Positions 1-32,000 are shown, numbered from the stretch's first letter. The stretch is 32,000 nt of DNA from Erysipelotrichaceae bacterium MTC7 (GCA_001695645.1 LVZN01000012.1:150001-182000), one strand, 5' to 3'. Notes: generated by a model from the letters alone, not told the origin. Program-made: numbers and translations.

Positions 1-1
1 T

Positions 2-1636
2 AAATTCTCTGAAGAAGGAGGATATAAGACATCAGGTGGACTTCATGGGGTTGGAGCTAGTGTTGTAAATGCATTAAGTCGTTGGGTACACGTTGAAGTA
101 TGTGTTGGTGGAAAACGCTATGAAATGCAGTTTAGTGATGGTGGAAGTAAAGTCACAAAACTAAAGCAAATAGGAACAACCAAACAAACAGGAAGTAAGG
201 TCACGTTCTTACCTGATGATACCATTTTCTCGACAGTTGATTTCTCATTTTCACAAATTTGTGAACGTGCTAGAGAAAGTGCTTTTCTTTTAAAAGGAAT
301 CACTATCAACATCACAGATGAACGTAAAGATAAAAAAGAAACCTATCATTTTGAAAAAGGATTGGAAGACTTCATGAACTATTTGCATGAAGATAAACAA
401 GTCTTCCATAAACCAGTATCATTTGCAGGAGCTGCAAGTAATGGAATCACAGTGGATTGTTCATTCCAATACATTGACGAATATCAAGAAAACATTTTTA
501 GTTTTGTTAACTTGGTACGTACAAAAGATGGTGGAACGCATGAAGTTGGTGCACGTGCAGCATTTACAAAAGTATTTAACGACTATGCAAGACGTAATGG
601 ACTTCTAAAAGAAAAGGAAAAAAACTTTGATGGAAGTGATGTGCGTGAAGGATTAACGATTATTTTATCGGTAGGAATTCCAGAAAACTTACTGCAATTT
701 GAAGGTCAAACCAAAGGAAAACTAGGAACACCAGAAGCACGTGGTGTTGTTGATAATGTCGTAAGTGAGAAACTAACGTTCTTTTTAGAGGAAAACAAAG
801 AGCTTGCAATCTCTTTAGTTAAGAAAATGCAACGCGCTGCACAAGCTCGTGAAGCTGCTAGAAAAGCTAGAAATGAGGCACGTAGTGGCAAAAATAAAGG
901 AAAAAGCGAGAAAATATTATCTGGGAAACTGGCAAATGCACAAAGTAAAGATTCACGTAAAAAAGAATTATACCTAGTCGAAGGGGACAGTGCCGGAGGA
1001 AGTGCAAAACAAGGTCGTGATAGTAAGTATCAAGCAATTTTGCCACTTAGAGGAAAAGTGTTGAATACAGAAAAAGCAAGTATTCAAAGCATTGAGAAAA
1101 ATGAAGAGTTAAATACGATCATTCATGCAGTTGGTGCTGGTGTTGGTTCGAATTTCACCGTGGGTGATTCAAACTACAATAAAGTCATCATCATGACCGA
1201 TGCGGATACCGATGGAGCACATATTCAAGTGTTGCTGCTGACGTTCTTCTATCGCTACATGCGTGAACTGATTGAAGAGGGTATGGTGTACATCGCCTTA
1301 CCTCCACTGTATAAATTGGAGCGGGGAAAAGATCAAGTTTATATTTGGGATGAAAAAGAATTGGCTGAAAAAGCAGCGAAATATAAAGGTTATGCTTTAC
1401 AACGTTATAAAGGACTTGGAGAAATGAATGCGGACCAACTCTGGGATACAACTATGAACCCAGAAACCCGTACATTGATTCAAGTCAGTATTGAAGATGC
1501 GATTGTGGCTGAACGCCGCGTAAGCATTTTGATGGGTGATAAGGCAGAACCAAGACGTGAATGGATTGAAGAAAATGTTTCATTCACGATGGAAGATGAT
1601 TTTGAAAGAGAGGTACAAGATGAGTCGAGAGCCTAA
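2..1636 (+). CDS. parE: DNA topoisomerase IV subunit B (ParE), 5'-truncated by the window edge
   Basis: Frame 2 is open from nt 2 (KFSEEGGYKTSGGLHGVGASVVNALS, the ATPase-domain motif of type IIA topoisomerase B subunits). Toprim motifs ELYLVEGDSAGGSAKQGRD and IMTDADTDGAHI are present. It overlaps a ParC-type A subunit by 17 nt. Confidence 0.9.
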   Translation, partial: KFSEEGGYKTSGGLHGVGASVVNALSRWVHVEVCVGGKRYEMQFSDGGSKVTKLKQIGTTKQTGSKVTFLPDDTIFSTVDFSFSQICERARESAFLLKGITINITDERKDKKETYHFEKGLEDFMNYLHEDKQVFHKPVSFAGAASNGITVDCSFQYIDEYQENIFSFVNLVRTKDGGTHEVGARAAFTKVFNDYARRNGLLKEKEKNFDGSDVREGLTIILSVGIPENLLQFEGQTKGKLGTPEARGVVDNVVSEKLTFFLEENKELAISLVKKMQRAAQAREAARKARNEARSGKNKGKSEKILSGKLANAQSKDSRKKELYLVEGDSAGGSAKQGRDSKYQAILPLRGKVLNTEKASIQSIEKNEELNTIIHAVGAGVGSNFTVGDSNYNKVIIMTDADTDGAHIQVLLLTFFYRYMRELIEEGMVYIALPPLYKLERGKDQVYIWDEKELAEKAAKYKGYALQRYKGLGEMNADQLWDTTMNPETRTLIQVSIEDAIVAERRVSILMGDKAEPRREWIEENVSFTMEDDFEREVQDESRA

Positions 1637-4115
1637 GCAAAAGGAAACTTTAGAAAATAAAAGTGGGATCATTGTCGCACCTTTAGAAGAAATCTTTGGT
1701 GATCGTTTTGGACGTTATTCAAAATACATCATTCAAGAAAGAGCATTACCAGACGCTCGTGATGGATTAAAACCGGTACAACGCCGAATTTTATTCTGTA
1801 TGAATGAAGAAGGAAATACCCATAAAAACAAGTATCGTAAATCAGCGAAATCTGTTGGTTTAATTATGGGGAACTATCACCCACATGGGGATAGTAGTAT
1901 TTATGATGCGATGGTTCGTATGTCACAAGAATGGAAAAGTAGTCATCCATTAATTGATATGCAAGGAAACAATGGTTCCATTGATGATGACCCAGCTGCT
2001 GCGATGCGTTATACGGAAGCTAGACTTTCTTCAATTTCGCAAATGCTACTTCAAGATATTGATAAGGATACGGTTGAATTTGCACCAAACTTTGATGATA
2101 CAGAAAAAGAACCGACGGTTTTGCCAGCTCGTTATCCCAATTTATTGATCAACGGAATTAGTGGGATTGCTGCAGGTTATGCAACAAACATTCCAACACA
2201 TAACCTTGGAGAAGTGATTGATGCGACCATTTATCGTATTCAAAATGGACATTGTACATTAGATGAACTGATGGAGTATATCCAAGGTCCAGATTTTCCA
2301 ACAGGAGCGATTGTGCAAGGTTTACAAGGTATTAAAGATGCCTTTTCAACTGGGAAAGGTCGTGTGATCGTTCGCGCAAAAGCGGTGATTGAACCAACCA
2401 AAACCATTCAGAAAATTGTTATTAGTGAAATCCCATATGATGTTATCAAATGTAATTTGGTACGTAAGATGGATGAAATTCGCATCAATAAAGACATTGA
2501 TGGCATTATTGATGTCCGTGATGAATCAGACCGTAACGGATTGCGCATTGTTGTGGATGTAAAAAAAGATGCAGATGCAAACTTAATTCTAAATTACTTC
2601 TACAAGCATACAGATTTACAAACATCATTTAACTACAACATGGTTGCCATTGTGAACAAACGACCAATTCAACTTGGTTTGGCACAAGCACTTGATGCAT
2701 TTATTGCACATCGAGATGAAGTCATCATGCGTCGTTCGAAATATGATCTTGAGAAAAAAGAAGCAAGATGCCATATCCTTGAAGGTTTGATTAAAGCTAT
2801 TTCCGTCTTAGATGAAGTGATTGCAATCATTCGTGCTTCAAAAGATAAAGGTGATGCAAAACGTGGTTTAATTGAAGCGTTCCAATTCAGTGAAGCACAA
2901 GCGGAAGCGATTGTAACGTTACGTTTGTATCGTTTATCAAATACGGATGTTACCCAATTAAAAGAAGAGTTTGCTCAATTATTAAATGAAATGGAAGAGT
3001 TACGTGACATTATTGATAATCCACGCAGTCTTCGCCGTTTGATGATTAACGAACTTAAAGAAGTGAAAAAAGAATTTGCGACACCACGTAAAAGTAAAAT
3101 TGAAAATGAAATTGAAGAAATTAAAATTGATAAAGTTCAAATGATTAGTAACGATCGTTATGTGGTTACTGTCTCAAAAGATGGTTATGCAAAACGTGTG
3201 AGTTTACGTTCCTATGGAGCAAGTGAAAACACATTCACTGGTTGTAAGGAAAGTGACCACATCATTGGATATCACGAGTGCAACAATCTAGATACGTTAA
3301 TCTTCTTTACCAATAAGGGTACGTATGGATATGTATCGGTTTATGAACTTGAAGAACATAAATGGAAAGATATTGGAACGCATCTAAATACCAAGATTAA
3401 GATGAAGGGTGATGAAAAGTTGGTCAATGCCTTTATCTTGCCAAACTTTAAACAAGATGGTTACTTTGTATTTACTAGTAAGCACGGAATGATTAAGAAA
3501 ACAGCAATCGTTGACTTTGAGGTTACACGTAACAACAAAACAATGACTTGCATGAATGTTCATAAAGAAGATGAACTTGTTAGTGCAGCTCTTGCATATG
3601 CAAATGATGATGTGTATATAGCGACATACAACGGTTATGGTGCGCACTACAAGTTGGACCAAGTGCCAGCAAGTGCACCCAAATCCAAAGGTGTAAAAGC
3701 CATGAATTTGAATGACGATATGATTGTTGGTGGACAAATTGCAGATGCCAATGCACGCTACGTACTACTTGTGACAATAAATGGTGCAGTGAAACGCATT
3801 AAAGTTGATGAGATTGCTTTAATGAACCGTCCAGTTAAAGGCTTGTTGCTACATAAACAAGTAAAAAGTAATCCAAATTACATTCGTTACATCCGTGTGC
3901 TTGATGCAAGTGCAACACTTACGTTCGTAGATGAGGATGTACAAACTATTGAAAGTACAGACATTAGCATTATGAATCGTGAATCTAGTTTCTCTAACTC
4001 AATAACCTTACAACCTAATTTCTATTTGATGAAAGGTTTAGAAGAGGTAAGTGATCACCCTTACAGTGGTGTAGATGAAGACAAAGAGTTTGAAGAACTC
4101 ACATTGAAGGTATAA
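1620..4115 (+). CDS. parC: DNA topoisomerase IV subunit A (ParC)
   Basis: ATG 1620 is preceded by AGAGAGG; the ORF-track start at 1536 lies inside parE. FGRYSKYIIQERALPDARDGLKPVQRRIL is the ParC-type N-terminus (GyrA has VHRRIL). The QRDR reads HPHGDSSIYDAMVRMSQ and the catalytic Tyr region AAAMRYTEARL. I saw no GyrA-box. Confidence 0.9.
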   Translation: MSREPKQKETLENKSGIIVAPLEEIFGDRFGRYSKYIIQERALPDARDGLKPVQRRILFCMNEEGNTHKNKYRKSAKSVGLIMGNYHPHGDSSIYDAMVRMSQEWKSSHPLIDMQGNNGSIDDDPAAAMRYTEARLSSISQMLLQDIDKDTVEFAPNFDDTEKEPTVLPARYPNLLINGISGIAAGYATNIPTHNLGEVIDATIYRIQNGHCTLDELMEYIQGPDFPTGAIVQGLQGIKDAFSTGKGRVIVRAKAVIEPTKTIQKIVISEIPYDVIKCNLVRKMDEIRINKDIDGIIDVRDESDRNGLRIVVDVKKDADANLILNYFYKHTDLQTSFNYNMVAIVNKRPIQLGLAQALDAFIAHRDEVIMRRSKYDLEKKEARCHILEGLIKAISVLDEVIAIIRASKDKGDAKRGLIEAFQFSEAQAEAIVTLRLYRLSNTDVTQLKEEFAQLLNEMEELRDIIDNPRSLRRLMINELKEVKKEFATPRKSKIENEIEEIKIDKVQMISNDRYVVTVSKDGYAKRVSLRSYGASENTFTGCKESDHIIGYHECNNLDTLIFFTNKGTYGYVSVYELEEHKWKDIGTHLNTKIKMKGDEKLVNAFILPNFKQDGYFVFTSKHGMIKKTAIVDFEVTRNNKTMTCMNVHKEDELVSAALAYANDDVYIATYNGYGAHYKLDQVPASAPKSKGVKAMNLNDDMIVGGQIADANARYVLLVTINGAVKRIKVDEIALMNRPVKGLLLHKQVKSNPNYIRYIRVLDASATLTFVDEDVQTIESTDISIMNRESSFSNSITLQPNFYLMKGLEEVSDHPYSGVDEDKEFEELTLKV

Positions 4116-4118
4116 AAT

Positions 4119-4643
4119 ATGAGCTTAAAACAAATCATTGAAGATCATCAATATGCATATAGTGATGAGATGTATACAACTGCATACGATTTACTACATG
4201 GTGAACATAAAAAATCTGACCAACCGTATATTGTGTATGCCTATGGTTTACACTTCGAAAGACTCCAAGATAAAAAACAAGCTGGTTTTTGTTTTCTAGC
4301 TTTGCGCAATGCAGCATACTTTTATGATGATGAGAAACTGACTGATCAAGCAGTTGCACACTCACCATTTGTCGAGAAAAACAAGAAATCACTGTTCAAG
4401 AAGCTATTGATGGTGAATGTTGTTATGGCAATTGTCTTGCTGCTTGTTATGTATTTCGTGCTAAAGTTATCCATCTTATATACCCTTGGCTTGATAGCGA
4501 TTATGATGCTGATCAACTTAGGAATGCAAGGTCGTAAAACGCTACGAGAATACCCACAAAATATGCAACATGTGCTAGAAAATGAAGTCCGCGATGAACG
4601 TTTACTTGAAGTGGTCGCAGATTTACGGTCATATGATGAATAG
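4119..4643 (+). CDS. hypothetical membrane protein (no family recognised)
   Basis: 174-aa ORF starting 3 nt after the parC stop with a GAAGG RBS. It has a long hydrophobic stretch, LLMVNVVMAIVLLLVMYFVLKLSILYTLGLIAIMMLINLG (1-2 TM helices). Confidence 0.5.
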   Translation: MSLKQIIEDHQYAYSDEMYTTAYDLLHGEHKKSDQPYIVYAYGLHFERLQDKKQAGFCFLALRNAAYFYDDEKLTDQAVAHSPFVEKNKKSLFKKLLMVNVVMAIVLLLVMYFVLKLSILYTLGLIAIMMLINLGMQGRKTLREYPQNMQHVLENEVRDERLLEVVADLRSYDE

Positions 4644-5124
4644 ATTCAATCTTTCGTATCGCTATGCAACGCGTGAAGATGCAGATAAAATTTTATACTT
4701 TATTCGTGAACTTGCAGTATATGAAAAAATGCTTGATGAAGTAGTTGCAACACCACAAGATATTGTGTACTGGTTGTTTGAAAAGAAAACAGCAGAGGTT
4801 ATCTTTGCAGTTGTGGAAGGAAAGGAAGTAGGTTTTGCTTTATTCTTTCACAACTTTTCAACGTTTGTTGGTCGTGCTGGTTTATATCTTGAGGATTTAT
4901 TTGTACTTGAAGCATATCGTGGTCAAGGAATTGGGAAATACTTATTTCAACAACTGGCAACGATTGCACTGGATCGTGGTTGTGGACGGATGGAATGGTG
5001 TTGCTTAAATTGGAATCAACCAAGTATCGATTTCTATCACTCATTAGGCGCTAAAGCAATGGACACGTGGACGACCTATCGTCTAACGACCAGTGAGTTA
5101 GAAACACTTGTAAAAGAAGACTAA
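4633..5124 (+). CDS. GNAT family N-acetyltransferase (diamine/SSAT-like)
   Basis: Acetyl-CoA binding motif LEAYRGQGIGKYLFQQLA. The start ATG at 4633/4636 overlaps the upstream stop, so it looks translationally coupled. The ORF-track start at 4582 is inside the previous gene. Confidence 0.75.
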   Translation: MMNRFNLSYRYATREDADKILYFIRELAVYEKMLDEVVATPQDIVYWLFEKKTAEVIFAVVEGKEVGFALFFHNFSTFVGRAGLYLEDLFVLEAYRGQGIGKYLFQQLATIALDRGCGRMEWCCLNWNQPSIDFYHSLGAKAMDTWTTYRLTTSELETLVKED

Positions 5125-5151
5125 AAATACAAACAAGTAATAGTTGCTTTC

Positions 5152-5185
5152 AAGATGGGGGATGTACAATCCTTCATCTTTTTTT
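5152..5185 (+). terminator. rho-independent terminator closing the parE-parC-hyp-GNAT unit
   Basis: AAGATGGGGG / CCTTCATCTT form a 10-bp stem (two G-U pairs) followed by T7. Confidence 0.7.
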
Positions 5186-5279
5186 GCGAAGTTTACTAAC
5201 AAAACAACAGTTCTCATTTTTATGAATTGATATTATATAGTTATTAATATATAATGATATAGAACGAAGATGTGTTTTA

Positions 5280-5288
5280 TGATATAAT
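5280..5288 (+). promoter_or_regulatory. extended -10 promoter (TGaTATAAT) ending 6 nt before the ATG; candidate leaderless transcript
   Basis: TGATATAAT at 5280-5288, then gcatac, then ATG at 5295. There is no purine-rich SD in between. Confidence 0.4.
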
Positions 5289-5294
5289 GCATAC

Positions 5295-6035
5295 ATGGAA
5301 ATACTATCGATAAATAACCCACGTATTAAACAGTGGAAGAAATATGAAAAAAGAAAATACCGTGATCAAGATGGTCAGTTTTTAGTTGAAGAAGAACATT
5401 TGATTGAAGAGGCAATTGCTGCCAATGTCCTTGTGACATTGTTGGTGTTGCAAGGAAAAAATAACACCTTGGATTTTGATGGAGAGGTCATTGAAGTCAG
5501 CCAGGTAGTGTTAGATAAACTATCTACCCATGTCTCAAGTGTGTCGATGATTGGTGTTTGTAGGCAACTAGACCTTAAACCAGTAAAGATGGATCGCATA
5601 ATCTATTTGGACAATGTACAAGATCCAGGTAATGTAGGGACGATTATTCGGACCGCTTTTGCACTTGGATACGATGCCATCTACACCAGTGAAACAAGTG
5701 TAGATATGTATAATGAAAAGGTGATTCGAGCAACCCAGGGGGCGCTCTTCCATATGCCAATCGTTAAAGGCAATCTATTAGAAATCATGAAAAACCATCA
5801 AGCATATGGGGTTCATGTATACGCAACAGCTTTGGATGCACAAGCAAAACAACTGACCAAAGTTGATGTCAAAGTTCCGTATGCTTTGACGTTTGGAAAT
5901 GAAGGAAGTGGGGTAAGTTCACAGATACTTGCACAAGCAAATACAAAAGTGATGATCGAAATGGAACGATTTGAATCATTGAATGTTGCAGTTGCAGCAG
6001 GTATTTGCATGTATGAGTTCTATCACAAGCGTTAG
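5295..6035 (+). CDS. TrmH/SpoU family RNA 2'-O-methyltransferase (RlmB/YsgA-like)
   Basis: SpoU motifs NVQDPGNVGTIIRTAFALGYD, LTFGNEGSGVS and ESLNVAVAAGICMYE. Its position upstream of pheST matches ysgA in Bacillus. Confidence 0.8.
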   Translation: MEILSINNPRIKQWKKYEKRKYRDQDGQFLVEEEHLIEEAIAANVLVTLLVLQGKNNTLDFDGEVIEVSQVVLDKLSTHVSSVSMIGVCRQLDLKPVKMDRIIYLDNVQDPGNVGTIIRTAFALGYDAIYTSETSVDMYNEKVIRATQGALFHMPIVKGNLLEIMKNHQAYGVHVYATALDAQAKQLTKVDVKVPYALTFGNEGSGVSSQILAQANTKVMIEMERFESLNVAVAAGICMYEFYHKR

Positions 6036-6053
6036 GGAATAGGAAAGGAACTT

Positions 6054-6530
6054 ATGTTTACACAACAAGACTTCGAGGACGTTGAACGCGCTATGCAAAC
6101 GATGAATTATTTGATTGATCATGCAACGGCAGCTTTTATTGCTGCTGTGGGCAGTGATGGATATCCAACCATCAAAGCTATGAAACCGGCTAGGTATCAT
6201 GATGGAATTCAGACGTTCTATTTCGCGACAACAAGAAATTCTTTACGCACAAATAATTACTTGCTTAATGATAAAGCTGCGATCCATTACTATGATCCTG
6301 ATTTTGTGCGAACGCTGACTTTACAAGGAACCATGCGAGTCCTTGGCCATGAGGAATCCATACAGTATTATGAAAGTGAAGATGATGAACACTTTAAGCT
6401 GGGGATTCACGATCCATCATTTTGTGTGTTGGAGTTTAAAGCGTACATTGGACGTTTTTATACCAATTTACATATTTATGATTTTGCTGTGCGTGAGCTA
6501 TTACGCCAGTATCACGATTTGATGACCTAA
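6054..6530 (+). CDS. pyridoxamine 5'-phosphate oxidase-like (FMN-binding split barrel) family protein
   Basis: 158 aa with an AGGAAAGGA RBS. The pattern IAAVGSDGYPTIKAM...FYFATTRNSLRTNNYLLNDKAAIHYYD resembles PNPOx-like family proteins. The assignment is by eye only. Confidence 0.45.
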   Translation: MFTQQDFEDVERAMQTMNYLIDHATAAFIAAVGSDGYPTIKAMKPARYHDGIQTFYFATTRNSLRTNNYLLNDKAAIHYYDPDFVRTLTLQGTMRVLGHEESIQYYESEDDEHFKLGIHDPSFCVLEFKAYIGRFYTNLHIYDFAVRELLRQYHDLMT

Positions 6531-6550
6531 GTTGTTGGGTCATCTTTTTA
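6521..6550 (+). terminator. rho-independent terminator
   Basis: GATGACCT / GGGTCATC stem with an 8-nt loop, followed by T5. It overlaps the stop codon. Confidence 0.65.
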
Positions 6551-6567
6551 TTATTATAAGACTAAAC

Positions 6568-6596
6568 TTGAATAAGCTTGTTCTTTATATTATAAT
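6568..6596 (+). promoter_or_regulatory. sigma-A type promoter for the pheST leader
   Basis: TTGAAT (6568-6573), a 17-nt spacer, then TATAAT (6591-6596). Confidence 0.6.
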
Positions 6597-6602
6597 GACT
6601 TG

Positions 6603-6813
6603 GTAAAACGTTGATTAGGACTAGTACTGTTGTACGCTTTTTTTTAGGGAATGGTTGCCTTGACTGTAAGCAACTTAAAAAAGTAAACAGGAATTCACCT
6701 AGGAGTGAGATTAATACTCTCCCGTTACCACGGTTATTGGGCAATTAAGTGTGTCGCAAGATGAAATAGGATGGTACCGCGCAATAGCGTTCCTATATCA
6801 ACTTGTTTTTTTT
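6603..6813 (+). promoter_or_regulatory. T-box riboswitch leader (Phe-specific) with intrinsic terminator
   Basis: Conserved T-box core AAATAGGATGGTACCGCG (6764-6781). Candidate specifier GAA-UUC-A at 6691-6697 (UUC = Phe). Terminator stem CAAGATGAAATAGGA / TCCTATATCAACTTG (6757-6805) is followed by T8 and lies directly upstream of pheS. Confidence 0.85.
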
Positions 6814-6832
6814 ATGCAGAAAGGAAAATATC

Positions 6833-7867
6833 ATGGAAAAATTAGAAACGCTACGCCAAGAGGGTATAGCGAAAATTGAAGCTTGTACATCAACAAAAGA
6901 ATTGCAAGATGTGCGTGTTTTATACCTTGGGAAAAAAGGTCCCATTCAAGAAGTTATGAAAATGATGAAAGACTTAAGTCCAGAAGAAAAACCAAAATTT
7001 GGGCAACAAGTGAATGAAATCAAACAATTACTTGCTTCAAAAATAGAAGAGAAAAAAGTCGTACTTGAAGAAAAAGAGGTTAATGAAAAACTTGTTAAAG
7101 AGAAAATTGATATTACCTTAAGTGGACTTAAACCAAACTTGGGAAATTTACATCCTTTGATTATGGTCCAACAAGAGTTGGAAGATTTGTTTATTGGTCT
7201 TGGTTATGAAATCGCTGAAGGTCCAGAAGTAGAACTTGATCTATACAACTTTGAACGTGCCAACATTCCAAAAGGTCACCCTGCACGTGATATGCAAGAT
7301 ACATTCTACATTGATGCAGATCGCTTGTTACGTACACATACAACAGCTGTGCAGATGCGTGTTTTAGAAGAAAAAGCACCAAGTCTACCGATTAAAGTTG
7401 TTTGTCCAGGTAAAGTTTATCGTCGTGATGATGACGATGCTACACACTCTCACCAATTTACACAACTTGAAGGATTGGTAGTTGGTGAAAACATTCGTTT
7501 ATCGGATTTAAAAGGAACGCTTGAGCTTGTTGCTAAAAAGATGTTTGGTGATGACAAAAAGATTCGTTTCCGTCCATCGTATTTCCAATTTACTGAACCA
7601 AGTGTTGAAGTTGATGTTAGCTGCCATATTTGTGGTGGTAAAGGATGTCCAACTTGTAAAGGTACTGGATGGATTGAAATTCTAGGGGCTGGTATGGTGC
7701 ATCCAAATGTGCTGACAATGGCTGGTTATGATCCAAACGTATGCAGTGGTTTCGCCTTTGGAATTGGGATGGAACGTGTTGCATTATTAAAATATGGAAT
7801 TGATGACATCCGTCATTTATATACAAACGATGTTCGTTTCTTGAAAACGTTCACACGTTTTGAGTAG
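6833..7867 (+). CDS. pheS: phenylalanine--tRNA ligase alpha subunit
   Basis: ATG 6833 with an AAAGGA RBS; the ORF-track TTG at 6803 lies in the terminator T-run. Class II aaRS motifs are present ([40 protein letters not shown]). Confidence 0.95.
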
Positions 7868-7875
7868 GAGGGTTC

Positions 7876-10266
7876 ATGTTAATAAGTAGAAAATGGCTAA
7901 GCCAATATATGGATATCAGTGGATACACCATTGAACAATTGGCGGATAAAATAACTGCTGCAGGATTAGAAGTCGAAGGAATTGAAGTCCTAGCAAGTGG
8001 AACGAATCTAGTAATTGGTGAAGTTTTAACATGCAAACCACACCCAGATAGTGATCATCTATCAATCACCGAAGTTGATGTGAAAGATGAAGTGCTACAA
8101 ATTGTCTGTGGAGCACCTAATGTCCGTGCTGGTTTAAAAGTTATTGTGGCTAAAGTTGGAGCGAAACTACCAGAACTAGAAATTAAAAAGGGAAGCATTC
8201 GCGGTGTTGAAAGTAATGGTATGCTTTGTAGCTTACTTGAACTTGGTGTAGATGCTAAAAGTTTAACTGACGAACAAAAAGCAGGGATTGAAGAACTAGA
8301 TGCTGATGCAATCGTAGGTGAAAGTGATGTTCTTGCCTATTTAGGGCTAGATGATGAAGTCTTAGATATTGGACTTACCCCTAATCGTAACGACTGTTTA
8401 GCTGCCTTTGCAATGGCAAAAGAAACTGGTGCAATCTTAGATACTCCAGTGATGTTACCTTCGTATGAAGGAGCAGCAAACGGTGGAGATGCTTCAAAAC
8501 TTGTTGTGAAAAGTGAAACTGAAAAATGTCCATTGTATTCAGGGAAAATTATCAATCAGCTCACAATCAAAGAAAGTCCAAAGTGGATGCAAGAATTATT
8601 GCACTCAAGTGGAATCAAATCAATCAACAACGTCGTCGATATTTCGAACTTGGTGATGTTAGAAACAGGACAACCATTACACTTCTTTGATTTGTCGAAA
8701 TTAGAGAAACAAGAAATCGTTGTAAAAGATGGTTTACATGAAACCTATACTGCACTAGATGGAAATACATACCAACTAGAACCAGAAGATATTGTGATTA
8801 CCATCAATGACAAACCAGTTGCAATTGGTGGAGTCATGGGTGGAGATGATTCAAAAATCGATGATGATACAACCGCAATCTTAATTGAAACTGCTAGTTT
8901 TAATCACGTAAGTATTCGTAATACAGCACGTCGTTTAAACTTAAATACAGATGCAAGTATTCGTTACCAAAAAGGGATTGAACCACTTGCTCCATATAAA
9001 GCAATGGATCGAGCTGTGCAATTACTTATGGAATACGCTGATGCTACAGGCATTGAAGAAACAAAGTATTCAGCAGATATCGCATATGAAGATACTGCGT
9101 TTGATGTTAACTTACAAGCTATCAATGCACTTTTAGGATTGGAAATTTCTGAGCAAAAGGCAATTGATGTATTGACTCGTTTGGACTTCAATCCAACAAA
9201 ACGTAAAGGTAACATTCATGTTGTGATCCCAAGCTATCGTACAGATATTAAAATTGAAGCAGATATTGCTGAAGAACTTGTTCGTCTGATTGGATTTGAT
9301 GATTTACCATCAACGCTTCCTTTAATGCCTGAAACAGAAGGGAAGTTAAATAAACGCCAACAACTTCGTCGTTTATTACGCAATACGCTTTGTGCGCAAG
9401 GACTTCAAGAAGTCGTAACGTATACTTTGGTTAGTGACGAACTAAACAATGATGCCATTATGCCACAAGCATCTAATGTTGCAGTTGCTTCACCGATGAG
9501 CGAGGATCGAAAAATTATCCGTGGTAGTATTTTACCAAGTATGCTAAGTTGCATTGCGTACAACAAAGCACGTAGTGTTAAACATGTGGCATTCTTTGAA
9601 ATATCAGAGGTGTACTCTAACGAAGACAGTGAAGAGCGACTGGCACTTGCCATCCAAGGTGATTTACAACAAAATCGTCATTTACATTATGAAATCAAAC
9701 CCGATTTCTATACAATGAAAGGTTTAGTTGAAGCATTGTTAGAAAAACTTGGATACAATGCAAGCCGAGTCATGATTAAAGAAAATGATGTAGATACAAC
9801 ACATTTCCACCCATACCAAAGTGCAGCAGTGTACATTGGTCGTGACTTATTAGGTATTATTGGAGTTATTCATCCAAATATGGCTAAAGCATACGGTGTG
9901 GATACAACGGTGATGGCAGAACTTAAACTTGAAGTCATTTTAAAAAATAAAACAAGTAAAGTGAAGTTTGAAGCGATTTCAAAATATCCACATGTAGTTC
10001 GTGACTTAGCGTTTGTAGTTGATGTTAAAACACCTGCTGGAGAAATTATCAAAGCAATTAAAACGACAGGTAAAAATGTCATTCAAGATATTGAAGTCTT
10101 TGATGACTACCGTGGAGAACATGTAGAAGAAGGTAAGAAATCATTAGCGATTTCGATTACATACCAAGCAAAAGATCATACGTTAACGGATGAAGAAATC
10201 ACAAACTTGTACAATGGTGCGAAGGATATTGTGAATAAAAAGTTCGATGCAGATTTAAGAGGATAA
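7876..10266 (+). CDS. pheT: phenylalanine--tRNA ligase beta subunit
   Basis: 796 aa. N-terminal tRNA-binding OB domain (GEVLTCKPHPDSDHLSITEVDV), B3/B4 and B5 regions, and a C-terminal FDX-ACB-like domain. The start is 8 nt after the pheS stop with a GGAGGG RBS. Confidence 0.95.
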   Translation: MLISRKWLSQYMDISGYTIEQLADKITAAGLEVEGIEVLASGTNLVIGEVLTCKPHPDSDHLSITEVDVKDEVLQIVCGAPNVRAGLKVIVAKVGAKLPELEIKKGSIRGVESNGMLCSLLELGVDAKSLTDEQKAGIEELDADAIVGESDVLAYLGLDDEVLDIGLTPNRNDCLAAFAMAKETGAILDTPVMLPSYEGAANGGDASKLVVKSETEKCPLYSGKIINQLTIKESPKWMQELLHSSGIKSINNVVDISNLVMLETGQPLHFFDLSKLEKQEIVVKDGLHETYTALDGNTYQLEPEDIVITINDKPVAIGGVMGGDDSKIDDDTTAILIETASFNHVSIRNTARRLNLNTDASIRYQKGIEPLAPYKAMDRAVQLLMEYADATGIEETKYSADIAYEDTAFDVNLQAINALLGLEISEQKAIDVLTRLDFNPTKRKGNIHVVIPSYRTDIKIEADIAEELVRLIGFDDLPSTLPLMPETEGKLNKRQQLRRLLRNTLCAQGLQEVVTYTLVSDELNNDAIMPQASNVAVASPMSEDRKIIRGSILPSMLSCIAYNKARSVKHVAFFEISEVYSNEDSEERLALAIQGDLQQNRHLHYEIKPDFYTMKGLVEALLEKLGYNASRVMIKENDVDTTHFHPYQSAAVYIGRDLLGIIGVIHPNMAKAYGVDTTVMAELKLEVILKNKTSKVKFEAISKYPHVVRDLAFVVDVKTPAGEIIKAIKTTGKNVIQDIEVFDDYRGEHVEEGKKSLAISITYQAKDHTLTDEEITNLYNGAKDIVNKKFDADLRG

Positions 10267-10270
10267 ACTT

Positions 10271-10298
10271 AAGGTTGTAGTTAGACTGCAACCTTTTT
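10271..10298 (+). terminator. rho-independent terminator of pheST
   Basis: AAGGTTG / CAACCTT stem followed by a T-run. Confidence 0.6.
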
Positions 10299-10333
10299 AT
10301 AATGGAGTTAGGATCATATAGGAGGAGGCACTT

Positions 10334-10618
10334 ATGAAATTTGCATATTTAATTTTGGGACCGTTTCAAAGTGATGTGGATCACGCATCCATCCACAATG
10401 AAACAGCACAAATCATTGGGGTAAGAACCATAGAAGAAGCTTGCACAGTTGCAAAACGTCTACAAGACGAAGGAATTAGTTGTATTGAATTGTGTGGTGC
10501 ATTTACCAAAACAGGAGCTAGAGAAGTTATTCATGCCACAAATGGTGAAATACCTGTTGGTTATGTTGTACATGACGAAGATCAAAACGAAATCTATAAT
10601 AAAGTCTTTTCAAGATAA
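10334..10618 (+). CDS. small conserved hypothetical protein (94 aa)
   Basis: Strong GGAGGAGG RBS. The ELCGAF motif looks like a small alpha/beta domain. No function recognised. Confidence 0.5.
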   Translation: MKFAYLILGPFQSDVDHASIHNETAQIIGVRTIEEACTVAKRLQDEGISCIELCGAFTKTGAREVIHATNGEIPVGYVVHDEDQNEIYNKVFSR

Positions 10619-10689
10619 GTGATTTGATTTCTTTCTAGTATCCCGTAGCGTAGAATGCTATAATTATAAAAATTATTGGGGGATACAAT

Positions 10690-11868
10690 ATGAAATACGC
10701 AAAACGAATGAGTCAAGTAAAAGCATCAGAGATACGCGAAATACTTAAAATAACAGAAAACCCAGAAGTAATTTCATTTGCAGGTGGACTTCCTGCACCT
10801 GAACTTTTTCCAATTGAGGAAATTAAGAAAATCAATGAAATTGTTTTAGCAGAAGATGGACAAAAAGCTTTACAGTATACTACAACAGAAGGGTATCACC
10901 CTTTACGTATATGGATTGCAAAGCGAATGAATCACCGACTACAAACACAGTTTGATGCTGATCAAGTTCTTATTACACATGGTTCACAACAAGCACTTGA
11001 TCTAAGTGGTAAAGTATTTTTAGATGAAGGTGATTATGTGGTTTGCGAAAGTCCAACCTATTTAGCTGCAATTAGCGCATTTAAAATGTATGGAGCTAAA
11101 TTTATTGAGATACCTTGTGATGATACAGGCATGGATATGGATGCTTTAGAAGCACAATTAGAGCAAAATCAAAGGATTAAATGCATGTACGTGATTCCAG
11201 ATTTTCAAAATCCAACTGGAAGAACTTGGAGTTTAGCAAAACGTAAACGAATTGCTGAACTATCTAATATGTATGATGTTCCAATTATTGAAGATAACCC
11301 ATATGGAGAATTGCGTTTTGAAGGTGAACATTTACCAGCAATTGCCTCGTTTGATAAAAAGGGAACATGCATTGTGACAGGAACGTTTTCAAAGACGTAC
11401 TGCCCAGGGTATCGCATTGGTTGGGTAGCAGCAAACAGTGATTTGATTAAGCAGTATGTCCTTGTAAAACAAGGTTCTGATTTGCAGTGTAATACGATGT
11501 CTCAATTAGCGATTGCCAAATTTGTCGAGTTATACGACCTTGATGCACACATTCAAACGATTACGAAAGTATATAAAAAACGTCGTGATTTAGCTGTGCA
11601 AACAATGCATCAAGCATTTCCAAAGAATGTGCATTTTACAGAACCTGAAGGCGGATTGTTTGCGTGGGTAGAATTACCTGAGCAAATACATGCAAGGGAA
11701 GTGTTAGAAGTCGCTTTGAAAGAAAACATTGCGTTTGTTCCTGGTGGGTCATTCTTTCCAAATGGTGGACATGAAAATACATTTCGAATCAATTTTTCTA
11801 ATATGAGTGAAGAGCGAATTGTTGAGGGACTTACGAAACTTGGATCTATTTTGTATCGATTTATTTAA
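10690..11868 (+). CDS. PLP-dependent aminotransferase, fold type I (2-aminoadipate/aromatic aminotransferase-like)
   Basis: N-terminus SEIREILKITENPEVISFAGGLPAPELFP is typical of the AadAT/MocR-type aminotransferase domain. PLP-lysine region is TFSKTYCPGYRIGW. GGGGG RBS. Confidence 0.8.
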   Translation: MKYAKRMSQVKASEIREILKITENPEVISFAGGLPAPELFPIEEIKKINEIVLAEDGQKALQYTTTEGYHPLRIWIAKRMNHRLQTQFDADQVLITHGSQQALDLSGKVFLDEGDYVVCESPTYLAAISAFKMYGAKFIEIPCDDTGMDMDALEAQLEQNQRIKCMYVIPDFQNPTGRTWSLAKRKRIAELSNMYDVPIIEDNPYGELRFEGEHLPAIASFDKKGTCIVTGTFSKTYCPGYRIGWVAANSDLIKQYVLVKQGSDLQCNTMSQLAIAKFVELYDLDAHIQTITKVYKKRRDLAVQTMHQAFPKNVHFTEPEGGLFAWVELPEQIHAREVLEVALKENIAFVPGGSFFPNGGHENTFRINFSNMSEERIVEGLTKLGSILYRFI

Positions 11869-11954
11869 TAGAAGAATGATTTCTTTATTTTTATAGACTG
11901 TGATTTTGAAACCGTTGTAGATTACTGTGTACAACAACGATTTCAATTTCCAAT

Positions 11955-11989
11955 AAAAAAACATCGAGTTTAAATCTCGGTGTTTTTTT
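11955..11989. terminator. bidirectional rho-independent terminator shared by convergent genes
   Basis: A7 - CATCGAG / CTCGGTG hairpin - T7. The hairpin includes the stop and last codons of the minus-strand phosphatase gene. Confidence 0.65.
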
Positions 11990-12437
11990 CTTCTTTCAGT
12001 TTTTGTAACAATGCTTTACAACCAATATTGACATCTGTGTAGGTTGTTTCATAGTCACCAGTGTACCATGGGTCTGCAATACTACGTTTCAATGGAGTGA
12101 TATCCAATAGCTTAAAAACACGATTATCTTGTAGGTTTAGCATACGTTTCGTGTTTTTCACATTTGCATCATCCATACAGACAAAATAGTCGTAAACTTG
12201 TACATCAGAAGCCATTAGTCGTGTTGCTTGATGTCTAGCAAAGGGGATTTCTTTGGCTTTTAAGATGCGTTTGGTACCAGGATGCATATCATTACCAATT
12301 TCTTCACTACTGGTTGCTCTTGAAACAATGGTATAGCCGTCCAATCCAGCTTTTTTTACCATTTCTTTAAATACGTATTCTGCCATTGGTGAACGACAAA
12401 TATTTCCATGGCACACAAAACAAATGTTCTTCTTCAT
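11970..12437 (-). CDS. low-molecular-weight protein-tyrosine phosphatase
   Basis: P-loop CHGNICRSPMAE (CX5R-S) and a C-terminal DPWY(TGD) acid loop. The second ATG (12437) is preferred because the first ATG is part of the GAAGGAG RBS. Confidence 0.85.
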   Translation of the reverse strand: MKKNICFVCHGNICRSPMAEYVFKEMVKKAGLDGYTIVSRATSSEEIGNDMHPGTKRILKAKEIPFARHQATRLMASDVQVYDYFVCMDDANVKNTKRMLNLQDNRVFKLLDITPLKRSIADPWYTGDYETTYTDVNIGCKALLQKLKEEKNTEI

Positions 12438-12459
12438 AACAAACTCCTTCATCCATTAC

Positions 12460-12468
12460 ATTTTATCA
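12460..12468 (-). promoter_or_regulatory. extended -10 promoter (TGaTAAAAT on the minus strand) for the phosphatase gene
   Basis: The reverse complement of 12460-12468 is TGATAAAAT, about 20 nt upstream of the RBS. Confidence 0.35.
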
Positions 12469-12543
12469 TGAAATGAACGAAATAAATGCTTACTATCCAT
12501 ACATTTTTGCATTTGTTATAATGTTGATAGAAGCCTATGTAAT

Positions 12544-12567
12544 TTTGTCACTCAAGCGTGTGACAAA
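12544..12567 (+). promoter_or_regulatory. perfect 8-bp inverted repeat, candidate MtlR operator
   Basis: TTTGTCAC-tcaagcgt-GTGACAAA. The right half TGTGACAA and left half TTGTCAC resemble the TTGNCAC/GTGNCAA half-sites I recall for Bacillus MtlR. It ends 17 nt upstream of the putative -35. Confidence 0.5.
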
Positions 12568-12583
12568 GATGATTTTCGTTTTA

Positions 12584-12612
12584 TTGCTAGTTGGCTAAGC
12601 CTCTTTTACAAT
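12584..12612 (+). promoter_or_regulatory. candidate promoter of the PTS operon
   Basis: TTGCTA (12584-12589), a 17-nt spacer, then TACAAT (12607-12612), about 45 nt upstream of the mtlA ATG. Confidence 0.45.
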
Positions 12613-12655
12613 GAAGGTGTCAAAGGAAGTCTTAGACAGAAAAGAGGAGATTTGT

Positions 12656-14044
12656 ATGAAAGAAGGAATTCAAAAGTTTGGTCGCTTTCTAAGTGGAATG
12701 GTGATGCCAAACATTGCCGCATTTATCGCTTGGGGAATCATTACTGCTTTATTCATTGAAACCGGTTGGTTACCAAATGCAAAATTTGCTGGTTTGGTAG
12801 GTCCGATGTTGACGTACTTGTTGCCAATATTGATTGGATATACAGGTGGACATATGATCTACAAACAACGTGGTGGAGTGGTCGCTGCTATTGCATCATT
12901 AGGGGTTATCGGTGGAGGTCTAAACCTGCTAGGTGAAGGTCAAAACGTGACCATGTTCTTAGGGGTTATGATCATTGCTCCAATTGCGGGATACCTAACT
13001 AAGAAAATGGATGAAATGTTAGATGGACATGTTAAAGGTGGATTTGAGATGTTGGTTAACAACTTCTCAGCTGGTATTCTTGGATTCATTTTAGCACTAA
13101 TCGGAATGGTTGTGATTGGTCCAGTAAGTTTAGCCATCAATGATTTTTTAGGAGCTGCGGTTGATGTATTGGTTGAAAATAATATGTTGCCACTTACATC
13201 AATTTTTGTTGAACCTGCAAAAGTACTGTTCTTAAACAATGCGATTAACCATGGTATTTTCACACCAATGGGAGCAGAGCAAGTTTTAGAAACAGGAAAA
13301 TCAATCTTCTATTTAATTGAAGCGAATCCTGGTCCAGGTTTAGGATTGTTACTTGCATATACGGTGTTTGGAAAAGGTATGGCAAAAGCAAGTGCACCTG
13401 GTGCAGCGATTATTCACTTCTTTGGTGGGATTCATGAAATTTACTTCCCATACGTAATGATGAACCCATTAACAATCATTGCTATGATTGCCGGGGGAGC
13501 AAGTGGTGTTTTCATCAATGTGTTATTCAATAGTGGATTAACAGGTCCAGCCAGCCCAGGAAGTATTATTGCAATTATGGGAATGGCAGAAAAGGGAAGT
13601 TTCTTAGGTGTTGCATTAAGTGTTGTGATTAGTTGTATCGTAACCTTTGTTGTTGGTGCTTTTATCTTAAAATTAACAAATGGAAAAGATGTAGACTTAG
13701 AAGATGCACAAGCACAAGTTGACGAACGTAAAGCTGAGGCAAAAGGAATCCAACAAGCTTCAACAACAATTACGAAAGTTGTCTTTGCATGTGATGCCGG
13801 AATGGGGTCAAGTGCAATGGGAGCTACTACACTCACAAAGAAACTAAAAGATGCAGGCATAGATTTGAAAGTAGAACACTATGCGATTGAAGAAATTCCT
13901 AAGGATGCACAAATCATTGTAACGCACCAAAGTTTAGCAGATCGTGTACGTTCGACTGTACCAACTGCAACTGTAATGGAAATTACAAACTTTATGGGTG
14001 GAACTGAATACGATCGCATCGTTGAAGAAATTGCAAAACGCTAG
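12656..14044 (+). CDS. mtlA: PTS mannitol-family transporter, EIICB component
   Basis: N-terminus KFGRFLSGMVMPNIAAFIAWGIITALF is the MtlA signature. It is a multi-TM EIIC with a C-terminal EIIB domain carrying the phospho-Cys motif FACDAGMGSSAMG. ATG 12656 has a GAGGAG RBS; the ORF-track ATG at 12611 lies in the -10. Confidence 0.9.
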   Translation: MKEGIQKFGRFLSGMVMPNIAAFIAWGIITALFIETGWLPNAKFAGLVGPMLTYLLPILIGYTGGHMIYKQRGGVVAAIASLGVIGGGLNLLGEGQNVTMFLGVMIIAPIAGYLTKKMDEMLDGHVKGGFEMLVNNFSAGILGFILALIGMVVIGPVSLAINDFLGAAVDVLVENNMLPLTSIFVEPAKVLFLNNAINHGIFTPMGAEQVLETGKSIFYLIEANPGPGLGLLLAYTVFGKGMAKASAPGAAIIHFFGGIHEIYFPYVMMNPLTIIAMIAGGASGVFINVLFNSGLTGPASPGSIIAIMGMAEKGSFLGVALSVVISCIVTFVVGAFILKLTNGKDVDLEDAQAQVDERKAEAKGIQQASTTITKVVFACDAGMGSSAMGATTLTKKLKDAGIDLKVEHYAIEEIPKDAQIIVTHQSLADRVRSTVPTATVMEITNFMGGTEYDRIVEEIAKR

Positions 14045-14070
14045 TCAAAAATAAAGAAAGGGGAAAGTTT

Positions 14071-16161
14071 ATGATTGTATCACCAAGGTTAAGTAAAATA
14101 TTACAAATCTGCTTAGAACAAAAAGCGGATGACTTTGTGAGCATGGATGAACTTTCTACCTTACTACAAATTAGTAAGCGAACACTGTTTCGTGAAATAC
14201 AAGATATTGATTTTGTCCTTGAACCCTTTCAATTACAACTTGTTTCTAAAACAGGAATGGGTTTGCAGGTTCATGGTGACAAAATACATAAAGATGCCTT
14301 ATACCAAGAATTACAAAGCCAAAAGCATCGATATTTAATTAAAGAAGATCGTAGAAAACTATTAATCCTTGAAATATTGCGAACGGATGAAGTCCAAAAA
14401 CTATATTACTATGCAGATTTATTTCAAGTTTCACAAGCAACGATACGCAACGATTTGGACTGTGTGGAACCATGGTTTGATAACCATCAATTACACATCA
14501 ATCGTACACCAGGATTGGGTATTGAATTGCTTGGAGATGAAGTGAGTTATCGTCAGGCGATGACCGCGATTTTAAATGAATCACTAGCAAGTCGACAAGA
14601 TACACATATTGATATGTACAACTCACAAAGCTTGTTAGATGAAGTCTTCACAAGTGATGAAGGAATCTTTAATTTGTTGAATCAGGACATCTTAAAAGAG
14701 GTATTAGAAATCTTTGATCATCATGGTAAAGAATTAGGATTGTTGCAATATGCACAAAGTTCTTACATTGGTCTACTTATTCATTTAGTCATTGCTATTG
14801 ATCGAATTCAAAAGCATGAAGAGATTAAGGAAAATGAGTATGTTGTAGAAATGATGATTGAGGATATATCCTACCAACAAGCAACAAAATTGAAAACGAT
14901 AATTGATGAGAGATTTGCGATTGTCATGCCAGAAACCGAGATTGCATTTATTGCTATGCATATGAAAGCTGCAAAACTAACCACGAGACAGGCTAGCGAA
15001 CCCAGTGAATTACTTGAACTGTATAGTGAAGATGAAATATTAGCATTCATCGATCAAATGATTGCAACATTACCAGAGCCGTATGATGTGTTACTAAAAA
15101 ATGATGATGAGTTAATGATGGGAATGATTGCACATTTGCGTCCTACTTTAATTCGATTGAAACATAACATGCCAATCTACAATCCTTTATTGGAAGAAGT
15201 AAAAGCACAATATGGAACAATGTTTGACTACGCCAAACAAGCAAGTCAAGTGTTAGAGCATACTTATAATTATCGTTTACCAGAAGGTGAAATTGCCTAC
15301 ATCGCCATGCATCTAGGTGCAGCAATCGAGCGTAGCAAACGAACAAAACCAATGAATAAACACATTTGTGTAGGAATTGTTTGTGCTTCTGGAATTGGTG
15401 TATCGGCATTATTGCAAGCAAAACTGTCAAAAATTGTCGATAGTCATGTGCATTTAGAAACATTGAGTTTGGATCAAGTGCACCAACAAAACCATATGTG
15501 TGATCTATTGGTGAGCACGATCGCTTTACCAAATGAAGTGCAAGCAATCACCATCAACCCTTTGTTGCCATTGGATGATGAAAATCGGGTAAAAGATGCG
15601 ATTAGTAAAACAAGAGTCACGACTCGTTATAAAAGTCAGATGCGTAAAAATCAAAGTTCTGTTGATCAACTTGCTAATACCGTACTTGATGTCTTAGAAA
15701 ACTTCTCGATTGAAACCTTGGACTATCGCTCCAATAAAGAGGATGTGATGAAAGCATGTGCCAGTATGGTAAGTCAACGTGCCGATCACCAAGAAGAACT
15801 AGTTCTTGCATTAAAAAAACGAGAAGCGTTAAACACAACTGTATTTTCTGATTTGGGTCTTGCCTTGTTTCATGGGCAAGGAGCGTATGTCGAACAAGGT
15901 GTTGTAAAGTTGATACGCCCCAATCACGAAGCATTTATTTGCGAAGAATTATCAAATATCTATTTTGTGTTTGCGATGTTTCTACCAGAAAATAGCAATC
16001 GTGAACAATTGCAAATGCTTAGCATGTTATCACGCAAATTGATCGAAGACGATAATTTCTATCAAGCATGTATGAGTGAACCGCATGCAATCGTTTATCA
16101 GAAGCTTGAAATGCTGTTAAAAGAATACGTTTTCCAAGTGATTGCAGAAGGCAGGAAGTAA
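14071..16161 (+). CDS. mtlR: MtlR-type PRD-containing transcriptional activator
   Basis: 696 aa. N-terminal HTH (LSTLLQISKRTLFREIQDI), two PRD regions, an EIIB(Gat)-like CASGIGVSA motif and a C-terminal EIIA-like domain. Size and position match Bacillus MtlR. Confidence 0.85.
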   Translation: MIVSPRLSKILQICLEQKADDFVSMDELSTLLQISKRTLFREIQDIDFVLEPFQLQLVSKTGMGLQVHGDKIHKDALYQELQSQKHRYLIKEDRRKLLILEILRTDEVQKLYYYADLFQVSQATIRNDLDCVEPWFDNHQLHINRTPGLGIELLGDEVSYRQAMTAILNESLASRQDTHIDMYNSQSLLDEVFTSDEGIFNLLNQDILKEVLEIFDHHGKELGLLQYAQSSYIGLLIHLVIAIDRIQKHEEIKENEYVVEMMIEDISYQQATKLKTIIDERFAIVMPETEIAFIAMHMKAAKLTTRQASEPSELLELYSEDEILAFIDQMIATLPEPYDVLLKNDDELMMGMIAHLRPTLIRLKHNMPIYNPLLEEVKAQYGTMFDYAKQASQVLEHTYNYRLPEGEIAYIAMHLGAAIERSKRTKPMNKHICVGIVCASGIGVSALLQAKLSKIVDSHVHLETLSLDQVHQQNHMCDLLVSTIALPNEVQAITINPLLPLDDENRVKDAISKTRVTTRYKSQMRKNQSSVDQLANTVLDVLENFSIETLDYRSNKEDVMKACASMVSQRADHQEELVLALKKREALNTTVFSDLGLALFHGQGAYVEQGVVKLIRPNHEAFICEELSNIYFVFAMFLPENSNREQLQMLSMLSRKLIEDDNFYQACMSEPHAIVYQKLEMLLKEYVFQVIAEGRK

Positions 16162-16162
16162 C

Positions 16163-16876
16163 ATGAAACAATTGAAAGTATATGTCGTTTGTGATGCAGG
16201 TATGGGTTCAAGTGCCTTAGGTGCATCACTCATTCAAAAGAAATTAAAAGAACAAGAAGTAGCTATCAACATAAATAATTGTAGTGTTGCAGAAGTACCA
16301 AAAGATGCAGATATTTTAATTACACATCGAATGTTCTATAACCAACTTCAAGAAGCATACAAAGATGCGAAAGTGATAACTTTTATATCATTTACAGAAA
16401 AGAATACCTATGAAAGGATCGTTAAAGAGATTATGGAAGAAAATAAAAAGAATACGATACTCAATAAAGATTGTATCGAAGTAAATTGCAAAAAAGTAGA
16501 ACGTAGACAAGCCATTGATGATATTGGACAAACCTTGTTAGAAGCTGGGTTTATTGAAGAACCATACATTGATGGAATGCACAAACGTGATGAATCGTTA
16601 ACGACCTTCATTGGTAATGATATTGCCATTCCACACGGAGAGTATGAAGTTAAACCCTTTGTGAAACAAACAGGACTTGCTGTTAAAGTATACCCAGAAG
16701 CAATTGATTGGAATGGGAATCCGGTGCGTGTTGTCATTGGTATTGCTGCAAAGGATAGTGACCATCTTGATATTTTAAGTAACATTGCCGTAAAGTTAGG
16801 AGAAATGGATGTTGTGGAAGAACTTGTGAATAGTCATGATGTTGACTTAATCCACCGCACCCTGACAAGAGAATGA
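16163..16876 (+). CDS. PTS mannitol-family EIIB-EIIA fusion protein
   Basis: The N-terminal ~95 aa are a second EIIB (VVCDAGMGSSALGASLIQKKLKE), homologous to the MtlA C-terminus. The C-terminal ~140 aa are EIIA(Mtl) with the phospho-His motif NDIAIPHGE. ATG 16163 has an AGGAAG RBS, 1 nt after the mtlR stop. Confidence 0.85.
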   Translation: MKQLKVYVVCDAGMGSSALGASLIQKKLKEQEVAININNCSVAEVPKDADILITHRMFYNQLQEAYKDAKVITFISFTEKNTYERIVKEIMEENKKNTILNKDCIEVNCKKVERRQAIDDIGQTLLEAGFIEEPYIDGMHKRDESLTTFIGNDIAIPHGEYEVKPFVKQTGLAVKVYPEAIDWNGNPVRVVIGIAAKDSDHLDILSNIAVKLGEMDVVEELVNSHDVDLIHRTLTRE

Positions 16877-17808
16877 TTTATACACTTACATGCAATCCAG
16901 CCATTGATAAAACAGCGACCTTACAAGAATTACAAGTCGGTGCTCTCAATCGGTTAGAAAATGTCGTTATTTCGGCAGCGGGTAAAGGGATCAATGTCAG
17001 TAAAACCTTACTCACGATGGGACAAGATAGTATCGTGTTGGCCTTTCTTGCAGGTAATACAGGTACGTTTATTCAAGAGACATTAGCAACAATCAATTTA
17101 GCAACAAAGGCTATTTGGGTTGAAGGAACCACACGAACCAATTTAAAGATCATGGATCATGCATCAAACTTAACGGAATTAAATGAACGTGGACCTTTGG
17201 TGGATGAAAATAAACAAAACGAAATGATGGAAATGCTTGCTTCGATTTTACAACCAGGAGATATACTTGTACTTGCTGGAAGTTTATCAACTGGAATGGA
17301 CACAACTTATTATGCAACTCTCGTTGCGTATTTTGCAAAACGTGAGGTTAAAGTAATTGTCGATGCCGATGATGCAGCTTTCAAACAAGCTGTAGATCAA
17401 GTTCCATATTTGGTAAAACCAAATGCATTTGAACTGTGTCAATATATGCATCAACCTGAAAGTGAAAATCCGGTTGTACTTGCCAAAATGGCAAAGCAAC
17501 TCTTACAAAAGGGAATTGGCATGGTTGTTGTATCGATGGGGAAAGCTGGAGCTTTATTCCTACGTGATCAACAAGTGCTTTATGCCAAAGGTTTACATGT
17601 TGATGTAAAATCAACGGTTGGAGCAGGAGATGCCATGGTTGCAGCACTTACTTATGCAATTGAAAAGAAGTGGGATCTTGAAAAATTAGCAATTTATGCA
17701 ACAGCAGTAAGTGCTGGAGCATGTACAACTGCAGGTACAGAGCCGGCAAGTAAAAACGTTATTGATACATTAATTAAACAAGTCGTAGTAGAGAAAATAG
17801 AGGTATAA
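16873..17808 (+). CDS. PfkB-family sugar-phosphate kinase, 1-phosphofructokinase type
   Basis: N-terminus MIYTLTCNPAIDKT and C-terminal GAGDAMVAALTYA are typical of FruK/LacC-type kinases. It has an ATGA overlap with the preceding gene. Confidence 0.8.
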   Translation: MIYTLTCNPAIDKTATLQELQVGALNRLENVVISAAGKGINVSKTLLTMGQDSIVLAFLAGNTGTFIQETLATINLATKAIWVEGTTRTNLKIMDHASNLTELNERGPLVDENKQNEMMEMLASILQPGDILVLAGSLSTGMDTTYYATLVAYFAKREVKVIVDADDAAFKQAVDQVPYLVKPNAFELCQYMHQPESENPVVLAKMAKQLLQKGIGMVVVSMGKAGALFLRDQQVLYAKGLHVDVKSTVGAGDAMVAALTYAIEKKWDLEKLAIYATAVSAGACTTAGTEPASKNVIDTLIKQVVVEKIEV

Positions 17809-17809
17809 C

Positions 17810-19078
17810 ATGAAAACCAGAGCAGTTAGATTATATGGAGTAGATGATCTTCGTTTAGAAGAATTTGAGCTTCCAGAAATAAAAGATGATGAAATTCTCG
17901 TTAGAGTCGTAAGTGACAGTATTTGTATGTCGACATACAAAACTGTAAAACAAGGTAAAAACCATAAACGAGTACCGGATGATGTAGCCACCAATCCAAT
18001 CATTATTGGACATGAATTTGCTGGTGACATTGTACAGGTTGGGAAAAAATGGCAAGATCAGTTCAAAGCAGGACAACGATTTGCACAACAACCAGCGTTA
18101 AACTACAAAGGAAGTTTAGCTTCACCTGGATATTCGTATCCATATTTTGGTGGAGATTGTACGTATTGCATCATTCCACCAGAAGTGATGGAGTTGGGTT
18201 GTTTGATGGTGTACGAAGGTGATAGTTACTATAGTGCAAGCCTTGGTGAACCGATGTCATGTATCATTGGTGGATATCGCGCCAACTATCACACCAACAA
18301 GCAAAACTACATTCATGACATGGGAATCAAAGAAGGTGGAAATCTTCTTATCATGGGTGGAACAGGACCGATGGGTTTAGGTGCTATTGATTATGCAGCA
18401 GCAGGTGATAAGAAACCAAAACGCGTCGTTGTTACTGACTTGAGTGCGCAAAGAATTGCACGTGCACAACGCGTTTTATCAGAAGCAAGCATGAAAGATA
18501 AAGGGATTGAACTTATTTACTTTAATCCAAATGATTATGAAGACGATACGCAAGCTTTACTTGATATTACCGAAGGAAAAGGGTATGACGACATCTTTGT
18601 TTATGTACCTGTAGAAGCACTTGCCCAACAAGCAAGTAAACTGTTGGCATTTGATGGATGTATGAATATCTTTGCGGGTCCAACAGACAAAAACTTCTCA
18701 GCGATGGTTAACTTATATGATGTTCATTATACAAGTACTCACATCATGGGAACAACTGGTGGGACAAATGATGATTTACTTGAAGCACTACGCTTGTCAG
18801 AACAAGGAACCATCAATCCTTCACTTATGGTGACGCATGTTGGTGGACTGGATAGTGTGGTTGAAACAACCATCAACCTTCCAGAAATACCGGGTGGAAA
18901 GAAGTTAATTTATACACAAATTGATATGCCACTTACGGCAATTGATGACTTTGCCACACTAGCAAAAGAGGATCCTTTGTTTGCCAAACTACATACATCA
19001 TGTGAGAAACACAATGGCTTATGGAATGTCGAAGCGGAACGAATTTTACTTGATCATTTTAAAGAAAACCAACTGTAA
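17810..19078 (+). CDS. medium-chain (zinc-type) dehydrogenase, sorbose-1-phosphate reductase (SorE)-like
   Basis: 422 aa. Catalytic-Zn ligand context VVSDSICMS ... IIIGHEFAG and Rossmann motif LIMGGTGPMGLGAIDYA. The N-terminal third (RLYG..DLRLEEFELPE..DEILVRVVSDS...VPDDVATNPIIIGHEF) matches my recollection of Klebsiella SorE. It lacks the MtlD motif GAGNIGRGF. Confidence 0.7.
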   Translation: MKTRAVRLYGVDDLRLEEFELPEIKDDEILVRVVSDSICMSTYKTVKQGKNHKRVPDDVATNPIIIGHEFAGDIVQVGKKWQDQFKAGQRFAQQPALNYKGSLASPGYSYPYFGGDCTYCIIPPEVMELGCLMVYEGDSYYSASLGEPMSCIIGGYRANYHTNKQNYIHDMGIKEGGNLLIMGGTGPMGLGAIDYAAAGDKKPKRVVVTDLSAQRIARAQRVLSEASMKDKGIELIYFNPNDYEDDTQALLDITEGKGYDDIFVYVPVEALAQQASKLLAFDGCMNIFAGPTDKNFSAMVNLYDVHYTSTHIMGTTGGTNDDLLEALRLSEQGTINPSLMVTHVGGLDSVVETTINLPEIPGGKKLIYTQIDMPLTAIDDFATLAKEDPLFAKLHTSCEKHNGLWNVEAERILLDHFKENQL

Positions 19079-19095
19079 ATTACAGTTGGTTTTTT
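19068..19095 (+). terminator. strong rho-independent terminator closing the PTS operon
   Basis: Perfect 11-bp stem AACCAACTGTA / TACAGTTGGTT followed by T5. It overlaps the stop codon. Confidence 0.8.
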
Positions 19096-19205
19096 GTGGC
19101 TATGGACAGGTAAATATCCAGTCACATTCGTTGACTATTAATACTAAAAGAACTAAGATGACTATGTAAATATAAATATTATATAAACAGATAGGAGGAT
19201 TATAT

Positions 19206-19673
19206 ATGATCCAATGGGAAGTAATTAGAGAATCGGAGAAATTAAAAGCCGAAATCACAGCTGTAAGTCAACAACTCTTACAACCGTTCTATGAAAAATT
19301 TAGAACAAATGCATTGCAATTGTCTATTCTTAATGAGGCAGAAGCAAATCCAAATTTGACGTTGAATACGTTAGCGTCAGTCTTGAATCGTGCAGCTACA
19401 AACCTATCAGTTAAGGTTACTGCGATGGTAAAAGATGACTTATTGAAGAAAGTGGTTGCAAATCATGATCGACGAATTATTTACATTCAACCAACTGCAA
19501 AAGGGTTAGATTTAATTAAGAAATCACGTGAGTTTATTATTAAACGTTATGAACTTGTTGATGATGATGATACGGATATTCGTAATTTGGTGAGTTCTGC
19601 AACGGTATATTTAGATAAATTGTTAGAGGCAAAACGGAAACCTGTCACACAAGAATTGTTTGATAGTTTATAA
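19206..19673 (+). CDS. MarR family transcriptional regulator
   Basis: 155 aa with a winged-HTH region LTLNTLASVLNRAATNLSVKVTAMVKDDLLKKVVANHDRRIIYIQPTAKG. AGGAGG RBS. Confidence 0.75.
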   Translation: MIQWEVIRESEKLKAEITAVSQQLLQPFYEKFRTNALQLSILNEAEANPNLTLNTLASVLNRAATNLSVKVTAMVKDDLLKKVVANHDRRIIYIQPTAKGLDLIKKSREFIIKRYELVDDDDTDIRNLVSSATVYLDKLLEAKRKPVTQELFDSL

Positions 19674-19732
19674 GCCAGTTTTACTACACACTGCAAATGG
19701 AGTATAAATATTATACATAACAATCGAATTTC

Positions 19733-19761
19733 TTCACAAGCTGTATCATTTATGGTTTAAT
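19733..19761 (+). promoter_or_regulatory. candidate promoter for the small-peptide gene
   Basis: TTCACA, a 17-nt spacer, then TTTAAT preceded by TGg (extended -10). Confidence 0.35.
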
Positions 19762-19804
19762 AAAATCGTAAAACACAAGATACACGATGTGTTGGGAGGA
19801 CTTT

Positions 19805-19981
19805 ATGCTACGCAGGTTTATGATACGTACAACCCTTTGTTTATGTATTTGTACAGGTATGCTCTATTCACAAACGTTACAAGTAAAAGCCCCGACACTA
19901 TCAAAAGAGGAGCTAGAAGATTTACGAAAACAAGAACATAACATCAATCAAAATCAACATATCAAACGTATTTGGTTTTGA
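19805..19981 (+). CDS. small predicted secreted peptide (58 aa), unknown function
   Basis: GGGAGGA RBS 4 nt upstream of ATG 19805. N-terminus MLRRFMIRTTLCLCICTGMLYSQTLQVKA looks like a Sec signal peptide (basic n-region, hydrophobic core, VKA). It has its own terminator 37 nt downstream. Confidence 0.45.
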   Translation: MLRRFMIRTTLCLCICTGMLYSQTLQVKAPTLSKEELEDLRKQEHNINQNQHIKRIWF

Positions 19982-20017
19982 ATGTGTATGTATTTGCGGT
20001 ACATGAGGCTGATATGT

Positions 20018-20052
20018 AACATCTACTTGTATAAAGTAGATGTTTTCTTTTT
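20018..20052 (+). terminator. rho-independent terminator
   Basis: Perfect 11-bp stem AACATCTACTT / AAGTAGATGTT with a 5-nt loop, followed by TTCTTTTT. Confidence 0.8.
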
Positions 20053-20060
20053 GTTTATAG

Positions 20061-20066
20061 TATAAT
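20061..20066 (+). promoter_or_regulatory. -10 box TATAAT 6 nt upstream of the ATG; candidate leaderless transcript
   Basis: TATAAT-aaatac-ATGG with no SD. This is the same geometry as at 5283-5297. Confidence 0.3.
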
Positions 20067-20072
20067 AAATAC

Positions 20073-20585
20073 ATGGTAGAGATTAAAGAAGTAAAAGTTG
20101 AGCAAGTATCTTTCTTACGAGAACTTGCCATCACCACGTTATACGAAACGTTTTATACCGAAGAAAAAGCCAAAAACTTGAAGGATTATGTACATGAGGC
20201 ATATGATATAGATGTGCTTGTAGATAGCTTGCAAGATGAATATTCACATACGTTTTTTATCTATTGCAAACAAGAAATCGCTGGCTATTTAAAAGTGAAT
20301 GTGCACACTAGTCAAAGTGAGCCAATGGGAGATGATGGCTTTGAAATTCAACGTATTTACATTTTAAAAAAGTTCAAAGGCTTGGGCTTGGAACGCATAT
20401 TGATGGATGTATCCATTTCACTTGCGAAGTTTTATAAAAAAAGCTTTGTTTGGTTAGGTGTATGGGAACACAACTATGCAGCACAAGCATTTTACAAAAC
20501 CTTTGGTTTTGATAAAGTAAGTGAACACGATTTTGCAATGGGTGATTTAGTAGAAACAGATTGGATCTTAAAAAAGGAAATATAA
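20073..20585 (+). CDS. GNAT family N-acetyltransferase
   Basis: 170 aa with acetyl-CoA motif QRIYILKKFKGLGLERILMD and a C-terminal AQAFYKTFGF. Confidence 0.75.
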   Translation: MVEIKEVKVEQVSFLRELAITTLYETFYTEEKAKNLKDYVHEAYDIDVLVDSLQDEYSHTFFIYCKQEIAGYLKVNVHTSQSEPMGDDGFEIQRIYILKKFKGLGLERILMDVSISLAKFYKKSFVWLGVWEHNYAAQAFYKTFGFDKVSEHDFAMGDLVETDWILKKEI

Positions 20586-20609
20586 CATAAGTTATGGAAA
20601 GGGAAGGGT

Positions 20610-21368
20610 ATGATATTTTATTTTAGTGGAACAGGAAACAGTACATTTGTAGCAGAGCATTTAGCAAAAGCTTACAATCAAGAAGCGGTACGTGTAGATG
20701 AATGGTTGCATGCAGGTCGTATTAACTTTGAAGCAAAACCGCAAGAAAGTATTGGGTTTGTTTTTCCGGTTTATTATTTTGGCTTACCACACATCGTAGA
20801 ACAGTTTTTAGAAGAAATATCCATTTCATTTGAACACAAGCCATACATTTATTACATTGCAACTTGTGGTGGACAGCAAGGCCGGACAGTGCAACGTGCA
20901 AATGCGATTTTAAAGAAAAAAGGTTTGGAATTGGATGCGATGTTTGATTTGATTATGCCAGATAATTATACGAGAATGTATAGTGTTTGTGATGAACAAA
21001 AGATTATGCAAATCAATCAACAAGCAATTATTGAACTAAAAAAGATCATGCAGCAAATTGAAAAGGAAGAAAAAGGGAATTTTACAAAAACAGGAAGACC
21101 TGGGATTATTAGCTATCCAGTCCGTTGGTTTAGTCAAACGTTTTTAACTCGAACACAAGGTTTTCATGTGGAAGATCAGTGCATTCACTGCGCACTATGT
21201 GAAAGAAAGTGTCCCGTTCACGCAATTGAACTTGTAGAAGGGAAGCCCGTTTGGAAAAAGAAACGCTGTGAGATGTGCTTACGTTGTTTGCATCATTGTC
21301 CAAAGTTTGCCATCCAGTATGGAAAGCAGACAAAAGTAAATGGACAGTATCATCATCCAGTGATTTGA
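20610..21368 (+). CDS. flavodoxin-like / 2x[4Fe-4S] ferredoxin fusion (EFR1-family ferredoxin type)
   Basis: N-terminal MIFYFSGTGNS flavodoxin-like motif. C-terminal CIHCALCERKCP and CEMCLRCLHHCP cluster motifs. GGGAAGGG RBS. Confidence 0.75.
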   Translation: MIFYFSGTGNSTFVAEHLAKAYNQEAVRVDEWLHAGRINFEAKPQESIGFVFPVYYFGLPHIVEQFLEEISISFEHKPYIYYIATCGGQQGRTVQRANAILKKKGLELDAMFDLIMPDNYTRMYSVCDEQKIMQINQQAIIELKKIMQQIEKEEKGNFTKTGRPGIISYPVRWFSQTFLTRTQGFHVEDQCIHCALCERKCPVHAIELVEGKPVWKKKRCEMCLRCLHHCPKFAIQYGKQTKVNGQYHHPVI

Positions 21369-21417
21369 TGATTGTAAAACACATTGTCAAAAAAACAATG
21401 CAGATTTAAATAAGTTA

Positions 21418-21426
21418 TGATACAAT
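21418..21426 (+). promoter_or_regulatory. extended -10 promoter (TGaTACAAT) for the L-box leader
   Basis: TGATACAAT lies about 25 nt upstream of the riboswitch P1 helix. Confidence 0.35.
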
Positions 21427-21444
21427 AAATAAAACATGAATATG

Positions 21445-21653
21445 AATAGATGATAGAGGTGCGATTTGTTATTATGGTATGTATAGAAGGCATTCGTTTG
21501 ACACTTACCAGAGGAATGATCGCCGAATAGAACTGTTGGCAGACAGATTCTATGGGCTTTAGGAGAATATCTTAAGGACTGTCTACGCAAGTAGTTGTGC
21601 TATCTTAATGAACTTATACAGGTCAATAAGAGTACAATCTTGTTGACCTTTTA
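21445..21653 (+). promoter_or_regulatory. lysine riboswitch (L-box) with terminator expression platform
   Basis: 5' GATAGAGGTGCG and 3' GTGCTATC form P1. Conserved GCCGAA and GGACTGTC elements are present. Terminator AGGTCAATAAG / CTTGTTGACCT (21620-21649) is followed by TTTT, directly upstream of lysA. Confidence 0.85.
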
Positions 21654-21674
21654 TCTATAATGGGGGGTAAAAAT

Positions 21675-22937
21675 ATGTATAAAATTTCAGGAGTAGCATG
21701 TGATACGTTATTAAAAGCTTGTGGAAGTCCACTCGTTGTATATGATGAAAATAAAATAGATGAACAAATTCGTTTGTATGTCGATAACTTTAAAAGTTCG
21801 GCGTTTGAAACGGAAGTCATTTATGCATCAAAAGCGTTTACTTGTGTAGCCATGCTTGAAAAATTACAAAAAGAAGGTGCAAGTATTGATGTGGTTAGTG
21901 GTGGCGAGTTGTATGTCGCAATACAAGCAAAGTTTCCTGCCCAACGCATTTACTTTCATGGAAACAATAAGCTAGATGAAGAAATTATAATGGCACTTGA
22001 CTACCAAGTGAAAACCATTGTCATAGATAATTTGCATGAGGTTCATCGTGTGATTGCTTTAGCGGAGCAAAAGCAACAACCGGTGGATGTGCTTATTCGT
22101 ATCAATCCTAAAGTGGAAGCACATACACATGAATTTATCGCAACAGCAACGGCAGATTCTAAATTTGGAATTTCCATTGATTTAGTTGAAGAAATCAAAC
22201 AAATGATAACTTTGATTGAAGAAAGTAGTTATGTAACTTTTAAAGGATTTCATTCACATATTGGATCGCAAATACTTGCGTATGAAGGATTTGTGGCTGC
22301 CATTGATAAAATGGTTGATTTCATCAAAGAAACAGGTATTACTGTTTCAACCTTTAATATTGGTGGTGGATTTGGTGTTCGTTATACAAAAGATGATACA
22401 CCAGTACCAACTGCACATATGTGTAAAACATTAATTGATAGTTTGGAAACAGCATTTGCAAAGGCCGATATCCGTGTCGATAAAGTTTGTATGGAACCAG
22501 GGCGTAGCATTGTTGGTGAAGCTGGATATAGTTTGTATACGGTCGGTTTTAAAAAACAAACACAACATAAACAGTTTGCTTTTATTGATGGTGGTATGGC
22601 AGATAATATTCGTCCTGCCTTATATGAGGCAAAATACGAATGTATACTAGCAAATAAAGAACATGAAGCGATTGCTGGTGTGTATGAAATTGCTGGGAAA
22701 TGCTGTGAAAGTGGAGATATTCTTATCCACGATGCACCTTTACCTAAAGTCGAAGCAGGAGATATCTTATTGATGTTTACAACTGGTGCTTATGGATATT
22801 CCATGGCAAGTAATTACAATCGATTGAACCGTCCAGCTGTCGTATTTGTAAAGGATGGTCATGCACGTCAAGTGCTTGCGCGTGAGAGTTTTGAAACCCA
22901 AATGTTACTTGATGTACAAAAGGATATTGAACTATGA
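21675..22937 (+). CDS. lysA: diaminopimelate decarboxylase
   Basis: ATG 21675 with a GGGGGG RBS. Motifs YASKAF (PLP Lys), HSHIGSQ, EPGRSIVG and CCESGD are present. Confidence 0.9.
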   Translation: MYKISGVACDTLLKACGSPLVVYDENKIDEQIRLYVDNFKSSAFETEVIYASKAFTCVAMLEKLQKEGASIDVVSGGELYVAIQAKFPAQRIYFHGNNKLDEEIIMALDYQVKTIVIDNLHEVHRVIALAEQKQQPVDVLIRINPKVEAHTHEFIATATADSKFGISIDLVEEIKQMITLIEESSYVTFKGFHSHIGSQILAYEGFVAAIDKMVDFIKETGITVSTFNIGGGFGVRYTKDDTPVPTAHMCKTLIDSLETAFAKADIRVDKVCMEPGRSIVGEAGYSLYTVGFKKQTQHKQFAFIDGGMADNIRPALYEAKYECILANKEHEAIAGVYEIAGKCCESGDILIHDAPLPKVEAGDILLMFTTGAYGYSMASNYNRLNRPAVVFVKDGHARQVLARESFETQMLLDVQKDIEL

Positions 22938-23743
22938 TTTCGTTTGCCAAGTATCATGGTTGTGGCAATAGTTTTGTGATAGTTGAACAAGCATTTGTGG
23001 CAACTTATGATTATGCTAGATTAGCTATCTACCTTTGTTCAAAAGACATCGGTATTGGAGCTGATGGACTTATCATTGTGGCAACAGATCCACTTGAAAT
23101 GATCTTTTATAACCAAGACGGTTCACAAGCTCCAATGTGTGGTAATGGCATTCGCTGTTTTGCGGCTTATGTATTGGACAAACAATTGGTTGATTCGCGA
23201 AGGTTTATGGTGAAAACAGGAGCGGGTATGCTTGAAGTCTATGCAGATGATCACCAATACGAAATTGCGATGGGAACTGCTTTGTTTGATCATGCACGTT
23301 TACACATGGATCCATCCATCCACTTAGAAGCGTACCAAATCGATACATATCAACTTAGTTCTGTATTTCTAGGAACGATTCATACGGTTCTGTTTGTGGA
23401 TGACGTTGATCACTATGATATCGAAGGTGTTGGTGCATATTTATGTAACCATCCAACATTTAAAGAAAAAACAAATGTAAACTTTGTGGAAGTTGTAGAT
23501 AAAGATACATTAAAAATCATGACGTATGAACGTGGGGTAGGAGTAACGCTAGCTTGTGGAACCGGTTGTTGTGCAAGTTTTGTTATCGCACATAAAAAAG
23601 GATATGTGCATGATGGCGTGTCTGTTCAACTACCATTAGGAACGTTACAGATTCGTTATGAAGGAAATGAAGTAATGATGAAAGGGCCTGCTACTTTAAT
23701 TGCTGTAGGTAAGGTCGATTTAGAGGAGGAAATGACATGTTAG
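22934..23743 (+). CDS. dapF: diaminopimelate epimerase
   Basis: N-terminus KYHGCGNSFVIV. Two catalytic Cys motifs, MCGNGIRCF and ACGTGCCA. ATGA overlap with lysA. Confidence 0.9.
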   Translation: MISFAKYHGCGNSFVIVEQAFVATYDYARLAIYLCSKDIGIGADGLIIVATDPLEMIFYNQDGSQAPMCGNGIRCFAAYVLDKQLVDSRRFMVKTGAGMLEVYADDHQYEIAMGTALFDHARLHMDPSIHLEAYQIDTYQLSSVFLGTIHTVLFVDDVDHYDIEGVGAYLCNHPTFKEKTNVNFVEVVDKDTLKIMTYERGVGVTLACGTGCCASFVIAHKKGYVHDGVSVQLPLGTLQIRYEGNEVMMKGPATLIAVGKVDLEEEMTC

Positions 23744-24612
23744 TACAAGGAAGTATTGTTGCTTTAATCACACCGTTTAATGAAAACGGAAGCGTTAATT
23801 TTAACAAACTAGGTGAATTGATTGAGTTTCATATTGCCAATCACACCGATGCAATTCTTGTTTTAGGGACAACAGGAGAAACGCCTACCTTAACACATGA
23901 TGAAGATGATTCAGTTGTAAAATATACGATTGAGAAAGTCGCAAAACGTTTACCAGTATATGTAGGGGCTGGTTCAAACTCAACAAAAACACAAGTAACG
24001 TATGCAAAAAAATATGCAGAGATGGGTGCTGATGCTTTACTAGTAATTGCACCATACTACAATAAAGCTAATGAAGAAGGTATGTATCTCCATTTTGAAA
24101 TGGTTGCACGCGCGGTGGATATTCCATTAATTATTTATAACGTGCCAGGTAGAACTGGATGTAGCATTCCTGTAAGTGTAGTCGAGCGCTTAGCTACATT
24201 AGATAATATTGCAGCCATTAAAGAGGCTAGTGGAGATATTAGCTACTTTGCCAAAGTATGTAAGTTAGCTAGTGATACATTCCAAGTGTACTCTGGAAAT
24301 GATGATATGATCATACCAGCGATGTCACTTGGTGCAAGTGGTGTCATTTCGGTTGTGGCAAACATTTTACCACAAGAAACGCATGATATGGTTGCAGATT
24401 ACTTAGCTGGTGATGTTGTGCATGCTCGTGAATTGCAATTGAAATATTTAGATTTCATCAATGCGTTATTTATTGAAACAAATCCAATTCCAATCAAGGA
24501 AGCGATGAACTTATATGGTATGGGAGTTGGTGGATATCGTTTACCACTAACATTTATGAGTGAAGCAAATCGTAAAAAACTGATTGAACAAATGAAAGTG
24601 ATTGGTAATTAA
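23737..24612 (+). CDS. dapA: 4-hydroxy-tetrahydrodipicolinate synthase
   Basis: Motifs ALITPF, GTTGETPTL and Schiff-base Lys region AIKEASGD. GAGGAGGA RBS; overlaps the dapF end. Confidence 0.9.
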   Translation: MLVQGSIVALITPFNENGSVNFNKLGELIEFHIANHTDAILVLGTTGETPTLTHDEDDSVVKYTIEKVAKRLPVYVGAGSNSTKTQVTYAKKYAEMGADALLVIAPYYNKANEEGMYLHFEMVARAVDIPLIIYNVPGRTGCSIPVSVVERLATLDNIAAIKEASGDISYFAKVCKLASDTFQVYSGNDDMIIPAMSLGASGVISVVANILPQETHDMVADYLAGDVVHARELQLKYLDFINALFIETNPIPIKEAMNLYGMGVGGYRLPLTFMSEANRKKLIEQMKVIGN

Positions 24613-24613
24613 G

Positions 24614-25327
24614 ATGAAAGTAGCATTAATTGGATATGGAATGATGGGCAAGGTCATTGAACAAAAACTACTTGCAAGAGGACATGAAATTGTAGGTATT
24701 GTAAGTATGGATCGCCTACAAAGCATAAAAGATATTAGTGAACCATTCGATGTGATTATTGATTTCTCACATCCAGATAATTTAGCAAGTTTATTAGCTT
24801 ATGTCGATGTTCACCACACACCAATTGTGGTTGCTACTACAGGATATACGGATGAACAAGTGGCTTCGATTAAACATGCAGCATTGCAATCACCAGTCGT
24901 TTATACTGCAAACTTCTCGCTTGGTGTAACTGTCATGCAAGAAGTGTTACGTCAAATCACGCCAATCTTAGAAGATTCCTTTGACATAGAAGTGATTGAA
25001 AAACATCACAATCAAAAAATTGATGCACCAAGTGGAACCGCAAAAATGCTTGTGGAAACCTTAAATCCAGATGGTATCTATGAAGAAGTGTTTGGACGCG
25101 AAGGAAGTAGCAAACGTAAAAGAGAAATTGGAATTCATGCGGTTCGTGGAGGAAGTATTGTTGGTGAACACTCTGTCATTTATGCAGGTGAGGATGAAGT
25201 GCTGGAAATTAAACACGAAGCACATTCCAAAGGTATTTTCGCCAATGGAGCTATAAAAGCTGCAGAGTTCTTAGTTGGTAAACCAGTAGGGTTATACAAC
25301 ATGCATGACGTATTATTTAGTAAATAG
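24614..25327 (+). CDS. dapB: 4-hydroxy-tetrahydrodipicolinate reductase (short form)
   Basis: [12 protein letters not shown] dinucleotide fold and the diagnostic [15 protein letters not shown] motif. ATG 24614 is preferred over the ORF-track TTG at 24602. Confidence 0.85.
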
Positions 25328-25343
25328 AATTGAGGTAAAATTT

Positions 25344-26045
25344 ATGAACGCACAAGACATCATTAACTATATTAAAGACACAAAAAAGAAAACACAGGTA
25401 AAAATCTATATCAATACTACAAAACCAATTGCATTTACAGATTGTCAAATGTTTGGAAATGCACCAAGTTATATTTTGATTGGTGAGTGGGATACATTAA
25501 AAGTGCAACTTGATGCACATCAAAAAGATATCACAGATATATTTATAGAAAATGATGGGCGAAATACAGCAATTCCATTGCTTGATACAAAAAATATAAA
25601 TGCACGAATTGAACCGGGTGCCTTGATTCGCGAACAAGTAGAAATTGGAGATCATGCAGTCATTATGATGGGTGCAATCATCAACATTGGTGCAATCATT
25701 GGTAAAGAAACAATGATCGATATGGGCGCAATTCTAGGTGGTCGTGCCATCGTAGGTGAACGTTGTCACATCGGTGCAGGAACGGTGCTTGCTGGCGTTG
25801 TTGAACCTGCTAGTGCAACACCTGTGGTTGTAGAAGACGATGTCTTAATCGGCGCTAACGCAGTTGTCATTGAAGGTGTTCGCATTGGAAAAGGAGCCGT
25901 TGTTGCTGCTGGTAGCGTGGTCTTAGAAGATGTTGCTGCTGGTATGATGGTTGCAGGCACACCAGCACGTGTCATCAAGGCTGTCGATCAACAAACGGCA
26001 AGTAAAACCGGTCTAGAAGATGCCTTACGTAAGTTGAATACATAA
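25344..26045 (+). CDS. dapH: 2,3,4,5-tetrahydropyridine-2,6-dicarboxylate N-acetyltransferase (DapH type)
   Basis: 233 aa. N-terminus [24 protein letters not shown] resembles Bacillus DapH (YkuQ). The C-terminal half is left-handed beta-helix hexapeptide repeats. GAGG RBS. Confidence 0.8.
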
Positions 26046-26066
26046 GCCTCCATTTGGAGGCTTTTT
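26044..26066 (+). terminator. rho-independent terminator of the lysine operon
   Basis: Perfect stem AAGCCTCC-attt-GGAGGCTT followed by a T-run. Confidence 0.85.
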
Positions 26067-26219
26067 ACTTATATGTATTTTATTAACAAATGGCGTTAAG
26101 GGCATAAAGCAAGAAATTCGTGACATCCTTTTCTTACGGCAAAAGAAACTCGATATAATGAGAACACTTGTAATATGAATTCTAAAAGCGTATTGGAGGA
26201 TATAGAAAAGGAGGTTTTC

Positions 26220-26792
26220 ATGATAGAGAAAGCGAAGACAATACAACTTGTTAGAAACGTAAAAAAGGGGGATGAAGCAGCATTTACAATGCTATATGAT
26301 GCATTTCAAAAAAATGTATTCTTTTGGGGATTTTATTATTTTACAGATAAGGAGAAAGCTTTGGATATCGTTCAAGATGTCTTTACCATTGTTTGGAAGA
26401 AAATACACTCACTAAAAGATGATGGTGCATTTTATACGTGGTTAAGAACCATTACACTTAATGTATGTAGAAATGAAGAACGCAGAGATAAATTAGAAAT
26501 TTGTGAATTGTACGATTTTTCAATGGAACAGTTTGCCACAAAAGAATCAAACATGCAAAACATTGATTACCATCTCTTTTTAGATTTGGTAAAACGTTTA
26601 ATTTTTGAATTGAAAGAAAGTTTACGCCTTGTTGCATTTTTACATTTTATTAGAGATTATGAACCGGTGGAAATAGCACGTATGTTAGATATACCACTTG
26701 GAACCATTCATTCAAGGCTTCATCGCATTCGTTTGGATTTACGTTATTTACTAACGCAAAATGGATATGGGTATACATGCAACGAAGCATAA
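26220..26792 (+). CDS. sigma-70 family RNA polymerase sigma factor (ECF/group 4-5 like)
   Basis: ATG 26220 is preceded by AAAGGAGG. Region 2 reads DIVQDVFTIVWKKIHSL...FYTWLRTITLNVCRNEERR. Region 4 HTH reads PVEIARMLDIPLGTIHSRLHRIR. About 190 aa. Confidence 0.8.
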   Translation: MIEKAKTIQLVRNVKKGDEAAFTMLYDAFQKNVFFWGFYYFTDKEKALDIVQDVFTIVWKKIHSLKDDGAFYTWLRTITLNVCRNEERRDKLEICELYDFSMEQFATKESNMQNIDYHLFLDLVKRLIFELKESLRLVAFLHFIRDYEPVEIARMLDIPLGTIHSRLHRIRLDLRYLLTQNGYGYTCNEA

Positions 26793-26793
26793 G

Positions 26794-26827
26794 AAAAAAG
26801 CAGTTACGCTTGGGTAGCTGCTTTTTT
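26794..26827. terminator. bidirectional terminator between the sigma factor gene and rnj
   Basis: AAAAAAGCAGTTA / TAGCTGCTTTTTT stem with flanking A and T runs usable on both strands. It covers the rnj stop codon. Confidence 0.7.
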
Positions 26828-28633
26828 GGGTTGTTGTTTCTTTTTTGGTTTTGGTTTAGGATTCTTATTGCGATTTTGCATTTCCTCAATGGCCTCCACC
26901 GAGTTAAGGATTACAGGAATCACAATCGGGTTACGATGTGTTTTTTCATATAAGAATGGCTCAAGGGTACGGCGAACCGTATTCTTGATTCCACCAAAGC
27001 TTACTTTACCTTGCATATATTCTTTCAAGGCTTCAAAGACAACTTGTTCTGCTTCTTTTAGTAACGATTGTGAATCTTTAATAAAGACAAATCCACGCGT
27101 AACTAAAATCGGTTTAGAAACAATTTTGTTTTTTCTTGAATCGATTGGGATGATGACTGAGACAAGCCCACTATCACCCAAGATTTGACGATCTTTTAAG
27201 ACAGCAGTAGAGATTCCTGAACTGTCATTACCATCCACATAAATATCATCTGCATCAAAACGTAGAGAACTTCTAAACATTTTGTGGTTACGTAAGACAA
27301 GTACATCACCATTTGCACAAATAAAGATGTTTTCTCTTGGTACCCCTGTTTCAACTGCGCTTTCTGCGTGTTGTTTTAACATTTTGTATTCACCATGTGC
27401 AGGCATGAAATATTTAGGCTTCATCAATTGAAGCATTAGTTTTTGTTCCTCACTGGAAGCGTGTCCAGTTGTATGTAAGTTGTTTAAAATAGAGTTTGTT
27501 AATACGTTTGCTCCATTGCGATATAACTTATTGATAACCGTGTTGACACTTTGGTTGTTTCCAGGAATTGGACTACTTGAGAAAATAATCGTATCCGTTG
27601 GTTGTAAACGAATGTGACGGTGTGTTCCCGCTGCAATTCTTGAAAGGGCAGCAAGTGGCTCACCTTGTGATCCGGTACAAACAATACATGTCTTATCCGC
27701 TGGGTAATGATTCAATTGGTCAGGTGATAACAAGTTTGCATCTTTAATTTTGATTTTTCCTTGTTTACGTGCGACTTCAAGTACATTTTCCATAGAACGA
27801 CCAAAGACGGCAACTTTACGCCCGCAGGCAACAGCTGCTTCTAAGATTTGTGCTAAACGGTACACGTTGGAAGCAAATGTCGCTACAATGATACGTCCAT
27901 CAGTTTTCTTAAAGATGTCCAAGATTTGTCCAGCGACTTTCTTTTCCGATATTGAAAATCCTTCAACACCAGAGTTGGTTGAGTCACTAAGCAATAAATC
28001 TACACCGATTTGTCCGATGTAAGCCATCTTTTGATATTCTGAGTTCGTACCGACAGGTGTTAAGTCAAATTTAAAGTCTCCTGTAGTTACAATTCTTCCG
28101 TTATCCGTATTTACGATGATTCCAAGTGAATCTGGAATCGAGTGTGTTGTGTCAAAGAAACCACAAGTGAAGTGTTTAGTTTTCACTTTTGAATCACTGT
28201 TGATATGACGAATTTTCACATTACGTAATTTCTTTTCATCTAGTTTCTTTTGAATTAAAGCACTTGCAAATAATGGTGCGTAAATCGCATCAATTTGTAC
28301 GTGCTGTAATAAGTAGGGGATTCCACCAATGTGGTCTTCATGACCATGGGTAATCACCAAATATTTTTTCTTTTTGTTGTTTTCGACTAAGTGCTGAAAA
28401 TCAGGGATGACTGCGTCAACTCCTAATAGCTCTTCATCTGGAAAACGCACCCCAGCATCGACAATTAAAATTTCGTTTCCTTGTTCGATACAGTACATAT
28501 TTTTTCCAACCTCGCCTAAACCCCCTAGCGCATACACTAAGGTGTCAGTATTTCTAATCTTATGAAACCTATTATCGTTTTGTTGGTTTGTTTGTTTGGA
28601 TTGCGTTTTCGGTGTTTGTTTCTTTTCGTTCAT
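26804..28633 (-). CDS. rnj: ribonuclease J
   Basis: 609 aa. Metallo-beta-lactamase motif ITHGHEDHIGG, beta-CASP region and N-terminal ALGGLGEVGKNMY. AGGAG RBS upstream of ATG 28633. Confidence 0.9.
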   Translation of the reverse strand: MNEKKQTPKTQSKQTNQQNDNRFHKIRNTDTLVYALGGLGEVGKNMYCIEQGNEILIVDAGVRFPDEELLGVDAVIPDFQHLVENNKKKKYLVITHGHEDHIGGIPYLLQHVQIDAIYAPLFASALIQKKLDEKKLRNVKIRHINSDSKVKTKHFTCGFFDTTHSIPDSLGIIVNTDNGRIVTTGDFKFDLTPVGTNSEYQKMAYIGQIGVDLLLSDSTNSGVEGFSISEKKVAGQILDIFKKTDGRIIVATFASNVYRLAQILEAAVACGRKVAVFGRSMENVLEVARKQGKIKIKDANLLSPDQLNHYPADKTCIVCTGSQGEPLAALSRIAAGTHRHIRLQPTDTIIFSSSPIPGNNQSVNTVINKLYRNGANVLTNSILNNLHTTGHASSEEQKLMLQLMKPKYFMPAHGEYKMLKQHAESAVETGVPRENIFICANGDVLVLRNHKMFRSSLRFDADDIYVDGNDSSGISTAVLKDRQILGDSGLVSVIIPIDSRKNKIVSKPILVTRGFVFIKDSQSLLKEAEQVVFEALKEYMQGKVSFGGIKNTVRRTLEPFLYEKTHRNPIVIPVILNSVEAIEEMQNRNKNPKPKPKKKQQPKKAATQA

Positions 28634-28667
28634 TTACTTCTCCTTCTAACACCTTTTGACTTCATGT

Positions 28668-28676
28668 ATTATAGCA
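28668..28676 (-). promoter_or_regulatory. extended -10 promoter (TGcTATAAT on the minus strand) for rnj
   Basis: The reverse complement of 28668-28676 is TGCTATAAT, about 35 nt upstream of the rnj ATG. Confidence 0.4.
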
Positions 28677-28727
28677 CACTCTGTCAAATCCGACATGATT
28701 TTCGCCTAAAAATCCCAGGAAATCCAT

Positions 28728-28753
28728 AAAAAAAGCATGAAACATGTTCATGC
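28728..28753 (-). terminator. rho-independent terminator of def (minus strand)
   Basis: On the minus strand GCATGAA-catgt-TTCATGC is followed by T7, starting 5 nt after the def stop. Confidence 0.7.
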
Positions 28754-28757
28754 ATCT

Positions 28758-29318
28758 TTATTCGATCACGATTGGGTCGTGCAAAGTTTCCGGTCCTTGA
28801 TCTTCTTTGATTCGATCGTAGAAGAGAATTCCATCCAAATGGTCCATCTCATGCTGCATGACAATTGCTACATAGCCACGTGCACGAATGCGAACATCTT
28901 TCTTTTGTAGGTAATCATATGCTTGCACGGTGATTCGAGCATGACGAGGAACAATGCCTTCGTGAGGAATTTCTACGGATAGACAACCTTCACCATTTGC
29001 AAGATAACTATCTTGTTGGGAATGGCTGATAAGTTTTGGATTGATTAAAGCGTATTGGTCAGTGATTTCATCATTCTCATCACGAAGGACAATGGCCAAC
29101 ATTCTTTTTTTCTTTCCAACTTGAATCGCTGCTAAACCAACGGAAGGCTTAAATCCTTCTTTTTCGATTTTTTCTTCATCGGTAGATTCTTCCACGTATT
29201 GGTAAAGAGCTTGAATCAACTCTTCATCTTCCTTTGATAAAGGGAAACTTACTTCTTCAGATATTTCACGAATACGTGGATCTGAATCAAGTACTATATT
29301 TTCTGTTGTTAATCGCAT
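28758..29318 (-). CDS. def: peptide deformylase
   Basis: Motifs GLAAIQVG, EGCLSV and HEMDHLDG. The internal ATG (29318) has an AAGGAG RBS and is preferred over the ORF-track start at 29369. Confidence 0.9.
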   Translation of the reverse strand: MRLTTENIVLDSDPRIREISEEVSFPLSKEDEELIQALYQYVEESTDEEKIEKEGFKPSVGLAAIQVGKKKRMLAIVLRDENDEITDQYALINPKLISHSQQDSYLANGEGCLSVEIPHEGIVPRHARITVQAYDYLQKKDVRIRARGYVAIVMQHEMDHLDGILFYDRIKEDQGPETLHDPIVIE

Positions 29319-29434
29319 CTTATATTTCTCCTTTAAGATGTATTTTACGCAATTCTTTAAAATTTGCAAAGCATTTTGACATATTAATTCAAAATTAGCT
29401 GAATATGGTGTAAAATGTAGTGCAGGGTGATAAA

Positions 29435-30646
29435 GTGAAGAAATTTGGAAAACTATTGAGTTTAAAGATGCCAGCCATGTACGATCGTTGGATTCATGCG
29501 GCAGTAATCATATTAATTGTATTTGGAAGTATTATGGTTATTTCAACTAGCGTTGGAATGAGTGCACAAGCTCCAAATGTTGTAAGAAATACCATCATTC
29601 GACAGACGGTATTTTTAATCATATCTTATTTTGCTATGGTAAAAGTTGCACGGGTTTTTCAACTTTGGTTAAAAAACAAAAGCTTTTTATCAGTGCTTGA
29701 TGTGATTGGAGTTCTTATTGTTGGTTTATTGTTATTTGTCTTGTTATTCTCAAGTGCGGTTAATGGGGCAAAATCTTGGATTCAACTACCTGGAGGGATG
29801 GGGACCATTCAACCAAGTGAGTTTGCCAAAGCCTTTTTGATTGTCTATATGGGTGTAAACATGTATCACATAGGACCAAAACGGAAAACGTTAATGCAGA
29901 TTATTTTTCGACCAACGTTTTTCTTTGTGGCATTTGCACTACTAATTATTGCACAACCAGACTTTGGTACCATTGTTGTACTAACCATGATTTTCTTAAT
30001 TTGTAATATTGTGCCTAGTCACTATAAGTTAAGTGGCATTCAATCACTTTGCAAAATTGCACTGGCTTGTATTGTTGTTGGCCTAGCTTTTAGTATGACG
30101 CATGTGGGAATTACCATCCTTGAAGGTATTTTAGGAGAAAATAATTACCAACTTGCTCGTTTTATCAATGCCGATAATCCGTTCACAAACATCTTTGGGA
30201 CCGGATATAACTTAACGTATAGTTTATATGCAATTGCCAACGGTGGAATCACGGGACTTGGTTTGGGTCAAAGCGCTCAAAAATATGGATACTTACCAGA
30301 AGCAGAAACGGACTTTATTTTACCAGTAACCATTGAAGAACTTGGATTGTTTGGTTTATTGGTCATCGTACTTTGTTATGGAATTATTCTATATCGTCTG
30401 TTTTATTTTGCTAAACGTGCAGCCGATGATGGAACACGGATGATTCTTGTTGGAACCGCTGTTTACTTATCCATTCACTTTATTTTAAACATTGGTGGAG
30501 TTAGTGCATTTCTACCACTTACAGGAGTGCCGTTATTATTTATTTCAAGTGGTGGTAGTTCGCTATTGTCCATTATGATTTTAATGGGTGTTTGTCAGTC
30601 GATCATTTCGTTGATACGACGTCAAAGAAAGCGGGTGTTGCGATAA
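29435..30646 (+). CDS. SEDS family protein (FtsW/RodA/SpoVE-type peptidoglycan glycosyltransferase)
   Basis: About 10 TM segments. Conserved QPSEFAK, QPDFGT and LPEAETDFI motifs. The start is uncertain: GTG 29435 with AGGGTGA upstream is preferred, with GTG 29420 or ATG 29468 as alternatives. Confidence 0.8.
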   Translation: MKKFGKLLSLKMPAMYDRWIHAAVIILIVFGSIMVISTSVGMSAQAPNVVRNTIIRQTVFLIISYFAMVKVARVFQLWLKNKSFLSVLDVIGVLIVGLLLFVLLFSSAVNGAKSWIQLPGGMGTIQPSEFAKAFLIVYMGVNMYHIGPKRKTLMQIIFRPTFFFVAFALLIIAQPDFGTIVVLTMIFLICNIVPSHYKLSGIQSLCKIALACIVVGLAFSMTHVGITILEGILGENNYQLARFINADNPFTNIFGTGYNLTYSLYAIANGGITGLGLGQSAQKYGYLPEAETDFILPVTIEELGLFGLLVIVLCYGIILYRLFYFAKRAADDGTRMILVGTAVYLSIHFILNIGGVSAFLPLTGVPLLFISSGGSSLLSIMILMGVCQSIISLIRRQRKRVLR

Positions 30647-31197
30647 TGCGTATTAGTGCAGGAAGACATGGTTCACGTCGTTTAGAGTCACTGAAAGGCG
30701 ATGTAACGCGACCAACTGGAGATAAAGTAAAAGAAGCTATCTTTTCAAGCATTGGTCCTTATTTTGATGGTGGCATTATGCTTGATTTATTTGGTGGAAG
30801 TGGCGGTATGGGTCTTGAAGCAATTTCTCGTGGAATGGATTTCGCCTTTATCTGTGATAAAAATAAAGCTGCGATTCAAGTCATTAAAAAGAATGTAGCC
30901 TTGTTAAAAGAAGAATCAAATACAAGTGTCATGCAAGGGGATTATCATAAGATCTTACCTTGCTTACAAAATGAAAGCTTTCGTTTGGTCTATTTGGATC
31001 CACCATATGCACTGGATGTATATGAAGAGATTATGATGTATTTACAAGAACATCAAATGCTAAGTCAAGATGCTTATGTGATTTGCGAAAGTGATGCCAA
31101 ACTTGATTTACCAGAAGTGGTAGGACATTTACATAAACAAAAAGAAAAAGTATATGGAAAAAGCAAAATCCATATGTATAGAGGAGAAGGCGAATGA
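30646..31197 (+). CDS. rsmD: 16S rRNA (guanine966-N2)-methyltransferase RsmD
   Basis: N-terminus MRISAGRHGSRRL, SAM motif DLFGGSGGMGLEAISRG and catalytic DPPY. The TAATG start overlaps the SEDS gene stop. Confidence 0.85.
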   Translation: MRISAGRHGSRRLESLKGDVTRPTGDKVKEAIFSSIGPYFDGGIMLDLFGGSGGMGLEAISRGMDFAFICDKNKAAIQVIKKNVALLKEESNTSVMQGDYHKILPCLQNESFRLVYLDPPYALDVYEEIMMYLQEHQMLSQDAYVICESDAKLDLPEVVGHLHKQKEKVYGKSKIHMYRGEGE

Positions 31198-31673
31198 AAA
31201 AAGCAATCTATCCAGGAAGTTTTGATCCCATCACCAAAGGACATTACGATATTATTGAACGTTCCAGTAAAATCTTTGATGAAGTTGTCATTGTATTGAT
31301 GAACAATCCGGGAAAACAAGCACTCTTTAGTGTGGAAGAACGTTTGGAAATGATTAAACAAACGTGTACTAGTTTACATAATGTTAGTTTTGATATCGGC
31401 GAAGGACTTACGGTACACTATGCCAAAAGCAAAGAAGCAAATGTCATGATTCGTGGAATTCGTGCGGTTCAAGATTATGAATATGAACTTAGAAATGCGA
31501 CTGCAAATATGTGGTTGGACCCCAAAATTGAAACTTGTTTCTTTATGGCAAAACCTGAGTATTCCTTTCTTTCTAGCAGTTCAGTAAAAGAGATCGCTAG
31601 TTTTGGTGGCGATGTTAGTAAGTTTGTCAATCCGTTTGTGATTGAAAAACTACAAGAGAAATTCAAAAAGTAA
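31194..31673 (+). CDS. coaD: pantetheine-phosphate adenylyltransferase
   Basis: N-terminus KKAIYPGSFDPITKGHYDII (the T/HxGH motif). 159 aa. ATGA overlap with rsmD. Confidence 0.95.
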   Translation: MKKAIYPGSFDPITKGHYDIIERSSKIFDEVVIVLMNNPGKQALFSVEERLEMIKQTCTSLHNVSFDIGEGLTVHYAKSKEANVMIRGIRAVQDYEYELRNATANMWLDPKIETCFFMAKPEYSFLSSSSVKEIASFGGDVSKFVNPFVIEKLQEKFKK

Positions 31674-31694
31674 GAACTCGATCGAGTTCTTTTT
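31672..31694 (+). terminator. rho-independent terminator
   Basis: Palindrome AAGAACTCGATCGAGTTCTT followed by TTTT. Confidence 0.75.
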
Positions 31695-31779
31695 CTTTAC
31701 CAAGTAACGTTTTTAATGTAACATAATTGATGTAACAAGTTCCTGTATACTCAAGGTAGATAAAGAGGAGGAACGAAAA

Positions 31780-32000
31780 ATGAAAGATACATTATTAGCG
31801 AAGGAATTATTAAATGGCGTATGGGATGTGGACCACGCAGCGGTCAAACGAGCCTTAACCTATGGAGCAGATGCCAACTGGATTTTTAATGGATATCCAA
31901 TTTTGGTTCATGCTGTTTATACAAGAGATTTAGAAATGGTTGAACTATTAATCTCTCACGGTGCAAGTCAAGTGGGTGAAGCATTGGGATTTGCCTTGGA
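31780..32000 (+). CDS. ankyrin-repeat protein, 3'-truncated by the window edge
   Basis: Not in the ORF track because it runs off the window. ATG 31780 has an AGAGGAGG RBS. The translation MKDTLLAKELLNGVWDVDHAAVKRALTYGADANWIFNGYPILVHAVYTRDLEMVELLISHGAS fits the ANK consensus (GADxN...G.P.L..AV.....EMVELLI.HGA). Confidence 0.65.
   Translation, partial: MKDTLLAKELLNGVWDVDHAAVKRALTYGADANWIFNGYPILVHAVYTRDLEMVELLISHGASQVGEALGFAL

Follow-up and report, generated by a model that had tools for sequence, protein, structure and literature searches.

A mannitol-type PTS operon pairing a YggP/SorE-family dehydrogenase with a 1-phosphofructokinase: a proposed route from mannitol to fructose-1,6-bisphosphate

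Mannitol operons of Firmicutes such as Bacillus, Geobacillus, Clostridium acetobutylicum, and Streptococcus mutans have the order mtlA-mtlR-mtlF-mtlD, and the product of the canonical MtlD is fructose-6-phosphate. The locus described here lies in a 32-kb stretch of DNA from a gut bacterium of the genus Breznakia (the window, meaning the whole stretch analyzed) and resembles these operons in the succession of EIICB, PRD activator MtlR, and EIIA, in the distal position of the dehydrogenase gene, and in a candidate activator site just 5' of the promoter. However, a YggP/SorE-family zinc MDR stands in place of MtlD, the EIIA bears an extra EIIB domain, and a 1-phosphofructokinase gene has been added. 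What compound, then, does such an operon degrade, and where does its carbon enter glycolysis? The best explanation is that the locus forms a self-contained catabolic operon, activated by MtlR and serving mannitol or a hexitol very similar to it, with a predicted entry at fructose-1,6-bisphosphate (FBP) via fructose-1-phosphate (F1P) rather than at fructose-6-phosphate (F6P).

RESULTS AND DISCUSSION

Organization of the operon

Direct reading of the sequence confirmed five open reading frames, all on the plus strand, in the order EIICB(Mtl), MtlR-type activator, EIIB-EIIA, 1-phosphofructokinase, and zinc MDR dehydrogenase. The junctions between them (TAG-26 nt-ATG, TAA-C-ATG, an ATGA overlap, and TAA-C-ATG) agree with the spacings of 26, 1, -4, and 1 nt that an earlier note on this DNA had given for five same-strand genes. 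Its claim that one promoter/operator region and one strong terminator enclose the genes also stood, with a single palindrome and -35/-10 boxes on the 5' side and a single strong hairpin (z = -5.5) on the 3' side.

The palindrome, TTGTCAC-N7-TGTGACAA(AG) (positions 12545 to 12568), was noticed by direct reading and flagged as an inverted repeat. It is a candidate MtlR operator, and we take it to resemble the Bacillus MtlR site. Its core, TTGTCAC-N7-TGTGACAA, spans positions 12545 to 12566, directly 5' of the -35 box. When the upstream region was aligned with that of Breznakia pachnodae, AATTTTGTCACT...TGACAAAG was the sole long conserved block, and the palindrome formed a conserved island in DNA that had otherwise diverged. 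A sigma-70-like promoter was predicted by pattern scan on the plus strand (positions 12584 to 12612; -35 TTGCTA, 17-nt spacer, -10 TACAAT), and its putative position is partly kept in B. pachnodae. The intrinsic terminator (positions 19063 to 19095, plus strand), recognized by RNA folding and by reading the sequence, consists of a 15-bp stem followed by a T-run and overlaps the stop codon of the dehydrogenase gene. Its fold has an energy of -17.7 kcal/mol (z = -5.48), and 0 of 200 shuffled sequences were as stable; the pattern scanner did not pick it up because the loop is short.

Transporter and regulator

The first gene (positions 12656 to 14044, plus strand) encodes an mtlA-type PTS EIICB of 462 aa. 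The listed start, 12611, runs into the -10 box; the likely start is the ATG at 12656, which follows an AGAGGAG ribosome-binding site, and the resulting length compares with 461 aa in B. pachnodae. The protein passed the cut-offs of both NF011663 (626.1 bits; cut-off, 589) and TIGR00851 (488 bits; cut-off, 468.4), and its NCBIfam assignment is at the "subfamily" level only. It is 53.5% identical to Escherichia coli MtlA, a similarity equal to that between E. coli MtlA and CmtA, and 49.9% identical to CmtA, and it carries the EIIB motif CDAGMGSS at residue 379. These features mark it as a transporter of the mannitol subfamily, for which transport and phosphorylation of D-mannitol are predicted.

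The second gene (positions 14071 to 16161, plus strand) encodes an MtlR-type PRD-containing transcriptional activator of 696 aa with Pfam domains HTH_11, Mga, two PRD, and EIIA_2. Pfam made no call for an EIIB-like domain, but a CASGIG motif at residue 438, taken to hold the cysteine of an EIIB(Gat)-like domain, would complete the MtlR architecture of HTH/Mga, two PRD domains, EIIB(Gat)-like domain, and EIIA(Mtl)-like domain. The start codon of the third gene (positions 16163 to 16876, plus strand) lies 1 nt past the mtlR stop codon. Its 237-aa product is a soluble EIIB(Mtl)-EIIA(Mtl) fusion (Pfam PTS_IIB and PTS_EIIA_2) that supplies a second EIIB domain in the operon, plus EIIA, with CDAGMGSS at residue 10 and IPHG at residue 156; after E. 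coli MtlA, we take these motifs to be the EIIB and EIIA active sites. The domain content that the earlier note had proposed for these three products was confirmed by NCBIfam and Pfam models.

Kinase and dehydrogenase

The fourth gene (positions 16873 to 17808, plus strand), which overlaps the upstream gene in ATGA, encodes a PfkB-family 1-phosphofructokinase of 311 aa with a GAGD motif. Its score against the equivalog model TIGR03828 (300.7 bits) clears the cut-off of 292 by only 9 bits, and of six kinases examined from other MDR operons, five reached this cut-off too. No other kinase model was satisfied: the scores for LacC (156 versus 409.55 bits) and Pfk-2 (128.9 versus 353 bits) fell far short, and that for tagatose-6-phosphate kinase (170 versus 469 bits) failed as well. 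It is thus of the FruK type rather than the LacC type, as had been claimed, and a preference for F1P is predicted. The kinase diverges fast, with 44% identity to its B. pachnodae counterpart compared to 79% for the dehydrogenase.

The fifth gene (positions 17810 to 19078, plus strand) encodes a zinc MDR dehydrogenase of 422 aa (ADH_N and ADH_zinc_N) that belongs to the YggP/SorE family. Over 417 aa in each case, its identity is 53.7% to YggP of E. coli and 48.4% to SorE of Klebsiella pneumoniae, and the homology covers the full length, including a C-terminal extension of roughly 60 residues. The motifs HK(R/K), GYS, HY..TH, and GGKK do not vary within the family. C39, H68, E69, and E147 are also invariant and, by analogy with sorbitol dehydrogenase, were assigned as putative catalytic zinc ligands; GGTGPMG and D210 are present, and the AF2 model (pLDDT, 86) has an MDR fold. 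No curated HMM for the YggP/SorE family reached threshold with the protein, and its matches to other MDR families were partial only; that to GatD (NF007642; 26 bits; cut-off, 550) was confined to residues 12 to 92, in the N-terminal domain. The enzyme is unrelated to the MtlD family. None of the five operon proteins matched the mannitol dehydrogenase family in NCBIfam or Pfam, and tblastn with three MtlD queries found no MtlD homologue in the window. The mtlD slot is therefore filled by an unrelated, SorE-like zinc enzyme, as the earlier note had it, with GatD and MtlD excluded.

Proposed pathway

By analogy with SorE, we propose that the dehydrogenase is a mannitol-1-phosphate 2-dehydrogenase. 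EIICB and the soluble EIIB-EIIA would import the polyol and phosphorylate it to mannitol-1-phosphate, the dehydrogenase would use NAD+ to oxidize this compound at C2, next to the phosphate, and the resulting F1P would be phosphorylated by the translationally coupled 1-phosphofructokinase to FBP, which enters glycolysis. Judged from sequence, this route is somewhat probable. We infer the substrate and the position of oxidation, and hence the F1P intermediate. An operon that made F6P would have no use for an F1P kinase of its own, which supports the F1P route.

A 1984 paper reportedly described a side activity of SorE on F1P. SorE reduces the C2 carbonyl adjoining the phosphate of L-sorbose-1-phosphate (PMC12817954, PMC3832376). 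According to our own derivation, the face used in converting L-sorbose-1-phosphate to D-glucitol-6-phosphate would correspond to the conversion of D-fructose-1-phosphate to D-mannitol-1-phosphate. Several points count against the pathway. SorE acts reductively in vivo (PMC12817954); the kinase clears its cut-off narrowly, diverges fast, and is missing from the gene run in 19 of 80 loci surveyed (see below); and some gene contexts suggest several substrates. E. coli and Photobacterium also have both mtlD and yggP, and the presence of one thus does not preclude the other. No published description of a pathway from mannitol-1-phosphate via F1P to FBP was found in the literature searched, and if the proposal is correct, mannitol would reach glycolysis by a route that bypasses MtlD and that is very widespread, though undescribed.

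Relation to known systems

The "cryptic mannitol" cluster of E. coli K-12 (cmtB-cmtA-yggP-yggF-fumE(yggD)-yggC) has the same pairing of transporter and dehydrogenase, with an Mtl-type PTS directly beside YggP, and it too lacks mtlD; the canonical mtlADR genes lie elsewhere in that genome. Unlike the operon in the window, the E. coli cluster, which is unexpressed or uncharacterized, has neither a pfkB kinase nor a PRD-type MtlR; it has instead a class II FBPase (yggF), an MtlR-like small protein, and a P-loop NTPase. There would be no need for an FBPase unless carbon came in at FBP, which favors the proposed entry point. Photobacterium has the cluster cmtB-cmtA-yggP-yggD-yggC.

The L-sorbose operon sorCDFBAME of K. 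pneumoniae and E. coli shares the dehydrogenase family and its motifs, and the chemistry predicted for the window enzyme, at the carbon beside the phosphate, is that of SorE, the L-sorbose-1-phosphate reductase. The sor operon differs in its mannose-family PTS, SorC regulator, and SDR sorbitol-6-phosphate dehydrogenase, and its pathway in the reductive direction of SorE and in ending at F6P without a 1-phosphofructokinase. In the fructose operon fruR-fruK-fruA, as in the window, 1-phosphofructokinase is cotranscribed with a PTS of the Fru/Mtl superfamily; the transporter in the window, however, is Mtl type rather than FruA type, and an oxidoreductase step would be needed to reach F1P. The galactitol pathway (gatYZABCD) likewise has a zinc MDR, GatD, that oxidizes a PTS-derived hexitol phosphate, followed by phosphorylation to a ketose bisphosphate. 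GatD, to whose model the window enzyme is so poor a match, oxidizes galactitol-1-phosphate at position 5, distal to the phosphate, and the PTS is of the Gat family.

Distribution and variants

Among 80 species-representative loci encoding a YggP/SorE-type dehydrogenase, an Mtl-type EIIC accompanied the dehydrogenase in 65 and a PfkB kinase (1-phosphofructokinase) in 61, adjacent in 53 of them; an MtlR-type gene held the same position in 56, and a true MtlD was present in only 1. The gene order is kept in related genomes and far beyond them, which favors the reading of the earlier note, and the design is very common in gut Firmicutes rather than unique to the source organism. In the EIICB phylogeny, dehydrogenase type does not follow clade: the MDR-linked EIICBs include E. 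coli MtlA in their midst, and an MtlD-linked EIICB of Enterococcus groups with CmtA. This pattern is consistent with one dehydrogenase having displaced another while the substrate stayed the same.

Variants of the design are also tied to fructose genes. In some, with the order DeoR-K-EIICBA(Mtl)-MDR, the FruR-like DeoR regulator shares 41 to 43% identity with its counterpart in a DeoR-K-FruA unit. In Miniphocaeibacter, a fruK-fruA unit lies next to the MDR operon, and the kinases of the two are 89% identical. Other contexts suggest more than one substrate for the family. The Miniphocaeibacter operon includes a nagB-like gene, six loci have an aldolase-SDR fusion without a PTS, and a second EIICB paralogue, which is deeply divergent (31 to 38% identity), is present in some loci of Lachnospiraceae. 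HPr-like genes occur in about 42 of the 80 loci, often with a gene for a protein of about 540 to 570 aa on their 3' side; the single example read (L013) resembles Enzyme I.

Alternative substrates and reactions

It is possible, if unlikely, that the same architecture and chemistry serve another polyol. D-Glucitol phosphorylated at C1 would also yield F1P, with the opposite stereochemistry at C2, while D-talitol or altritol would yield tagatose-1-phosphate, with the kinase acting as a ketose-1-phosphate kinase and an aldolase encoded elsewhere completing the pathway. The subfamily-level placement of the EIICB, the divergent second EIICB, the marginal kinase score, and E. coli CmtAB, which is termed cryptic and lacks a demonstrated substrate, are compatible with this reading, as are class II ketose-bisphosphate aldolase genes adjoining some loci. 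The single aldolase checked, however, scored as an FBP aldolase (TIGR01859; 397 bits, cut-off 343) and not as a tagatose-bisphosphate aldolase (243 versus 444 bits), and no aldolase was found in the 32-kb window. The similarity of the EIICB to a genuine MtlA and the MtlR-type regulator also speak for mannitol, and the SorE stereochemistry that we derived would suit mannitol-1-phosphate and not glucitol-1-phosphate.

That the MDR is instead an analogue of MtlD or GatD, oxidizing the carbon distal to the phosphate to give F6P, with the PfkB protein as an extra 6-phosphofructokinase, is quite improbable. GatD, itself a zinc MDR, does carry out such an oxidation, the PfkB family includes Pfk-2, and some 1-phosphofructokinases have weak F6P activity; in the Haloarcula enzyme, the catalytic efficiency with F6P is 65-fold lower (PMC11519228). 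Yet the GatD match is limited to the N-terminal domain, Pfk-2 scored 129 bits against 353, and the 48 to 54% full-length identity places the dehydrogenase in a family that acts beside the phosphate. In addition, a regulator resembling FruR and a duplicate of fruK link the operon to F1P, and the FBPase gene of the E. coli cluster would be needless if F6P were made.

Slightly less probable still is that the dehydrogenase, like SorE, the only family member of defined function and a reductase in vivo (PMC12817954), reduces a ketose-1-phosphate (F1P from a fructose PTS, as the fruK-fruA units adjoining some loci might suggest, or sorbose-1-phosphate) to a hexitol phosphate as a redox sink or to feed a hexitol-6-phosphate dehydrogenase elsewhere, because the transporter is Mtl type rather than Fru or Man/Sor type, the regulator is MtlR type, no sorbitol-6-phosphate dehydrogenase (SorD-like SDR) occurs in the operon or the window, and an F1P-consuming kinase would compete with the reductase for the same substrate.

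Organization of the operon

Five genes, on one strand as the earlier note had described, were confirmed as open reading frames of the forward strand: a mannitol-type (Mtl) EIICB (12656 to 14044), an MtlR-type regulator (14071 to 16161), an EIIB(Mtl)-EIIA(Mtl) fusion (16163 to 16876), a PfkB kinase of the 1-phosphofructokinase (1-PFK) type (16873 to 17808), and a zinc MDR dehydrogenase of the YggP/SorE family (17810 to 19078). Direct reading of the sequence gave the spacings originally counted: gaps of 26, 1, and 1 nt at the first, second, and fourth junctions and an ATGA overlap of 4 nt at the third. The single strong terminator that had been proposed is a hairpin at 19063 to 19095 (forward strand) with a perfect 15-bp stem followed by a T-run, which overlaps the last stop codon and folds at −17.7 kcal/mol (z = −5.5 versus shuffles); it escaped a consensus scanner because its loop is short.

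The EIICB gene likely starts at the ATG at 12656, which has AGAGGAG just before it and gives a protein of 462 amino acids; the orthologue in Breznakia pachnodae has 461. The ATG of the open reading frame as listed (12611 to 14044) falls within the −10 box, TACAAT. A palindrome, TTGTCAC-N7-TGTGACAA (12545 to 12566), abuts the −35 (TTGCTA) and −10 pair. Conservation of the intergenic region between the two Breznakia species is limited to AATTTTGTCACT...TGACAAAG and the promoter elements, a pattern expected of an operator bound by the regulator that the operon itself encodes. The palindrome was present in only 4 of 67 loci when the regions upstream of all surveyed operons were searched. Because MtlR is only 24 to 48% identical across the surveyed loci, the candidate operator is probably lineage specific, and the informative comparison for it is that of the two Breznakia species alone. 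Upstream, a hairpin of 14 bp, bordered by A-runs and T-runs (11955 to 11989), lies between convergent genes for an aminotransferase (10690 to 11868, forward strand) and a low-molecular-weight phosphotyrosine phosphatase (11970 to 12452, reverse strand), and looks like a bidirectional terminator isolating the operon's upstream neighbor.

The same five genes are found in identical order in B. pachnodae, upstream of the same lysA-dapFABH block. The remainder of the window consists of housekeeping genes (topoisomerase, pheST, aminotransferase, dap genes, RNase J, and others), and tblastn across the 32 kb found no MtlD, FruA, fructose-1,6-bisphosphate (FBP) aldolase, FBPase, or HPr. Directly past the terminator is a 155-amino-acid open reading frame (19206 to 19673) with no Pfam match at an E value of ≤1e-5; at this spot B. 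pachnodae has a different gene, encoding an 881-amino-acid helicase-like protein, and thus synteny breaks at the downstream end of the operon.

Components of the operon

On sequence criteria, the operon belongs to the Mtl PTS subfamily, with a regulator of the MtlR type, a kinase of the 1-PFK equivalog, and a dehydrogenase of the YggP/SorE family. EIICB exceeded both curated mannitol-subfamily cutoffs (626 versus 589 and 488 versus 468) and was 53.5% identical to MtlA and 49.9% identical to CmtA of Escherichia coli. The regulator has the MtlR architecture of an HTH/Mga region, two PRD domains, and an EIIA-like domain. The EIIB-EIIA protein retains intact cysteine and histidine motifs and carries an extra N-terminal EIIB(Mtl) domain (cysteine motif CDAGMGSS) in addition to the one already present in EIICB. 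Among the surveyed loci, this fusion (237 to 251 amino acids) was limited to Erysipelotrichales, namely the window, B. pachnodae (locus L001), and locus L022; EIIA outside this order had 140 to 190 amino acids. In Bacillus, EIIB(Mtl) controls MtlR, and by analogy the extra EIIB domain could be regulatory.

The assignment of the kinase to the 1-PFK type held, narrowly, with a score 9 bits over the equivalog cutoff (300.7 versus 292), and its scores were far under the cutoffs for tagatose-6-P kinase and for Pfk-2, so that the curated models also reject a Pfk-2-like reading. Five of the six kinases tested from these operons passed the 1-PFK cutoff.

The dehydrogenase lies outside the MtlD and GatD families. 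Its matches to curated families were partial and N-terminal only, and a GatD-like identity was rejected at 26 bits against a cutoff of 550. The resemblance to SorE proposed earlier was borne out by alignment with YggP and SorE over the full length and by family-specific motifs common to both (HK[R/K] at 52 to 54, GYS at 107 to 109, HY..TH at 306 to 311, and GGKK at 362 to 365). The relatives found by tblastn were E. coli YggP (53.7% identity) and SorE, the L-sorbose-1-P reductase, of Citrobacter, Serratia, and Klebsiella (48 to 50%), with which the protein shares putative zinc ligands (C39, H68, E69, and E147) and a nucleotide motif. Conserved basic residues are found at H52-K53-R54 and K364-K365. 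The AlphaFold model has an ordinary MDR fold (pLDDT, 86). No solved structure of the YggP/SorE family was found in the PDB by sequence or by fold; the nearest matches were generic polyol, threonine, and butanediol dehydrogenases with ≤21% identity.

Distribution of the gene arrangement

Scanning GTDB with each species represented by a single genome gave at least 599 confirmed relatives of the dehydrogenase, and a protein search gave at least 8,000 matches, the best 120 of which were 68 to 94% identical; the best among the matches listed was from an unclassified Breznakia (Erysipelotrichaceae; 94%). Neighborhoods were surveyed for the best 80 of the at least 599 loci, with open reading frames called and then labeled by BLAST against reference proteins. 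The association that the check on gene order addressed recurs widely: besides the conserved order in B. pachnodae, an Mtl-type EIIC was located within the same-strand run in 65 of the 80 loci, the remainder being mostly contigs that end early. The arrangement is very common. A PfkB kinase was present in 61 loci, adjoining the dehydrogenase in 53, and absent from the run in 19. Of the 80 loci, 56 had an MtlR-type regulator, and approximately 42 had an HPr-like gene, often followed by a gene for a protein of ∼540 to 570 amino acids, the one read (L013) looking like Enzyme I (EI). With A, R, F, K, and MDR standing for EIICB, MtlR, EIIA, the kinase, and the dehydrogenase, the usual orders were A-R-F-K-MDR(-HPr-EI), A-R-F-MDR, and DeoR-K-EIICBA-MDR. 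Among the hosts are Lachnospiraceae, Oscillospiraceae, Clostridium, Megasphaera, Erysipelotrichales, and Treponema, as well as MAGs assigned to Desulfovibrionaceae and Planctomycetota, and the arrangement appears to be the prevalent one in many gut anaerobes.

True MtlD (47% identical to that of E. coli) was found in only 1 of the 80 loci, an Oscillibacter MAG (L037, 14242 to 16982) with both dehydrogenase types side by side in one genome. Its mtlD is located ∼4.6 kb downstream of a DeoR-K-EIICBA-MDR operon, directly after a gene for 445 amino acids that was read from the sequence as a putative pgi.

Across the operons, the kinase had a median identity of 40%, compared to 60 to 70% for the dehydrogenase, and thus diverges much faster. 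Evolutionary rates are also very uneven within the operon between the two Breznakia species: identities of the window to B. pachnodae were 83% for EIICB, 79% for the dehydrogenase, 57% for EIIB-EIIA, 48% for MtlR, and 44% for the kinase (16873 to 17808 versus L001 9061 to 9990). The Breznakia kinase may have been replaced or may be under relaxed or divergent selection.

A proposed route from mannitol-1-P to fructose-1,6-bisphosphate

In the proposed route, transport and regulation would be as in the Firmicute mtlARFD operon, the YggP-type dehydrogenase would oxidize mannitol-1-P at C2 to fructose-1-P (F1P) in the manner of SorE, and FruK would convert F1P to FBP as in the fru operon. The evidence for this route is entirely sequence derived. 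Several lines of it point to a ketose-1-phosphate, most probably F1P, as the product of the dehydrogenase. SorE, the nearest enzyme of known function, acts on the carbonyl adjoining the phosphate (PMC12817954; PMC3832376). Three quarters of the loci carry an operon-borne 1-PFK, which would be useless if fructose-6-P (F6P) were made. The DeoR-type variants have a regulator that shares 41 to 43% identity with the one in a DeoR-K-FruA unit, and in Miniphocaeibacter the kinase of the dehydrogenase operon is 89% identical to the kinase serving the adjacent FruA. The E. coli operon has an FBPase, which we infer to be needed only if carbon enters at FBP. Finally, we derived from Fischer projections that the stereochemical course of the SorE reaction (L-sorbose-1-P to D-glucitol-6-P) would map D-fructose-1-P onto D-mannitol-1-P and not onto glucitol-1-P. 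SorE is reportedly active on F1P (Sprenger and Lengeler, 1984).

Mannitol as the substrate is suggested by the curated EIIC assignment and the MtlR-type regulator, and also because the type of dehydrogenase does not track the EIICB clade. In a rough neighbor-joining tree, E. coli MtlA nested among EIICBs linked to the MDR dehydrogenase, and an MtlD-linked EIICB of Enterococcus grouped with CmtA; displacement of the dehydrogenase on the same substrate would be expected to leave such a pattern.

We lean, by a small margin, toward the view that YggP-type proteins are F1P-forming mannitol-1-P 2-dehydrogenases which, with FruK, provide an undescribed FBP-entry route for mannitol, used rather than MtlD and common in gut Clostridia, Erysipelotrichia, and some Spirochaetes; this would also give a function to the long cryptic E. 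coli genes cmtAB and yggP, and perhaps to yggF. To our knowledge, no EC number exists for an F1P-forming mannitol-1-P 2-dehydrogenase. The components are familiar one by one and the transporter-dehydrogenase pairing also exists in E. coli, but the pathway as a whole is formally undescribed: in full-text literature, subscription journals aside, no description of an Mtl-PTS, YggP/SorE, and FruK pathway was found, and yggP had a single passing mention (PMC5217608). Papers on the evolution of D-tagatose use (PMC10101011) and on Haloarcula mannitol use via free fructose and ketohexokinase (PMC11519228) were not relevant to the operon design.

If correct, the proposal would extend central carbohydrate metabolism by a new reaction and by a new point of entry for mannitol, a major polyol of plants and fungi. 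Like fructose, mannitol entering at FBP would skip the F6P pool and control by PfkA, which would affect both the requirement for FBPase and regulation by FBP and F1P. If mannitol use is predicted from mtlD in genomes and metagenomes, many gut Firmicutes would be missed; the dehydrogenase is encoded in at least 599 genomes that each represent one species. For yggP of E. coli and its cryptic cmt PTS, there would be a function that can be tested. The operon design marks a testable and widely distributed gap both in carbohydrate metabolism and in how E. coli y-genes are annotated.

Counterparts in gammaproteobacteria

In E. coli K-12 (L008, 3073976 to 3079330), the "cryptic mannitol" PTS genes stand immediately before those for the YggP dehydrogenase and for a class II FBPase (yggF), in the order cmtB-cmtA-yggP-yggF-fumE(yggD)-yggC; thus, the transporter-dehydrogenase pairing is also present, uncharacterized, in the best-studied bacterium. 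Photobacterium (L093) has cmtB-cmtA-yggP-yggD-yggC and a separate mtlD, so that it and E. coli both possess mtlD as well as yggP. In place of a pfkB kinase, the gammaproteobacteria have yggD/fumE (MtlR-like) and yggC (P-loop NTPase) after yggP, with yggF (FBPase II) in addition in E. coli. It is possible that YggC is the kinase of a gammaproteobacterial version of the pathway.

Other contexts of the dehydrogenase family

The contexts of some relatives, with an aldolase/SDR fusion, a nagB-like gene, or a divergent EIICB, indicate that the YggP/SorE-type family probably handles more than one substrate. In 6 of the 80 loci, including L078, L079, L080, L082, and L088 (MDR gene at about 10001 to 11257), a dehydrogenase 60 to 61% identical to that of the window had no PTS nearby; L084, an incomplete A-R-F-K-MDR locus, was left out of this group. 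The gene that follows the dehydrogenase there encodes a protein of 637 to 653 amino acids in which a class II aldolase-like domain is fused to an SDR; this protein resembles rhamnulose-1-P aldolase/dehydrogenase fusions. A secreted protein of roughly 1,320 amino acids is often encoded upstream. This arrangement suggests a different substrate for the branch.

Several Lachnospiraceae/Blautia loci have tandem EIICB genes before mtlR (L013, L019, and L031; also L010, L011, and L015). The second EIICB of L013, L019, and L031 forms a deep branch, 31 to 38% identical to all other Mtl-type EIICBs, and may represent a second substrate specificity supplying the same dehydrogenase.

The Miniphocaeibacter operon (L006, 3678 to 13592, and L007) has the order DeoR-fruK-nagB-like-EIICB-EIIA-MDR, and a class II FBP aldolase gene comes next. 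Its nagB-like gene passed the GlcN6P deaminase equivalog cutoff (255 versus 237 bits), and a deaminase within a polyol operon is an oddity. L006 alone has an extra truncated-DeoR/fruK/fruA unit inserted, and it is the fruK of this unit that is 89% identical to the operon's own.
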